Part shown: piece after piece, positions 1 to 64,000 of the stretch
Numbering within the stretch: the first letter of the stretch is position 1
How the letters are laid out: every line of letters begins with the position of its first letter
Virus record (IMG/VR): IMGVR_UViG_3300023184_000070
Location: 22,776-86,775 of that record
Length of the DNA stretch: 64,000 nucleotides
Direction: 5' to 3' (one strand)
Source: a virus
Notes under the pieces: generated by a model
What the model was told of the DNA's origin: nothing
The model's database searches: none
Seen by the model: only the letters and a program-made list of their open reading frames with translations
Program-made: the position numbers and the translations under genes

Positions 1-608
1 ATTGCGTTTTCTTGATTGGTTGAACTACCAACTGCTCCAGTGTCCACGGCAATAGTTGCTACTGTGGCTGTTGCGGCTGAGCCAGTGTTTGCACCAGTAA
101 TAGTCACTGTTGATCCTACTTTATGTCCAGATCCTGCTGTTGCTACTTGAATAGATTTTACACGATATGTCAGTGTTAGAGTACAACCTAGGCCTGCCAC
201 AGAGTCAGTTGTTGTGGCTTGAGCACCAGTTGCTAGTACTCCAGCAAATGTTCCACGTGTTAACGGTGCGGCTGCGGTTACTATACCGGCGCCGTCTGCT
301 GTTACTGTAAATGTTGCTACACCGCTGGCTGTAGTAACTGTTAAAATATCACCAGTAACATAGTTATCTGCACCGGCACCACCACCAGCTGTAACTACTG
401 CTGAAGCAACTTCTAATGTTGTTGTACCAGTTGCTGTAACTCCGTCTGGAAGGAAAGGTGTTACAGTTGCCGTTGGTCTAACTTGATATGTACCACCAGT
501 TGCTACTGTAAATGTTGCTACTGCACCACCACCAATACCATCATCGGTTGTGCCTGCGGCACCAATGTTTCTATTACCAAAATATTTTTTGTTTAAAGGA
601 CGTCCCAT
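1..608 (-). CDS. Virion structural protein, Thr/Ala/Gly-rich, truncated by the window edge (N-terminus MGRPLNKKYFG)
   Basis: ATG at 608 after a purine-rich leader; frame reads MGRPLNKKYFGNRNIGAAGTTDDGIGGG... towards the left edge; missing from the ORF track, presumably because its stop lies outside the window. Confidence 0.75.
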   Translation of the reverse strand, partial: MGRPLNKKYFGNRNIGAAGTTDDGIGGGAVATFTVATGGTYQVRPTATVTPFLPDGVTATGTTTLEVASAVVTAGGGAGADNYVTGDILTVTTASGVATFTVTADGAGIVTAAAPLTRGTFAGVLATGAQATTTDSVAGLGCTLTLTYRVKSIQVATAGSGHKVGSTVTITGANTGSAATATVATIAVDTGAVGSSTNQENA

Positions 609-631
609 TTTATATCTCTCTTTCTTTATAA

Positions 632-1117
632 TTAAACTGGATTTGGATCTTGTGATGTAAACGACGTAATCCACCATGTGCCAGTTCCGGCATCAAATGT
701 GAAGGTCCAAACGGCATTTCCCCATTCACGACTGTAGTCAGTGGTGTCTTCAATAGTAGTTTCGCCGCCCGGTTGCATGTAGATGCTGTGATATGTTTGA
801 GCATTTACAGCGTCACGTTTGATAATGTATTGTTTTCCGTCTACCGCAGTTTGTGGTAGATATACAGTAGTGCCACGATAGGTTACTGGATTAACAATAA
901 CAAAGTGATCCGATGGCAGTAGAGTATATTCATAATCATCGTCATTTGCTGTAACTCTTGTAACTTGTACTACACCAGTTACGCCGCCTGCTGATACACC
1001 ATCGCTAACACGCAAAGCTGGTGTTGATGGATCATAAAACATGTCACCTGCGTGACCAACGTGAGTGTCGGCGTTGTCATTTACATGCTTGTAATGTATT
1101 TTTCTTGTGTTTGCCAT
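632..1117 (-). CDS. Putative virion/fibre-associated protein (161 aa)
   Basis: AAGGAG RBS upstream; N-terminal 'GDMFYDP..ALRVSDG..AGG' segment typical of phage fibre/decoration proteins. Confidence 0.6.
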   Translation of the reverse strand: MANTRKIHYKHVNDNADTHVGHAGDMFYDPSTPALRVSDGVSAGGVTGVVQVTRVTANDDDYEYTLLPSDHFVIVNPVTYRGTTVYLPQTAVDGKQYIIKRDAVNAQTYHSIYMQPGGETTIEDTTDYSREWGNAVWTFTFDAGTGTWWITSFTSQDPNPV

Positions 1118-1204
1118 TTTGTTTTCTCCTTGTGAAACACGGCGTTCTAGGCCGTACGCGGTTGGATTTCCGCATAAGACTCACACCATGTGAATCGTAC
1201 TAGA
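1118..1204 (-). ncRNA. Candidate structured cis-regulatory 5' leader RNA
   Basis: Three consecutive hairpins plus a possible pseudoknot between a TAAATA box and the RBS of the 632..1117 gene. Confidence 0.55.
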
Positions 1205-1210
1205 TATTTA

Positions 1211-1864
1211 TTAATTTAATTCAAAAAGCAGCAAATGGGGCCTACCAATTGGTACTACCAAACTTACCTGATCTATTTCTATTGCATCGCCCTCGTTTAA
1301 TACTGTATCGTTAACAGTACAACTACCTTCTAGTACCAACAAGTAACTAAAATCATTTGTTCTTAGATTTTGATCCAATACACCGGCCCAACAACTGAAT
1401 CTAGTGTTTTTGAATACAATTGGCAGCTGAGCAAAGCCAGGCTGGCGATCAATAAAATCGTATTTGGGAGTTCTATCCCAATCTATCGTATTGGGATATA
1501 CCCATATCTGTAGATATCTATTAGGCTCAATGCCTTCGTTAGATAGCTCGTGCCATATGCTGTTGCCGCACCAAAAATGTTGTATTTGCCCAGCCCGGGC
1601 TGTGTTGTCATTACCAATGTTATCCCGATGTCTACATTGACCGGCAATGACATAATTAATTATGTCTAGTCCACGATGTTCGTGCCAGCTGGTAATAAAT
1701 CCCGGTTGAGTGCGATCATCATTGATTGTTGTCACCGGGCCCCAATTGGTATATTTGGGATCACGATAATTCATGCAACTAAAACTACGATAACTTTGAT
1801 AATTGTCTTCGCCTAACCGATTGGTTGGTATAAATCCTCTAGTGGCAGCTGGTCTAATTTTCAT
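1211..1864 (-). CDS. Pirin family protein (YhhW/YhaK-like cupin)
   Basis: Pirin N-terminal pattern 'SFS..Y.DP....WG....INDD...PG...H.H..LDII.YV..G...H.D..GN'. Confidence 0.85.
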   Translation of the reverse strand: MKIRPAATRGFIPTNRLGEDNYQSYRSFSCMNYRDPKYTNWGPVTTINDDRTQPGFITSWHEHRGLDIINYVIAGQCRHRDNIGNDNTARAGQIQHFWCGNSIWHELSNEGIEPNRYLQIWVYPNTIDWDRTPKYDFIDRQPGFAQLPIVFKNTRFSCWAGVLDQNLRTNDFSYLLVLEGSCTVNDTVLNEGDAIEIDQVSLVVPIGRPHLLLFELN

Positions 1865-1884
1865 ATACAGTATTTAACAGCCGT

Positions 1885-1911
1885 AAAAAAGCCTACTATA
1901 AAAGTAGGCTT
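1885..1911 (-). terminator. Rho-independent terminator
   Basis: AAGCCTACT/AGTAGGCTT stem followed by a T-run on the minus strand. Confidence 0.75.
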
Positions 1912-1930
1912 GATTTTAAATAACTATCAA

Positions 1931-2335
1931 TTAACAATCGTTAACGATACTGTAGCCTGTTAGTTCACCATTCCATACGCGACAGCTAGAACCGCATGCA
2001 GCATCAACAATCTCTTCAAGCGCAGCTACACGATATTGGTCTTGATTTTGTTGATTTTGTTGCTTGGTTACTGCATCAATGTTAAACGGTGCAGTGTTTG
2101 CTGACGCAATTACTGTAAACCAATCTCCGTCTGGAGCTCCAACTGCATAAAGCTCAATGCGTTGTTGCAATGCTTTAACTGCTTGCTCGTATAAGCTACC
2201 CGAATCTAGATAGTTGTTTTCAACGTTAGTCTGCATATCAACCTGGAAATACGATAGTTCACGTGTACCAAACTGTGAAGATGGTTGTGCTTTTTCGTAG
2301 TTTCTAGCGAAGTCTGTTCCTGTTAAATCTGGCAT
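1931..2335 (-). CDS. Hypothetical protein, probably virion-associated
   Basis: 134-aa ORF with AAGGA RBS and a TAAATA box at 2362-2367; lies directly after the capsid gene. Confidence 0.65.
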   Translation of the reverse strand: MPDLTGTDFARNYEKAQPSSQFGTRELSYFQVDMQTNVENNYLDSGSLYEQAVKALQQRIELYAVGAPDGDWFTVIASANTAPFNIDAVTKQQNQQNQDQYRVAALEEIVDAACGSSCRVWNGELTGYSIVNDC

Positions 2336-2379
2336 AATAAATCCTTTAAAGTTTATAATATTATTTATTCAATTTCAAC

Positions 2380-2402
2380 AAAAAAGCGCCCTTAGGCGCT
2401 TT
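2380..2402 (-). terminator. Rho-independent terminator after the major capsid gene
   Basis: AAAGCGCC-CTTA-GGCGCTTT stem-loop with a T-run on the minus strand. Confidence 0.8.
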
Positions 2403-2444
2403 AATGTAACTTCCCATCCCGAGGGTAAAAAGTTGGTCCTACTA

Positions 2445-3623
2445 TTAATAGAACGATAGATTTGCAACTTCGATCTCAGAAACGTAGTCACCTGCGTTAC
2501 CTAGAGAACTTGCTGTGTTGGTCAACTCAACATATCCATAACGAGTCATAAAGCCTACGACTGGTTCGAATGTGTTTGGATCCAATACAACACCACTGCT
2601 CATCAAAGGAATGTATGGGCAATAGAATGCTGCTGCGTCTGCTTCGCTAGAACCTTTGTAGCCAACCAATACTGGTGTGCTGTCATTGGCATAGCTGTCA
2701 ACATAGATACGCATTGCACCGTTCAATGTACCAACAAACTTGGTGTTTGTAGGTGCTTCAAATGTACCTTCTGTGGTACGTGCAAAGGCACTGGTAGTAG
2801 CACTTTGTAGAACTGTCAATGCAGCTGGACTTACAATAGCCCAGTTACCAGCGCCACGACGTGTACGTTGTGCGATCAAGTTGGCACTACGATTGATCAA
2901 TACTGCAAGAGCAGCGTGCTCATCACCAACGAATGTAGCGGTACCGCTGACATTAGCTTGGTCATAAGTGAACTCAGGAGCAGCCAAGGCACGTAAAGAA
3001 CCTAGGATCTCTTGATCAATTTCAACTGTGATTTCTTGTGCAAGTGCAGCCATGATTTCTGCCTCAACGTCCAAACCATGCATGGCTTGTGCGTCTTGAG
3101 CAGCTTCAAAAGTCCAACGAGCAGACATTTTACGTGTCTTAGCTTCGACGACTTGTTTCATGATCTGTACGTTGATCTTACGACCTGGTACGCCTTCTAG
3201 ACTGCTGGTGCTAGTTGCGCGGCCAGTGCTAGAGTCGCCAGAATAAGCAACTGCAATCTTGAATGGGCTCAATGCTTCGTCACCAGCGGTTGTGTTGGTG
3301 CCATAGCTGCTGCCGTCATTCATGCTTTCAGCGTAACGAACACGTAGAGTGTGGATCTGTGCAACAGGTCCTGTCATTGGCTGAACGCCGATGATTTCGT
3401 TAGCGATAACTGTTGGCATTACACGACGGATAACTGGTAGAATAACACGGTTAAGTGTTGCTACGTTGCTAGCTTGTGTTGCGCCTAGAGTTGCATTTTC
3501 TTGCAAGTGCTTGCGTGTGTTTTCTAATACCACTGCCATTGATGTGCGGCGTGACCCTTGTAGGCCTTCCAGCAGGGCATCTTTAGTTTCGCCCCAACGG
3601 CTTTCCAATAGTTGTTGTGTCAT
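2445..3623 (-). CDS. gp23: Major capsid protein (T4 gp23 family)
   Basis: Motifs 'GVQPMTGP', 'AKTRKMSARWTFEAAQD..AMHGLD.EAE', 'FYCPYIPL', 'P.VGFMTRYG'. Confidence 0.97.
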   Translation of the reverse strand: MTQQLLESRWGETKDALLEGLQGSRRTSMAVVLENTRKHLQENATLGATQASNVATLNRVILPVIRRVMPTVIANEIIGVQPMTGPVAQIHTLRVRYAESMNDGSSYGTNTTAGDEALSPFKIAVAYSGDSSTGRATSTSSLEGVPGRKINVQIMKQVVEAKTRKMSARWTFEAAQDAQAMHGLDVEAEIMAALAQEITVEIDQEILGSLRALAAPEFTYDQANVSGTATFVGDEHAALAVLINRSANLIAQRTRRGAGNWAIVSPAALTVLQSATTSAFARTTEGTFEAPTNTKFVGTLNGAMRIYVDSYANDSTPVLVGYKGSSEADAAAFYCPYIPLMSSGVVLDPNTFEPVVGFMTRYGYVELTNTASSLGNAGDYVSEIEVANLSFY

Positions 3624-3650
3624 TTTTCTTTTCCTTTAAGGTTAACTATT

Positions 3651-4745
3651 TTATTTTAGCCCTGCTAAACGCTTCAAATCAATGACATTTGTGTCAGAGT
3701 TCTGTGCAGATTTAGCAGATTTATCTCCAGTAACTTCACTTCTGCTTTCAGTTAGTGCGGTCTTTTCAGAACGCTTAACTGGTGCATTGTTCAGCACTGC
3801 TGGTAGATACTTTTCAAATGCAGACTGCAACTTATCAGTCTGTACATTTTCCAGAAGCTCTGTCATCACAGTAGCTTTTTCTTGATTAAGGGGTTTCAAT
3901 AAGCTGGACATTGCTGCACGGCGCTCCATTGATTCCTTAATAATACGCAGCTCACGATCCTTGCTCTCAACTACACGTTCCTTTGCAGTAACGGTACTGG
4001 AGATTGATGTAATCGCTTGCTTTTGTTTTTCAATTGTTTCATGTAGTTTGCGGATTTCTTTGTTCTCATTTAAGTGAGTAACTGAGAATTCGCTTGCAAA
4101 TGCTTCGAACAATCTACGTCCAAACATGTTCTCACGAGCAGTTTGAATGTCTTCTTTTAACTGGGTCAATTCAGTTTTTAGATTAGCGGCAACAGCTTCT
4201 TTAACTAGCTTGCTGCTACGGGCGATAAAACGTCCTTGCAGTTCATCTAGTTTAGCACGGGCAGTAGAGATCAAGCGAACTTTAGTTTCTACTACTTGCT
4301 TCTTGTCGGCAGCGAATTCTTTAATTTCCTCTGCAAGTGCATGTACTACGAATTTTTCTAGGCGTGCAAAGTTTTCAGTTTGACGCTTGCGATCACTACG
4401 TAGTTCTTGGATTTCTTCGCTCAACTTCTTAACTAAGAAGCTGTCAAATCGTCCAGCACTTTCCATCATGTGATTTTTAAATTTCACACGATCTTCGACC
4501 ATGGCTTGTTTTTCCCCTGCAAATTCTGCAATTTCAGCGGTCAAGCCTTCTGTTACCATTTTGTCCAAAGCTTCGACCATTACTTTTTTGTCATGCTCAT
4601 ATCGGCTAGCCATTTCTTCACGCAATTCAGCGCGAATATGCTCCCGTGCCTCAACTAGCTTGGTATCCCACGCTTCGCTGATCGCTGTACGAGTTTCCTC
4701 GTTGACAATGCTGGCATCTAACAATGGTTTCAATGTATCGAACAT
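3651..4745 (-). CDS. gp22: Prohead scaffolding/core protein (gp22-like)
   Basis: Charged coiled-coil protein between protease and capsid genes, matching T4 synteny. Confidence 0.75.
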   Translation of the reverse strand: MFDTLKPLLDASIVNEETRTAISEAWDTKLVEAREHIRAELREEMASRYEHDKKVMVEALDKMVTEGLTAEIAEFAGEKQAMVEDRVKFKNHMMESAGRFDSFLVKKLSEEIQELRSDRKRQTENFARLEKFVVHALAEEIKEFAADKKQVVETKVRLISTARAKLDELQGRFIARSSKLVKEAVAANLKTELTQLKEDIQTARENMFGRRLFEAFASEFSVTHLNENKEIRKLHETIEKQKQAITSISSTVTAKERVVESKDRELRIIKESMERRAAMSSLLKPLNQEKATVMTELLENVQTDKLQSAFEKYLPAVLNNAPVKRSEKTALTESRSEVTGDKSAKSAQNSDTNVIDLKRLAGLK

Positions 4746-4844
4746 TGTGGTTCTCCTGTTCTAAACTGTTTACTTTTTAGTAATCATCTTGCAGTTTGGC
4801 AAGGTTTCAAATAACCCAATTTGGGTTACTGGAAATTTTTCACT

Positions 4845-5486
4845 CTATAATTTTAAATCAGCAATTACTTTTAATACTTCTTGTTTTAAATACTTTTGCA
4901 CTCTTGGATCAGTCTTAGCATCTCCTGCCATTTCTAAAATCTTATTGCCACCCGACATATTCATTAGGCCTTCATAGATGGCTTTTGGATATGCGTTAGG
5001 GGCACTAGGTTGTGCTACAATATCTACAGTTACTATTTCAAACTCGCTAACTTGTCCGTTACCTTCGTTGACATTGCCGCTACCTCTGCTGCTAACGCCC
5101 AACTTAACTCCGCTTTGCAACATGGTAATAACCAGTTGTCCCATTGGAGTAGGCAATATTTTTAACTTACCAAAGCCATTGGGGCCATCCATCCACATGT
5201 CAGTGATCATATGGCAAACACGATCCAAGTTGATTTTTAAGTCTTCAGGGTGATCTAACTCACCTAGAACACTGTAACCATCTTTGATCTGCTTGTCAAT
5301 TGTAGCCACTGCACGAGATATCTCATCAGTTGGGTAAACACGCTGGTTAGCATTTTTAACACCGCCTTGAATGAAGATACCTTTCATGTAGTAATTCTTA
5401 CCAGAGCTACCATCACTGGAAGCTTCCGCCAGGACTTCCATCCTGGCGTTGTCAAATGTAAGATGTTCTCTTAGATAAGCTACCAT
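4845..5486 (-). CDS. gp21: Prohead protease (T4 gp21 family)
   Basis: Motifs 'GIFIQ...N.N.R.YP', 'LGELDHP', 'GVSSRG.G', 'DIV..PSAP.A'. Confidence 0.95.
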   Translation of the reverse strand: MVAYLREHLTFDNARMEVLAEASSDGSSGKNYYMKGIFIQGGVKNANQRVYPTDEISRAVATIDKQIKDGYSVLGELDHPEDLKINLDRVCHMITDMWMDGPNGFGKLKILPTPMGQLVITMLQSGVKLGVSSRGSGNVNEGNGQVSEFEIVTVDIVAQPSAPNAYPKAIYEGLMNMSGGNKILEMAGDAKTDPRVQKYLKQEVLKVIADLKL

Positions 5487-5495
5487 AAGTGACTA

Positions 5496-6404
5496 TTAAC
5501 GAATTTTTCCGCCAACTACGCTCTTGCTAGTTACTGGCAATTTACCGTCAGTAGTTTCGCCTTCTTTGCCTTTAGCTTTTTCATAGCTGGTAGCACGAGT
5601 TGTGTAACCTTTGGTGTGTGCATTAGGGGTGTTCTCAAAAGAACCTGCGCCTTTTAATTCGCCACGACCTTTAGTGTACTGGTTGTTTGGTGTTGGAACT
5701 GGCTTACCATCAGCTGACTGCTCTGTACCACCTTTAAGCAAATCGTTAGAGTTGCTCATTCTGTTTGGCTTAGCTACAATGCTTTGCTTGTTAAGAGCAG
5801 GAGCGTCGCCGCCTTTACCGACAGTCTTGCCTTCACCAGTAGCTGGGGCTTGCTTGTAAACTTGTCCGTGATCTTCAACATACTCGCGCATGATGCTTTC
5901 GTCTTCGGCGCCAGGAGCACCAAATTCACCACCCATGTCGTCACCACCCATGTCGTCCATGCCACCCATGTCGTCACCACCCATGTCGTCACCACCTTTG
6001 CCCATTAACTGGTCAAATTCAGCTTTAAGTTCATCAAGAGCAGACTCTAGGTCCATGATGGTGTTTTCAATTTTTTCTTCTGGTGTGCCTTCTTCGCCGC
6101 CCATGTCGTCCATGCCGCCCATGTCGTCACCACCTAGATCGTCACCACCTAATTCGTCGGTGTCGCTATCCATTGGCTCATCACCTAATTCTTCTTCTTC
6201 TTGCATGCCAGATTCGTCAGTAGTAACATCGTTCATGATGCCCTGTACTTGGTTTCCGCCAATGCTTTCGTCGAAATCTTCTTCGTCAATGAGACTTTCA
6301 TAGATGTCGCGGCTTTTCTCAACCACCAATTGATGGAAAAGATCACGTGCTTTATCTTCTTGTTCATTGATAATAAATTCAATTAATTGTTCATACTTGT
6401 TCAT
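5496..6404 (-). CDS. Acidic low-complexity prohead core-like protein
   Basis: D/E/G/M-rich 302-aa protein between portal and protease, where T4 has gp67/gp68. Confidence 0.6.
   Translation of the reverse strand: MNKYEQLIEFIINEQEDKARDLFHQLVVEKSRDIYESLIDEEDFDESIGGNQVQGIMNDVTTDESGMQEEEELGDEPMDSDTDELGGDDLGGDDMGGMDDMGGEEGTPEEKIENTIMDLESALDELKAEFDQLMGKGGDDMGGDDMGGMDDMGGDDMGGEFGAPGAEDESIMREYVEDHGQVYKQAPATGEGKTVGKGGDAPALNKQSIVAKPNRMSNSNDLLKGGTEQSADGKPVPTPNNQYTKGRGELKGAGSFENTPNAHTKGYTTRATSYEKAKGKEGETTDGKLPVTSKSVVGGKIR
5928..6150. repeat. Coding tandem repeats (DDMGG units, ~15 bp) in two blocks
   Basis: CCACCCATGTCGTCA-like units at ~5928-5995 and ~6096-6150. Confidence 0.8.
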
Positions 6405-6512
6405 GAGAACTCCTTGTTAATAATGAAGCTTGTACATTATTTACATAATATACAAATATTTTGGTTATAATGGGTGTTTTTTAATGGTTTTTGCGGACTA
6501 ATCCGTAAAACA

Positions 6513-6734
6513 TTATAAAGATGGGGCTTCAACAGGTGGTTTATACTGTGTAGCCACTGTTTTTAGCTTTTGTTCATGCTCAAGTTTACGCACATCATTC
6601 ATAATCCTAAGGCGGTTTAACTGTTCTAGACTAAGTCTACTTTTACGTAGATCACTTAATTTAAGAACAGTATTATCCTCTTTTTCTGTAGAGTATCCTG
6701 TAGGAGTAGGCGCGAATAGTTCAGTTACATACAT
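6513..6734 (-). CDS. Small hypothetical head-module protein
   Basis: 73-aa ORF; TAAATA box 5 nt upstream of the ATG. Confidence 0.7.
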   Translation of the reverse strand: MYVTELFAPTPTGYSTEKEDNTVLKLSDLRKSRLSLEQLNRLRIMNDVRKLEHEQKLKTVATQYKPPVEAPSL

Positions 6735-6757
6735 AGTGTTATTTAACTAAATTTCAA

Positions 6758-8500
6758 TTAAGTTGGCGCCGGGGCTGGCGCTGCTGCACCCATATCCCCG
6801 GGAGCGCCCCCTGGTGCAGAACCCGGCTCACCACCAACGCCTTCTTCCCCGCCTTCGGGGGGAGTGATTGCACCAAGATCTGAATCTAGTCCTCCGGGAG
6901 TAACGCCCACGCTGCGCAAACCTAAATCTTCTGTTGGGGCGTTTTCTGCATCGCCGCGCTCTTCTAGCCACATGTTTTCGTTTTCGCTCATTTCTTGCTC
7001 ACTCATGCCCAAATAGCGTTTCATCAAGAAACGTTTACTGAAGTAAGGGAAAGCTTCTAGCTGTGTAAATGTACCAATTCTAGCACCATCTACTTCAGCC
7101 TGGCGATACTGCGCAAAGTTTTGTGGCTCATTAAACATGAGATCAAACAACTGCCCATCAATGTTAATGCCACGCCAGCGCATGAACATCTTAAATTCTG
7201 TGTCAAATTTTTCAATAACCATCTTCTGCAACCGCTTGCAGTATTGGTTAAAGCGCCATTCTTGGATTAATGCTGTGCCTACTTTGCCATCATTATAGGT
7301 CTGACTGCCGTCATCTGTACCTGTAGGCAAGTAACTGCTGGGAATACGCAGGCCACGGAACAACTTGTTAGTGAAGAATCGCAAGTCTGTGATCTCGCCC
7401 AAGTTCTGCCCACCTTGTAAGACTTCAACTTTGCTGCCACGACCGTCTGCTGTTTGTGGGAAGAAGAAGTCTTCGTTGGTGCTCAGGGGATTGTAGGTAG
7501 CATCCATCATGTTGGTAGTACCGTTACCAGTTTGCGTAGGAATTCTGCGCTGTGCAATCTCGTTTTTAACACGCTCAACAAAGGCCATGGCCATGTGACT
7601 GGGCATGTTGCCTACGTCAATGTAAAACGCTCTACGCTCTGGCGCACGTTGCACACGATAGATAATGATGGAATCTTCAAGCAGTTCTTTTTGCTTGAAT
7701 ACCTTAAAGACATTTTCTAATGCACTGTTACCAAATGGCCAGAATGTGTCTAGTCCTTCTGTAAGTCCCACGTGGATTATGTGTTCTGCATTAATTACTG
7801 CTTCGTTCTGTGCATGACTAAATCTACTGCCGCCAGTATAGGGAGTTCTAGGCTGTGTGTAACTGCCGCCGCCTCCACCAGTTTGCGGACTGTTGGTATA
7901 TGTATCTGTAGTGCTCAACGCAGTGGCAGTCATGTTTTGGAAGTTAGGTTGCAAGTCTTTGATTACATACTGCTCAGGATTTTTACCCTCTGCTTCGTTT
8001 ACAATGATCTTGACCACTTTGCTCATCTCGGTCCAGTATAATTTAAATGTTTCTGGGTCACGGATAAACACTTGATCGCCGTACTTGATGGTATTACGCA
8101 TGATTTTGAACATGCGCTTGTTAAATTCATTTAGGGTAACCCACTGCTGTAGCTGCTCTTTGATAATTTTGATTTCGTTATCGGTGGGTTCTTCTTTGTA
8201 GTGTATATCAAATGGTAAATTGGTTTCTTCATGTGGCTGTGTGCTAAACTCAGCCAGGATGTCTAGGGCAGCGTTAACTTCGCTGTCCATGTCCATTTGT
8301 TCATATTGATTGTAGCGTTCTAGTCTATTGGGGTGACCAATGTAAATTTCTGGCAGCTGACTTTGATAGTTGCTGTACTTCATGTCCCCACCAGTACTGG
8401 TATTTGCGCCACTACCAATTGGACTCATGGCGTTGCCGGTACCGGCTGTACGGAAATACTTTTTCCAACTTCCGCCTGTTTGTGTTTTGGGTTCTGCCAT
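6758..8500 (-). CDS. gp20: Portal vertex protein (T4 gp20 family)
   Basis: Motifs 'EDSIIIYRVQRAPERRAFYIDVGNMP', 'EDFFFP...GRGSKVE.L.GG.NLG.I.D'. Confidence 0.97.
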   Translation of the reverse strand: MAEPKTQTGGSWKKYFRTAGTGNAMSPIGSGANTSTGGDMKYSNYQSQLPEIYIGHPNRLERYNQYEQMDMDSEVNAALDILAEFSTQPHEETNLPFDIHYKEEPTDNEIKIIKEQLQQWVTLNEFNKRMFKIMRNTIKYGDQVFIRDPETFKLYWTEMSKVVKIIVNEAEGKNPEQYVIKDLQPNFQNMTATALSTTDTYTNSPQTGGGGGSYTQPRTPYTGGSRFSHAQNEAVINAEHIIHVGLTEGLDTFWPFGNSALENVFKVFKQKELLEDSIIIYRVQRAPERRAFYIDVGNMPSHMAMAFVERVKNEIAQRRIPTQTGNGTTNMMDATYNPLSTNEDFFFPQTADGRGSKVEVLQGGQNLGEITDLRFFTNKLFRGLRIPSSYLPTGTDDGSQTYNDGKVGTALIQEWRFNQYCKRLQKMVIEKFDTEFKMFMRWRGINIDGQLFDLMFNEPQNFAQYRQAEVDGARIGTFTQLEAFPYFSKRFLMKRYLGMSEQEMSENENMWLEERGDAENAPTEDLGLRSVGVTPGGLDSDLGAITPPEGGEEGVGGEPGSAPGGAPGDMGAAAPAPAPT

Positions 8501-8522
8501 GTGAAATTTCTATGTTAACTTG

Positions 8523-8530
8523 TATTTATA
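8523..8530 (-). promoter_or_regulatory. T4-type late promoter TATAAATA upstream of the portal gene
   Basis: Exact T4 gp55-dependent consensus; gp55 is encoded in this window. Confidence 0.75.
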
Positions 8531-8535
8531 TACAA

Positions 8536-10914
8536 TCAGTGCGAGTTGTAGACTAATTGCTGCTGTAAATCTTTGGATTCTCGTAAGTAACTCAATTGCT
8601 GTGTGGTGGTATCAATAAACTGTTTCATTAAATTAATTTGCTCTTGCATGAGGTCTGATGGGTCTTTTTTATTAGCGCCAGTTAACATAGACATGCCAGC
8701 ACCTAGCAATCCACCCACAGGGCCCATTGCAGATGCAGCGGTTGTAGCAGATTTACTGTTAATTATATCATTGATCATGCCAGATATATTTGTCATGTTT
8801 AGAGTAACTGGTATTGTGCGTCCACCTTCAAGCGGAACAATTGCTTCTGGGCCGTGTAGTTTTTCCATATAACCACTAGCAGGTCCGTCAGAAACACCTC
8901 CTAGTTTTTTGCCTTTTTCGCTAAAAAACATTTCCCTAACACCACCAAGCACACCGCCCACTACTGCACCTGCTGCACCCATACTTGCGCCACCAACTGC
9001 TGTCCCTGCCAGTGGTGCAATTGCAGTACCAACAGTTCCGCCTATCATCAGACCAGCAGTACCACCAGCAATAGCACCTTCGCCCACTGCTAGACCAACA
9101 CGTTTAACTTTATCCCACATGGATTCAGTTAATGACATTGTTGCACCTGCAATTGCATTCATTGTCTTTGCTGCTGCCAGCGCTTCAACAGCAAACGCTG
9201 TAATAGCTCCTGTTAATTGTTCTTGTAGTGCGACCTTAAGTTTTTGTACACCAATCTCAAGTGCAGCTACATTTACATCCAACGCTGCTTGATTATTAGC
9301 AGATTTATCAGCATTTTCTTTTGCTTTGTTTGCCGCTTCTTCTGTATAGTTAGTATGCAATATCAGTTTATTAGTAAACTCACCAAATTGACCAGCTAGC
9401 CCACCTACTAGTACGCCTGCGGTGTTAATAGTTGAATCCATGTTTCTCACTGATTCACCTAATTTACCGCCAGCAGCCAGAGTGTCCTGAGCCACTTGAT
9501 CTCCAGTTTTAGTTGAATTCAAGACATTGTTCATAGCTTCATCTAAATAAACACCAGCTTGTTTGTTATTGGCTAACAATATATTAGTGTTCTGATCTAT
9601 AACTGTGCCACCAGTTAATATCTTTTCAATAAATCCTTTTTGCAACTCTTCAGGCATAGATCTCAATGCACCCTGAAATCTTGCATTTTGCTCGGCTGTT
9701 AGCTTGCTGCTGACTTCAAGTCGCATGGCATCAGTTCTAGCTTTTTCTACTGCTTTTTTTGCATCTTTGCCAGTAATGTCAGATAGTATTTTTAGGCTTT
9801 TACCATATGACAATGTTTCCTTAGCAACTTCGGCATCAGTGCGAGCCCTATAGTCACCTGCTGCTTTTTGATTTGCCATCATGGATGCAGCTAGACTGGC
9901 TTGTTCTTCAAACCCATATCCCAGTTTGATTAACTGTGTATCAACCCCGGAATTTTTAATTGCAGCACCAACTTTAGATAATTTAGTTGATGCTTCACCA
10001 AACCCCATGCCTAAAAATACTAGATCGTCTTTGCTGTCCTTTAGTGTTTTAGCCCACTGCTCAACTGTTAGGCCAGCTTTACTGGCTTCTTTACGCATCT
10101 GCGTCATACCACCTGCTAGTACTATACCAGCGGCAGTAATGTCCATATAGCTCTTGCGCTGTTGCTCAAGTGCTGTTTTTAATATGTCTAGGCGTTTTTG
10201 CTCGGCTTCACTGGCTTTTTTAGCCACGTTTGCAGCAATTGCTCCATATATTTGCATGCCGGTACCAACTACTGCTGCGGCTATACCAAGTTTGCCTAGC
10301 ATACCCCGGGATCCAGCTAGCGCACCAAATGACGATATTGCACTACCAAGACCTCTAGTGAACTCAGCTGCTGCAACTGCTGCTTCGCCTTCGGCCTTGG
10401 CCAGTGCTATGCTGGCTTGACCGGCAATCTCTACACCACTGGCATTGCTCAATAAAGATTTTTGGAAGTCCAAACTGGCCATAGCCAGATTGAATGCAAT
10501 ATCTATAGATGCTACAGCAAAATTTGCCACAGCCGCAGTGGCATTACTTAGGGCAGCTCTTGCAGCTAACCCAACTTTTGCTCTATTGGCTACTGCTACT
10601 TTATTATCTCTATTGGCACGGCCCATTACATCATCTGTGGCATGTACAGTATCTTCAAGTGCTTTGATTTCGTCATCTAGCTTTTTCATTGCATCTGTGA
10701 CGTCAATCATGCCAGTTTTCTGACCGTCGGCAATGTTCAGTATGGTTTTGCTAACAGAAACCGATTCTCTCATCGATTTAGTGCCCTCTTTGATACGCTT
10801 GGTAAATTCTTCAACAGATTCACTAGCAGCACGTTCGGAGGGGCTGACGTGAGCATCCCCAAAGAATCTTGCAAAAAGTCTTTCCATCTGTTCAGATGTA
10901 ATTGGATCACTCAT
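8536..10914 (-). CDS. Tape-measure-like protein (gp29-like)
   Basis: 792-aa Ala-rich helical protein with Gly-rich hydrophobic stretches and a 'HGPEAIVPL' C-terminal motif; adjacent to gp26. Confidence 0.7.
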   Translation of the reverse strand: MSDPITSEQMERLFARFFGDAHVSPSERAASESVEEFTKRIKEGTKSMRESVSVSKTILNIADGQKTGMIDVTDAMKKLDDEIKALEDTVHATDDVMGRANRDNKVAVANRAKVGLAARAALSNATAAVANFAVASIDIAFNLAMASLDFQKSLLSNASGVEIAGQASIALAKAEGEAAVAAAEFTRGLGSAISSFGALAGSRGMLGKLGIAAAVVGTGMQIYGAIAANVAKKASEAEQKRLDILKTALEQQRKSYMDITAAGIVLAGGMTQMRKEASKAGLTVEQWAKTLKDSKDDLVFLGMGFGEASTKLSKVGAAIKNSGVDTQLIKLGYGFEEQASLAASMMANQKAAGDYRARTDAEVAKETLSYGKSLKILSDITGKDAKKAVEKARTDAMRLEVSSKLTAEQNARFQGALRSMPEELQKGFIEKILTGGTVIDQNTNILLANNKQAGVYLDEAMNNVLNSTKTGDQVAQDTLAAGGKLGESVRNMDSTINTAGVLVGGLAGQFGEFTNKLILHTNYTEEAANKAKENADKSANNQAALDVNVAALEIGVQKLKVALQEQLTGAITAFAVEALAAAKTMNAIAGATMSLTESMWDKVKRVGLAVGEGAIAGGTAGLMIGGTVGTAIAPLAGTAVGGASMGAAGAVVGGVLGGVREMFFSEKGKKLGGVSDGPASGYMEKLHGPEAIVPLEGGRTIPVTLNMTNISGMINDIINSKSATTAASAMGPVGGLLGAGMSMLTGANKKDPSDLMQEQINLMKQFIDTTTQQLSYLRESKDLQQQLVYNSH

Positions 10915-10926
10915 GAGTTTGTAGCC

Positions 10927-10952
10927 TATAAATATAGTGTATCAATTATTTA
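10927..10952. promoter_or_regulatory. Face-to-face late promoters (+ TATAAATA 10927-10934; - TAAATA 10947-10952)
   Basis: Both motifs lie in the short gap between the divergent tape-measure and gp26 genes. Confidence 0.65.
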
Positions 10953-10966
10953 CCGGAATCAAAAAC

Positions 10967-11830
10967 ATGGAAACAACTACTTTACCGAATACCGCCGCTA
11001 ATCCCTTAGCCAAGTACTTTAGACAACCTGCAATTTACATTAAACTACCTGGGGCAGGCAAATTCTGGGCAGAAGGGTCACTGAATTTGCCAGTCAACGG
11101 TGAAATTCCCATTTATCCCATGACTACTAGGGATGAAGTTACGCTGAGAACTCCAGATGCACTCATGAATGGTAGCGGTGTGGTCAGTGTAATCGAAAGC
11201 TGCTGCCCAAACATTGTTGATGCGTGGAAAACCCCCACAGTAGATGTAGATGCTATATTGATTGCTATTCGCATTGCCAGCTACGGACAGCAGATGGATG
11301 TCGAAACCACTTGCCCGCACTGCAACGAAAAAAACAGTCATGCGCTGGATTTGATCAATTGTCTAGGCGGAATACAATGCCCCGATTATTCACACCCAAT
11401 TGCAATTGACGAATTAAAAATAAAACTTAAATCTCAAATCTATTTTGGGTCAAATCAGACTGATGCTATCAATTTTGAAGAACAAAAAATGATACAGGCC
11501 GTAAATGACTCTGCTATGGCAGAACCAGACAAGATGCAGCTAGTGGCCAAGAGCATGCAGCGCATAATTGAAATTGGGCTCGAGTCTGCTGCTCATTGCA
11601 CAGAATACATTGAAATTGAAGATGGTACTCGAGTACGTGATGTTGAGTACATCAAAGAGTTTTATAATAATGCCAAAGGCAGCATATTAAAAACAGTCAA
11701 GGATCACCTGACTAAGTTTAATCAACAGGGTGCAGTCCCATCCCAACCAGTAGCTTGCTATGAGTGTAAGAAAGAATTCACAGTACCATTACAGTTTGAT
11801 TACGCAAGTTTTTTCGCGCAAGGCTTTTGA
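10967..11830 (+). CDS. gp26: Baseplate hub assembly protein (T4 gp26-like)
   Basis: 'IKLP', 'DVDAILIAIR.ASYG', CPHC and CYEC motifs, C-terminal 'SFF'; ATG at 10967 preferred over GTG at 10937. Confidence 0.85.
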   Translation: METTTLPNTAANPLAKYFRQPAIYIKLPGAGKFWAEGSLNLPVNGEIPIYPMTTRDEVTLRTPDALMNGSGVVSVIESCCPNIVDAWKTPTVDVDAILIAIRIASYGQQMDVETTCPHCNEKNSHALDLINCLGGIQCPDYSHPIAIDELKIKLKSQIYFGSNQTDAINFEEQKMIQAVNDSAMAEPDKMQLVAKSMQRIIEIGLESAAHCTEYIEIEDGTRVRDVEYIKEFYNNAKGSILKTVKDHLTKFNQQGAVPSQPVACYECKKEFTVPLQFDYASFFAQGF

Positions 11831-12045
11831 CATTAACCAATGATGAAATCGTAGCCTTGCTAGATGGCTACGATAAAGAGTCAAAAGCCCTAAAAAAAGA
11901 AGCACTTACACTAGCATGGTACATGCGCGGAGGATTAAGTTACGAGGAAGCCATGTATCTCAGTCAGAACGAACGAGAAACCATTGGTAGAATTATCGAA
12001 AGCAACATGGAAGTTGTTAAGAAAACAGGTATGCCATTCTTCTAA
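11827..12045 (+). CDS. gp51: Baseplate hub assembly catalyst (gp51-like); possibly reached by -1 frameshift from gp26
   Basis: 'WYMRGG.SY.E.M.LS..ER' pattern; position after gp26; weak TTG start. Confidence 0.65.
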   Translation: MTLTNDEIVALLDGYDKESKALKKEALTLAWYMRGGLSYEEAMYLSQNERETIGRIIESNMEVVKKTGMPFF

Positions 12046-12153
12046 TCGCATAACTTATCCAATTTAACCTGCAGAATAAACTACTATACAATCAAGAAAC
12101 CCATCTACCTAAATAAATTTACCACTAACAGTGGTTTATAAGGAGATTACAAG

Positions 12154-12387
12154 ATGGATATTCTTGCAAATGTAAAAAAATGGGCTAGCAATCTAGCAGA
12201 CGCAGGCGTGAGCGTAATTGCTCTAGCCATTGTACTGGAAATTTTATTTAAAGGGACTGTAATCCCATTTTTCCCAGTAGGTTCAGTTATCACTAACGTG
12301 ACCACAATCATCGGTGCTTTAGGTTCCCAAGGACTAGTAGGACTAGTTGCTATTTGGGTATTATACGGTATCTGGAAAAACAAGTAA
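12154..12387 (+). CDS. Small membrane protein with two hydrophobic segments (77 aa)
   Basis: Strong AAGGAG RBS, TAAATA at 12110-12115, hydrophobic helices and a basic C-terminus. Confidence 0.75.
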   Translation: MDILANVKKWASNLADAGVSVIALAIVLEILFKGTVIPFFPVGSVITNVTTIIGALGSQGLVGLVAIWVLYGIWKNK

Positions 12388-12514
12388 ACTTGTATCTAGC
12401 AAAAGAAAGACAACATGCTCATTTGTGTGTTTCTTTCTTTATCTCTATATAAGACTTCTTACAGAAGTCTGTTGTTTCGCTATCGCTCACAACATTATTC
12501 TCTATCTTTAATGG

Positions 12515-12845
12515 ATTAGTATCATCCAGATTAACTGGTCATAATTCACCGTATGCACGGTGAATTGAAAAGGCATCATCCGAGTAGCCCAGTCATCTAT
12601 TCTAATGAGATTGCCTTGCGGCGCGGAGGCGGTTGACCGGTACCCCCTACTCAAGCTTCACATATCAACGGAACCCTAGTGATCCGGAATAGACCCAAAT
12701 CCTATAGGCTGAGGTTGCATCTTTTTCGCATAGCCTCAATCATTTATTACCTTAAGTTAGTAATTTTCTTTGGCATCCAAGATCCGGACCGGGTATCTCA
12801 CCGTTCCTCAATGGAGCGTGGCCTAACCACGCACAGCGCCTATGA
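12515..12845 (-). ncRNA. Candidate large structured ncRNA of unrecognised family
   Basis: Intergenic stretch with many nested and crossing complementary segments and a GCAA tetraloop on the minus strand; starts right after the GIY-YIG stop codon. Confidence 0.6.
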
Positions 12846-12849
12846 TGTA

Positions 12850-13308
12850 TTAACTTGTTGGACTTTGTGTCTTTGGGAGATTGATTTTGTTTATAATGTG
12901 TGAGCCATGTACCCTGCAACTTATCTGTCCATTATAATAATCTTGTGACTCTAAGACCTTGCGGTCAAATTGTTCACGTGCTTCAATGTAGGAGCACAGG
13001 GCTTTTGATGAGCAGTAGCACAAGATCTCTCTCTGGAACTTGTCTGCCCCCAGCAATTCTACATCCCGCCGCAACTCATCGTTGCTGCCGTAGTATTCTT
13101 GCCAGTCACTGTCGATCTTGCTGCGTATCTTCTTTTTCTTCTTGATCCCGTTCTTTTGCTTGACCACACGATATGTGGTCTTGGCAAATTTGGCTAGCTT
13201 TTTGCCCACGTACTTTCTGTCTGTGGCGGTATTTGTGATAAGATACACAAAACCTACACAGTCTTCGGGTAATTGTTCAACGGGCATATTCTGATAGAAC
13301 CAAGTCAT
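12850..13308 (-). CDS. GIY-YIG family endonuclease (DenA/Seg-like single domain)
   Basis: 'GFVYLITN...RKYVGKK', 'YYGS', conserved 'E' and 'YYN' motifs. Confidence 0.85.
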   Translation of the reverse strand: MTWFYQNMPVEQLPEDCVGFVYLITNTATDRKYVGKKLAKFAKTTYRVVKQKNGIKKKKKIRSKIDSDWQEYYGSNDELRRDVELLGADKFQREILCYCSSKALCSYIEAREQFDRKVLESQDYYNGQISCRVHGSHIINKINLPKTQSPTS

Positions 13309-13367
13309 ATTTGATACAGCAAGAGGCTGTATTATAGTTATGACTCATGCAGTCTGACCTGCTAAAT

Positions 13368-15137
13368 TTATACAGTTTCAACATCGGTATTGTAGGTGGT
13401 AAACCCATTTTCTTTGACCACAGTCAAGATGTTGTTGACCCGCCCGGCTAGTTCATCTTTGTGACTGACCAGCCAAATGCTCTTGTGAGCTTCTCTGCTC
13501 ATGCGTTTTAGGATAGCCAGTGCGCTTTCCACACCCGATGCATCCATACCCGAGTCTACTAGTTCATCAATGAACAAAAGATTGACAGGTTGATACAAAC
13601 TTTCCCAAACATCACGGAACGCCCACGACAGACTCAGTATCAGTCTATTGCGCTCGCCCCGGCTGAGGTTGTCAAAGTCTAACTCTCTGCCCAATTCAGT
13701 TATGCTCACTGTGAGATCGTTGTTGAACTTGACCACATGTGGCAAGCCAATACGGTCCAAGTACTGCCCTAGTCTTGCGTTCAAATAACTTAAATTTTGA
13801 TCAATAATGCGTTTGCGTATAAAACTGTCTTTGTTGGTCAACAGTTTCAATAAAAATTCTTGATGATCCCGGACATTGCCTAACTCGTTGATAGTGTCGT
13901 AAGTAACAGTCTCTAAGGCCTGTGTGCTCATTTCTTCTATCTGTTCTGCATATGGATCTGCTTCTGCGTGTTTGCTGGCAATTTGGCTTAATATATTAGC
14001 CATGCTGCTGCGATGTTCAAATGCATCGCTCTCGCGATCGTAGTAGACTCGAGGCTGCGCACCTGCCGCGCCTATTTCTGCTAGCGCACCAGTCAGTTCA
14101 ATCCATTGACCGTTGGTGGCCAATACCTGTAGTGCAGCTTCTTGTAATTCTTTTTGTTTCTTGGTCATGGCAGTCGCATGATCACCATCGTGCAGATCCT
14201 GCCCACATGCATGACATCGGTGATCCTCTAGTGCTGCAATCTCACGTTGCAGTCGTTCAACTACTTTGTTTTCGCGATCCTCGTCCAGCTCGGCACGTTT
14301 AACGGCCTTGGTTAGGTCAGAGATATCTTTCACCTGCTGATTGTATTCTGTTAGCGCCTTGTGTGCTGCCAGCTCAGCTTCGATATCTATTAGACTCAAC
14401 TCGTCGTAGCCCTTTTGCAAGTATGCTAAATCGCTGTCGTGCTTCTTCTGCCACAACACCTGTCTACGCTTAAAACTTTCAATCTGTTCTTGTATGCGAT
14501 GGTTGGCATCTGTCACTGCTTTGATGCGGAACTCTTCTTGCTGTATAGCATCTTTAGTGGCTTTGTTTAGTTCTTTAAGACGCTCTGCTTTTTCGCTTAG
14601 TACTGTAATGCCCAGCAATTGTTCAATAATAGTGCGCTGATCGTTGGCTTTCAGGCTGAGAAACGGCTCGGTATAGGTGTTTAATGCTACGATATGGCGG
14701 AACATATCCCAGCTCATGCCCAGCATGCGTTCTATGTCTGCTTGAGTTTCTCTGCTGTCGCCCTGACTCTCGTCGGTGATCTCACGCTCAACATTGCCTA
14801 CATAAAAGGCCATGGTGTTGGGCTTGCGACCACGCTCAATACGATAGTCAGTGCCGTCCTTCTCAAACTCAACAGTGACAATCATGCCCTTGCCGTTGGT
14901 TTTGTTGATCAGGTTGTCTTTGCGTATGTTGGTCAGTGCAGCACCATACAGGGCATAGCTGAGTGCATTGATGATAGTGGTCTTGCCGGTACCGTTCCTA
15001 CTGCCAGAATCATCCCCGCCTAGATCAATGTTTTCACCCAGGACCAGTGTGAGATCCTTGCGGTCAAAGTCCACAGCCTGCGTGACATTGCCCACGCTCA
15101 TGAAATTCTTAACAGTCAAATTCTTGATACGGATCAT
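13368..15137 (-). CDS. gp46: Recombination endonuclease ATPase subunit (gp46, Rad50/SbcC-like)
   Basis: Walker A 'NGTGKTT', zinc hook 'CHAC', signature 'LSRGE', Walker B 'LLFIDE', 'VSH'. Confidence 0.95.
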   Translation of the reverse strand: MIRIKNLTVKNFMSVGNVTQAVDFDRKDLTLVLGENIDLGGDDSGSRNGTGKTTIINALSYALYGAALTNIRKDNLINKTNGKGMIVTVEFEKDGTDYRIERGRKPNTMAFYVGNVEREITDESQGDSRETQADIERMLGMSWDMFRHIVALNTYTEPFLSLKANDQRTIIEQLLGITVLSEKAERLKELNKATKDAIQQEEFRIKAVTDANHRIQEQIESFKRRQVLWQKKHDSDLAYLQKGYDELSLIDIEAELAAHKALTEYNQQVKDISDLTKAVKRAELDEDRENKVVERLQREIAALEDHRCHACGQDLHDGDHATAMTKKQKELQEAALQVLATNGQWIELTGALAEIGAAGAQPRVYYDRESDAFEHRSSMANILSQIASKHAEADPYAEQIEEMSTQALETVTYDTINELGNVRDHQEFLLKLLTNKDSFIRKRIIDQNLSYLNARLGQYLDRIGLPHVVKFNNDLTVSITELGRELDFDNLSRGERNRLILSLSWAFRDVWESLYQPVNLLFIDELVDSGMDASGVESALAILKRMSREAHKSIWLVSHKDELAGRVNNILTVVKENGFTTYNTDVETV

Positions 15138-16150
15138 AGATTTCTATAGATGTCTAGCAGCAGATTTGAATTAAACTTGTCGCTGGTGATGTTGGTTATC
15201 TGGCTGGTAACAATCTGGTCAACACTTTCAAACTGTATGTTACCCAGCATAATGTTCTCGCCAAGATCAATTTCCTTTTGCGGAATCAAACTGATCTCTC
15301 GTAGACGATATGTGTCAATAAAAGTTTCTTTGATAAATGTAGCTTCTTCGTAGCTGATATCAATGTCGATATTGATTCTGCAATGCATACCTGGCAGCAG
15401 CATGGCTTCGGTGTGATTTAGCACGTCACTCAGCTTGAACACACGATACCGGGGTTGATCGGGCCAAGCATGATACACAGGGTCTTTACCCCATTCTAAA
15501 ATTGTAAGTCCACGATCGTCGTCACCAGCATCGGCATAGTTGTGCGGAAAGCAGTTGCCAATGTAGGTGATGTTCTTCTGTGTCTGTCGCTTGTGGAAGT
15601 GACCAGTAAACACATGATCAAAGTTGTTGAAGTGTTCTCTGCGCACCTCACCATGATCTGGCATGGCAACCATGGCGTTCATCAAGTATCCAGGCAGTTC
15701 AAAGTGCCCAAACATGTATTTGGCTGATAGCTTGGGGATTCGCTTGTGATCGTCCCCAACAAGCCAAGGAGCGATAACCACATCCCCACTAGCAAACCAA
15801 TCGTTAACAATTTGAATGTTCGGGAGGTGACGAGCCCAGTCAACCGATTGGATATCACGTTTATCGCGATAATACAGATCATGGTTGCCGGGAATAAAAT
15901 AAACACGATCAAAGTTATCATTTAAATGCTCTAGTGCCCTAAGACTATAGTTCAAGGTTACGATGTTGATGCTGGCTCTGTTGTTGTGCCAATCACCAAG
16001 AAACATGGCTGTTTCGCAACCTTCCGACTTGGCCTTGGCAGTGGCCCATTTGACAAAATTCAAACAGTCGTCGTTGTGTACTTGACTGTTGGACTTTAGA
16101 CCAAAGTGTATATCTGTAAAAATTGCGGCTTTTTTAAATAGATTAGTCAT
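15134..16150 (-). CDS. gp47: Recombination endonuclease nuclease subunit (gp47, Mre11/SbcD-like)
   Basis: Phosphoesterase motifs 'TDIHFG', 'LGD', 'GNHD', 'GHFH'. Confidence 0.95.
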   Translation of the reverse strand: MTNLFKKAAIFTDIHFGLKSNSQVHNDDCLNFVKWATAKAKSEGCETAMFLGDWHNNRASINIVTLNYSLRALEHLNDNFDRVYFIPGNHDLYYRDKRDIQSVDWARHLPNIQIVNDWFASGDVVIAPWLVGDDHKRIPKLSAKYMFGHFELPGYLMNAMVAMPDHGEVRREHFNNFDHVFTGHFHKRQTQKNITYIGNCFPHNYADAGDDDRGLTILEWGKDPVYHAWPDQPRYRVFKLSDVLNHTEAMLLPGMHCRINIDIDISYEEATFIKETFIDTYRLREISLIPQKEIDLGENIMLGNIQFESVDQIVTSQITNITSDKFNSNLLLDIYRNL

Positions 16151-16157
16151 TGATACA

Positions 16158-16166
16158 AGTATAGCA
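16158..16166 (-). promoter_or_regulatory. Extended -10 promoter (TGcTATACT) 7 nt before the gp47 ATG
   Basis: TGn-TATACT match; spacing and lack of an SD imply a leaderless mRNA. Confidence 0.5.
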
Positions 16167-16195
16167 GAAAACAGTGGCTAGAAGCGACGGACAAT

Positions 16196-17074
16196 TTACT
16201 CGTCTCCGCCCCCACCCCCACCACCCCGTCCCCAATCTGCTTGTCTTGAGTAGCTGGGGTTCATATTGTTCATTTCTAGGATGTCATCACGAAGATTCTG
16301 ATTACGTTTTTCAATATTAAGCACACGAGTAAAACTATTAGTAATGGCGGCGGTATAGTACGCAAAAGGATTCTGACTTTTGCTTTCATCGAATTGTAGT
16401 CCAATCTGGCTCAGTTGTAGCAGGGCTTGGCTGCGCATTTCATCGTTATAAGTGTAACCACGCCAGTTGCTGCGAGTAGCATAGCGCTCACACAGTTTCA
16501 TAAACATCAGGGCTAACTTTTTAGTCATTGCGCCGTGATCCCTGTTAAACTCTCCAGATATTAAATCACCACGCCAATGACTTTTACCTACACAAAATGG
16601 TTGAATAGCGTCATTGACTTTATAGTGTTGAAACGGGGGAAAGTTGCATTTGGTGTATTTGGTAGTGGCCAATACATCTTCGTCGTATTCGGTACGTACA
16701 ATATCTTCCTCCTCATCCTCTAAATCAAGTTTAGCTCTGGCTTTGGCACTTTTAACTTCATCTACTGGGATATGTTCCCAAGTCATAACTCGAAAAACCA
16801 CATCAGTATCTTTGATACTAGCAACGTCAATGCTAAAATCATCGAGTCTGCGTTTTTCTCCAGATGCAGCCACCGCTGCTTCGTGTGCTAGTTTGGCTAA
16901 ACGTTCGGATCTTGTCTCACGTGCTTCTAAAATACTTTTAGGAGTAATCTCAGTGACGTCATGCAAGATCATGTCGTAATCAGCATCTGTGGTTTCTAAA
17001 AACACACAGTATGTGGTTTTGCTCTTATGAATCTCTTTCAAGATGTCTTTGTTGTTGAGATAATTATGTTTGAT
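16196..17074 (-). CDS. gp55: Late-transcription sigma factor (T4 gp55 family), probable AUC start
   Basis: 'NWRGYTYNDEM', 'FDESKS.NPFAYYT....NSF.R....EK'; frame extends upstream of the TTG at 17041 through the 'HNYLNNKD' motif to ATC at 17074. Confidence 0.9.
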   Translation of the reverse strand: MKHNYLNNKDILKEIHKSKTTYCVFLETTDADYDMILHDVTEITPKSILEARETRSERLAKLAHEAAVAASGEKRRLDDFSIDVASIKDTDVVFRVMTWEHIPVDEVKSAKARAKLDLEDEEEDIVRTEYDEDVLATTKYTKCNFPPFQHYKVNDAIQPFCVGKSHWRGDLISGEFNRDHGAMTKKLALMFMKLCERYATRSNWRGYTYNDEMRSQALLQLSQIGLQFDESKSQNPFAYYTAAITNSFTRVLNIEKRNQNLRDDILEMNNMNPSYSRQADWGRGGGGGGGDE

Positions 17075-17138
17075 GGTAGTTCTCCTTATAATATATGTAC
17101 ATTTTACATTGAATAAATATTAAACACAAGAGGTTTTT

Positions 17139-18014
17139 ATGTCATTTTTAGATACTATTGGTAGCGCAGTTTCAGGTATTGCAAGTAGCAAATTTGGTGC
17201 TAGTGTTGGCAACATTTTAGACCCCAGTAATGCTCGACTGTCATTGACCAATTTACTCAAAGGTGGTACACAGAAAAAACCTAAAGTTGCTGAAACTCGT
17301 GTCAATGTCTTTGCTCCCGGATTGCCAAATGATGATTGGCGTATTAAAGTTACAGTTGGACAGAATTCTGGCATATTTTATCAAAACAGCGATGCTGGTA
17401 TTTTAACTCCATTGCAAAGCACCAAAGGTGTTGTATTTCCCTATACTCCGAGTATAACTACTAGTTTTAGTGCCGGATATACCGCACAAAAACTAACCCA
17501 CAGTAATTATCCTGCGTACTATTATGACAGCAGCGACACTGCCGCTATATCAATTACTGGCGACTTTACTGTACAAAATGTAACCGAAGGTCAATATCTG
17601 TTAGCATGTATTTATTTTTTCAGGGCTGCTACAAAAATGTTTTATGGATCTGGCAGTCACACCGGAAATCCGCCTCCTATATTATTTCTAGATGGGTATG
17701 GTAAACAGTATTTCCCGCATGTGCCTTGTGTGCTAACTTCCTTTACACATACCATGCCAGCTGACGTTGATTATATTCAAATTCCCGGATCCGAGCCGTT
17801 AACTGGTAAACCAAAGAGCGCACTGCAAGATCCACAACAAAGTTCCCAAGAAAATTTAATTAACACTGCTAGGACAGTTTCACAATTGACTCGAGTTCCA
17901 ACAAATAGCCAAATTCAAATAACATTACAACCGGTATACAGTCGCAGAAGCATTGCTGATTTTGACCTTGAACAATTTGCTCAGGGTCGGTTATTAGATC
18001 GAGGATTCCTATAA
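17139..18014 (+). CDS. Baseplate/tail-tube initiator-like protein (gp48/gp54-like)
   Basis: First gene of the baseplate operon after TAAATA at 17114-17119; 'FPYTP...THSNY...ISITGDFT' pattern. Confidence 0.6.
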   Translation: MSFLDTIGSAVSGIASSKFGASVGNILDPSNARLSLTNLLKGGTQKKPKVAETRVNVFAPGLPNDDWRIKVTVGQNSGIFYQNSDAGILTPLQSTKGVVFPYTPSITTSFSAGYTAQKLTHSNYPAYYYDSSDTAAISITGDFTVQNVTEGQYLLACIYFFRAATKMFYGSGSHTGNPPPILFLDGYGKQYFPHVPCVLTSFTHTMPADVDYIQIPGSEPLTGKPKSALQDPQQSSQENLINTARTVSQLTRVPTNSQIQITLQPVYSRRSIADFDLEQFAQGRLLDRGFL

Positions 18015-18313
18015 TGGCGGTATATTCAAAAACAAGCCCGTATCACGAAACCCAACAATTTGGTCCTTTCTTAGATACTTTAACCTATCGTAGTATTCCT
18101 AAAAACATCAACGATACCAGTTATACCATAGATGAAATTTATAATTTAAAACCACAACTGTTGGCGTTTGACTTATACGGTGATCCTGCACTGTGGTGGG
18201 TATTTGCCAGCAGAAATCCAAACGTATTAATAGATCCACTTTTTAGTTTTGTATCGGGCACAACAATTTTTATTCCTTCTAAAGACACACTAATATCAAC
18301 CTTAGGCCTGTAA
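18014..18313 (+). CDS. gp53: Baseplate wedge protein (gp53-like, LysM-like)
   Basis: 'P.LLA.DLYG...LWWVFA..N' motif. Confidence 0.8.
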   Translation: MAVYSKTSPYHETQQFGPFLDTLTYRSIPKNINDTSYTIDEIYNLKPQLLAFDLYGDPALWWVFASRNPNVLIDPLFSFVSGTTIFIPSKDTLISTLGL

Positions 18314-18314
18314 T

Positions 18315-21125
18315 ATGGACAATGGCGCTTATAAAAAATATTTAGAAAAACAAAGACAGGCCGAAATTAAAGCCAATGCTGAAAAAGGCAAAAAAGCCGC
18401 TGACGAAGAACGTAAAAAGTTAGCTTTAGAAAACGAACATAATAACCAACAGGCATCAGCAAGAATTAATCGTCAAGGCGCAGCTCAGTCCTTACCACCA
18501 CCATCAACCTCAACTAATTCTGCAGGCAAAGTTGGCGGCAGGAAAATCACTAAAGAAGAGTGGGACGCAGCAAAAGCAGCAGCAGGAGAACAGCAAACTA
18601 CCGACGCCGACGAATCTGCAGCCGAGACCGCTAGACTTGCAAGAAAAGAAAAAGAACTAGTAGTTGAGTCAAACAAATATGTAGAGTTTGAACCAAGATC
18701 AAATTTATTATTAGAATATGCAGACTACACCTATAGTTTAAGTTTACACATAATTCCACCTAAAAAGTATAACGATATGGTGTTAACACCGGGGTATGTT
18801 TATAATACCATGTGGGATCCATTTTTTACCAGCTCTTCAAAAAAATCTGGTGTTAGAAAAATTAGTAAAGAAGAATGGGATAGAGGAGTAGCAATAACTG
18901 ACGCCTCTACAGGAAACACTGGTACTTTGCAAGGCCTAGTGGGCACAGTGTTAATTTCCAGCGCCGGCCGCCGCGGCGATCAGTATAATAGACATCCTGC
19001 GTTTAAAGAAGATTTTTATTTTGAAAATCTAACAATGAAAACCATAGTAGGTATGAATGTCCGCACAAAAAATACCAATGCTATCGAAATGAGTTTTACT
19101 ATAATTGAGCCATATGGCGTGACTTTACTGGATCGCTTACTGGAAGTAACAAAACAAATTGGTACTAAAAGTTGGATGCAGATCCCTTACATGCTACAGG
19201 TGGACTTTTTAGGTAATAATTCCGCTGGTGAGTTATTGACGCCAATCCCAAATCAAACCAAATACATACCTATTAGAATACTTGCTTGTAAAATAAACAT
19301 TTCTACCAAGGGCGCAGAGTATCAAATACAAGCGGTGCCATTTGGTCAACAAGCATTCACTGAAAGTATTGGTAGCACTCCGGCTATATTAGAAGTACAA
19401 GCATCAACTGTTGGAGAATTTTTCAGTAGTAAAGGCAATGCCGGACAGGCCAGTTCTATAATTGCGGTGCAGCAATTAGATAAAGAACGTCTTGATGGAA
19501 TTTATAAAGAAGTTGCAGCTGAAAAAAAGAAAACCAATCCCGATGACAAGCGTGTGGCAGATTTGCAGTCAAAAGCCGATTCAGTTACCAAAGATCTAGC
19601 AAAAACTCCGTACATAGTCGGCAGCTATGCTGCGGCAATGAATAGTTACCAGTCCCAGCTGGCGACAACCGGACACTCACAACATGCCGAAATTTATGAA
19701 TTTGATATCCATCCTGACATAGCAAAATCAAAAATAGTAATACCAAAAACCACTACATCTGCAAGCACTGCAATGACAGACCCAGTTAAAGCATTGCGCA
19801 ACAATGCTAAAATATCCAACGTTGGTATTGATCAATCTAAATCGGGGTTCAGCATAAATGCCGGAACATCAATCATTGAAGTTATTAACATGGTTATGCG
19901 AGCCAGTGATCTTATAAGAGATCAAATTTACGATCCCGCTACAGATGCTAAAAAAATAACTAAAGATAAAAATGATCCCATGACATGGTTTAAAATAACC
20001 AGTACTGTGGAATTATTAGAGTTTGATTCTATTAGAGATACGTATAGTAAAAAAATTACATACCATATTATGCCTACGGCTATCTTTAATACAAAATTTC
20101 CAAATGCACCAAAGTCGGAACCAAAATCAGTTACTAAACAATATCATTATATGTATAGTGGCCAGAACGATAGTATCATTGAATTTAGTTTAGATTTTGA
20201 TACTATGTTTTATACTGCAATCACTGCTGATCGTAGTAAAATTCAACAAACCGAAGTGCAACAAGAAAATCCTGATGGCACTAGGCAATCGTTAAACAAT
20301 TCAACTGGCCCGGTACAAATAACCAACCATCAAATAAAATTAGTGGCGGGTCATGCAGATATACCTCGTGCAGCCAATCCTGATAGTAAAGCTGCATTAG
20401 TTACTGATTTTTATAAAAGCACGTTAAGCTCAAGTCGCGGGGATATGATCAACGTTAAACTTAAAATTTTAGGTGATCCAGAATTTATCAAACAAGATGA
20501 TATATTTTTTAATCCTCGAACCAACCCCGATCAAAACAGTGGTAAACTGATTGATAAAAACGGCAGTATAATGTTTGATAGTGCTGAACGATTTGTATTA
20601 CTAACCTTCAACACCCCAGTAGATGTAGACCCCGAATCAGGATTAATGGTAGTTGATTCAAAATATACTACCAGTGCATTTAGTGGTATATACAAAATTA
20701 TCACTGTCGACAATGAGTTTGCTGGTGGATCATTTACCCAGACTCTAGACCTTATTAGAATTTTTGAAAATTTTAACGGGGTCGAGCCTGAGGTACGCCA
20801 ACCTGAGTTAACTACTATACCTCAAAATAAAACTGAAGAAACCGCAGTTAGAACTGGTGTGAATTTAAGTAATACCACTAGTGGCAGCAGCCGCGGCAAA
20901 GTGAACCCTTCTTCTAGTCTAGAGTCTGCAGGATACCCAGAAGCATACAGCGATCCCATGGGCAGCGGTGACGGCGCAGCTATCATGCACGAGGCCAGGC
21001 AATCAACGCCTCCCCCACCTCCACCAAAACCAGTCAGTACAGGACTACCAGACCCAGTCAAAGATCCCAAAGGGTATAAAGCCGAAATCAATAGACGACT
21101 TAAAAACAAGTACGGTAGTAATTAA
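18315..21125 (+). CDS. Baseplate hub protein (gp27-like) with low-complexity extensions
   Basis: Lies between gp53 and gp5; C-terminal 'I.GDP..I...SG.Y.I..V...F..G.FTQ.L.L.R' hub pattern. Confidence 0.65.
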   Translation: MDNGAYKKYLEKQRQAEIKANAEKGKKAADEERKKLALENEHNNQQASARINRQGAAQSLPPPSTSTNSAGKVGGRKITKEEWDAAKAAAGEQQTTDADESAAETARLARKEKELVVESNKYVEFEPRSNLLLEYADYTYSLSLHIIPPKKYNDMVLTPGYVYNTMWDPFFTSSSKKSGVRKISKEEWDRGVAITDASTGNTGTLQGLVGTVLISSAGRRGDQYNRHPAFKEDFYFENLTMKTIVGMNVRTKNTNAIEMSFTIIEPYGVTLLDRLLEVTKQIGTKSWMQIPYMLQVDFLGNNSAGELLTPIPNQTKYIPIRILACKINISTKGAEYQIQAVPFGQQAFTESIGSTPAILEVQASTVGEFFSSKGNAGQASSIIAVQQLDKERLDGIYKEVAAEKKKTNPDDKRVADLQSKADSVTKDLAKTPYIVGSYAAAMNSYQSQLATTGHSQHAEIYEFDIHPDIAKSKIVIPKTTTSASTAMTDPVKALRNNAKISNVGIDQSKSGFSINAGTSIIEVINMVMRASDLIRDQIYDPATDAKKITKDKNDPMTWFKITSTVELLEFDSIRDTYSKKITYHIMPTAIFNTKFPNAPKSEPKSVTKQYHYMYSGQNDSIIEFSLDFDTMFYTAITADRSKIQQTEVQQENPDGTRQSLNNSTGPVQITNHQIKLVAGHADIPRAANPDSKAALVTDFYKSTLSSSRGDMINVKLKILGDPEFIKQDDIFFNPRTNPDQNSGKLIDKNGSIMFDSAERFVLLTFNTPVDVDPESGLMVVDSKYTTSAFSGIYKIITVDNEFAGGSFTQTLDLIRIFENFNGVEPEVRQPELTTIPQNKTEETAVRTGVNLSNTTSGSSRGKVNPSSSLESAGYPEAYSDPMGSGDGAAIMHEARQSTPPPPPPKPVSTGLPDPVKDPKGYKAEINRRLKNKYGSN

Positions 21126-21139
21126 TCAAGGACATCAAC

Positions 21140-23353
21140 ATGCGAGATAAAAGAATAGGCAAGAAACCACCAGATCATTTCTTACGGGAAGCGTCTAGTG
21201 CTAGATTAGACAGCGGCCCGTTTATTGGTAAGGTAAAAAATAATCTAGATCCTACTAGGAGCGGACGAATGGATGTTTGGATTGCTGATTTAGGAGCAGG
21301 TGATGAAGCTAATCCTGAAAATTGGCGTACAGTGTCTTATGCTAGTCCGTTTTTTGGTAGCACATATCAACCAGACACTACCAAAGCAAATTCCTACAGT
21401 AAAGTGCGGCATACTTACGGCTTTTGGGCCGTCCCTCCGGACATAGGAGTGTTTGTGCTTTGTACATTTGTTGCCGGAGATCCTGAGCGCGGCTTTTGGT
21501 TTGCCTGTGTACCAAATACCCTAGGAAATCATATGGTGCCCGGTATTGCTGGTAGTAGCAATAAAGATACATCAACTCTTGAAGATTCTTCTTTATTGGC
21601 ATCTATAGATAAAACAACTATTGTGGCAGAATTTAACGAAAACAGTGAACCAGACTGGACAAATTTTCCAAACATTAAAAAACCAGTACACGAACATCAA
21701 TTAAAAGTACTACGGGCACAGGGACTAGAAAAAGATTTTATTCGTGGTATAATATCCAGTAGTTCTCAGCGCGAAATGCCCAGCGCAGTTTTTGGTATAA
21801 GCACCCCTGGTCGCCCTATCAATGACCCAACACCAGACCCCGACTTCCAAAAAAAATTAGTATCTGGTGATCTAAATCCTGTAGACTATGCTGTTGCAGC
21901 CCGCCGAGGCGGTCATCAGTTTGTCATGGATGACGGAGATTTAAACGACAAAGATCGTTTAATTCGATTACGCACTGCCGGCGGTCATCAATTGTTAATG
22001 AACGATAGCGAAAAAATAATTTATATTGGCAACAGCAATGGCAGTGTGTGGGTTGAATTAACTGGAGAAGGCCACTTAAACATATACTCTGCAGATAGCA
22101 TTAATGTACGTGCAGGGGTTGATTTGAATTTTCATGCTGATAATAATATAAATTTTAATGCCGGTCAAAATATAAATGTCAGTGCAGGAAAAACTCTTGT
22201 TGCACAAAGCCCTGACATTAATTTAAATTCAGTTCAGGGATTAACAATGTATGGTGGCCAAGTAAATATTGGCAGCGATGGCGGATTAAATCTAAACGCG
22301 AATGGGGTAACTTCAATAAACGGTAGTGCCGGAACTAGGATTACTGGCGCTAAAGTAACGTTAAACGAGGGAGGAACCGTTGGAGTAGCACGACCCACAG
22401 CACTTAAAATTAATAAATTAAGTGATACTGGTAAACAAGGGTTGGTGTGGAAAAGTGTAGATGGAGCATTAGAAACTATAGTTCCGATAGCACCGACCCA
22501 CGAGCCATGGAAATTACATCAAACTATAGCACCAGTTACACAGGCAGTGGTTCCGGCAGCAACACCTGCCGCAACACCTGCTGCAACACCAGCCGCGACA
22601 CCTGCTGCAACACCAGCCGCGACACCTGCTGCAACACCAGCCGCGGCAGCACCTGTGGCTGCTAAACCTGCTAAAGCTAGCCCACTAGAAAAACCAATAC
22701 CGATAGTTGAGTGTGAAGGCAAAGGCGTTATTGCACTAGCAGATCAAGGTCCAAAAGCCGCAGTAGGAAAACCTGTGCGTAAGCCATTAAATAAAAAATA
22801 TCTAGCCAGGCCTGATGCCCCCAACCCACCAGCTGGTATTGGCCCACTACCAAAATCACATACCAAAGCAGTATTTGCACAGCTGGCTTGGAGCGAGAGT
22901 ACTTGGAATTACACAACAGTAAACGAATTAAACTATATAGGCAAATATCAAATGGGTGCAATTGCATTGACTACATTAGGATATATTAAAAATGATGCCT
23001 ATAAGCAGTACGGAAATAAGGCAATGAATTATACAACCAGCTGGACTACTAAAGCAAATACGGCAGGTATTGCGTCAAAAGAAGATTTTTTAAACAATCC
23101 TGCGTTCCAAGAAAAAGTAATGATGGAAAATACTTTGTTTAATTACAAAAGTTTGAGTCAAAAAGGCGCAATTAAAGAGGGCGATGATTTGTGTACAGTT
23201 GCTGGAATGATATGTGCAAGCCACCTAATTGGCGCCGGTGCGGCAAGTACCTGGCGTAAAACAGGCGAAGGTAGTGATGCTAATGGAACAACTGGTACTG
23301 ATTATTTTAATATGGGAAGATATGCGGTTGACGTTTTAGCAGCCACGACATAG
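21140..23353 (+). CDS. gp5: Baseplate central spike (gp5/VgrG-like) with C-terminal lysozyme-like domain
   Basis: OB-fold 'DP.RSGR..VWI', 'PPDIG..V', beta-helix repeats; C-terminal 'ES..NY...N...YIGKYQMG' muramidase-like motif. Confidence 0.85.
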   Translation: MRDKRIGKKPPDHFLREASSARLDSGPFIGKVKNNLDPTRSGRMDVWIADLGAGDEANPENWRTVSYASPFFGSTYQPDTTKANSYSKVRHTYGFWAVPPDIGVFVLCTFVAGDPERGFWFACVPNTLGNHMVPGIAGSSNKDTSTLEDSSLLASIDKTTIVAEFNENSEPDWTNFPNIKKPVHEHQLKVLRAQGLEKDFIRGIISSSSQREMPSAVFGISTPGRPINDPTPDPDFQKKLVSGDLNPVDYAVAARRGGHQFVMDDGDLNDKDRLIRLRTAGGHQLLMNDSEKIIYIGNSNGSVWVELTGEGHLNIYSADSINVRAGVDLNFHADNNINFNAGQNINVSAGKTLVAQSPDINLNSVQGLTMYGGQVNIGSDGGLNLNANGVTSINGSAGTRITGAKVTLNEGGTVGVARPTALKINKLSDTGKQGLVWKSVDGALETIVPIAPTHEPWKLHQTIAPVTQAVVPAATPAATPAATPAATPAATPAATPAATPAAAAPVAAKPAKASPLEKPIPIVECEGKGVIALADQGPKAAVGKPVRKPLNKKYLARPDAPNPPAGIGPLPKSHTKAVFAQLAWSESTWNYTTVNELNYIGKYQMGAIALTTLGYIKNDAYKQYGNKAMNYTTSWTTKANTAGIASKEDFLNNPAFQEKVMMENTLFNYKSLSQKGAIKEGDDLCTVAGMICASHLIGAGAASTWRKTGEGSDANGTTGTDYFNMGRYAVDVLAATT
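22553..22655 (+). repeat. 12-bp coding tandem repeat (PAAT x7)
   Basis: CCWGCNGCRACA units encoding a Pro/Ala/Thr linker. Confidence 0.9.
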
Positions 23354-23366
23354 GGTTAAATACATT

Positions 23367-23744
23367 ATGATCACGTATAAAGGTTTTAGTACTTACAATA
23401 GATTCAAAAAGTTTCGCTTAACTGATTTTGAACTGGCTAAACAAGATTTGTTTAATCATTTTCATATACGCAAGGGCGAAAAATTAATGAATCCCAACTT
23501 TGGCACCATAATATGGGATGTGCTGTTTGAGCCTTTCACTGAAGAAATTAAGCAATTAATTGTTAACGATGTAACTCGCGTGGCAAAGTACGACCCTAGA
23601 CTATCAATCAGTGATATTGTAGTAACACAATACCAATACGGGATACAAATTGAGTTAGCATTAACTTATATTCCAACAAATCAAACACAGGCAATGGCCG
23701 TTTCTTTCAATCAAAAGCTAAATTCTATGTCAGTTGACAATTAA
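23367..23744 (+). CDS. gp25: Baseplate wedge protein (gp25 family)
   Basis: 'GEKLMNPNFG..I...LFEP...YDPR' motif. Confidence 0.92.
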   Translation: MITYKGFSTYNRFKKFRLTDFELAKQDLFNHFHIRKGEKLMNPNFGTIIWDVLFEPFTEEIKQLIVNDVTRVAKYDPRLSISDIVVTQYQYGIQIELALTYIPTNQTQAMAVSFNQKLNSMSVDN

Positions 23745-23763
23745 CTGCGTGTATTATAAATGC

Positions 23764-23771
23764 TATAAATA
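23764..23771 (+). promoter_or_regulatory. T4-type late promoter TATAAATA upstream of gp6
   Basis: Exact consensus in the intergenic gap. Confidence 0.75.
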
Positions 23772-23790
23772 TTAAATACCGGACAATACA

Positions 23791-26700
23791 ATGGCCATTA
23801 ACACAAGACAACACAGTTTACTAGTAGCTGACAATTGGAAGAAGATATATCAAACTTTCCAAGAAGCAGACTTTACTAGTTACGATTTTGAAACGCTGCG
23901 CAAAAGCATGATTGATTACCTCAGGATATATTACCCTGAGGACTTTAATGATTTTACTGAAAGCAGTGAGTTTATTGCCTTAATTGACTTGATCGCGTTC
24001 CTAGGACAAAGTCTAGCCTTCAGAGCAGACTTAAACACTAGAGAAAATTTTATCGACACCGCTGAACGCAGAGACAGCATATTAAAACTAGCTAGATTGG
24101 TAAGCTATAATCCTAAACGTAATATACCTGCAAGTGGACTATTAAAGATTGAAAGTGTAAACACCACCGAAACAGTATATGATAGCAACGGGCTTAATTT
24201 AAGCGGTTCTAATATCAATTGGAGCGACAGCAGCAACGATAACTGGTACGAACAATTTGTAACAATTTTAAATGCAGCATTAGCCACTAGCCAAGTAGTA
24301 GGCAAACCTGGAAATACGCAAACTATCAACGGGGTGCGTACAGAAGAGTACGGTTTAAATCTTATATCAAATATACTTGGAACTTATAAATTTGAAACTC
24401 AAATTGAAGGTAGCAAAATTGATTTTGAAGCAGTTAGCGCATCCAGCATTGGCAAGAATTATATTTACGAAGCGGCACCTAAGGCTAACTCGTTGTTTAA
24501 TATTTTATACCGCAACGACAATTACGGTAATGGCTCAAACAACACTGGATTTTTTATTTACTTTAAACAAGGCACATTAGACAGTCAAGATTTTTCATTA
24601 ACTGATTCAATCCCTAATAGGATAGTGGCGTTCAACAACAATAACGTTAACAATACTGACACATGGCTCTATAGCTTAACCACCAACGGAACTGTGCAGG
24701 ACTTATGGACTGGTGTACCGGCAGTGGCAGGAATAAATGTCATTTATAATAAATTATCTGCAAGGAACCTTTATCAAGTTAATTCTCGAGCAGGAGATCA
24801 AATTGATTTAGTTTTCGGAGACGGTAGCTTTGCTAATATCCCACAAGGAAACTTTAGGCTTTACTATAGAAGCAGCAACGGACTAAGTTATAAGATAACG
24901 CCCGATGAAATGCAAAACATTGTTATACCTTTTAATTATGTCAGCAGATCAGGCAGAGCTGAAACATTAATTATTCGTGCCAGCTTAAAGTATACAGTGA
25001 CTAACGCAGCAGCAAGGGAAACATCTGACGAAATACGTCAACGTGCGCCGCAAGCATACTATACTCAAAATAGAATGATTACTGGTGAAGACTATAACAT
25101 AGTACCATTTACCAGCTTCAGCAATATAATTAAAGTTAAAAGTATTAATCGCACCAGCTCGGGGATCAGCCGATTCTTGGATGCACTAGACACAACGGGG
25201 AAATTTTCAAGCACTAACATCATTGGCAGTGACGGCATATTGTATGCTAATTATTTTACAAGAAATTTTAAAACTAATTTAGTTTCATTTGCAGATATTA
25301 ATAAGATGATAACTCAAAAAATTGTCAGTGAGATAATTGCGTCAAATGAAACCAAGCATCTTTATTATTCTGAATTTCCTGCATATACATTAGCTGGATA
25401 TTCTTGGAATCTAAGCACCACTGGATCTAATAGTGCCACTGGTTACTTTGTTAAAAATTTAAAGCCGGCGCAAGTGGGCGGAGTAGTAAAAGACACCGCA
25501 ACTTATATTAGGAAAGGTGCAGTTATTAGATTTGATGCACCACCTAACTATTATTTTGACAGTAACAACAATTTATTACCGGGCCAGGCAACTCAGCTGT
25601 CGGATCATTATTATCTTTATGCTAATATTGTTGAACTATTGGGTGATGGTACCAACAACGGAGTAGGCAATTATACCACCGGAATTGGCCCAGTGACTCT
25701 TAACATAAAAGTGCCAACCAATGCAGTTATTGGCATGATATATCCTATTTTTAAAAATAACTTTAATAGCTCTTTCATATCAAAGTTAACTAACTTGTTA
25801 CAGGGCTTTATAACTTTTGGTTTAACATATAACAAAGTTAAACAAGACTGGCAAATAATAACTGAACAAAATATTGGATCTGGTGAATTTAGTCTAGCCA
25901 ATCAAGGGGACACCAGTAGTACCGGCATTGATAACAGCTGGATTATTAAAGCAGTGTTTGCCAATTCAAGTTATACCATATACTACAGGGGACTAGAGTA
26001 CATTTTTCAAAGTGCTAGAGAAACCACATTCTTTTACGATGGAAAAACTAGAGTTTACGATAGCAAAACCGGAACAGTATTAAGAGATCAAATCACTGTC
26101 TTGAAATCAAATTCACAGGCAGATTCTGCTAGTGCATTGGGACAAGATTATGTATGGTACATTGATAAGAATATAATTGAGAACGATGGATATTCAAACA
26201 ATGATAAAATTTTAGTCACTTTCCAAGACAGTAACAGCGATTCGTTGCCTGATAATCCTTTGTTATTTAAATCTATTGTAGCGCCTGACGTTAATCCCAA
26301 TAACAAATTAGTTTATTTTAAAATTGTTGATGGATATGAAAAATTCAGTGAATTAATCCCAGTTGACAGCAATCTAATTAGCAACAAATTTGCCACAGAA
26401 CAAGACATTATAGCCAGCGCTGGGGTGTTTTTACCTGGACAATTATTTTATGCAACTGAAGAAAAATTATTTTTCCAACTAACAGGTCCCCAAACAGTAA
26501 CACGCCAACACAATTATCAAGCTAAGATTGGAAGACAAAATATTTCGTTTCAGTACCGCCATAATAGTCCTGATTATAGAAGAATTGATCCTTCTAATAG
26601 CAATATAATTGATTTATACTTGCTAACAGCTACCTATCAAACCAGTTATCAAAATTGGATTAAAGATACCAGCAACAGCATTGCAAAACCAATTGCGCCT

Positions 26701-27162
26701 ACTAGCCAAGAATTATCTATGGATTTTAGTTCGTTGAATGATCAACGCAGCGTAAGTGATACTATAATTTTTAATAGTGCAGTGTTTAAACCAATTTTTG
26801 GTAATAAATCTGAGTCTAATCTACAGGCAACATTTAAAGTAGTTAAAAATTCATCATTATCAATTAGTGATAATGATGTTAAATCATCAGTAGTTAATGC
26901 AATCAATACTTACTTTGATATTAATAATTGGGATTTTGGGGAAACATTTTATTTCAGTGAATTAAGCGCATATCTACACCAAGCGTTAACGCCCACAATA
27001 TCATCAATTGTAGTAGTACCATCTAACCCTAATGTGGGTTTTGGTAATTTGTATCAAATCAATGCTGAGCCATATGAAATTATCATTAGCGCAGCAACCG
27101 TAGAAAACGTAGAAATTATAACTTCAATTACAGCATCTCAGCTAAACATGGGACTAAATTAA
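23791..27162 (+). CDS. gp6: Baseplate wedge protein (gp6 family)
   Basis: 'DFE.LR..M..YL', 'ENFIDTA.RR.S...LA...YNP', 'FGDG', 'QNRMIT.EDY'. Confidence 0.92.
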   Translation: MAINTRQHSLLVADNWKKIYQTFQEADFTSYDFETLRKSMIDYLRIYYPEDFNDFTESSEFIALIDLIAFLGQSLAFRADLNTRENFIDTAERRDSILKLARLVSYNPKRNIPASGLLKIESVNTTETVYDSNGLNLSGSNINWSDSSNDNWYEQFVTILNAALATSQVVGKPGNTQTINGVRTEEYGLNLISNILGTYKFETQIEGSKIDFEAVSASSIGKNYIYEAAPKANSLFNILYRNDNYGNGSNNTGFFIYFKQGTLDSQDFSLTDSIPNRIVAFNNNNVNNTDTWLYSLTTNGTVQDLWTGVPAVAGINVIYNKLSARNLYQVNSRAGDQIDLVFGDGSFANIPQGNFRLYYRSSNGLSYKITPDEMQNIVIPFNYVSRSGRAETLIIRASLKYTVTNAAARETSDEIRQRAPQAYYTQNRMITGEDYNIVPFTSFSNIIKVKSINRTSSGISRFLDALDTTGKFSSTNIIGSDGILYANYFTRNFKTNLVSFADINKMITQKIVSEIIASNETKHLYYSEFPAYTLAGYSWNLSTTGSNSATGYFVKNLKPAQVGGVVKDTATYIRKGAVIRFDAPPNYYFDSNNNLLPGQATQLSDHYYLYANIVELLGDGTNNGVGNYTTGIGPVTLNIKVPTNAVIGMIYPIFKNNFNSSFISKLTNLLQGFITFGLTYNKVKQDWQIITEQNIGSGEFSLANQGDTSSTGIDNSWIIKAVFANSSYTIYYRGLEYIFQSARETTFFYDGKTRVYDSKTGTVLRDQITVLKSNSQADSASALGQDYVWYIDKNIIENDGYSNNDKILVTFQDSNSDSLPDNPLLFKSIVAPDVNPNNKLVYFKIVDGYEKFSELIPVDSNLISNKFATEQDIIASAGVFLPGQLFYATEEKLFFQLTGPQTVTRQHNYQAKIGRQNISFQYRHNSPDYRRIDPSNSNIIDLYLLTATYQTSYQNWIKDTSNSIAKPIAPTSQELSMDFSSLNDQRSVSDTIIFNSAVFKPIFGNKSESNLQATFKVVKNSSLSISDNDVKSSVVNAINTYFDINNWDFGETFYFSELSAYLHQALTPTISSIVVVPSNPNVGFGNLYQINAEPYEIIISAATVENVEIITSITASQLNMGLN

Positions 27163-27165
27163 TAT

Positions 27166-30100
27166 ATGGCCGCTAGCAGAACACTAAATTTTTTACCAGA
27201 AATATTTCAGACTGATACCAATAAAAAGTTTTTATCAGCTACCCTGGATCAATTGATATCTGAGCCGTCGTTCACTAGACTCAATGGTTATATCGGACGA
27301 AACTTTGCACCTGGATATAAATCAACTGACACGTATATTAGTGAGATAGATAGTAGCCGACAAAATTACCAACTTGAGCCTAGTATAGTAATAAAAAATG
27401 CAGCAGGCGAAATTGAACAGTATAGCGGATACTCTGATTTAATTAACAAAATACAATATTACGGTGGCGAAACTACAAATCACGACAGACTATTTTCTTC
27501 CGAATCTTATACCTATGATGGTTTATTTGATTTTGATAAATTTATTAATTACAGCCAGTATTACTGGGTTCCCAATGGGCTCGACCCAGTACCAGTTACA
27601 TCTGCAATTGTTAATAGTCAACAAACTTTTACTATAACAAAAAATACAAATACAAATCTTTTTGATATTGACAGCAACCTTAGCAATCCTCGACTGGTAG
27701 TAGTGCGCGGCGGCCTTTATAAATTTAAAGTAAACCAGCCTGGCTCTAAATTTTGGATACAGACCGAACCCAGTGAAACTGGTACTAGAATTGGACAACC
27801 AAAAATCAGCAGCAGAGATGTATTGGGAGTTAGCAACAACGGAGCAGATGTAGGAGTTGTTGAGTTTAGAGTTCCACTTATTGACGTGCAGGACAATTTC
27901 TTAGCAATGCCATTGTTGAGTTCCGTGGATTACGCAACCACTACCCCAATGAATCAAATAGTTGGACAACGTTTTCAGGATGTAGTTAATACCCTAGGCG
28001 GTATTGATGGTATAACTTTGTCACCTGGAAACAAAACTATAATTTTTATTACAGATGGCATGCCAACTGTTTGGAAAATTCGTATGACCACAGCTGGCGG
28101 ATCAAGTGATATTATTGCACTAGATGTGTTTCAAGCACTGCCGGAGAATCATAAAGTATACGTGAGATCCGGCAATACCTACGCTGGCAAAGAATTTTTT
28201 AATAAATCTGTAATTAATAAACTTACTCAAATTCCTGCACTAACTGCACAACTTAACAGATTATATTATCAAGATGCTACTAATCCTGCTGCTTATGGAA
28301 TTATTGACATTGTCAATGACGCGGTAGATTCGATTGATGTACATGATGAAATTATTGGTAATAGTAAATTTACTAGTCCTAATGGTGTACAATTTACTAA
28401 CGGACTAATGGTAACATTTGACAGTACAGTCACACCATCTAACTATGCAAATAAAACGTATGTTGTTGAAGGTGTAGGTAAAAGTATTTCTTTAGTGGCA
28501 TTTGCTAATTTAGTATGCCCAGAACCTGGAGTATTAACTAGTCAAGTGCCGTTTGACAAAGTACCATATGGTTCTGGGGCATTTGATGAGGTCTATCGTG
28601 GACCAGTTACTCCTGATTATATTTTGTGTAATCGAGCCAGCTTAGATTTAAGTCCATGGGCTAGGCAAAATCGTTGGTTTCACATTGATGTTATTGAGGC
28701 AACTGCTAGATATAATCAAACAGTACCAACATTTGATCAAGCCAGTCGCGCACAGAGACCAATCATTGAGTTTGATGCCAGCATACAATTAATTAATTCT
28801 GGACGAATCGGAAAACCACCTGTTGATATCATTGATACAACATTAACAGATGTATTTGGTATTTCAAATAAACGGACTGTTGATTTTATTAATGTAGGGT
28901 TAACCTACACATTAAATTTTACTCCTGACGCTGGTGACAAAATAACTGTTACTGCCGGCAATATACTAGTTCCAGAATCAGAATATAGCATTGTTGGTAA
29001 CGTGCTTACATTACACTCTGCGCAAATGGGATTTGATATTCGTGTTGAGTCTACCCGGCAATCTAGTGTGCAAAATAGCCGATCGCTAGCAGTAAACGAC
29101 ATTGAATTCAAACAAGGGCAGCGTGTACTATTTGCAGCAGATCATGATCCTTTGGTAAGAACTCAAGCATATACTGTACAATATTCTATACAAAATGATT
29201 CTACTAGATATTCATATTATGACGGAAAAGGTAGTGGCCAAATTACTATTGAACCATTTGATATTAGTTTTGTAAGTGTCAGCAATCCGGCCATAGACGA
29301 CAGTGATCCTGAATTGCCTAATAGGTATGTTTGGGAAGTAATAGGATCAAGTGATATACTAACTGCAACTGAAATTCGGGGACTTGATTACCCTGCAGGC
29401 GCAGCTATAGGAGTTGTAGATTCAGTTGTTAGCACCGGTAATAGACATTACTTAATTTATTTTACAACCAGTTATGAACTAACTGGTTATCAAATATTTG
29501 ATATCCAATTAATTGGCTCCAGTGGCAGTAACTATGTATTTGGTGGCAACACAAAATTTACTACTGATTTAAAAGTTGGTGGGGCTATGTATACCATGGA
29601 TGGTGTTTATATAGGTACTATCGCGCATATTAACACTGATACTAAATTGCGGCTTGAAGAAAAATCTAACGCAATACTCCTTGCACAAGAATACCAATAC
29701 AGGGATCCAAGAATTCAATTGATAGTATCAAAAGATTCAGAAGACACCTATGATGAATTTGATAGTATTGTGGCACTGTCAGGCCCATGGCAAGGCATAT
29801 CACTGTGGTATACTGGTACTGAATGGGTTAGATCACAGCAAAAAACTAAAGTTAATCAGCCACCAAAGTTTGATGTATTTGATTTAAATGATCGATCATT
29901 TTTGTCAAGCACATATACATCAAGTAAATTTGCTGGTACTGAAATTTTTTCTTATAGTGTAGGAACTGGCAACAATGACTCGGTGTTGGGATTCCCGTTA
30001 TCGTATAGAAATTTCAATTCACTAGCAGACATATTGTTTAATAACGATTTTGACAATGATCAATTTACCCATGTGCGCAACGGAAAAATTGTATCTAAAA

Positions 30101-33100
30101 ATGTTAATACTGGATACTTGCGCCAAAATACAAGTAGATTAGACTATACTAAACGAAATGTTTGGAGTACCCGGGACGAGTTAGATAAACAATATCAATC
30201 TATCAGCGCCACTTACACTGGCGATAGTACATACTTTGAAATTGATGTGTTGCCTGCTCCAGCTATCAATGTTCCTAATCTTAAAGTGTTTTTAAACAAT
30301 GTATTACTAAATTCAACCGATTACCAATTAGTAACAGTAGGAGCCAAGAAAGCTATACATGTTACTAAACAAATGTCCATTGGCGATATTGTTAACATTT
30401 TAATTTATAGTTTAGAACCCAGCACCATTGGCTTTTATCAGGTGCCACAAAATTTAGATTATAACAGTAAAAATTTGCCGCTAACAACACTAACACTTGG
30501 GCAACTTAGAAATCATGTTACTGTAGTTGGTCAAAATTCGATTGGAGTATCGGGGGCAGTTCCTGGTAATAGTAATTTAAGAGACATTGATTTAAAAAAT
30601 CATGGCGGCAATATATTGCAATCAGCTGCACCTACTATATACGCCAGTTTGTTTTTAATATCTAAGCAAGCTAATTTTATCAATGGTGTCGACTATGCAC
30701 GAAGAGAATACAGTAAATTTAAAAATAAATTTTTAGAAACTGCGCTAACTCTAAGTGGATTAGATTATAACAACCCATCAACCGCAGTTGATGTTATATT
30801 GCAAACAATTAATCAGGCGAAAAACCCATCGTTTCCCTGGAATTCCAGCGATATGGTGCCATATGGCACATATACTGCAACACGATATACGGTTGTAGAT
30901 CCATTGAACCGCCAATACAAAATAAACTCTATTTTTGATATAACACAATTACAAACTCGTGCTATACTAGTTTATAGCGGCTCCCATCAGCTGGTATATG
31001 GCAAAGACTATTACTTTCCTTTAGATCGTCCGGCGATTATCATTAATGACGCTGTTGATTTGATTGCCGGATCAATAATTGAAATAAGAGAATACAATAC
31101 CGAAGGTAATTATATACCTGAAACTCCTACTAAGCTAGGCCTATATCCTAAATTCTTACCTGCTATATTCAATGATAATACTTACTCAAATCCAATACAA
31201 GTAATACAAGGGCACGACGGTAGCTTAACTCCAATTTTTGGCGACTATAGGGATTTGTTTTTACTAGAATTAGAAACAAGAATTTATAATAATATCAAAA
31301 CCAATTACGGAAAATCTGGATTTGACCTAAGAGATTACATCCCCGGTCGCTTTAGAGAGACTGAATACACTCTAGAAGAATTTGACGCAATCAAAGCTAG
31401 ATCATTTATGAAATGGGCCGGCGCTAATCGTGTTAATTTTAATACTAATACCTATTATAAATCTGGTGACCCTTTCACTTACAATTATAAGTCTAGTACC
31501 GACGTTTTGTTTAATAAGTCGTTACCAGGCTGGTGGCGCGGAATTTATAACTATTTTTATGATACTAATCGCCCACACACACATCCATGGGAAATGTTGG
31601 GATTCACAGAAACTCCGTCGTGGTGGGTCGAAACATACGGTCCTGTGCCATACACAGCTGAAAACCAATCGTTGTGGAAAGACCTTAGTTTGGGTATAAT
31701 TCGTAAAGGTGCCCGCGCAGGCACTTATGCAAAATATGCCCGGGCAGAATTATTGTCAATTATCCCCGTAGACTTACATGGGAATTTATTACCACCACTG
31801 GGATTAATTGCAAAACAATTCAATGGTTCCCGTACAGCCGAAAGTTTTTCAATTGGCGACCAATCACCTGCTGAAAGTGCATGGATGCGCTCTAGTGATT
31901 ATCCGTTTGCATTGCAACAGATAGTAGCAGTCATGAAACCAGCTATGTATTTTGCCATGTTGTTCGACACCACCGTATATCAAAAAAATAATTATTTTAA
32001 CCAGTATCAAATACTTTCTACAGGGCAGCGATTAAATCCTACTGACATAACCATACACAGAGAAATAGTAAACGGATCTCCAGTCAACGCCGCAGGATAT
32101 ATTAATTACATTAGTGATTATTTAATTGGTCAAGGTATTAATGGACCTGCAACTATTAGATCATTGTTATCTAATCTTAATGTGCAACTGTGCTATAAAA
32201 CTGCTGGCTTCACTGATAAAAATTATTTAACAGTATTAGCCGAGCAATACAGCCCTGGTAGTATAAATGAATCAATTATTATACCAGATCAAAATTATCA
32301 AATATATCTGAATAAGAGTGTACCAATTGATCGTGTAACATACAGTGCGGTTATAATTGAAAAAACTGATACTGGATACTCAGTAACTGGATATGATAAC
32401 AACTCACCATTTTTTGTTATCATACCAAGTGATACCAACGGTGAAAGTTATAATATCAGTGTACAAAATATTGGCGCCACTATATATAAAAATTACCAAT
32501 TTGTTAAATTATCTATTCCGTATGGTCATGAATTCACTTCTAGACAGCAAGTAGTAGATTTTTTAGTTAGTTACCAACGCTATTTAAATAGTCAAGGCTT
32601 TATATTTGATGAATACAATCAAGATTTAGCAATGACACAAGATTGGGTTTTAAGTGCCCATGAATTCTTAACCTGGACTTTGCAAGGATGGAATTCTGGC
32701 AGCATGATGATTGTAAGCCCATGCAATAACAAGTTAAATTTAATCAGTTCATATTCTGTTGTTGACGAAATAACAAACGAATATTTAGGCAGCAGAATAC
32801 TTGATCCTAACTTCTCAGTAATTAAAAACGATAATTTATTCATTGTACGTGAAGCTGAAAATTTTGTAATACAAACTACTACTAACCAAACGATTGCGTA
32901 TGCAGAACTTGATTTAGTGCAGCACGAACACATATTAGTTTTTGATAATGTCACTATTTTTAATGATGTTATATACTCTCCTGAATTGGGCAGTAGACAG
33001 TATAGATTAAAATTAGTTGGCGAAAAAACTGCAAACTGGGATGGTTCTTTATACGCACCTGGATTTATATATAATTCTTCTAAAATTGCATTATGGAAAG

Positions 33101-36100
33101 CAAGTACAGATTATCACAAAGGTGATATTGTTGATTACAAAAATACTTACTATACAGCAATACAGGATACAGCAGCAACCGATACTTTTATTTTAAAAGA
33201 TTGGAAAATTATTAATAAAGAAGATGTTAAAACTGGTCTATTGCCAAACTTTGCTACCAATGCTGCAAAATTTAACGATTTATATGATGTCGATAGCAGC
33301 ACCACTAGCGAACAATTGCAAGAATTTGGCGCTGGATTAATTGGATTCAGAAAACGAGATTATCTGACAGATTTAAATCTCAGTGTAACAAGCCAAATTA
33401 AATTTTATCAGGGATTTATTAAAGACAAGGGTACTAAAAATGCAATTAATGCATTAAAAAATTCATTGTTTAATAATTTAAAAAATGATGTTACCTACTA
33501 CGAAGAATGGGGATTCCGAGTAGGCGAGTATGGCGCACAAAATAGCAACCACACAGTCGAACTTCAGCTCGATGAGTCGTGGAAATATACTGGAGATTTA
33601 GGACTAGCTATCATTGACAATGATGCAGAGCCCATTAATGGAATAATTTCTATCCGTGATCAAAATTTATATGCTAGACCTTTGCAAAGAGTCCCTGTAA
33701 ATTTCCTTAATAGAACACCTAATTCTTCAATTGAAGATGATATCCAATCAGCAGGATATGCAATCATTGATGATGTTGATGCTACAATTTTTGATAGTTC
33801 TACTTTTAATACTACTATCACAGATCTCAGTGTAATTACCAGCGGGTTTACAATATGGGTAGCAAAAGGTAACAACAGGGATTGGGATATCTATAGAGTC
33901 AACGAGACTAACAACATAATCACTGATATAGAATATGCATTAGATCTCCGCGGAAGAGTTAAAACTAAAAACCCACATAATTTTAAAGTAGGCGATATAG
34001 TACTCATTAAACAATTTAATGATTTGTTTAATGGATTTCAAGAAATAGTTGAAGTTGACACATTAACTTCTTTTGTAACCGCAACTACAATTGCACAAAA
34101 TTTACTGTTAAAAAATTCACCAATATCTGGAGCTGGAATCTTGTTTGTATTGAGTTCAATAAGATTCAATTCTCCAAAAGAAATTGCCAATGCAACACCG
34201 TTGCATACTTGGAAAGACGGTGATCTAACCTGGGTTGATGCCGATGAACACGGCAATTGGGTAGTTTATGAAAAGAGTTCGCCATGGCAATATGCTACTC
34301 TATTAGATATGCAGACCAGAGAACACATGGCGTACTCGCATTATGGTACCTCAGTTAAAATTAGTCCCGATGGAAAGTTCATCGCAGTTGGCTCTCCGGG
34401 GGATTACAGTGGAGTTGGGGCGCTGCACGTATTTAAAAACGATGCTACAAAAAAAGAAATAGCCGTCCTGCCATTGGCAAAATCTAATATCACTGCATTG
34501 GGGTCAACAGTTGATGCCAGTGACCAACACATAATAGTAGGCGCACCCGATACTAATTTAGATACAGGCAAGGTTGTTGTATATTCTGTAATTGATCCGG
34601 CATATGTACGCCCAGTGCAGATAATAGATAACCCCACTGGATTACCAGCATCAAAGTTTGGATCAAGCATATCAGTAAGTCAGAATGGACAATACCTTTA
34701 TATTGGTAGCCCCGGGGTTGATCGGGTATTTTGCTATAAATTAGTTGACCATACGTTTAATACCACAGCTTTTAAAGCAGTAATTGGTAAATCGTATACA
34801 TTACCGTATACAGTTGGAGCAGCCGAAAGTCTAGCAGTATATTATAAAAATGAATTATTAACCTTAGGTACTGATTACACAGTATCAAATAATTCAGTGG
34901 TTGTTAACTCATCAGTATTTAATATCAACGAGTTTGATATATTCACTGAGCAGGAGGATGGGTTTATAGTTATAACTCGCAGAGCATACTATCAATACCT
35001 AAGTGTTATACTTGGGGCAGAGGCTGGAGTTCTTTTTGGGCACAGCGTAAAAACTGAAAGTACAGGAAAAATTCTAGTAATTGGCGCCCCAAACTCTAGA
35101 GTAAATGGCAAACTATATGCCGGCGCAGCATACGTTTATAAAAACACTAATAATAGTATCAGTTTAGTAGAAAAAATTAAACCAGATGTGTCCACATATC
35201 GTGCAAATTTTGGAACAAGCGTTGAAGTTTCTAATAATGATTGCAACATCTATGTAGGTGCACCTGGCTATAGCTATGATGAATATTCGGGTGGTGCAGT
35301 TTTTAGATTTGTTAATACTGGGCTATTGCACGGCATTGTGGTATCCACACCAATTTCTGGTAATTTGTTATCAGGGAATATTGTTGTCAACGGTAATTTG
35401 ATTAATTTCCCTGGCGGGGTAATCAGCAACCTGGCCTCTGCAATAAATCAAGCTAATATAAAAGGAATAATAGCAACATCATCGCAGAATATACTAACTA
35501 TTAAATCTGCATTAACCACACCATTTAATAAATTAGAAGTATTACCAAACGGTAACTCACTAGATTACTATGGTATATCAGTATATAAATTAACAGAAAA
35601 AATAGTAAAACCATTTAAAGCCACAGGCGATAAATTTGGTAGTAAAGTAAGAACTTCTGCCAATGCTGAAACTTTGTTGATCAGCAGTATTAACGGGTCA
35701 ATTGAATTGTATGCCAACTTGGATAATGCAAAAACCACGTTTGATGGAAAAATTACAAGATTTATTGATTATTTTATGGGCACTGGGGCAGTGTACACAT
35801 ACGATTTTATGCCATCATCAATTAAAGATCTAGATCCCAACGGGCGCTTTAGTATGGCACAAGAATTTGGTACTGCTAATTTACGAGCTGGTGATTTGTT
35901 TGGAGACAGTGTTGATTTTAATTTAAATTCACTGGTAATCGGCGCAACCTTACACGACAATACTTTACCTGCTAAACAAGATGCTGGTCAAGTGTATTGT
36001 TACGAAAACGCAACTGGTAAAATTGGATGGAACAAAATAAAACATCAGTTACCAGCAGTTGATGTTAACGGTATTAATCGTATATTTTTATACGACGCTA

Positions 36101-39100
36101 AAACAAAATCTATGTTAACGTCATTGGACTACATAGATCCTGCAAAGGGTAAAGTGTTAGGGATAGCAGCACAAGATTTAGATTTTAAATCTAGTTACGA
36201 TCCTGCAAGTTACAACTCTGGTACGGCTGTTGACCAAACAAGATCTAACGAATACCACTGGAATGCTGCGCAAGTTGGCGTTACATGGTGGAATTTAAAT
36301 ACTCTTCGTTATATTGATTACGAGCAAGGGGATATCAATTACCGTTTAAAAAATTGGGGTAAATTATTCCCTGGCAGTGATGTAGCAGTATACGAATGGG
36401 TCGCAAGTAACTTACTACCTAGTGAGTATTCAACAGTTGAACAAGGAACTCCGTTGTACGCAGATAACAGTGCATATGTAACTACATATGGACTTGATAT
36501 AAACGGAGTAATCACCAGCACTTATTACTACTGGGTTAAGGGTCGCAGTGATGTTCCGCGCAACGGTAAAAGATTGCTCAGTGCAACTGGAATTGAAAAT
36601 GTTATTGCAAATCCAAAATTACAAAATATACCCTATGCTGAAATATTATCAGATCGCAGCATTGGTTTAGTCAACTGTGAAAAATACATATCAGGAACAA
36701 ATACAATTTTACAAGTTGATTATGACAGCGTGTTAAACACCAACGTTATGCACAACGAATTTGAATTGGTGCAACAAGGAAATGGTAATAGTATTTTACC
36801 TACTAGAATTAGTGATAAGCTAGTCGACAGTTTAAGTGGAGTAGATCGCTTGGGTATGGTTGTGCCTGATCCTAAATTGCGATATTCGCAACAGATAGGA
36901 CTGGGATTACGTCCACGCCAAACACTGGTTCGAAACAGAAATACAGCACTTAAAAATATAGTTGAGTATGCCAATTTAGTATTCTCCGGAACTACCGCGT
37001 CAACTAAAATACAAAGTACACATACTTACACATTGGCCAATTGGTTTGCTAAAGATCCAGAGCCGCCAGAATCTGAATATGACGTCAGAGCAGAAAATAT
37101 TACAGAATTGGGATATGTAAACCAGTTTGACGAAGTTGGTGATATATTGGTTGGTCTGCGAGTACTGGTAGCAGATGATCAAGACTATTACGGACTATGG
37201 ACACTACGAGAGCTTACAGCAGCCGGTGAATATGCAGTAGTTAAAAACCAACAATTTAATACTACGAAACTTTGGGGATTTGACACTTGGTACAGTAGCG
37301 AGTTCACCAGCGGTACTACAATAAACTATATAGTTGAACAATATTCTGATATTGAAAAAATTAATATTGTGGCCGGTGACATAGTAAAAGTATTAAATGG
37401 TCCTAAAAAAGGATTTGAAATTTACAAATTCTCTTCGGCAACCGATAGTGCATTGATTGCATTAGAGTTTGGCACATTAAAAATAAACGACTTAATTTGG
37501 AATACAGACATTAACGGGGTTGGATTTGATAATGCAGTATTTGATGGCAGTTCATTTGATAATGATTATAGTCAAGAAATTAGAAACATCTTAATTGGAT
37601 TGCAAAAAAACATATTAATTGAAGATCTAGCTGATGACTATAATAAGTTAATGTTTGTTGCAGTTGATTACATACTAAGTGAACAGAAAAATATTGATTG
37701 GGCGTTTAAAACCAGCTTCATTGATGTGTTACATCAGATACGCGATCTAGATCAGTTTCCTCTTTATGTTAAAGATAATACTTCGTACTATAAACAATAT
37801 TTAGAAGAAGTTAAACCTTACAGAACAAAGATACGCAATTACCGTGTGGGGTATACTGGCATGGATGTTGCATCTGCATACACATCTGATTTTGATTTGC
37901 CGGGCTATTACGATTCCGATCTAAAACGATTCCGTAGTCCAAGTACTGAATACTTTGCAAAAGACAGCAAATTATTTTTGCTACCAGAATATCAAGATTG
38001 GTATAATAATTATTTGAACAGCATTGCCAGCGTTACAGTTACTAACCGCGGGCAAGGATATACTGAAGCACCAGTAATTACTATCATTGACAGTGCCGGA
38101 TCCGGTACTGGTGTAGTAGCATACGCAACAATTGGAGAAATAGCAGGTACTATTGACAGTATTACTATCGTTAATCCTGGAAAAAATTTCCGTGGCGAAC
38201 CTAAAGTTCTTATCAGTGGAGTTGGTACTGGGGCAACCGCAGTTGCTAGACTATCTAACAATAAAGTTCGCAGTATTAAGACAACACTGAAGTTTGATAG
38301 GGTTGACTATTCTACAGATATAACTGAGTGGTTACCTAACACCAGCTACGCTAGTGGACGCCGTGTGAGTTATGGCGGTCAAGGTTACATGGCAACGGAT
38401 GCAGTCCCTGCAGGCCAATTGTTTAATTTTGCTTTGTTTGAAAAAATAGCAGATACTGATTACAAATCTGCTGTTGACAGAATTGCTTCAAGATACCAAC
38501 CAACCAAACATCAGGTGCCTAGAGAATTTGATCCTGCTACTGGGGTAATAAACTTATCTAGAATAGTTCCGGTCGCTGATTATCGTGTCAATGACAATAC
38601 TGAAATTTATAATGATACGTCGTTGGCCTCTCCAATGAACTATGATGATGCAACAGGTACAAATTTAACAGATATTAATTTATCAGGTGGTACTTTTGTT
38701 GAAGAAAAGATAGCTCGCGCCCCAGAAGAACTAATCCCCGGAACTACACTAGATACACTAGTAATGACTGTTATCACTGATATCAGTGCAAATATTGGAG
38801 CGCCAGGCAATGTTGCTTATCGAATGTTTAAAAGCATCGATGAAAATACCGAATACTACTCAGTGACTGGAAGCAATGTTAGTTTGTTAACTTCGACGTT
38901 GAATAGAACTGATACTACTGCTAATGTTGCAAGTGTATCGTTGGTGTTTGGTGGGGTAACTACTGGATCTGTGTTTATTAACGGCGAAAAAATTATCTAC
39001 CGTGACGTGGATTTTGAGAACAATCGATTGTTACATTTAAGTCGCGGTGTGGGCGGGACTCCAATTCCGGCTACTCACAGCGTTGACAGTAGAGTCGAAT

Positions 39101-39465
39101 CTGCAGGTCCTGATTTAGCTATACCCAATAGATTTGAAGAATATCGCACAAACTATACTTTTAAGAAAACCAATCCAAGTTTTACAACCGGTTTTATGGT
39201 AGCAGATCTATTGGAAGTAACAAAAAATCAATTGAGTGTGTATATTGATATAACTAAGTTACAGCTAGACATTGATTATACCTTATCAATAGCTAACTCT
39301 CGCGCAGTAATAACATTTACAGCAGATGCAGTGGCCCGCATTGCAAATGGTATTAGAGTAGTTGCCAAGTACCGTGAATATGCCCAATGGCAAGATTATA
39401 ATACCACTTTAGGTGATTCAACCACCCCTATAGCAGTATTTTTGAAGAGTAAACCCTATTATTAA
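27166..39465 (+). CDS. Giant baseplate/virion structural protein (4099 aa; gp7-like position)
   Basis: Uninterrupted ORF after gp6; FG-GAP-like repeats, two 'W....Y..G..V.Y....Y.A' carbohydrate-binding-like motifs and 'G.GY..AP.I.I' repeats. Confidence 0.8.
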   Translation: MAASRTLNFLPEIFQTDTNKKFLSATLDQLISEPSFTRLNGYIGRNFAPGYKSTDTYISEIDSSRQNYQLEPSIVIKNAAGEIEQYSGYSDLINKIQYYGGETTNHDRLFSSESYTYDGLFDFDKFINYSQYYWVPNGLDPVPVTSAIVNSQQTFTITKNTNTNLFDIDSNLSNPRLVVVRGGLYKFKVNQPGSKFWIQTEPSETGTRIGQPKISSRDVLGVSNNGADVGVVEFRVPLIDVQDNFLAMPLLSSVDYATTTPMNQIVGQRFQDVVNTLGGIDGITLSPGNKTIIFITDGMPTVWKIRMTTAGGSSDIIALDVFQALPENHKVYVRSGNTYAGKEFFNKSVINKLTQIPALTAQLNRLYYQDATNPAAYGIIDIVNDAVDSIDVHDEIIGNSKFTSPNGVQFTNGLMVTFDSTVTPSNYANKTYVVEGVGKSISLVAFANLVCPEPGVLTSQVPFDKVPYGSGAFDEVYRGPVTPDYILCNRASLDLSPWARQNRWFHIDVIEATARYNQTVPTFDQASRAQRPIIEFDASIQLINSGRIGKPPVDIIDTTLTDVFGISNKRTVDFINVGLTYTLNFTPDAGDKITVTAGNILVPESEYSIVGNVLTLHSAQMGFDIRVESTRQSSVQNSRSLAVNDIEFKQGQRVLFAADHDPLVRTQAYTVQYSIQNDSTRYSYYDGKGSGQITIEPFDISFVSVSNPAIDDSDPELPNRYVWEVIGSSDILTATEIRGLDYPAGAAIGVVDSVVSTGNRHYLIYFTTSYELTGYQIFDIQLIGSSGSNYVFGGNTKFTTDLKVGGAMYTMDGVYIGTIAHINTDTKLRLEEKSNAILLAQEYQYRDPRIQLIVSKDSEDTYDEFDSIVALSGPWQGISLWYTGTEWVRSQQKTKVNQPPKFDVFDLNDRSFLSSTYTSSKFAGTEIFSYSVGTGNNDSVLGFPLSYRNFNSLADILFNNDFDNDQFTHVRNGKIVSKNVNTGYLRQNTSRLDYTKRNVWSTRDELDKQYQSISATYTGDSTYFEIDVLPAPAINVPNLKVFLNNVLLNSTDYQLVTVGAKKAIHVTKQMSIGDIVNILIYSLEPSTIGFYQVPQNLDYNSKNLPLTTLTLGQLRNHVTVVGQNSIGVSGAVPGNSNLRDIDLKNHGGNILQSAAPTIYASLFLISKQANFINGVDYARREYSKFKNKFLETALTLSGLDYNNPSTAVDVILQTINQAKNPSFPWNSSDMVPYGTYTATRYTVVDPLNRQYKINSIFDITQLQTRAILVYSGSHQLVYGKDYYFPLDRPAIIINDAVDLIAGSIIEIREYNTEGNYIPETPTKLGLYPKFLPAIFNDNTYSNPIQVIQGHDGSLTPIFGDYRDLFLLELETRIYNNIKTNYGKSGFDLRDYIPGRFRETEYTLEEFDAIKARSFMKWAGANRVNFNTNTYYKSGDPFTYNYKSSTDVLFNKSLPGWWRGIYNYFYDTNRPHTHPWEMLGFTETPSWWVETYGPVPYTAENQSLWKDLSLGIIRKGARAGTYAKYARAELLSIIPVDLHGNLLPPLGLIAKQFNGSRTAESFSIGDQSPAESAWMRSSDYPFALQQIVAVMKPAMYFAMLFDTTVYQKNNYFNQYQILSTGQRLNPTDITIHREIVNGSPVNAAGYINYISDYLIGQGINGPATIRSLLSNLNVQLCYKTAGFTDKNYLTVLAEQYSPGSINESIIIPDQNYQIYLNKSVPIDRVTYSAVIIEKTDTGYSVTGYDNNSPFFVIIPSDTNGESYNISVQNIGATIYKNYQFVKLSIPYGHEFTSRQQVVDFLVSYQRYLNSQGFIFDEYNQDLAMTQDWVLSAHEFLTWTLQGWNSGSMMIVSPCNNKLNLISSYSVVDEITNEYLGSRILDPNFSVIKNDNLFIVREAENFVIQTTTNQTIAYAELDLVQHEHILVFDNVTIFNDVIYSPELGSRQYRLKLVGEKTANWDGSLYAPGFIYNSSKIALWKASTDYHKGDIVDYKNTYYTAIQDTAATDTFILKDWKIINKEDVKTGLLPNFATNAAKFNDLYDVDSSTTSEQLQEFGAGLIGFRKRDYLTDLNLSVTSQIKFYQGFIKDKGTKNAINALKNSLFNNLKNDVTYYEEWGFRVGEYGAQNSNHTVELQLDESWKYTGDLGLAIIDNDAEPINGIISIRDQNLYARPLQRVPVNFLNRTPNSSIEDDIQSAGYAIIDDVDATIFDSSTFNTTITDLSVITSGFTIWVAKGNNRDWDIYRVNETNNIITDIEYALDLRGRVKTKNPHNFKVGDIVLIKQFNDLFNGFQEIVEVDTLTSFVTATTIAQNLLLKNSPISGAGILFVLSSIRFNSPKEIANATPLHTWKDGDLTWVDADEHGNWVVYEKSSPWQYATLLDMQTREHMAYSHYGTSVKISPDGKFIAVGSPGDYSGVGALHVFKNDATKKEIAVLPLAKSNITALGSTVDASDQHIIVGAPDTNLDTGKVVVYSVIDPAYVRPVQIIDNPTGLPASKFGSSISVSQNGQYLYIGSPGVDRVFCYKLVDHTFNTTAFKAVIGKSYTLPYTVGAAESLAVYYKNELLTLGTDYTVSNNSVVVNSSVFNINEFDIFTEQEDGFIVITRRAYYQYLSVILGAEAGVLFGHSVKTESTGKILVIGAPNSRVNGKLYAGAAYVYKNTNNSISLVEKIKPDVSTYRANFGTSVEVSNNDCNIYVGAPGYSYDEYSGGAVFRFVNTGLLHGIVVSTPISGNLLSGNIVVNGNLINFPGGVISNLASAINQANIKGIIATSSQNILTIKSALTTPFNKLEVLPNGNSLDYYGISVYKLTEKIVKPFKATGDKFGSKVRTSANAETLLISSINGSIELYANLDNAKTTFDGKITRFIDYFMGTGAVYTYDFMPSSIKDLDPNGRFSMAQEFGTANLRAGDLFGDSVDFNLNSLVIGATLHDNTLPAKQDAGQVYCYENATGKIGWNKIKHQLPAVDVNGINRIFLYDAKTKSMLTSLDYIDPAKGKVLGIAAQDLDFKSSYDPASYNSGTAVDQTRSNEYHWNAAQVGVTWWNLNTLRYIDYEQGDINYRLKNWGKLFPGSDVAVYEWVASNLLPSEYSTVEQGTPLYADNSAYVTTYGLDINGVITSTYYYWVKGRSDVPRNGKRLLSATGIENVIANPKLQNIPYAEILSDRSIGLVNCEKYISGTNTILQVDYDSVLNTNVMHNEFELVQQGNGNSILPTRISDKLVDSLSGVDRLGMVVPDPKLRYSQQIGLGLRPRQTLVRNRNTALKNIVEYANLVFSGTTASTKIQSTHTYTLANWFAKDPEPPESEYDVRAENITELGYVNQFDEVGDILVGLRVLVADDQDYYGLWTLRELTAAGEYAVVKNQQFNTTKLWGFDTWYSSEFTSGTTINYIVEQYSDIEKINIVAGDIVKVLNGPKKGFEIYKFSSATDSALIALEFGTLKINDLIWNTDINGVGFDNAVFDGSSFDNDYSQEIRNILIGLQKNILIEDLADDYNKLMFVAVDYILSEQKNIDWAFKTSFIDVLHQIRDLDQFPLYVKDNTSYYKQYLEEVKPYRTKIRNYRVGYTGMDVASAYTSDFDLPGYYDSDLKRFRSPSTEYFAKDSKLFLLPEYQDWYNNYLNSIASVTVTNRGQGYTEAPVITIIDSAGSGTGVVAYATIGEIAGTIDSITIVNPGKNFRGEPKVLISGVGTGATAVARLSNNKVRSIKTTLKFDRVDYSTDITEWLPNTSYASGRRVSYGGQGYMATDAVPAGQLFNFALFEKIADTDYKSAVDRIASRYQPTKHQVPREFDPATGVINLSRIVPVADYRVNDNTEIYNDTSLASPMNYDDATGTNLTDINLSGGTFVEEKIARAPEELIPGTTLDTLVMTVITDISANIGAPGNVAYRMFKSIDENTEYYSVTGSNVSLLTSTLNRTDTTANVASVSLVFGGVTTGSVFINGEKIIYRDVDFENNRLLHLSRGVGGTPIPATHSVDSRVESAGPDLAIPNRFEEYRTNYTFKKTNPSFTTGFMVADLLEVTKNQLSVYIDITKLQLDIDYTLSIANSRAVITFTADAVARIANGIRVVAKYREYAQWQDYNTTLGDSTTPIAVFLKSKPYY

Positions 39466-39482
39466 TCATGATAAATAATAAC

Positions 39483-40136
39483 ATGAACCCAATATCACAC
39501 CCTACCCAAGAAGTGCCTGCTAAGTTGCCAGATGAAAACTCTGGGGTATCAGTGCAAGGACATATCAAAATTTTTGATCCCAAGTCCGGAGAAGTATTTG
39601 TTAATAAGCGAAACGCTATTCATTATGAGAATATTAGTGAAGCGATGGCTTACAGTTTAGCCAACAAAGCAAATTCTTTTATAGCTGAAATGCATTTTGG
39701 TAACGGTGGAACTACAATTGACCCAACTGGTGTTATTAACTATTTGCCCCCAAACGTTAAAACTCAAAATAGTGATCTGTACAACCCTACATATTTTAAA
39801 ATTGTTGATAACAATAACATACACAATCAAGCACCAATGCACAACAAAATGACAATTGTGCATGTTCCTGGCACAGTGTATACTGATATTTTAGTTACTT
39901 GCCTGTTAGACTACGGTGAGCCCGAAACTGGTCAGCTGCCGTTTGATAATGCCCAAAATACCAATTACGATTATGTATTTGACGAATTAGGACTTAAAGG
40001 TTATAACGAAGCCGGTGCCGGCCTAGGCAAGTTACTGACGCACGTAATTTTTCACCCAGTACAAAAAAGTTTAAATCGCCAGATACAAATAGATTATACT
40101 GTTCGCGTACAGACAATCACTAATTTAACAAGTTAA
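39483..40136 (+). CDS. Baseplate/tail-fibre attachment protein (hypothetical)
   Basis: 'GHIKIFDP', 'FGNGG', 'FDELGL...[13 protein letters not shown]'; start placed at 39483 because a TAAATA box lies at 39472-39477. Confidence 0.65.
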
Positions 40137-40140
40137 TTAT

Positions 40141-41157
40141 ATGCCATACGTAGTACGAAAAACTAACGGAACAAATCTACTTACTATCCAAGATGGGGCA
40201 TTGGATTTTTCTACTGGATTGTACCTAATAGGTCGCAGTTATGCCGGGTACGGGGAAATTTTAGCTGATAACTTTGTACGATTGGCTGAAAATTTTGCTA
40301 ATATTGCGCCCCCGCAAAACCCGTTAGAAGGACAAGTTTGGTACGACAGTACAGCTAAAAAACTTAAAGTTTGGTCTCTTGATGCTAACAACTTTGGTGA
40401 TTGGCAAGCAGTAGCACAAGCAGGAAGTATAGGCCCACGTGGCGCTACGGGATTTACTGGACCCACAGGCCCCACAGGCCCCACAGGAGTCGGTGCAACT
40501 GGGGCAACTGGGGCAACTGGCGAAACAGGCCCAACTGGTAGAACTGGGCCCACCGGCACTCAAGGCCCAATTGGATTAACAGGTGCTACTGGTTCTACCG
40601 GACCCACTGGATTTACTGGTGCAACAGGACCCACAGGCCCCACTGGAATTGGTGCTACTGGTTCAACTGGACCTACAGGACCCACAGGACCATCCGGAAT
40701 TGGTGCTACTGGTCCTAAGGGAGATACAGGATCCACTGGGCCAACTGGACCACAAGGGCCCAACAGCGCATTTGATCCCGGAACACAAACAATTACTGGG
40801 ACAGATACTAATCAGCCCATTATATTAAACCCAAATGGCACTGGTGGGGTACAAATAGTAGGAACATCAAATGCTGCATTATATCCGTCGTTGAACGGCG
40901 GTCTTACCCTTGGTACCAGTGGTAAACGATGGAAAAGTTTGTATGTTAACACAGTTTTTTTCAATGACGGAACCAATACCACTAGTGGCGGCGCTATATT
41001 AGGGGTTCCTACTCCTGCTACTAGTTTTGGGGCAGCCGGGAACAAACGCGGAATGATATCGTTTGACTATACATATTTGTATTACTGTTCTGATGATTAC
41101 ACTGACGGATCGATAAGGATTTGGAGGCGAGTAGCATGGAGCACTGCAAACTGGTAA
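40141..41157 (+). CDS. Collagen-like tail fibre protein
   Basis: N-terminal anchor domain shared with the next gene; long G-X-T repeat tract. Confidence 0.85.
40432..40765 (+). repeat. Collagen Gly-X-Y repeats (mostly GPT/GAT)
   Basis: About 35 triplets with a few interruptions. Confidence 0.9.
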
Positions 41158-41184
41158 ATAACATTAATTGCGGAGTATTTTAGA

Positions 41185-42420
41185 ATGGCATACAACATTA
41201 CATTATCAAACGGTGACTCTCTGGTAACCATAGCAGATGGCACCGCTGATGTAAACTACACTAGTTTAACGCTAGTTGGTAAAAATTACGCTGGCTACGG
41301 CCAGTTCATGAACGAGAATTTAGTAACTTTACTAGAAAATTTTTCTAATTCGGCGCCCCCAGTCAATCCACTAATTGGACAACTTTGGTTTGATTCAGAA
41401 AACCGCCAAATGAAAGTTTATACAGCCACTGGAACATGGAAAACAATCAGTGCTGCAACCGCAGCTAGATCAGCCCCCCCTGGGCCAGCAATTGGCGATC
41501 AGTGGTTTGACACGTTTAATAAACAATTGTTTATATGGTCAGGCGCACCACATAATTGGAGATTGATTGGCCCGCAATACACGCTACAACAAGGCATCAC
41601 CGGCGCAATACCTGACACATTAACTGACATTTCTGGTATTTCACATGTGGTTATTAAGTTTTATGTAAACGACGTGGTTGCTGGAATTTGGAGCAAGGAT
41701 TCTGAATACCAGCCAAATGAAGAAACTGCGGTTGCTGGATTCGGCAACATATTACCTGGACTAACACTTAGCGATCTAGCGCCAGTTACACAATTATTTA
41801 ATGGTACTGCTCAGGATGCATTGGGCTTACGCGATATCAATGGTGATTATCACCCAGAATCTAGTTATGTTCGCAACGATACTACAGATTTGCAAACCAT
41901 CATGGGACCAATTGAATTTGGTAGTGACTTGACTGTGACAGAAAATAATTTATATGATATCGGATCAAGTGGCTACAAGTTTGCTAGCGTGTATGCAACT
42001 ACATTCCATGGCACATCTACTAGCGCATTGTACGCTGACGTTGCAGAACGCTTTGCAGCTGACGACTATTACGCACCCGGTACAGTGGTTGCTTTAGGCG
42101 GCGCAAACGAAATTACTCGAGTAGCAGAAGAACTAAGTGACGATGTGTTTGGAGTTATTAGTACAGCACCTGCATACTTAATGAACGCTGGAGCAGGATC
42201 AAATACCACTCACCCACCAGTTGCAGTAAGCGGTCGTGTGCCAGTACAAGTTATTGGACGTATTAAAAAAGGCGATAGATTAGTTAGCGCAGGTAACGGT
42301 CTAGCCAGAGCAGCATCAAAAGCAGAAATTACTCCATGGAATGTAATTGGTAGAGCGTTAACCAGCAAAACAAATTCTGAAATTGGTACAATTGAAGCAA
42401 TTGTTAAATTGAGTTCATAA
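41185..42420 (+). CDS. Tail fibre protein with C-terminal autocleaving chaperone-like (peptidase G2/IMC-type) domain
   Basis: 'ADVAERF...PGTVV..GG..EIT...GVIST.PAYLMN...GRVPV...KGDRLVS' C-terminus. Confidence 0.75.
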   Translation: MAYNITLSNGDSLVTIADGTADVNYTSLTLVGKNYAGYGQFMNENLVTLLENFSNSAPPVNPLIGQLWFDSENRQMKVYTATGTWKTISAATAARSAPPGPAIGDQWFDTFNKQLFIWSGAPHNWRLIGPQYTLQQGITGAIPDTLTDISGISHVVIKFYVNDVVAGIWSKDSEYQPNEETAVAGFGNILPGLTLSDLAPVTQLFNGTAQDALGLRDINGDYHPESSYVRNDTTDLQTIMGPIEFGSDLTVTENNLYDIGSSGYKFASVYATTFHGTSTSALYADVAERFAADDYYAPGTVVALGGANEITRVAEELSDDVFGVISTAPAYLMNAGAGSNTTHPPVAVSGRVPVQVIGRIKKGDRLVSAGNGLARAASKAEITPWNVIGRALTSKTNSEIGTIEAIVKLSS

Positions 42421-42429
42421 GGATCACGT

Positions 42430-43446
42430 ATGACCTATGTAACTGGCGGATTAGTACAAGCCAATGATTATAATACAGCAAGCACAACCCTTGGTAATGT
42501 TTGGGGTATCGGCTCTGGCGCTTATGGGTATGGACAAGATACCACATATATAGCCCCGGTTGTTGCTGGTGATTTAATAAGAAATGCTGAGTGGAATAAT
42601 CTAGACGCTATCTTAGAATTAGCGACCCAACATCAAAACATTACAACATATAATCCTGCAAGTATTGATTCTGGATTTACATCAGTGATTGCTGGGACCA
42701 CAATCAAACCATATGGTCATTATGTTCCTTATATACAACAAGCAACTCGAAATACTGGAAATACATATGCAGTAACTGACAGTGTTGCCAGTACTACTAG
42801 TTATACTGGCATATGGGGGCATGATGCTGCAAGAACACTAAGTGTCACACAAACACTAACATTTGCCAGTGCCGATGCTGCTAGATATTATTTCAATGCA
42901 GGCGGAAAAATCAAATTGAATTTCACACACACTGGTGGTAATACTTCTAGGGATGTACTGTGGCGTAATCTATGCAATTCTGCAGGTACTATAGAAATTG
43001 GATATAGAAATACCAAAAGACTAGGTGGTGACCCACTAGCCACAAACTTTACCATTAGAAATCAAGGCAATGGTGGGTATTGGACAATTACTCCGGGAAC
43101 ACCAATTGAGCACTATAGACAATACCCAGCAGCTGGATATAGTGAATATTATGGTGGCGGCGGCTATAACTACAACTACCACTACAACTACAACTACATT
43201 GATACCCTAGACTATATACAAGTTTTGCTGACAACGTCTGGTAGCACTGGTTCTCATGGCGGGCTTGGTACTAATTTAATAATAACTACAAATTTTGTAA
43301 ATGGAACCATGATTACGCCCGCCGGAAACGATCACGTTTCAGGTACTACCGTTACTTCGTTAGTCAAGTCCAGCCCGGGTAGAACTTATCTCCCGATTAA
43401 TACATGGGGAACTGCTAGTTTTAATGGAGTGGCATCGCTTATTTGA
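42430..43446 (+). CDS. Virion structural protein (fibre-associated)
   Basis: Thr/Gly-rich; 'F.S...ARYYFNAGG.I' motif; in the fibre operon. Confidence 0.65.
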   Translation: MTYVTGGLVQANDYNTASTTLGNVWGIGSGAYGYGQDTTYIAPVVAGDLIRNAEWNNLDAILELATQHQNITTYNPASIDSGFTSVIAGTTIKPYGHYVPYIQQATRNTGNTYAVTDSVASTTSYTGIWGHDAARTLSVTQTLTFASADAARYYFNAGGKIKLNFTHTGGNTSRDVLWRNLCNSAGTIEIGYRNTKRLGGDPLATNFTIRNQGNGGYWTITPGTPIEHYRQYPAAGYSEYYGGGGYNYNYHYNYNYIDTLDYIQVLLTTSGSTGSHGGLGTNLIITTNFVNGTMITPAGNDHVSGTTVTSLVKSSPGRTYLPINTWGTASFNGVASLI

Positions 43447-43477
43447 TTAAATACTAAACACTTGTTTAGGATCAATC

Positions 43478-43798
43478 ATGGAAGCCAAAAATCTCAAAAA
43501 TCTTGCCGATGCACAATTTGCAAGAACCGTATTTTTAAATAATCTCAAAGAAACGTACGAATCAAAACTCATAGTAGAACATCGCGGCGGCACGTTCTTA
43601 GCCAAACCCGAATTAATTGCTTTTTTGAACAGTTGGGGAGAAGAAGAAGTGCATGTTGAAGATATGTACAACAATCCAATATTGGCAAATAGGATCAGTT
43701 TATTGGAACAAATTAAAGTGGCCTATAGAACAGCATCAGCACATTGGGCATCAGAAATTCAACGAGTAAACTCAATCCAAAGAACAACAGATGTCTAA
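43478..43798 (+). CDS. Hypothetical protein (possible fibre assembly factor)
   Basis: 106-aa ORF after TAAATA at 43448-43453. Confidence 0.6.
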   Translation: MEAKNLKNLADAQFARTVFLNNLKETYESKLIVEHRGGTFLAKPELIAFLNSWGEEEVHVEDMYNNPILANRISLLEQIKVAYRTASAHWASEIQRVNSIQRTTDV

Positions 43799-44627
43799 GG
43801 GTGTATTAATTTTTGCCTATAACAACGCTTTCGATTACGTAGAAATGGCCACAGCAGCCGCTAAACTAGTAAAAAAATTTTTAAACATTCCAGTTACTTT
43901 AGTTACAAATTCAATTGAAGTAACAGATCCTGTATTTGATACTATCATTGTACAGGATCTTGGAGAAAGTCAATTTGAGCGTGTGTTTAATTTTGGTAGT
44001 GCCAAAGAAAAAGTTGTATGGCATAATCAAAATAGGTCAAGTGCATATGATCTAAGTCCCTACGATCAAACATTACTAATTGATGCTGATTATTTAATGT
44101 TCGATGACCACTTAAAATATTTGTTTAATACCAATTTAGAAATTGCCTGCTATAATCGAGTAGTTGATATAAGTGGAAGTAACCAATTGCAGAAAGGTGC
44201 TAGGGTGGGATTTCCTGGTATTCCCATGCAGTGGGCAACAGTAGTTTACTTTACAAAAAGCAAATTGGCTGAATCAGTATTTGCTTTCATGAAAACAATA
44301 CGACGTAATTATTTGTATTATTCAACTGCATATAATTTTGATCCGCAACTGTTTAGAAACGATTATGCATTAAGTATTGCATTGCAAACCTTAACCGGTT
44401 ATAATATTAAAAAATTTACAGCGATTCCGGGGCCGCTCATGACTGCCAATACTACTGTTGCATTAGCTGAAGTTCGGAGATCTGGTGAACTAATATTTAA
44501 ATGGCAAACCAAACATGATTCAAAATATTTGATGATGCGGTTACGCGATACTAATATTCATATTATGAATAAACGTACAATCACAGATCCGGCAATAATT
44601 GAACAAATAACCGACTTTGCAGCATGA
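43791..44627 (+). CDS. Putative GT-A fold glycosyltransferase
   Basis: 'Y..MA...A', 'SPYDQTLLIDADY' DxD motif, 'RND.ALSIA'. Confidence 0.75.
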   Translation: MSKGVLIFAYNNAFDYVEMATAAAKLVKKFLNIPVTLVTNSIEVTDPVFDTIIVQDLGESQFERVFNFGSAKEKVVWHNQNRSSAYDLSPYDQTLLIDADYLMFDDHLKYLFNTNLEIACYNRVVDISGSNQLQKGARVGFPGIPMQWATVVYFTKSKLAESVFAFMKTIRRNYLYYSTAYNFDPQLFRNDYALSIALQTLTGYNIKKFTAIPGPLMTANTTVALAEVRRSGELIFKWQTKHDSKYLMMRLRDTNIHIMNKRTITDPAIIEQITDFAA

Positions 44628-45466
44628 CACGCGGATATTTAACTTTTGTACAAAATTCCGGATCAGTGGACTATCTGACCATGGCCTATGTCCAGGCGTT
44701 AAGTATCAAAGCAACTCAAAAAATAAACAGTTATTCAATTGTAATTGACTGTGCCACTGAGCAGTTAGTAACTGATCAGCATCGTCGAGTGTTTGATTAT
44801 ATTATTCCCGTGCCCGGTGAAGATGATTCAGCAAATGATAAATGGAAATTAAAAAACGAATGGAAAGCATTACAAGCCAGCCCATATATAGAAACAATTA
44901 AAGTTGAAGCAGACATGTTGTTTACATCATCAGTGGATCATTGGTGGGATATACTAGCACTACAAGATGTTTGTTTTACTACTAACGTGGTTGATTACAC
45001 TGGGGAAATTTCCAGCAGCAGAGTATATCGGCAAGTGTTTGATTCTAATCATTTATTAAATGTCTATAGTGGATTTTATTATTTTAAAAAATCACCACTG
45101 GCTGAAGAATTGTTTAATTATGCTAGATTAATTTATACAAATTGGACGTTGTTTAGGGATCAAATATTAAAGTCATGTACTGAAAAAGAACCCAATACCG
45201 ATTTAGTATTTGCTATTGCAGCAAAACTATGTGGCAACACCAAATTACATAATCCAAAAACACAAATACCAAGATTTGTGCATATGAAAGGTGCGATCAA
45301 TGGGTGGGGAATTAATCAAGATTGGCAAACTATGGTATACCATCAATTTGACAAAACTACCTTAACTGTGGGGTTCACTCGACAAACCTTACCATTCCAT
45401 TATCACCAGAAAAATTTCATATCCAATGATATAATTAATCATTATGAACAACTACTTCGAAACTAA
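44624..45466 (+). CDS. Putative GT-A fold glycosyltransferase (paralogue, EAD variant)
   Basis: 'SPY.ETIKVEADM', 'YSGF.YF.K', 'TD..FAIA', 'FVHMK'. Confidence 0.7.
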   Translation: MTRGYLTFVQNSGSVDYLTMAYVQALSIKATQKINSYSIVIDCATEQLVTDQHRRVFDYIIPVPGEDDSANDKWKLKNEWKALQASPYIETIKVEADMLFTSSVDHWWDILALQDVCFTTNVVDYTGEISSSRVYRQVFDSNHLLNVYSGFYYFKKSPLAEELFNYARLIYTNWTLFRDQILKSCTEKEPNTDLVFAIAAKLCGNTKLHNPKTQIPRFVHMKGAINGWGINQDWQTMVYHQFDKTTLTVGFTRQTLPFHYHQKNFISNDIINHYEQLLRN

Positions 45467-45803
45467 TATACGAGCCAGCGTTAAGCACGTACCCGACGCG
45501 TCGGTGTACCGAGTGCATTACGATTTGGATACACAAATATGTACACATAAAACTAATTCGGAGTCTGATATCTCTGATAACTACATTGTAGTCGATAAAG
45601 AATTTTATAATTCCATAGATTTTTGTGGCAATTATCGAGTAGTAGATAAAAAATTAGAAAAACTTGTAATTGAATTTCAAGTACAAAATAAAAAATTGAT
45701 TCAAACTAATACTGGCGTATTCAAAACAACAAAAAATAACATGATTTTTGTAATCGACGATCATCCATATTTAAACGAAAGTGATAGCTGGGGTTACTCA
45801 TGA
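45444..45803 (+). CDS. Hypothetical protein
   Basis: 119-aa ORF overlapping both neighbours. Confidence 0.6.
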   Translation: MNNYFETNIRASVKHVPDASVYRVHYDLDTQICTHKTNSESDISDNYIVVDKEFYNSIDFCGNYRVVDKKLEKLVIEFQVQNKKLIQTNTGVFKTTKNNMIFVIDDHPYLNESDSWGYS

Positions 45804-46699
45804 TAATAGATATAAAAGATTTAGATTGCATTTTTCTTACTTACAACGAACCTAAAAGAGAAGAATTTTGGAGTCAAATAAAATCCATGATACCATGGGC
45901 CGCTAGGGTTGATGGGGTTAAGGGAAGTGATGCTGCACACAAAGCAGCAGCCGCTGCTAGCGGTACTGAACGATTTATTTTAATTGATGGCGACAATATA
46001 CCAGACGCAGCATTTTTCCAACAGAGTTTAATTCTAAACGAAAAAAATGCAGATTGTGTATTTCGTTGGCGTGCTAAAAATAGTATTAATGGGTTAGTTT
46101 ATGGTAATGGCGGAATAAGCTGCTGGACTAAAACTCATATTAATAATATGCGTACTCACGAAAACAGTGACGGTAGCAACGAAACTCTAGTAGAATTTTG
46201 TTTTGATTCAAAATATATTCCTTTGTGGAATTGTTATTCAACTACATATCCAGATCAAAATCCTTTTCAAGCATGGCGGGCAGGATTCCGTGAAGGAGTA
46301 AAAATGTGCCTTGACCGGGGTCGAAGAGTTACCGTGCCAGAATTTGCAAACATGCGCAACTATCAAAATTTAGAATACTTAAATATATGGCACACTGTGG
46401 GAAATGACGTTGCGCACGGGTCATGGGCTACATATGGTGCAAGATACGGTACATATAAAGTCATGTTAGATCAAAATTGGGACTATACTCAGGTACAAGA
46501 TTTTGCTGCACTTGAAGAAATCTTTAAGACTGATATTTCTTCACAATTTGAAAAACGTCGTGCTCACTACCATTATATAACTGGCGAAATTAAAAACAAA
46601 TTAAAAATTCCTGTTGTAGAAATGGGCGCAGAGCAAAGCGCATTCTTTAAAAAATTCTATAGTAAAATTCATAGAAATAAGGACATAATGGCATCGTGA
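45800..46699 (+). CDS. Putative glycosyltransferase-like protein
   Basis: 'RVDGVKG..AAH..AA', 'IDGD', 'NGLVYGNGG', 'AWRAGFRE'. Confidence 0.7.
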   Translation: MIIDIKDLDCIFLTYNEPKREEFWSQIKSMIPWAARVDGVKGSDAAHKAAAAASGTERFILIDGDNIPDAAFFQQSLILNEKNADCVFRWRAKNSINGLVYGNGGISCWTKTHINNMRTHENSDGSNETLVEFCFDSKYIPLWNCYSTTYPDQNPFQAWRAGFREGVKMCLDRGRRVTVPEFANMRNYQNLEYLNIWHTVGNDVAHGSWATYGARYGTYKVMLDQNWDYTQVQDFAALEEIFKTDISSQFEKRRAHYHYITGEIKNKLKIPVVEMGAEQSAFFKKFYSKIHRNKDIMAS

Positions 46700-47646
46700 T
46701 TACCAAACAAGAATACACGCGATTGGAGCATGCCGATCCTGTTAACGCCGAATGGTTTGTAGTCAATTGGTGTTTGGGTAACACCTGTAATTTTAGTTGC
46801 AGCTATTGTCCTGCGGCACTACACGATGGTAGCCGGCGCTGGCCAGAATTTGATGATATTAAACAATTCATACTCAAAGTAAAAGAACAACACCCAAATA
46901 AAAAATTGTATTTTGAGTTTACTGGTGGTGAAGTTACCATGTACAAGCATTTTATACCTTTATGCGAGTTTTGTCGCGAACAAGATGTTAAAGTAGGCAT
47001 GATTAGCAACGGCAGTAGAACCCTGCGTTGGTGGGAGGAAAACAAGCACTTTTTTGACCATGTATGCCTCAGTTTCCACCCTGAAGAAGGCGATGCGGAG
47101 CACTTTTTAAAGGTAGCGGGAATACTGCACGATATTGTTAAGGTGCATGTGAATGTAATGATGAGCCCGGACAAGTTTGATTACTGCTATTCGGTAGCCG
47201 AACGAGCAACCAAATTGACCAATATCAGTCTGGCACTACAACCGTTAATACACGATTTTGGGGACAAGTTGTATGATTACACTGACGAGCAAAAACGTAT
47301 TTTTGATCAACAGTACGCTTTGTTGGTGAGTAAAATAGTACACACTAAAAAGCAAAAAGTATATCGTGGTGGCATGCGTACAATTGGAAATAACAGCCAA
47401 ATTTTATCAGCGCATTCTTTTATTGCAAATAGCACTAATAATTGGTTTGGGTGGAACTGTTATGCTGGCGTTGAGCAATTGATTGTTGATATGGACGGTA
47501 GCATACATCGTGGTTGGTGCAAAGTTGGTGCAAAAATTGGATACATTTGGGATCAAGATTTGAAACTGCCAACTACGCCGGTTAAATGTAATAAAGTCAT
47601 GTGCCATTGCAATTTTGATATCATGAGCACTAAGGAACGTGTATGA
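46696..47646 (+). CDS. Radical SAM protein with C-terminal Cys-rich (twitch/SPASM-like) domain
   Basis: CNFSCSYC, 'TGGE', 'SNG', C-terminal Cys cluster. Confidence 0.9.
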   Translation: MITKQEYTRLEHADPVNAEWFVVNWCLGNTCNFSCSYCPAALHDGSRRWPEFDDIKQFILKVKEQHPNKKLYFEFTGGEVTMYKHFIPLCEFCREQDVKVGMISNGSRTLRWWEENKHFFDHVCLSFHPEEGDAEHFLKVAGILHDIVKVHVNVMMSPDKFDYCYSVAERATKLTNISLALQPLIHDFGDKLYDYTDEQKRIFDQQYALLVSKIVHTKKQKVYRGGMRTIGNNSQILSAHSFIANSTNNWFGWNCYAGVEQLIVDMDGSIHRGWCKVGAKIGYIWDQDLKLPTTPVKCNKVMCHCNFDIMSTKERV

Positions 47647-49013
47647 GCATGCTTAATACTGCCTGTAGTTCGGCTTGGAACTACCCAGTACTGGACATAA
47701 GTGGCAGGTCCTTGTGCAATTGTTGTAAGACTCCGCATAATAAAGTATCAACAAAAGATTTAGAACTAGGGACAGATCTTTTTAAAAAGTTTATACCTAT
47801 TAAAAACATAAAACGAGATTTATTAGAGGGTAAGAAAAACCCCAATTGCTCTGCATGCTGGGCCACCGAAGAAGTTGGTGGCGTATCTGCTAGGACTGGT
47901 TTTGATGACTTTGCTAGATTTATTAATGCAACAAAATGGGTCAGCTTAACATTAGATGAAACCAAAGATAGATTACTGAATTTGTCCAACGACGACAAAG
48001 AAGATTTAATTAATTGGGAACATCCTACACATATTGAAATTATGTTAAGCACCACCTGCGATCTAAAATGTGTATATTGTAGTCCACATTTCAGCAGTCA
48101 ATGGTATGTTGAAAAATTAAAATATAAAGAAATCCCTGTTAAGACAGCAACTACTAATATCGAAGAGTACGAAAATATTTGGTGGAATTGGTTTGAAGCA
48201 GTTGCATATAAAACTGTTAATCAAATTGGTTTTGTAGGTGGTGAGCCGCTATTGGATGATAAATTATATCAATACATTGAAAGAATATTAGAGATTCGAC
48301 AACTAAACAATATAACCACCACATTAAACATTAGCGTGGTTACCAATTTTAATACTCCAAAAAAGTACTTAGAAAAGTTTTTAAATATGGTACAACGTAT
48401 ATCAACAACGCCAGGTGTTGATATAGGTATTTGTATTAGTTTTGAAAGCACAGGCAATCAAAATGATTTTATTAGGAGCGGAGCCAGCTGGCAGTTGTTT
48501 CATAATAATATAAACCGATTGCTGGAATTTATTAACACTAACCGCTTAGAAAAAACAGTCATTTATATAGCACCCGCATTTTGCTCGTTAAGCATTAGTA
48601 GTATGCTGCCTTTCATTAAATATGTCATCATGATGATCGAAACAAATTCAAAATTTATTTGGACTTCTACTACACACGTTGCACATCCGCAATGGATGTC
48701 ACCATTTATACTAACTAGAGATTATAACAGATACATTGATGAAGTAATTGACTATTTGACAAATTTAAAACATAAAAAATTTAATCAAGAGCAATACTTT
48801 AAATTTGAAAACTGGAAGCAAATTTTCATTAACTACTTAACTACAATTAAAGCTGGAATAGATAACAGCAATTTAGATGTTGTTAAAACTGATAAGTTAA
48901 GAAAAGAATTTGTTTATAACATTGATAAATTATCATCAAGGCGCAATTTAGATTTTAATGCCACATTCCCCGAAATGGTTGAATTTTATAATTTGTGCAA
49001 ACAAATTACTTAG
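47643..49013 (+). CDS. Radical SAM protein with N-terminal twitch-like Cys domain
   Basis: CDLKCVYC, 'GGEPL', 'TNF'; N-terminal C...CC...CSAC. Confidence 0.9.
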   Translation: MSMLNTACSSAWNYPVLDISGRSLCNCCKTPHNKVSTKDLELGTDLFKKFIPIKNIKRDLLEGKKNPNCSACWATEEVGGVSARTGFDDFARFINATKWVSLTLDETKDRLLNLSNDDKEDLINWEHPTHIEIMLSTTCDLKCVYCSPHFSSQWYVEKLKYKEIPVKTATTNIEEYENIWWNWFEAVAYKTVNQIGFVGGEPLLDDKLYQYIERILEIRQLNNITTTLNISVVTNFNTPKKYLEKFLNMVQRISTTPGVDIGICISFESTGNQNDFIRSGASWQLFHNNINRLLEFINTNRLEKTVIYIAPAFCSLSISSMLPFIKYVIMMIETNSKFIWTSTTHVAHPQWMSPFILTRDYNRYIDEVIDYLTNLKHKKFNQEQYFKFENWKQIFINYLTTIKAGIDNSNLDVVKTDKLRKEFVYNIDKLSSRRNLDFNATFPEMVEFYNLCKQIT

Positions 49014-49554
49014 TACCAATAACCATAAATCTAGTAAACGACCATTCAGGATAAACAAATTCTTTTGATCCCATAAACGCAATTGATGAAAGTTTATAGT
49101 TACTAATAAACTCTTCATTGCTATTGGATTTGACATAGTGGTCGTCGTGCGGCATGTTATTTCCTTGTAATATTACTCTAGTACCGGCTGGTAAATTTTC
49201 AAACCATGCATGTGATTCAAAATGTTCTGTACTGGTATTAATTACTAAGTCTACTACTGGTGGTTGTATTTCGTTGCAGTCGTAAGTCATTGCCTTAAAC
49301 TGCCATCTTTGCCAGACCCAAAGATTGTTGATAGTATCCGCTACTCTTTCGCACTCGGGGTCAATGTCGACACTGCGTATATTTTTAACTTTAAAAATGC
49401 CGCGGCTTAACAATAGGAATCCAGTAATACCATACCACCCGCCATATATGTAGGTGTAGTCGGATTCCCACCCTAGGCGTTCTAGTTCTTCGCAAAGCCA
49501 AATTTTGCTACCAATTTGGCCACTACTAAACGAGTCTGGATCTATAGGTATCAT
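49006..49554 (-). CDS. SAM-dependent methyltransferase-like protein
   Basis: 'Q..SK.WL', 'GGWYG', 'DID', 'INTS.EH' motifs. Confidence 0.75.
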   Translation of the reverse strand: MIPIDPDSFSSGQIGSKIWLCEELERLGWESDYTYIYGGWYGITGFLLLSRGIFKVKNIRSVDIDPECERVADTINNLWVWQRWQFKAMTYDCNEIQPPVVDLVINTSTEHFESHAWFENLPAGTRVILQGNNMPHDDHYVKSNSNEEFISNYKLSSIAFMGSKEFVYPEWSFTRFMVIGTK

Positions 49555-50428
49555 ATACTTTTCTTAACCAATCTTTATCATTAATTAATGATAATTTTTC
49601 TAAATCATTAGAGAATTTTTCACCGTACTTGCTTCCGTGTTTAGCACCATCGATGGCATCCATGCCGTATGGTTCTTGATGTCCGGTAGTTTGCCATACG
49701 TGGATTCTTTTAAGATTTTCTTGATGATTTGACTGAGCAATATTACCAGCTGCAAGTTTAGCACACTCTCTAAATGCACTCCTCCACGTATTAAACGCAT
49801 CAGTATTGAATGAGGTTATATTGCTTAGTTTTTCGATGATTATAAATTTATCACTGATGGATGTTGTAATATCAGTATTAGCAGTTCTAGTTATTATTGT
49901 TTGATGCTTGGGTAGTATTTTTATACCACCATATCCATATACTAATCTGTTGATGGGGTTAATAGATTGATAGACATATACAGCATCTCTATCAAATATG
50001 TCGGGTACGTAATTAAATTCAAAATCATCCAGTACATATGCATCACCATCAACCACATAAAACATATCAGTGCTGGATAATTCGGCTGCTGCCTGATGCG
50101 CTTCAAGTATACCCGTAACCCCGTCGACACGTTTAGCATTGGGTGCTTTAGTTAATAATCGTTGCCAATTTTTTTCGGCATTTGACTCATGATAACTCAA
50201 GAATATAACATCCAATTCTTTACCGTAAATTGGAGAAACATATCCCATGTCTTTGTCGCCTTGTTTTGATTCTGGGGATAAGATCCTCCACACCCATATT
50301 TTGCTATCGCCTTGGTGAAATTCGGGATCTAAATACCATATATGATCATATACAGCATCCCATGGCGGAATAGCATAATTTGGAAAATTAAAAATTAACG
50401 GAAGGCTGTCATTAAATTCTATTTTCAT
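49526..50428 (-). CDS. Putative glycosyltransferase-like protein (paralogue of 45800..46699)
   Basis: 'RVDGV.G..AH..AA', 'VDGD', 'LVYGYGG', 'WRSAFRE'. Confidence 0.7.
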   Translation of the reverse strand: MKIEFNDSLPLIFNFPNYAIPPWDAVYDHIWYLDPEFHQGDSKIWVWRILSPESKQGDKDMGYVSPIYGKELDVIFLSYHESNAEKNWQRLLTKAPNAKRVDGVTGILEAHQAAAELSSTDMFYVVDGDAYVLDDFEFNYVPDIFDRDAVYVYQSINPINRLVYGYGGIKILPKHQTIITRTANTDITTSISDKFIIIEKLSNITSFNTDAFNTWRSAFRECAKLAAGNIAQSNHQENLKRIHVWQTTGHQEPYGMDAIDGAKHGSKYGEKFSNDLEKLSLINDKDWLRKVYDTYRSRLV

Positions 50429-51392
50429 TAATCTTGCCTTGCCAATATAGACTTTCAGTAAACCACTTGAAGTAATTTTGAAATCCTTCAGTTACATCTA
50501 CCTTGGGATCAAACCCAAAATCTCGACGAGCAGCATCAATGTTTAGTGCGCCGCGACTGGGAAAATCGGCATCCTTGTCACCAACTACTAGTTCACCACT
50601 GCCTGCTAGTTCTATTGCCATTTTTGCTGCCTGCAACAATGTAACACTATGGCTTTTTGTAATATTATATGTTTTGTTTGCAGTATTATTGCTTAATGCA
50701 GCAGCCACAATACCATCAGCAGCGTCATCCACATAAGTAAAGTCTAGCGTTTCTCTCGCTCCATTAACTCGGAGCACTCCGCCGCGCATTGCTGTGAGCA
50801 TGAATTTTGAGACCACTCGGTCCTCGACATCAAGTGGCCCATAAACAGCACTGGGGCGAATAACAGTATAACTAAAACAATCACGACGAGCATAGTCTTT
50901 GACAAGGTGTTCTCCTGCTAATTTCATAATACCATACTGTCCCTGTGGGCAACATACAGCATCTTCAGTTACATCATCAACGAAGTCTCCATAGACCATA
51001 CTGCTACTAATGTATAAGAATTTCTTTACTGCGGTGCGTTTGCTGGCTTCTAGTAGATTAAGCAAACCTTCCATCATTGTACGTGCGCCCAATGCTGGGT
51101 TGGCATTAACTACCTTTTGCCTAGGAAAGCTGGCCATATGTATAACCGTGTCAAACTTTTCAAATGTAAACAGATAATCTATATTTTTTTTATCTGCAAT
51201 ATCATATCTATAATAGGTAGACCGCTTGATTTTTTTCTTACGTTCAGACAATAGGTAATCAAGCTCACCCTGTGGAATGATACCGTAATTGGTTTCAGTA
51301 TCGGTTATAACTACACTGTGTCCTAAATTTTCAAGACGTGCAACCACATTGTGGCCTATTAGACCTAACCCACCAGTTACTAGTATTTTCAT
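50412..51392 (-). CDS. NAD-dependent nucleotide-sugar epimerase/dehydratase (extended SDR)
   Basis: 'TGGLGLIG', 'SSS.VYG', YxxxK 'YGIMK', 'DFTYVDD'. Confidence 0.92.
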   Translation of the reverse strand: MKILVTGGLGLIGHNVVARLENLGHSVVITDTETNYGIIPQGELDYLLSERKKKIKRSTYYRYDIADKKNIDYLFTFEKFDTVIHMASFPRQKVVNANPALGARTMMEGLLNLLEASKRTAVKKFLYISSSMVYGDFVDDVTEDAVCCPQGQYGIMKLAGEHLVKDYARRDCFSYTVIRPSAVYGPLDVEDRVVSKFMLTAMRGGVLRVNGARETLDFTYVDDAADGIVAAALSNNTANKTYNITKSHSVTLLQAAKMAIELAGSGELVVGDKDADFPSRGALNIDAARRDFGFDPKVDVTEGFQNYFKWFTESLYWQGKINENRI

Positions 51393-52300
51393 ACAGCCAT
51401 GTCAGCTGACAGTGCAGGATGAGATGCATACCCAATCAGCCTTATATCTTTCATAGTAAATTTTGTAATGTCTTTGATAGTTCTATTAATCTCAAGTCCT
51501 GGACCAGGTAAGGGTTCGCGCTTCAGTTGTTCTTTTACCTGCTCTACGTGATTCAGATATATATGTGCGTCGCCAAGTACGTGAACGAACTCGCCTACCT
51601 CTAAATCGCACACTTGAGCGATTAAATGCGTTAGCAGACTGTAGCTGGCTATGTTAAAGGGTACACCCAAAAACATATCACAGGACCTTTGATACATCTG
51701 ACAGGACAGCCGATTACCGGCCACATAAAATTGTACAAAGCAGTGACACGGTGGCAGGGCCATGGAGTCAATCTCACCTGGGTTCCACGCTGTTAATATA
51801 TGTCGTCGTCCGTATGGGTCTGCTTGAATACCCTCAATCAGCGACTTTAGCTGATCAACTTCTTTAACATGTATACCACCCTGGCGGTTATACGTATTAC
51901 CAAACTCATCTTTAAATGTATCACTACGATGTATAACTGGCGTACGCCACTTACGCCATTGTACACCATATACTCTACCCAAGTCGCCCCGGAATTGTGC
52001 TAGATTTTTCCAATTTGGTGCTGTGGCATTATCAGTCCAGATGGTGGTCTTGTCCTCATCCCGCGTACCATGGAGAAGTTCAGCAAGGCGCCTCTCGTCC
52101 CCTGAACCTTCGATAATCCACAGCAACTCGCTAACTACGCTTTTCCATGCTAATTTTTTAGTAGTGACCGCAGGGAAACAGTCTTTTAGATCATATCTAA
52201 CTTGCCGACCGAATACGCTGAGTGTACCAGTGCCGGTTCGATCGTCTCGTTGTTGACCGTTATCTAAAATATCTTGTAGTAAGTCTAAATAGGGTTTCAT
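51389..52300 (-). CDS. thyA: Thymidylate synthase
   Basis: 'DRTGTGT', 'LPPCH', 'YQRS.D..LGVPFNIASY', 'GDAHIY.NH'. Confidence 0.97.
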   Translation of the reverse strand: MKPYLDLLQDILDNGQQRDDRTGTGTLSVFGRQVRYDLKDCFPAVTTKKLAWKSVVSELLWIIEGSGDERRLAELLHGTRDEDKTTIWTDNATAPNWKNLAQFRGDLGRVYGVQWRKWRTPVIHRSDTFKDEFGNTYNRQGGIHVKEVDQLKSLIEGIQADPYGRRHILTAWNPGEIDSMALPPCHCFVQFYVAGNRLSCQMYQRSCDMFLGVPFNIASYSLLTHLIAQVCDLEVGEFVHVLGDAHIYLNHVEQVKEQLKREPLPGPGLEINRTIKDITKFTMKDIRLIGYASHPALSADMAV

Positions 52301-52632
52301 AAATTTTTAAGTAATAAATCTGTCATTGGTTGCACCATTTTTGCAACCTCATCAACGCTAACATAAAAATCCACATTCTCTATATAAGAATCTAAATTTA
52401 TTAATTTATCATTAATGTAATCTTGAATCTCATCATGACTGATGCCTTGGGAGACCATTTCACTTATGCTAATATCTACTCTAGTGCCGTCAATTAAGTG
52501 TACTGCGATACTGTCTAGTACATTAACTGGAACATCAGATTTCTTAACACTTTTAACTATAGCTTCCCATTGCTCTCTTACTGTGAAATTAAGTTTTTTT
52601 AGCCGGGGCCTTTTTCTTGGTTGGTTTGGCAT
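52297..52632 (-). CDS. Hypothetical protein
   Basis: ORF overlapping the thyA start; start codon uncertain (52632 or 52653). Confidence 0.6.
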   Translation of the reverse strand: MPNQPRKRPRLKKLNFTVREQWEAIVKSVKKSDVPVNVLDSIAVHLIDGTRVDISISEMVSQGISHDEIQDYINDKLINLDSYIENVDFYVSVDEVAKMVQPMTDLLLKNL

Positions 52633-53257
52633 TGGGTGTTGCAGTTGGGTCAAGGTCTAAGGCCTCTTTTGATAGTCTTTCAGCTTCGGCGAGTAGTTGT
52701 GCAGCACTGGCTTTCATTGCGTCAGCCTGTTGCAAACGGCTACGTGCAAGATCCGCATCAGTCAATACTCCGCCAGTATTCTCAGGAATCATTGCAGGTT
52801 GACTGCGACTCATGGGACTGACACCTAATTCCTTAGGCTCAGCTCTGGCCTTCTTACCACTCATGCCGCGATTGCTGTCAATCTCAGCCATACGATTAAC
52901 TGCTTCCTGTCCTTGCGCCATTTCGGTCAACAACTTGTTAAGTTCATCTAAACGAATTGAACTTGCCGGGGTTGGAGTCATGATAATTTGATTGCATTGT
53001 ACTTTCTTAATCAAATGACTTTTATGTAATGCTTCAAGACAGTTGACACCGTCGCTCATGAAGTTTCTAAACAATGCGTCGGCAAAGTTTTCGGCTTGTT
53101 GACCTACTGGGCTTTCCAATACAGTCATTACGCTGTCGTGATATATTCTTGGTAGTAGATCGCTATAGACCAATAAGGTCATGTGATCTTCATTTGGTAC
53201 TTGTCTGAACAATACCACTACTTTTTTGTCTCCGTGTTTGCCTACGTGTTTATACAT
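52589..53257 (-). CDS. Hypothetical protein with Lys-rich tail
   Basis: 222-aa ORF with AAGGA RBS. Confidence 0.75.
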   Translation of the reverse strand: MYKHVGKHGDKKVVVLFRQVPNEDHMTLLVYSDLLPRIYHDSVMTVLESPVGQQAENFADALFRNFMSDGVNCLEALHKSHLIKKVQCNQIIMTPTPASSIRLDELNKLLTEMAQGQEAVNRMAEIDSNRGMSGKKARAEPKELGVSPMSRSQPAMIPENTGGVLTDADLARSRLQQADAMKASAAQLLAEAERLSKEALDLDPTATPNAKPTKKKAPAKKT

Positions 53258-53266
53258 ATTAAATCC

Positions 53267-53488
53267 TTATTCTGTGGCTGCTGGCGCAGCATCTTCGTCT
53301 TTAAGTACACCTGTACTTTGGACAAATGCGTTCAAGCGATCATAAAGACCGCCTACGCCCGAAAGCTCCTCTGCCCTAAATGCCCCACGTTGAGTGCAAG
53401 TATTAATTACTCTTAATACATTAACCAAATCTTGTATATTAAGACCTGGTCGATCCTCTGAGGCACTATCGCTAGTTACGTCGCTCAT
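53267..53488 (-). CDS. Small hypothetical protein
   Basis: GGAG RBS before ATG at 53488; 'RGAFRAEEL..VG.LY' motif. Confidence 0.7.
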   Translation of the reverse strand: MSDVTSDSASEDRPGLNIQDLVNVLRVINTCTQRGAFRAEELSGVGGLYDRLNAFVQSTGVLKDEDAAPAATE

Positions 53489-53501
53489 GTTTATCTCCAT
53501 T

Positions 53502-53535
53502 AAAAAGCTCTACACATATTTACTACGTGTAGAGC
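53502..53535 (-). terminator. Terminator hairpin with a late promoter (TAAATA) in its loop
   Basis: GCTCTACAC/GTGTAGAGC stem plus T-run; TAAATA at 53517-53522. Confidence 0.7.
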
Positions 53536-53557
53536 GGATGGAAAAAATTTCTGAGCC

Positions 53558-53851
53558 TTAAAACATCTGCCAAGACGTATTAATTTGATCTAGGTGTAGT
53601 GCAAAGTAAGTAATCTCGTATGGGCGCTCAAACGCCACAGTCTTACTCATGATCAATTGATCAGTTTCGGCATCTGTGTGATATTCGTCACCAATGTAAA
53701 ACCTGCCTGATAAGTTTTTATATATCCAATCAGTAACGGTCTTTTCTTCTGCACGAAGATCAAATCTAAAACGTTCAAAGTGGGGCGGGCAATGTTGTAA
53801 TTGCCGCAACCCAAATACGTTTAACGGATTAGCCTCACCTTGTGCTAGCAT
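53558..53851 (-). CDS. Hypothetical protein
   Basis: 97-aa ORF coupled to the upstream stop. Confidence 0.7.
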   Translation of the reverse strand: MLAQGEANPLNVFGLRQLQHCPPHFERFRFDLRAEEKTVTDWIYKNLSGRFYIGDEYHTDAETDQLIMSKTVAFERPYEITYFALHLDQINTSWQMF

Positions 53852-54102
53852 TATTCGTAGATCCGGATCTTCATATCAACATCTTCTTCTTGGGGCAAGA
53901 CTAGTTTATCTTCCAATTGCTCTAGTGCTGTATGCATGAAGCTTTCTATCAAATGAATCTGTCGAGTCATGACAGCAATCTCACAAGAGCGAGCCAAGTC
54001 CTCTAATGCCTGCTCACGTGTCATGAGCCGCACTTGCAGGTCGTTAATGGTTTTACGAGCCTCTGCTAGTTTACGGATTTTGGTTGCGTCAATTACTTGC
54101 AT
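53851..54102 (-). CDS. Hypothetical coiled-coil protein
   Basis: Likely start MQVIDATK at 54102, right after the VWA gene stop. Confidence 0.6.
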   Translation of the reverse strand: MQVIDATKIRKLAEARKTINDLQVRLMTREQALEDLARSCEIAVMTRQIHLIESFMHTALEQLEDKLVLPQEEDVDMKIRIYE

Positions 54103-54103
54103 A

Positions 54104-55375
54104 TTAGTCCTTGTTACTGTCATCGTAATGTGCCCAAATGCCAAACTCGGGCTCGGCACTTTCGTTATCTTTAATAATCCAAACTGTGTCGCAATAGTCT
54201 TGCACTTGTTCCGGACTCCAACCAAAGAATTGGTAGTCAGTAAACATGATCAGTTTCTTAGGCTGAACATCATTCTCTTTGAGCCATTCCCAAACGCAAT
54301 GCGGGTCAGTGCCGCCACCGCCACCGGGTTCGTATTCGCTGATGTCAGTATTGCTGTCGGCAGTGAAGTCTTGCGGATTGTAGACCTCAGTATCCCAAGT
54401 CAGGACTTTGATACGGTAGTCTTGGTAGGCATCCATAATGCCTTTGACTTCGCTAAGGAAGTCACGCAGGTCGTTGTCGCTGATACTGCCCGAAGTGTCA
54501 ATTGCCACGCAGACGTCAATTGTTTCTTCGGGACGCATGCCCGGAAGAATAGCATCCATGTGCCAGCCGCGTCGGCTAGGACGTGCAAACGTAAAGTCAC
54601 TTTTAATAGTGCTTTGGATTTGTTGTTGCAACAATTCGCGCCAGCCAATTTGCGGGGCGGTCAAACTACCAATCATGCGTTGAACATTGCCAGGAACATT
54701 ACCTGCACCTGCTGCCTGTGCTGCCGCCAGTACTGCTTCTTTAACTTCATCGCGGATGGCTTTCTTTTCTTCAGCAGTCAACCGCGGCCGCCCGTTGCCT
54801 TCTTTATCCCCGTTGCCTTCACCGTCGCTGTCATCATCACCATCGCCGTCCATGTGCTCGTCCAGCAACATTTCGCTGAGTTTGCTGATATCAATCTTGT
54901 CGGCGTTCTTGTAGAGATCGTCGTAGACTTCTTCTGCACTCATGCCTTCGTACTTGCTGTTATACAGCACAGGCACCTTGGTGATCTTCTCACCAATGCG
55001 ATATTGGATTAAGTCTGCATTGACGCAGTAGTCGTCTGCAATGTTCCACAGGCGCGGCTCGCGTTCACCGCGACGTCCCATGTGATCGTATACCACGTGC
55101 AAGACTTCGTGCCCAAACAAGAACTCGCATTCTTTTAGGCTCAGTCGATTAATGAATTCGCTATTATAGAAGAAGTGACGTCCTTCGGTAGCCGCAGTAG
55201 GGCACCATGCGTCCGCGTTGGTCAATTTGAGACGGGTTGCAAGGTTACCAAAAAATGGTGCCTTGAGCAGTAGGCCCACACGGGCGGTAATCAGTTTATC
55301 AATCGCCGCCGCATCTGTTTTGGGATTGGTTACTGTACGTACTTTTGACTTATCTGCTAGTGTATTATCTGACAT
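54104..55375 (-). CDS. Metallopeptidase-like plus VWA domain protein (DUF2201 type)
   Basis: HExxH 'HEVLH', MIDAS 'DTSGS', 'GGGGT', 'FTD'. Confidence 0.9.
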   Translation of the reverse strand: MSDNTLADKSKVRTVTNPKTDAAAIDKLITARVGLLLKAPFFGNLATRLKLTNADAWCPTAATEGRHFFYNSEFINRLSLKECEFLFGHEVLHVVYDHMGRRGEREPRLWNIADDYCVNADLIQYRIGEKITKVPVLYNSKYEGMSAEEVYDDLYKNADKIDISKLSEMLLDEHMDGDGDDDSDGEGNGDKEGNGRPRLTAEEKKAIRDEVKEAVLAAAQAAGAGNVPGNVQRMIGSLTAPQIGWRELLQQQIQSTIKSDFTFARPSRRGWHMDAILPGMRPEETIDVCVAIDTSGSISDNDLRDFLSEVKGIMDAYQDYRIKVLTWDTEVYNPQDFTADSNTDISEYEPGGGGGTDPHCVWEWLKENDVQPKKLIMFTDYQFFGWSPEQVQDYCDTVWIIKDNESAEPEFGIWAHYDDSNKD

Positions 55376-55395
55376 AGTATTCCTTGTTATAGTAT

Positions 55396-55438
55396 ATTAT
55401 AGCACAGAAACAATACCCCGGACAAATGCCGGGGTATT
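55396..55438 (-). promoter_or_regulatory. Sigma70-like promoter (TTGTCC-18-TATAAT) overlapping a 10-bp hairpin
   Basis: AATACCCCGG/CCGGGGTATT inverted repeat around the -35 element. Confidence 0.6.
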
Positions 55439-55445
55439 TTCACAC

Positions 55446-56567
55446 TTAGTTTTTGCCGCTAGCTGCCACAACATATTTGCTGTACTTAGCATGGAATGCA
55501 TTGAAGCTGGCAATCTTGCTAGGTACAAACGGAAGGTTGTAAGTAGTCAACGCAACACGAGCGCCCATAACCACCAGCTCAGTAGTAAAGTTCTCCATCA
55601 TGAACTTGAAGAAGCAGTTGGCCTGTCCGTGCCAGTCGGCAATCTTGCCTGCCTTGTTCAACTTGACATAGCTGTCTTGCAGTTCGTAGCACAGGCTCAC
55701 AGTGAGTGAGTACATAGCTGAGATTTCTTTGGTCTTGAGCTCGGTCACTTTGCCAGCAAGAATGTCCACTGGGTCCGGCATTTGTGCAGACACTTTGCGG
55801 TGTGCCATGAACTTGACTGCCAGCCCTTCACCAACAGTACCCGCAATCAGGTCCATATTGGTATCTGCGCTTTCGTCGTCGTCTAGCAATTCGCTTACAA
55901 AGGTCCAAGAGCGCGGGGTAGCAAAGCTACGGCTAGAGCTACGTGGATCAAAGTCGTACAGGTCTTGCTTGGCAAAGGTCAAGTAACCCACAACGTCTTT
56001 GTGGACTTTGTGGTTAACTGCCCAAGTCTGCCAAGCGTCAAAGTCAGTACGCATTTCCAAGTGAACAAAACGGTTTGCCAGCGGGGTAGGCATGCGATAA
56101 GTAATACCCTTGTCGCTTTCGCGATTACCTGCTGCAACCACAACCACGTTATCAGGCAGTTTGTACTTGCCCACGCGACGGTTAAGAATCAGTTGGAACG
56201 CCGCGCCTTGTACAGCAGGAGCCGCTTGATTCATTTCATCAAGGAACAGGATAACGATGGGATGTTGTGCTGCCATTTCTTCATCGGGCAGTTCAATAGG
56301 AGGAGCCCAATCCATTTTGCCGTTGTCTTTGTTAAAGAACGGGATACCGCGGATGTCAGTGGGTTCCATTTGTCCCAGGCGCAGGTCAATAGTGATGCCA
56401 CCTAGTTCCTCACCAATGCTGGCAACCAGTTCGCTCTTGCCAATGCCGGGAGGACCCCAAAGGAAAATAGGGCGTTTAGTTTTGAAACAACGCAGAATGC
56501 CGCGCCGGGCTTCTACAGAAGTTACTGTACGAGTTTCGCTGACTGCGGGAGAAGATTTAGTAGCCAT
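55446..56567 (-). CDS. MoxR-like AAA+ ATPase
   Basis: Walker A 'GPPGIGKS', Walker B 'LFLDE', 'AAGN', 'LANRF', 'TPRSW'. Confidence 0.92.
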   Translation of the reverse strand: MATKSSPAVSETRTVTSVEARRGILRCFKTKRPIFLWGPPGIGKSELVASIGEELGGITIDLRLGQMEPTDIRGIPFFNKDNGKMDWAPPIELPDEEMAAQHPIVILFLDEMNQAAPAVQGAAFQLILNRRVGKYKLPDNVVVVAAGNRESDKGITYRMPTPLANRFVHLEMRTDFDAWQTWAVNHKVHKDVVGYLTFAKQDLYDFDPRSSSRSFATPRSWTFVSELLDDDESADTNMDLIAGTVGEGLAVKFMAHRKVSAQMPDPVDILAGKVTELKTKEISAMYSLTVSLCYELQDSYVKLNKAGKIADWHGQANCFFKFMMENFTTELVVMGARVALTTYNLPFVPSKIASFNAFHAKYSKYVVAASGKN

Positions 56568-56599
56568 TTAACAAGGTCCTTTATGTTACGTTATGCCTA

Positions 56600-56646
56600 A
56601 TTATAACACAAAACAATAACCCGTGCAAGTGTAGGGTTATTGTTTT
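56600..56646 (-). promoter_or_regulatory. Sigma70 promoter (TTGCAC-17-TATAAT) with the -35 in the loop of a 13-bp inverted repeat
   Basis: AAAACAATAACCC/GGGTTATTGTTTT arms. Confidence 0.7.
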
Positions 56647-56665
56647 TGTTGCACAAAAACAACAA

Positions 56666-57223
56666 TTACAGGGGAAAATGCTGGTAATGAGAGTCCAAGT
56701 TCCATGTAACCATGTCCACCGGGACGCCATCGTGCGTTTGTACAGTGACACCCAAGCTCTGATACCGCTGCCAAAACCAATAGATGTCGGGAGTGGTAGA
56801 CCCCAATCGAGTTGAGTTCAGTTTCTTGTGCTTGGCCTTGCTCAAGCGACACGTTGGGATGTTCATGGCTTCATCTACTGTGATGCGGCCCACAATCAGC
56901 AGATCACGTGCCACTGCCTGAGGAATGATGTGCTCGAACTCGGTCTTGGTGCCGGGCTTGAGCCCCATTTCAAAATAGTGAGCACCAATGTTTTCCTTGA
57001 TAGCATAATTATGATAGCGGCGTAACAGGAAGTCGATTGCATCGCGGATCAGTCGCGCAAATTGATCTTCTACCTTTAGCAGTCGGTACATTCGAACCAT
57101 AAAAGTAAGGCCGCGGCGCACGAATTTATTAGTGGCATCGTAACTGGGTCCGCCACGTTTGACTGGAGTGGGTTTCTTCTGTACGAAACCGTCCAGGCGC
57201 TGTTGTAGTGGTAGTGCTGCCAT
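56666..57223 (-). CDS. Hypothetical protein with HNH-like 'EHIIP' motif
   Basis: Start MAALP at 57223 abuts the upstream stop; 'EFEHIIP...N.P.C.L...H' pattern. Confidence 0.6.
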   Translation of the reverse strand: MAALPLQQRLDGFVQKKPTPVKRGGPSYDATNKFVRRGLTFMVRMYRLLKVEDQFARLIRDAIDFLLRRYHNYAIKENIGAHYFEMGLKPGTKTEFEHIIPQAVARDLLIVGRITVDEAMNIPTCRLSKAKHKKLNSTRLGSTTPDIYWFWQRYQSLGVTVQTHDGVPVDMVTWNLDSHYQHFPL

Positions 57224-57224
57224 T

Positions 57225-58415
57225 TTAGAACAAGTCCTTGGCGTCAATAGCAAACACACTGAACGGTTGCTTGGGATAAGCAAAGTTAGCACCTTTAGGC
57301 GTGGCCCAGGTGACGCTCATCTGTTGCCAAAAGAACGCAATACCTTGTGGAGTATTCTTAGCATTGCGCGGGGGTTGGGGCCACAGGTGCTTGGGCATAC
57401 CTTTATGCATTTTATTATATGCATTGATGTTGGCGTTATGTACCTGAACCCAATATTCGCTCTTGGCATCAAAGTTTGCATCAAACAAGTCAATGCAATG
57501 ATTTGTTAAGTCAACGATTTCTTCATCTGAGTAGCTGATATCTTGCTGTTCGCACAAGTTCAAAAACTCCAGTATGATAGGACTCTCTTTGCTGTTGATG
57601 GCTCGTTGTTGCACATCTACTATGTGCCCGGCATAGATTGAGAACTTGCGTACCACTTCCACGCTAGACTCCATTATTCCCTCAAGACGACTCAGCGCAC
57701 CAATTGCGTTGGTGTTGTTGAACTTTTCGGCAGTCACAAACACACCAGCTGCATCGAGGTGTTGCCATTTAGCATGAGCATGTACCCACTCAAGTTGAGT
57801 GACACCATCAATTTCAACGCCATAGATCATCTGTTCAAAGATGTCAATAAGGTCTAGGGGCTTTTTACCTGCGTTCTTACCAGTGGTAGTGTTCATGTTG
57901 ATAAACAGGTTACGCAAGTCGGCACGGCTAGTAACATCATAGATGTTGGCAGGAACCATCACTGTGGTAAGGTCCAAGTTGAGTGCATCACGTGCAATCA
58001 AATACATGGCCAGTGCAGTATGCTGGCTGTCCCATGCGCCCCAACCAATGTCACGGCCAAACACCTGCATGGGTTGTGCCTGGTAGTCGCGGAAGTTAGT
58101 GATGATCTTGATGATCCACTGCAAGTCGGGTTCCCGTTGCATGGTGGTGTCAATCATGATATCCATTAAGGGAATATCTTGTGCCTGCACCAATCGAAAT
58201 ATTTTTCGATTTTTAAAATCTTTAACATTAGGGTAACTCTTCTTAAAGGCTTGTATGGCCTTTTTAAGACTCAGTGCCCAATTAGCCTTTGCCTGTGCAG
58301 TAGGCAAAGAGTTGATGGTGTTGTTTAACCGATCAACTAGAGTAATAAAGTGAGAAGTAGAGTTGCGAAATTTCGCATTACGCTGAGCCGCGTAGAGAGA
58401 GTTGGCCTTGGCCAT
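57225..58415 (-). CDS. ParB/Srx-like (DGQHR-related) domain protein
   Basis: 'IDTTMQR', 'WDSQHT', 'LFINMN' resemble the QR / DGQH / F..N motifs of DndB/DUF262-like proteins. Confidence 0.6.
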   Translation of the reverse strand: MAKANSLYAAQRNAKFRNSTSHFITLVDRLNNTINSLPTAQAKANWALSLKKAIQAFKKSYPNVKDFKNRKIFRLVQAQDIPLMDIMIDTTMQREPDLQWIIKIITNFRDYQAQPMQVFGRDIGWGAWDSQHTALAMYLIARDALNLDLTTVMVPANIYDVTSRADLRNLFINMNTTTGKNAGKKPLDLIDIFEQMIYGVEIDGVTQLEWVHAHAKWQHLDAAGVFVTAEKFNNTNAIGALSRLEGIMESSVEVVRKFSIYAGHIVDVQQRAINSKESPIILEFLNLCEQQDISYSDEEIVDLTNHCIDLFDANFDAKSEYWVQVHNANINAYNKMHKGMPKHLWPQPPRNAKNTPQGIAFFWQQMSVTWATPKGANFAYPKQPFSVFAIDAKDLF

Positions 58416-58517
58416 AGTAGTTCCTTAAGTTGGTAGCGAATACAGCAATAGCGACCCAATGCCACTATCCCTGTTTTTATCACTAGCTAAAATAGGTTAA
58501 TTTCTTAACTTACACCA

Positions 58518-58546
58518 AGTATACAACAGAATCAGTTACTTGTCAA
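58518..58546 (-). promoter_or_regulatory. Sigma70 early promoter (TTGACA-17-TATACT)
   Basis: Near-consensus hexamers and spacing. Confidence 0.8.
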
Positions 58547-58566
58547 CTACTTTTGGGCGTATGCGG

Positions 58567-59307
58567 TTATTTTATAACACGCACAGCAACTTTTTGGTGC
58601 CTGCCTACTCGTCCAATGTACTCATAACGTACACCAAATGCCCTTACATGCTCTTGCCAGGCCCTAAACTCATCCAGCTGCCATCCGGGATAATTCATGT
58701 ACTCGTCAAAGATGATTACAGTACCGGGCACGATTTGGTCCTTGAGCCTGCTGAGTACAGTGGCGGCACTGCTATACAAATCGCAGTCAACATGCAGTAG
58801 AGCAATGGGTTGGTTATGCGCCTGCACAAAGCCTGGTAAGGTCTCATTGAACCAACCCACTACTAGTTCGCAGTTGCGGCGTACCGCAGGCAAGTTGCTC
58901 CTGGCAAAGAATCCTTTCTGCATCCTGCTGGTCCAATCCTCAGGAAGACCTTTGAATCCATCAAAGCCATATATGGTCTTAAATGGTAGTACTCTACCAA
59001 AATGGTTAAGTGTGCGTCCAGTAGCTACACCAAACTCCAGTACCAAACCATGCTCTAGTAGTTCTAGATCCAATTGTGACTTGGCGATCCAATCATGTAA
59101 GTCGTAGTCGGTATCAAAGTTAGGAACTGTTCGCATGTTGGCAATAACATAGCGAGCAGACTCTTCACTGGCCAGTCTTGTGGCAGTAAAATCAACGTCA
59201 ATGACATCAGTGTATTGACCTAGTAAAGTCTTTTGTGATCGACTTGGCTGCGGATAGCGCAACCATTCTTCAATGCGATCCAGTGTGCGGTAGAATTTAT
59301 TAATCAT
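58567..59307 (-). CDS. TylF/MycF-like class I O-methyltransferase
   Basis: 'LEFGVATG', 'FDGF.GLPE.W', 'GWF.ETLP', 'LHVDCDLYSS', 'FDEY'. Confidence 0.88.
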   Translation of the reverse strand: MINKFYRTLDRIEEWLRYPQPSRSQKTLLGQYTDVIDVDFTATRLASEESARYVIANMRTVPNFDTDYDLHDWIAKSQLDLELLEHGLVLEFGVATGRTLNHFGRVLPFKTIYGFDGFKGLPEDWTSRMQKGFFARSNLPAVRRNCELVVGWFNETLPGFVQAHNQPIALLHVDCDLYSSAATVLSRLKDQIVPGTVIIFDEYMNYPGWQLDEFRAWQEHVRAFGVRYEYIGRVGRHQKVAVRVIK

Positions 59308-59308
59308 A

Positions 59309-59668
59309 TTATGTAATCAGTATTTTTTGTTTGTCTCGTCGATCGCTATACATCTTATTCCCTCGTGCGCGGATTAGTTCAGCAGACCCTTGCGGATCCA
59401 GCTCAAACATGTCACGCAGATCTTGTTCGGTGACTGTGCTGTCTACTAGGATGGTATAAATTTCGTAGTGACGCTGCGTGTTGAACTTGGCACGTAGAGT
59501 AATTGCTTGAACGATACTGTTGAGATCATGCCCACGACCTTGATCTTTCCGATCGGCTAGTATATCCCACATACGCTTGCGATCAAGATCGCTGGCATTG
59601 ATACAGGCTTCTAAGCCTTCTTGGTCCCAGCTTAATAGGAAAATGTCACCACCTAATTCTTCTGTCAT
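59309..59668 (-). CDS. Hypothetical protein
   Basis: 119-aa ORF coupled to neighbours. Confidence 0.7.
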   Translation of the reverse strand: MTEELGGDIFLLSWDQEGLEACINASDLDRKRMWDILADRKDQGRGHDLNSIVQAITLRAKFNTQRHYEIYTILVDSTVTEQDLRDMFELDPQGSAELIRARGNKMYSDRRDKQKILIT

Positions 59669-59904
59669 GCTCGTTTGCCTGCAAATAGTTTACGATCTGA
59701 GAACTCACGTGACATATAGAACTTCAACAATTCTTCCGAAGCATATGTTCTTACATCTGTATTAGGTGGGCAATAGAAGACCACAGGACATTTACCCCAA
59801 GTGCCGGTACGATGAAACTGTGTTACATAGCGTCTATGATCAATGTTCTCAGGATTAAAGAACACCACTTGTCGTTTATAAACATCTAATACAGTTGCGG
59901 TCAT
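59665..59904 (-). CDS. Hypothetical protein
   Basis: Start MTATVL at 59904, downstream of a sigma70 promoter. Confidence 0.65.
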   Translation of the reverse strand: MTATVLDVYKRQVVFFNPENIDHRRYVTQFHRTGTWGKCPVVFYCPPNTDVRTYASEELLKFYMSREFSDRKLFAGKRA

Positions 59905-59928
59905 GATAGTTATTACAGTTAAAAATAT

Positions 59929-59957
59929 ATTGTACAAGGAATAGTTTAGTTTGTCAA
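59929..59957 (-). promoter_or_regulatory. Sigma70 early promoter (TTGACA-17-TACAAT)
   Basis: Near-consensus hexamers and spacing. Confidence 0.75.
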
Positions 59958-59959
59958 GC

Positions 59960-60328
59960 CTAGTGATTGTCTAAGTCATCAAGATATTTGGCCAAGTTGC
60001 TGTTGTGTAGTGTTAACATAACCGCAGTCTCTTCATCAAATACCACAATGGACTTTATACTATCTATATAGTATGGATAATGGATATGTCTTTCTAATCT
60101 CAGTAACACCCGGGCCACAATGGTTTTAGGTAATTCAAATTCATATGAAGTAAACTTCAATTGGTTACATAAGTACAACCACCCGGTTTTAGTTAATCGC
60201 ATGCTGCGTATGTTGGTTGGATTATACCATAGTACCCCACGTGCTGTAGCTCTGCCGGCAATGCCGTCTGGATCTAGCTCACAGAATTTCGCAATCCACT
60301 CAAGCTGATCGGGGGAATATTTGGTCAC
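59960..60328 (-). CDS. Hypothetical protein
   Basis: 122-aa ORF in operon. Confidence 0.65.
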   Translation of the reverse strand: MTKYSPDQLEWIAKFCELDPDGIAGRATARGVLWYNPTNIRSMRLTKTGWLYLCNQLKFTSYEFELPKTIVARVLLRLERHIHYPYYIDSIKSIVVFDEETAVMLTLHNSNLAKYLDDLDNH

Positions 60329-60596
60329 CTTGTGTCAGCAATACCACAGCAAATTTATCAGTCTTGTACTGCTGATTTAATTTCTTTGCCAAGTTAATTG
60401 CATGTCCGGGGTTACTGAAGCTGACCTTCTTGTACTTGGGTCCTGGATAGGCCACTAAAATATTATGTGACTTCAAATTGATGGGTTTAGAGTCATAGAA
60501 TACAGCCCATATACCTTCGCTATTAAGCACTTGGTCGCACTTGTAGTTGACCTTATTCAGGTGTTCAAGTATAACAGTTGGTTTAGGTCTTGACAT
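60300..60596 (-). CDS. Hypothetical protein (MSRPKP N-terminus)
   Basis: 98-aa ORF; TAAATA at 60617-60622. Confidence 0.75.
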   Translation of the reverse strand: MSRPKPTVILEHLNKVNYKCDQVLNSEGIWAVFYDSKPINLKSHNILVAYPGPKYKKVSFSNPGHAINLAKKLNQQYKTDKFAVVLLTQGDQIFPRSA

Positions 60597-60647
60597 AATA
60601 TCGCTCGATGTACTTTTATTTATCTCGGTTTTGTGTGTAGTTAATGA

Positions 60648-61112
60648 TTATTTTGCTGGAATTGCAGTTTTTGCTTGTTCTTCAGTAATAAACGGACCCA
60701 GGTATTTGTATCTGTTGAGAGTAATAGACTTAGGACAAAATTGCGTAACCCAGCGACGATTGATCAGTAGTGCATAGTGCCCTGCACAAAATTGACTCTT
60801 GCTTTTAGGAGTTTTAGTATAAAACGGCAGTTGACGCTTGACATCATAAACTTCGTTGTAGCTATTTCCGCTGACAGGGAATCCATATATGTCTTTGTGT
60901 GCAACTTTTTTTACAGGCTGTGCTAGCTTACGCGATATTTGAATATTGTATCTGGCACTTAGTAATTTAATTGACGGAAAAGGTTCACGCCATTCATCAT
61001 GTACCAGTACTACTCCTGTAGGGCTAGCCTGTATGGTAGCTACTGGTTGACCATTATTTTCTACAATCCAAAATTTATTTTTAATTACTGGTTTGGCAAT
61101 CATTGAATTCAT
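60648..61112 (-). CDS. Hypothetical basic protein
   Basis: 154-aa ORF with AAGGA RBS. Confidence 0.7.
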   Translation of the reverse strand: MNSMIAKPVIKNKFWIVENNGQPVATIQASPTGVVLVHDEWREPFPSIKLLSARYNIQISRKLAQPVKKVAHKDIYGFPVSGNSYNEVYDVKRQLPFYTKTPKSKSQFCAGHYALLINRRWVTQFCPKSITLNRYKYLGPFITEEQAKTAIPAK

Positions 61113-61121
61113 ACTATTTCC

Positions 61122-61529
61122 TTATTTTGTTGCTGCTGCAATTTGTTTATATCCTGCCCAACTGGGATGAACACCATCTGGTTGTAACTGTGAAATGGGT
61201 ATTACTGTGTCGCCAAATCCTGCTGCTACTTCTCGTACTATAGCTTGTATATCGGGTTTAATGGCAGGCAATATCCAAAATACTCTTTTAGCTCGTACTG
61301 CTAATCGTATTCTTGAAATTTCTTCTAATGTTTTAACACCTTTGTGATCATTGGATCCAAGACTAATAATCATAGTTTCGGCAACGAGATTGTTACCTTG
61401 ATCTCGTTCAAGATAATCCTTGCGCCACTGCCAACTGTTTATACCACCCCGAGCATAGGCCACACACTCAGGTCTGTACTTAGCTGTGCCGACTGCGATA
61501 CTATCACCTATGATCAAACAATCAAGCAT
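61122..61529 (-). CDS. SGNH/GDSL hydrolase family protein
   Basis: 'IGDSI', 'LGSND', 'DGVHP' blocks. Confidence 0.88.
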   Translation of the reverse strand: MLDCLIIGDSIAVGTAKYRPECVAYARGGINSWQWRKDYLERDQGNNLVAETMIISLGSNDHKGVKTLEEISRIRLAVRAKRVFWILPAIKPDIQAIVREVAAGFGDTVIPISQLQPDGVHPSWAGYKQIAAATK

Positions 61530-61932
61530 ACACTTCTTCCTCTAGATATCGTACAAGTTCTTTATCCGTTGGCTCAACAGCGTAGTTGTGCTTGAAGAAT
61601 ATTTCATAACTGTCACTACCGTATTTGCCAATGCCATACAGCATCGTAGCATCATCGCCGTCCCAAGTCAAATAATCATGACTCATGCCCACCAGTCGCC
61701 GGTATCTAACATTGGTCATGCCCAAGGGAGAGATAATGCTTTTGACAAAATCTTCGTCGGCTGCAATTAAGGCTTCAGGTGTAGGGAACCAATATAGGAA
61801 TTCGGGCAGCGTGGTCTTGACTGGCTTGCGGCCAGTCTGGTTCAGCATGATCACGCCCACCATGTGTTCCCAACTGTTGGAGATCTGTTGTTGTACCATT
61901 AGATCATCACGCAAGGGTTTAAACCATTTCAT
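61522..61932 (-). CDS. HhH-GPD DNA glycosylase, MBD4-like catalytic domain
   Basis: 'MLNQT', 'PLG...R', 'LYGIGKYGSDSY.IF', 'P.DKEL..Y'. Confidence 0.8.
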   Translation of the reverse strand: MKWFKPLRDDLMVQQQISNSWEHMVGVIMLNQTGRKPVKTTLPEFLYWFPTPEALIAADEDFVKSIISPLGMTNVRYRRLVGMSHDYLTWDGDDATMLYGIGKYGSDSYEIFFKHNYAVEPTDKELVRYLEEEVYA

Positions 61933-62096
61933 GTACGTGACTCCTGTAGCAATCGTTTGAACTCGGACATGTGTGCTAGCTGTATGGTATGCAGGTAAAC
62001 ATACAGTTTAGTATCTGCAGGCCAGTTTTTTACCTTTTCGACAAATGCAGGGCTAACCTGTAGTTCTAAAAAATCAACGTAATCTTCTAAGGTCAT
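61929..62096 (-). CDS. Small hypothetical protein (55 aa, below ORF-track cutoff)
   Basis: MTLEDYVDFLELQV...; ATGA overlaps at both ends. Confidence 0.6.
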   Translation of the reverse strand: MTLEDYVDFLELQVSPAFVEKVKNWPADTKLYVYLHTIQLAHMSEFKRLLQESRT

Positions 62097-62281
62097 TCTT
62101 TTGCTCCAAAGTGCATGTCAATTAGTCGATCAATGCTGCGCCCAAGTGGATTGTTGGCTCGTGCTACGACAGCAACACATTCTTGAATAATTAACTCTGC
62201 ATATTTTTCGTGATTAAATCTCAGTCCAAATTCACTCATTTCCCAGCATTGGGGTTCAAGTTGTTGTATTAATTTTCTCAT
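62093..62281 (-). CDS. Small protein of the 'K(F/Y)AELI' paralogue family
   Basis: 'EKYAELIIQEC...HFG'. Confidence 0.7.
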   Translation of the reverse strand: MRKLIQQLEPQCWEMSEFGLRFNHEKYAELIIQECVAVVARANNPLGRSIDRLIDMHFGAKE

Positions 62282-62373
62282 TGTCTATCTACCCTAGAAT
62301 CTATATTGGAACGATGGCACATATACAGTACTCCTACAATGTATCCTAACAAAAACCCCCAGAAGAAGGTCAT
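62278..62373 (-). CDS. Small membrane peptide (31 aa)
   Basis: MTFFWGFLLGYIVGVLYMC...; ATGA overlaps at both ends. Confidence 0.55.
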   Translation of the reverse strand: MTFFWGFLLGYIVGVLYMCHRSNIDSRVDRQ

Positions 62374-62660
62374 TCTAAAACTCCATATTCTGCTTGAAGG
62401 TCGTACAATGCTTTACGTACCTTTACTGCCACAGGTTTATACTTATCAGGATGTATAGGATGATAGGTATATTCCATACCCGCCCATGTCTTGCTACCTG
62501 TCAATAGTTTATCAACCTCTACTAGAATTTGAAATCTAGGATCAGCCCACATCTTAATTACATTATCGGGAACAGTGGGCATCTGAATTTTAACTGGTCC
62601 GCATACATGAGCAGTATCGCCTGTACCCTTGTCATCATATCCGCATTTATCACATTTCAT
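62370..62660 (-). CDS. Hypothetical protein with N-terminal zinc-ribbon-like motif
   Basis: 'MKCDKCG...H.C'. Confidence 0.65.
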   Translation of the reverse strand: MKCDKCGYDDKGTGDTAHVCGPVKIQMPTVPDNVIKMWADPRFQILVEVDKLLTGSKTWAGMEYTYHPIHPDKYKPVAVKVRKALYDLQAEYGVLE

Positions 62661-62872
62661 ATTGGAGGATTACCTTCTACAAAATTGGTTAACTTAAAAT
62701 TATCAAAACATTTTGGGCAAAGAGCATTATGACTTGGCCCACCGTGTCCACTGATAACGGCTTTACAATCATGGCAAATAATAAATGCCGCAGTGTAAAT
62801 GTAGCCACGAGGTTGAATAATAGGTTTCCAAGTATCTTTACTTGTTTTGGCGTAGCCTAAAATATCACTCAT
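62657..62872 (-). CDS. Small zinc-finger-like protein
   Basis: CHDC...CPKC; start MSDIL at 62872 via ATGA overlap. Confidence 0.65.
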   Translation of the reverse strand: MSDILGYAKTSKDTWKPIIQPRGYIYTAAFIICHDCKAVISGHGGPSHNALCPKCFDNFKLTNFVEGNPPI

Positions 62873-63159
62873 TCTGTACATCCAAAATGTGTTCTAATCT
62901 TATCCAGTAGAACAATGATTTCACTTTTCCTACCTACCCTAATTCCAACATCTCTAGTGTTCTCACCTTCTGTATCTACTGGCATATTATTAAGTTCATA
63001 CCACTCTGTTTTCATAATGTACAGGTGTTCCCGCACAATCAACTCGGCGAACTTTTCTTTATTGAATGTTTCAACTTTCGTAGCATACAATCTCCACCCA
63101 TCGTCCTCGTAAGTAGTTGTAGTAGCCTGTTCAGCAAGTTCTCGAATTCGTTCGTTCAT
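62869..63159 (-). CDS. Small protein of the 'MNERI...KFAELI' paralogue family
   Basis: MNERIRELAEQA...EKFAELIV...HFG. Confidence 0.75.
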   Translation of the reverse strand: MNERIRELAEQATTTTYEDDGWRLYATKVETFNKEKFAELIVREHLYIMKTEWYELNNMPVDTEGENTRDVGIRVGRKSEIIVLLDKIRTHFGCTE

Positions 63160-63422
63160 TCTGTTTTTCCTCTTCTTCTGATTGCTGCTTGCAATGCACA
63201 AAAATCGTCATGTGCTTTACGGGTTGTCTCCGCGTGTTTGTTGCTATGGCAATGAATAGACCACCACTTTCGTGCAAATTCTTCAACCTCCCTAGCACAC
63301 TCCTCTATAATCAACTCGGCGAACTTTTCTGCATTGAGCAGCCGAATCTTAGTATCTGGGTCAGCCATATTAGGCACCCATTCCATCGCCTGTTCTTTTA
63401 ATAGTTTAATATGTTCGTTCAT
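63156..63422 (-). CDS. Small protein of the 'MNERI...KFAELI' paralogue family
   Basis: MNEHIKLLKEQA...EKFAELIIEEC. Confidence 0.75.
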   Translation of the reverse strand: MNEHIKLLKEQAMEWVPNMADPDTKIRLLNAEKFAELIIEECAREVEEFARKWWSIHCHSNKHAETTRKAHDDFCALQAAIRRRGKTE

Positions 63423-63561
63423 TATAGTTTCCCGGAGTTTGCACCACACTCAACTGTTCGATTCGTTCTGCCGCCATCAACAACAGCATTTCAAGAGCAA
63501 TGTTATCTTTCGCACTCCTGGCAGCAGTTTTTAATGTTTCTGCTAATTCATAGTCTGTCAT
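63406..63561 (-). CDS. Small hypothetical protein (51 aa, below ORF-track cutoff)
   Basis: MTDYELAETLKTAA...MAAERIEQL; start coupled to the upstream TAA. Confidence 0.6.
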   Translation of the reverse strand: MTDYELAETLKTAARSAKDNIALEMLLLMAAERIEQLSVVQTPGNYNERTY

Positions 63562-63929
63562 TATTGTTTCTTCTTAGGTTTGTTATACGATTCCCAACTG
63601 CCATAACTAATATGAGGTAAATTCTCTTTCTGTTGTTGAGCAACATACTTTTTATATTCCTCGATCTGGTTGATGGCTGTGTCAAGCATAGCGGTCGTAA
63701 TCTCGTTTGGATTTACTCCGAAATGTTTTAGTATATTCTGCTCACAATGAACAGGTATGTACGTTACTGAATCTAGAACCCAATCTCTTTCTGGAGTATG
63801 CGGTAGAGTTTTAGCAACTAAAGCACATTCTTTCACAATCAACTCGGCGAACTTTTTGTAATTGAAAGTTAGGCCAAATTCATTGTGTTCCCAGCATTGG
63901 GGTTCAAGTTGTTTGATTCGTTCGTTCAT
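63561..63929 (-). CDS. Small protein of the 'MNERI...KFAELI' paralogue family
   Basis: MNERIKQLEPQCWE...KKFAELIVKEC...HFG. Confidence 0.75.
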   Translation of the reverse strand: MNERIKQLEPQCWEHNEFGLTFNYKKFAELIVKECALVAKTLPHTPERDWVLDSVTYIPVHCEQNILKHFGVNPNEITTAMLDTAINQIEEYKKYVAQQQKENLPHISYGSWESYNKPKKKQ

Positions 63930-64000
63930 TTTTTATCTATACGTTTAATTAGATTATTCAATAGAGGACTAGGAGCCCGTGGATTAAATATCTGGAAACC

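What the first reader, a model, noticed from the sequence alone, without database searches (positions are those of the whole stretch)
12515..12845. Candidate large pseudoknotted ncRNA directly downstream of a stand-alone GIY-YIG nuclease
Seen: this is the only long non-coding gap in a densely packed window, and it is full of complementary segments. Long-range pairs: 12838-12843 with 12704-12709, and 12582-12587 with 12647-12652. Local hairpins: 12816-12832, 12710-12738, 12613-12622 (GCC-GCAA-GGC on the minus strand, a GNRA loop) and a perfect 10-bp stem at 12543-12566. Crossing pairs that would form pseudoknots: 12596-12602 with 12687-12693, and the two TCCGGA-containing copies at 12681-12688 and 12781-12788 (these two alternatives overlap). 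GGAUGAU occurs twice near the 3' end. The element starts a few nt after the nuclease stop on the same strand. I could not match it to tRNA, tmRNA, RNase P or group I/II intron cores. Inference: a phage-encoded structured RNA, either a partner or guide of the nuclease (by analogy to HEARO/omegaRNA next to IscB), a ribozyme, or an origin-priming transcript beside gp46/47.
Basis: partly seen in the sequence, partly recalled or inferred. Interest (0 to 1): 0.85.

Follow-up and report, generated by a model that had tools for sequence, protein, structure and literature searches.

The report
Twin-box structured RNA of lake phage
The gene-free stretch behind a small nuclease gene of this uncultured freshwater T4-like phage encodes a real, knotted non-coding RNA of about 390 bases that carries one short word twice; what reads that word is unknown, and the nuclease looks more like a neighbour than a partner.

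Summary
Window 12452-12840, minus strand, is a roughly 389-nt structured RNA gene. On 84 relatives, 98.0% of cells pair against 36-44% with partners slid, 43 of 79 pairs change on both sides, and 0 of 500 shuffles reach this. A pseudoknot covaries.

Rfam 15 has no match here, even at E<=10. In sister phages the same slot holds an RNA whose 5' third is Polynucleobacter-1 (RF01718, 85-105 bits). Its 3' part is homologous to the window's. The RNA is therefore modular: a swappable 5' domain plus an uncatalogued 3' module.

That module carries one 7-nt word twice (GGAUGAU at 12575-12581 and 12521-12527). The two copies are identical in 83 of 84 relatives although the word itself varies.

Of 99 RNA-seeded phage loci, 97 have a GIY-YIG or PD-(D/E)XK gene upstream. 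Against a partnership: other ORFs are often inserted between them, the nuclease type is swapped, cultured phages have the nuclease without the RNA, bacterial islands have the RNA without a nuclease, and the word does not covary with nuclease residues.

Function and reader remain unknown. This scan had already found the same "twin-box" RNA on other genomes.

The parts
12452..12840 (-). Whole structured RNA (about 389 nt), from helix P1 to the end of the terminator hairpin
   Evidence: nhmmer and blastn conservation in relatives. 79 pairs are 98.0% paired, against 36-44% with partners slid. Seven pairs are G.U in 68-84 of 84 sequences, which fixes the minus strand.
12654..12840 (-). Lineage-specific 5' domain. 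P1: 12838-12840/12772-12774. Hairpin 1: 12816-12832. P2: 12812-12815/12776-12779. P3: 12801-12807/12786-12792. P4: about 12759-12763/12747-12751. P5: 12711-12737. P6: 12677-12704. P7: 12654-12676.
   Evidence: Coordinates. Covariation per helix. This 5' domain type occurs in 19 of 80 GIY-seeded loci, and a Polynucleobacter-1 type in 42 (+4). The window has no RF01718 match.
12596..12602 (-). 3' strand of the pseudoknot. It pairs with the P6 loop at 12687-12693.
   Evidence: Paired in 83, 76, 76, 72, 57 and 77 of 84 for six of the seven pairs. One pair is U-A 37 / C-G 33. Four of the pairs are counted (92.5% paired, all four with changes on both sides).
12606..12653 (-). Near-invariant core three-way junction. 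P8: 12650-12653/12606-12609. P9, with GGUACCGGUCAACCGCC: 12625-12647. P10: 12613-12622.
   Evidence: Invariant columns in alignment A1. P8 closing pair U-A 43 / A-U 40; P9 G-C 62 / A-U 22; P10 shows four pair types. The core 19-mer found 119+ viral contigs.
12573..12584 (-). Twin box 1: CUC-GGAUGAU-GC (word at 12575-12581)
   Evidence: Its variable letters equal those of box 2 in 83 of 84 relatives.
12544..12565 (-). Hairpin H, between the two boxes
   Evidence: 9 pairs, 97.0% paired, 3 with changes on both sides.
12519..12530 (-). Twin box 2: UCU-GGAUGAU-AC (word at 12521-12527)
12471..12494 (-). P12 hairpin (GUUGU-GAGC-GAUA-GCGAA-ACAAC) with a conserved GA/GAA internal loop. It follows the A-rich linker at 12495-12518.
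   Evidence: All 5+2 pairs change on both sides. The same motif occurs in the bacterial copies.
12452..12470 (.). Terminator-like hairpin shared by the two converging transcription units
   Evidence: Called as a plus-strand terminator. The stem covaries in relatives, all 4 counted pairs on both sides. On the minus strand the U tail is weak, as the sequence shows.
12850..13308 (-). Upstream neighbour: 152-aa GIY-YIG nuclease, catalytic domain only
   Evidence: PF19835 at E=2.5e-32, covering residues 3-129. phrog_447 at E=8.5e-37. 595 relatives in IMG/VR.
13368..16150 (-). gp46-like (13368-15137) and gp47-like (15134-16150) recombination nuclease genes, the same transcription unit upstream
   Evidence: ORFs. 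AAA_23 and SMC_N hits for the 589-aa ORF. Conserved order gp47-gp46-(variable)-nuclease-RNA in the related loci. The names gp46 and gp47 come from my own knowledge of T4.
12154..12387 (+). Converging 77-aa ORF that ends 65 nt before the shared hairpin
   Evidence: No Pfam or PHROG family.

Best explanation
Window 12452-12840 (minus strand) is an RNA gene in its own right. It is a window-lineage variant of a modular RNA found in phages and bacterial islands. Its sister form begins with the Rfam motif Polynucleobacter-1.

Shown:
- The RNA folds into a multi-helix, pseudoknotted structure.
- It has a swappable 5' domain and a conserved 3' module. The 3' module consists of an invariant three-way-junction core, then box 1, hairpin H and box 2, then an A-rich linker, the P12 hairpin and a terminal hairpin.
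- The two boxes carry the same 7-nt word in the same local context (A-YYY-word-R). The word differs between lineages, but the two copies stay identical.

Inferred:
- The RNA is made as the last part of the gp47-gp46-nuclease transcript, ends at the hairpin at 12452-12470, and persists as a folded trans-acting RNA.
- It works by offering two identical single-stranded words to a two-site or two-copy reader that is specific to each lineage.
- I favour base pairing with a nucleic acid, so that the RNA bridges or sequesters two copies of a target. The reason is that the letters flanking the word differ between the boxes mostly by transitions, which a common complementary strand would tolerate through G.U pairs. 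I give this last step about 0.35, and a dimeric protein reader about 0.25.
- The upstream nuclease is a resident gene of the recombination operon, possibly a junction-resolving or host-DNA nuclease, and not the RNA's partner.
For: Structure:
- 79 pairs are 98.0% paired, against 36.2-44.1% with partners slid.
- 43 pairs change on both sides. 0 of 500 shuffles reach any of the five measures.
- RNAalifold found 37 of 73 pairs with compensatory changes.
- The pseudoknot pair is U-A 37 / C-G 33.

Strand: seven pairs are G.U in 68-84 of 84 sequences.

Modularity:
- RF01718 scores 85-105 bits at L019, L027, L036 and L025, directly after the GIY-YIG stop. The window-type profile matches their 3' parts.
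- Among 80 GIY-seeded loci, 19 have the window-type 5' domain, 42 (+4) the PN-1 type and 3 another type.

Twin rule:
- Alignment columns 312=377 and 316=381 are identical in 83 of 84 sequences each. No Watson-Crick partner column exists inside the RNA.
- The rule also holds in divergent phage copies. It holds in four bacterial copies with different words: AGCGAAA, GGCGAAA (twice) and AGCGAUG.
- Letters after the word are the same or a transition in 84 of 92 loci (+1) and 80 of 92 (+2).

Independence from the nuclease:
- Among 99 evaluable RNA-seeded loci, 20 have other ORFs between the GIY-YIG gene and the RNA, 7 have PDDEXK_15 instead, and 2 have neither.
- L148 has the window-type RNA behind a PDDEXK_15 gene.
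- 494 cultured-phage records hold the GIY-YIG homologue, yet blastn of the RNA finds nothing in that collection. The two records inspected have no RNA.
- RF01718 is above its cut-off in 3 of 151 genomes of one bacterial order. There the full twin-box RNA has no GIY-YIG or PDDEXK hit nearby.
- The maximum MI between a word letter and any nuclease residue column is 0.43-0.52 bit. Control RNA columns give 0.22-0.63 bit, and the two boxes give 0.91-1.0 bit with each other.

Co-transcription (weak): contigs from two RNA-library studies span the nuclease/RNA junction, at 12650-13238 and 12666-13002.
Against: - 97 of 99 phage loci keep a small nuclease gene within 2.5 kb upstream on the same strand. 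The slot is refilled by an unrelated nuclease fold rather than left empty. This could mean a functional link.
- No reader was found. There is no third copy or complement of the word at a fixed place in 128 loci.
- A wobble-complement of the box gave 3 hits against 5.6 expected in 92 loci. In three bacterial genomes it gave 0, 5 and 6 hits, against 3, 2 and 5 for the reversed pattern.
- The predicted unpaired probability of the boxes is 0.41-0.51, no higher than the RNA's mean of 0.40.
- Transcription, RNA ends and stability are not shown. The RNA-library contigs come from relatives and may derive from DNA.
- The transition argument rests on few independent lineages, and three of its positions never vary.
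Confidence: 0.6

Rival explanations
1. The RNA is the cofactor, guide or inhibitor of the small nuclease encoded just upstream (GIY-YIG, or PD-(D/E)XK in some phages). The twin words would act as two short guide segments that aim a dimeric nuclease at a target.
For: - 97 of 99 RNA-seeded phage loci have one of the two nuclease genes within 2.5 kb upstream on the same strand, and 76 have it directly adjacent.
- 63 of 69 GIY-seeded loci have the RNA downstream.
- The GIY-YIG protein is little more than a catalytic domain (residues 3-129 of 152), so it lacks an obvious DNA-binding part.
- The words vary between lineages, as a specificity element would.
Against: - Other ORFs lie between the nuclease and the RNA in 20 of 99 loci.
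- The same RNA type follows either nuclease fold.
- The homologous nuclease in cultured phages has no RNA.
- Bacterial copies have no nuclease.
- Word-to-nuclease covariation is not above controls.
- No target-like complement was found.
Confidence: 0.12
2. It is only a cis-acting 3' untranslated element of the gp47-gp46-nuclease mRNA. It would be a stabiliser or processing and termination module, with no trans function.
For: - It always lies at the 3' end of that transcription unit, before a shared hairpin.
- No conserved promoter-like block lies in front of it, and upstream ORFs end 0-30 nt before it.
- RNA-library contigs bridge the junction.
Against: - About 390 nt, 19 conserved helices, a pseudoknot and a 50-nt invariant core are far more than a 3' stabiliser needs.
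- The bacterial copies are not behind an operon. They lie divergent from a DUF6641 gene.
- The twin-word rule has no role in this model.
Confidence: 0.1
3. The nuclease genes are free-standing homing endonucleases that settle next to the conserved RNA gene and cut it in phages lacking them. The adjacency would reflect homing, and the fast-changing words would be cleavage-resistance alleles carried along by gene conversion.
For: - Two unrelated small nuclease families occupy the same slot.
- PHROG matches to homing-endonuclease families are weak: 2.8e-09 and 1.4e-05.
- GIY-YIG identity (about 70-75%) exceeds gp46 identity (about 55-67%) in most loci.
- A second GIY-YIG ORF is inserted in L177 and L178.
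Against: - The GIY-YIG gene is nearly universal (90 of 99 loci), not sporadic.
- It has no DNA-binding domain.
- Homologues are resident genes next to nrd genes in cultured phages.
- This model does not explain why the two words must be identical, nor the bacterial copies.
Confidence: 0.08
4. It is a ribozyme, or an origin-priming (R-loop) transcript beside the recombination genes.
For: The invariant core and the pseudoknots are ribozyme-like in complexity. The location lies next to gp46 and gp47.
Against: No match to any Rfam ribozyme or intron family. No split host gene. An R-loop primer needs no conserved fold. Neither idea predicts twin words. Neither was testable here.
Confidence: 0.06

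Closest known systems
Polynucleobacter-1 RNA motif (Rfam RF01718; Weinberg et al. 2010, PMC2864571). I saw only the table row, via a passage search.
   Same: In sister phages, RF01718 (85-105 bits) fills the first ~140 nt of the RNA in exactly this slot behind the same GIY-YIG gene. It is followed by a 3' module homologous to the window's. The bacterial RF01718 copies carry the same core, twin boxes, hairpin H, P12 hairpin and terminal hairpin. The paper lists the habitat as 'Burkholderiales, fresh water/estuary'. The function is unknown.
   Different: The window's own 5' domain does not match RF01718, even at E<=10. Rfam models only 141 nt. The roughly 250-nt twin-box module is not in Rfam 15.
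The family features are from my own knowledge.
   Same: A large structured RNA adjacent to a small nuclease gene in a mobile genome, with a variable short segment.
   Different: No Rfam match. The nuclease is GIY-YIG or PD-(D/E)XK, not RuvC/HNH. The link is not obligate. The variable segment occurs twice, inside the RNA and not at an end, and no target was found.
Large ornate bacterial and phage RNAs of unknown function (GOLLD, ROOL). Recalled; for 10.1101/2024.12.08.627333 I saw only the abstract start in a search listing.
   Same: Long, heavily structured, pseudoknotted RNAs frequent in phages and environmental DNA, with no known job.
   Different: No Rfam match to those families. This RNA is shorter (about 390 nt). 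A pair of identical covarying words is not a feature I know from those families.

Membership tests
Polynucleobacter-1 RNA (RF01718) | Match to the Rfam covariance model at or above 37 bits | tested here: not met
   No match at E<=10 in window 12300-12950. Sister loci L019, L027, L036 and L025 score 85-105 bits.
Polynucleobacter-1 RNA (RF01718), extended full-length form | Shared 3' module behind the motif: GGUACCGG-CAACCGCC core, twin boxes around hairpin H, P12 hairpin, terminal hairpin | tested here: met
   The window-type profile hits the 3' parts of PN-1-type loci, for example L019 at E=7.3e-29. The same elements can be read in the bacterial RF01718 loci.
HEARO / omega RNA | Rfam model match, and adjacency to an IscB/TnpB-type RuvC nuclease | tested here: not met
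   No Rfam match. The neighbour is PF19835 GIY-YIG.
Group I / group II introns | Intron core match and an interrupted host gene | tested here: not met
   No Rfam match. The gp46-like ORF is complete, and the next gene converges from the other strand.
tRNA, tmRNA, RNase P RNA | Detection by ARAGORN or Rfam | tested here: not met
   0 genes. No Rfam match.
Type III toxin-antitoxin RNA (ToxI-like; features recalled) | Tandem repeats of a whole RNA unit placed upstream of the toxin gene | tested here: not met
   The RNA lies downstream of the nuclease. Only two ~12-nt boxes repeat, 54 nt apart.
GIY-YIG nuclease superfamily (the neighbouring ORF) | GIY-YIG domain profile match with conserved motif residues | tested here: met
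   PF19835 at E=2.5e-32. Invariant G19 F20 V21 Y22, Y33 G35, R93, E109 and N126 in 28 homologues.
Rho-independent terminator (3' end of the RNA) | G+C-rich hairpin followed by a U run on the transcribed strand | tested here: inconclusive
   The hairpin at 12452-12470 is called for the plus strand only. On the minus strand the tail is UUAUAUAG. The stem covaries.

The most novel reading that the evidence does not exclude
The twin words are programmable recognition segments. The RNA would be the specificity subunit of a new kind of RNA-guided system of phages and bacterial islands. Two identical 7-9-nt guides would direct an effector, either the adjacent GIY-YIG or PD-(D/E)XK nuclease in phages or another protein in the islands, to a two-site nucleic-acid target. 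The rapid word changes would then reflect an arms race.
Probability: 0.07. Interest if true: 0.9.

Novelty: new variant of a known kind. Interest (0 to 1): 0.6.

Why it matters
Large, intricately folded RNAs with no known job are rare, and they have repeatedly led to new biochemistry. This one is common in uncultured giant T4-like phages of lakes: 119+ viral contigs from one 19-nt probe, and 595 relatives of the neighbouring gene. It also occurs in small-genome freshwater bacteria.

The work shows that a 2010 orphan motif is only the first third of a bigger, modular RNA. The constant part obeys an unusual evolutionary rule, in which two copies of a short word change together. That rule gives a direct experimental handle: mutate one copy, or both alike. 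The bacterial copies may make such genetics possible where no host-phage pair is cultured.

Tried and rejected
- Protein-coding reading. The only ORFs in the gap are 74 aa (plus strand) and 48 aa (minus strand), and neither has a Pfam family.
- Rolling-circle or template-jump reading with a concatemer ORF. The box-to-box period is 50-64 nt. The period mod 3 is 1, 0 and 2 in 54, 28 and 24 of 106 units, so no frame is kept.
- A third copy or a complement of the word near the RNA. No place is enriched in 128 loci: 105 same-strand and 66 reverse-complement chance-like hits, against about 67 expected per strand.
- A wobble-complement reader of form (complement of word)+GGGU. It gave 3 hits against 5.6 expected in 92 loci. 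In three bacterial genomes it gave 0, 5 and 6 hits, against 3, 2 and 5 for the reversed pattern.
- The word in the phage's own 86.8-kb record. It occurs 4 and 6 times per strand against a mean of 5.7 for 7-mers, and none has box-like flanks.
- Pairing between the variable stretches in front of the two boxes. Associations exist but are not Watson-Crick.
- Accessibility of the boxes in thermodynamic ensembles: 0.41-0.51 against a mean of 0.40, which is uninformative.
- Core pattern in 185,579 species genomes. The 42 hits are about the chance number by my estimate. Only L218, L224, L212 and L236 are real RNA copies. All four lie on MAG contigs, and I suspect but did not test that they are binned phage DNA.
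- A link from the GIY-YIG protein to a solved structure. The best hit, 3r3p_A, has E=0.17 with the single sequence and 0.0096 with the profile, which is not convincing.
- Sequencing runs. All RNA runs hold only 5-11% of the sampled words. When laid, they showed contigs of relatives. No contig covered 12100-12428 in the four runs, which is no evidence of anything. GC skew shows no origin-like turn at the site.
- Literature. The search 'GIY-YIG / noncoding RNA / phage / covariation' listed 96 papers, of which I saw the top 15; none of those concerned this RNA (listing only). 'Polynucleobacter-1' occurs in one held paper, Weinberg 2010.
Full report
What is there.

The window is part of an 86,775-base IMG/VR virus record with an estimated completeness of 25%. 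On the minus strand lie a gp47-like ORF (15134-16150), a gp46-like ORF (13368-15137) and a 152-aa ORF (12850-13308). The gene names come from my knowledge of T4. The 589-aa ORF hits AAA_23 and SMC_N. The 152-aa ORF is a GIY-YIG domain and little else: PF19835 at E=2.5e-32 covers residues 3-129, and phrog_447 matches at E=8.5e-37.

A 77-aa plus-strand ORF (12154-12387) converges on these genes. Between the two lie 462 bases with no tRNA or tmRNA and no Rfam 15 match, even at E<=10. The only Rfam match in the whole window is freshwater-2 at 1115-1195. Both strands of the gap fold better than all 100 shuffles, with z of -3.97 and -4.02, so folding energy alone does not pick a strand.

Conservation and structure.

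The GIY-YIG protein has 595 relatives in IMG/VR, of which 80 loci were kept. The gap sequence is conserved downstream of them.

From the full-length matches I kept 89 non-redundant sequences and aligned 84 of them as A1. The five left out had long insertions or very divergent 5' parts: L079, L125, L177, L118 and L055.

- RNAalifold predicts 73 pairs, 37 of them with compensatory changes.
- I removed one spurious pair. I then added a 3-bp closing helix and a 4-bp pseudoknot found by mutual information.
- The resulting 79 pairs are 98.0% paired, against 36.2-44.1% when partners are slid by 1-3 columns. Of these, 43 pairs change on both sides, and 0 of 500 shuffles reach any measure.
- The pseudoknot extends to seven pairs, one of them U-A in 37 and C-G in 33 sequences.
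- Seven pairs are G.U in 68-84 of 84 sequences. On the other strand these would be A.C mismatches. The RNA is therefore on the minus strand, the strand of the nuclease gene.
- In window coordinates it runs from about 12840 to the hairpin at 12452-12470.

- All four local hairpins, the crossing pair and the repeated GGAUGAU are confirmed.
- The long-range pair 12838-12843/12704-12709 is not conserved. It is replaced by 12838-12840/12772-12774.
- The pair 12582-12587/12647-12652 consists of four invariant pairs that compete with a covarying helix.
- The two UCCGGAUC copies are identical in only 2 of 84 relatives.
- The bounds given miss the 3' 65 nt.

The twin boxes.

Two stretches, CUC-GGAUGAU-GC (12573-12584) and UCU-GGAUGAU-AC (12519-12530), flank hairpin H. 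Two letters of the word vary between G and A across relatives. At each variable position the two copies are identical in 83 of 84 sequences, with mutual information of 0.91 and 1.0 bit. No column inside the RNA is complementary to them.

I saw this parallel change before opening the scan's earlier notes (note). The name 'twin-box' is theirs.

A pattern search that requires two identical 7-mers around an H-like hairpin gives the word spectrum in 128 distinct loci. GGAUAAU occurs 36 times, AGAUGAU 26, AGAUAAU 22, GGAUGAU 19, GGAUGAA 9, AGAUGAA 9, and five rarer words 1-2 times each. This search shows the spectrum. It is not a test of identity.

Divergent phage copies and four bacterial copies keep the rule with other words: ACGAAAU, AGCGAAA, GGCGAAA and AGCGAUG.

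Outside the word, the two boxes differ mostly by transitions. The prefix is CUC against UCU, which never varies. The first letter after the word shows 55 transitions, 29 identities and 8 transversions. The second shows 54 identities, 26 transitions and 12 transversions, in 92 loci. A single complementary strand could pair with both boxes through G.U pairs. This is my reason to favour a nucleic-acid reader, but the lineages are not independent.

Relation to what is known.

Earlier notes of this scan named Polynucleobacter-1 as the closest family. My first Rfam runs did not reproduce this: there were no matches in the window or in six loci. A run on nine other loci did. RF01718 scores 85-105 bits (cut-off 37) at L019, L027, L036 and L025, starting right after the GIY-YIG stop.

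A profile built from those four segments finds the motif in 47 loci. Among the 80 GIY-seeded loci:
- 19 have the window-type 5' domain;
- 42 have a PN-1-type 5' domain followed about 100 nt later by the shared 3' module;
- 4 have PN-1 only, of which three hold under 300 nt downstream;
- 3 have only the 3' module;
- 3 are partial;
- 9 have nothing, of which 4 hold under 200 nt downstream.

So Rfam's 141-nt family is the first third of a longer RNA. The window carries a variant in which that third is replaced by a different domain of about 190 nt.

These genomes belong to the order that contains a Janthinobacterium record, and those with hits are 1.7-1.9 Mb in size. Read by eye, these loci have the same core, twin boxes, hairpin H, P12 hairpin and terminal hairpin, although my phage-built profile does not reach them.

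The only held paper that names the motif lists it in a table as a candidate cis-regulatory RNA of 'Burkholderiales, fresh water/estuary' (passage only).

Is the nuclease a partner?

For a partnership:
- Of the 119 RNA-seeded loci, 99 could be judged. I dropped 16 with under 600 nt held upstream, 3 with duplicate RNA sequence and 1 without a profile hit.
- 70 have the GIY-YIG gene ending within 80 nt of the RNA.
- 20 have it 150-2500 nt upstream.
- 6 have instead a 170-aa PDDEXK_15 protein (PF24608, 1.1e-24; phrog_244 'RusA-like Holliday junction resolvase') ending within 150 nt, and 1 has it 1.1 kb upstream.
- 2 have neither.
- 63 of 69 GIY-seeded loci with room downstream have the RNA. Three more have divergent RNA-like gaps, and three have a 381-400-aa ORF instead.

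Against a partnership:
- The inserted ORFs are of several unrelated kinds, and each ends 0-30 nt before the RNA.
- PDDEXK_15 occurs in none of the GIY-YIG loci nor in the window. Yet L148 has the window-type RNA behind it.
- GIY-YIG genes 70-80% identical to the window's precede all three 5'-domain types.
- 494 cultured-phage records hold a homologue, all under 60% identical, mostly cyanophages where it is labelled 'NAD synthetase'. In the two records inspected it follows ribonucleotide reductase genes and no RNA is detectable. The RNA has no blastn match in that collection.
- The bacterial copies have no GIY-YIG or PDDEXK hit in the 1-3 kb held. They lie divergent from a DUF6641 gene, near a DUF6876 gene and an integrase-like fragment.
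- The best mutual information between a word letter and any nuclease residue column is 0.43-0.52 bit. This lies within the range of control RNA columns, 0.22-0.63 bit.

My reading is that the slot after gp46 holds a small recombination- or DNA-degrading nuclease, that two folds have filled it, and that the RNA is simply the last gene of that unit. That T4's small GIY-YIG endonuclease II lies after nrdB is from memory, and I could not link the proteins by sequence.

Expression.

Four RNA-library runs from four studies hold contigs of relatives. Two contigs span the nuclease/RNA junction: 593 nt over 12650-13238 and 342 nt over 12666-13002. This fits co-transcription. However, contigs cannot show strand or ends, and DNA may be present in such libraries.

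How it most likely works.

Shown: a conserved, knotted, modular RNA with two identical, lineage-specific words.

Inferred: it is transcribed with the upstream operon, ends at the shared hairpin, and acts in trans by presenting the two words to a bivalent or two-copy reader. I put the existence of an independent RNA gene at about 0.95, its independence from the nuclease at about 0.75, and reading by base pairing at about 0.35.

The searches for such a reader all failed. I looked near the RNA, in the 86.8-kb record and in three bacterial genomes.

Verdict.

The feature is real and the observation largely correct. The nuclease-guide reading is not supported but not excluded. The RNA is a new variant of a family whose 5' third has been catalogued without a function since 2010. 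The same RNA has already been reported many times by this scan on other genomes.

Noticed in passing
window 1115-1195 (minus strand): The only Rfam match at gathering score in the window: freshwater-2 RNA (RF02980), 71.4 bits, full length.
   Followed up: no
L087, L088, L096, L121, L141, L147, L163, L167, L177, L178, L185, L194, L196 (between the nuclease gene and the RNA): The junction in front of the RNA is an insertion hot spot. ORFs of 200-340 aa from several unrelated kinds end 0-30 nt before the RNA in most of these loci. Among them is a second, 202-207-aa GIY-YIG-like ORF in L177 and L178.
   Followed up: partly
L130 / L192, upstream of the RNA: A long, 357-aa GIY-YIG-like ORF is followed by what looks like only the C-terminal part (residues 36-170) of the PDDEXK_15 protein. 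This may be a replacement caught in progress.
   Followed up: no
INPHARED records such as KM359505.1 152334-152768 and MW015081.1: The homologous small GIY-YIG protein of cyanophages is annotated 'NAD synthetase', as is phrog_447. Given the PF19835 match, this looks like a propagated misannotation.
   Followed up: partly
L218, L224 (Haliscomenobacter MAG contigs), L236 (Bifidobacterium MAG contig), L212: Contigs filed under bacterial MAGs carry the phage-type RNA (E down to 1e-126). They may be phage contigs binned with bacteria, which I did not test.
   Followed up: no
L245 1796-2263 and L248 1806-2240 (plus strand): In the bacterial islands, the RNA is transcribed divergently from a conserved DUF6641 gene. 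A DUF6876 gene and an integrase-like fragment lie nearby.
   Followed up: partly
L112 (IMG/VR contig 3300016476_000328): A copy of the RNA with the word ACGAAAU lies 40 nt behind a 180-aa ORF, among ORFs that look bacterial to me (no family search was run on them), and with no nuclease.
   Followed up: no
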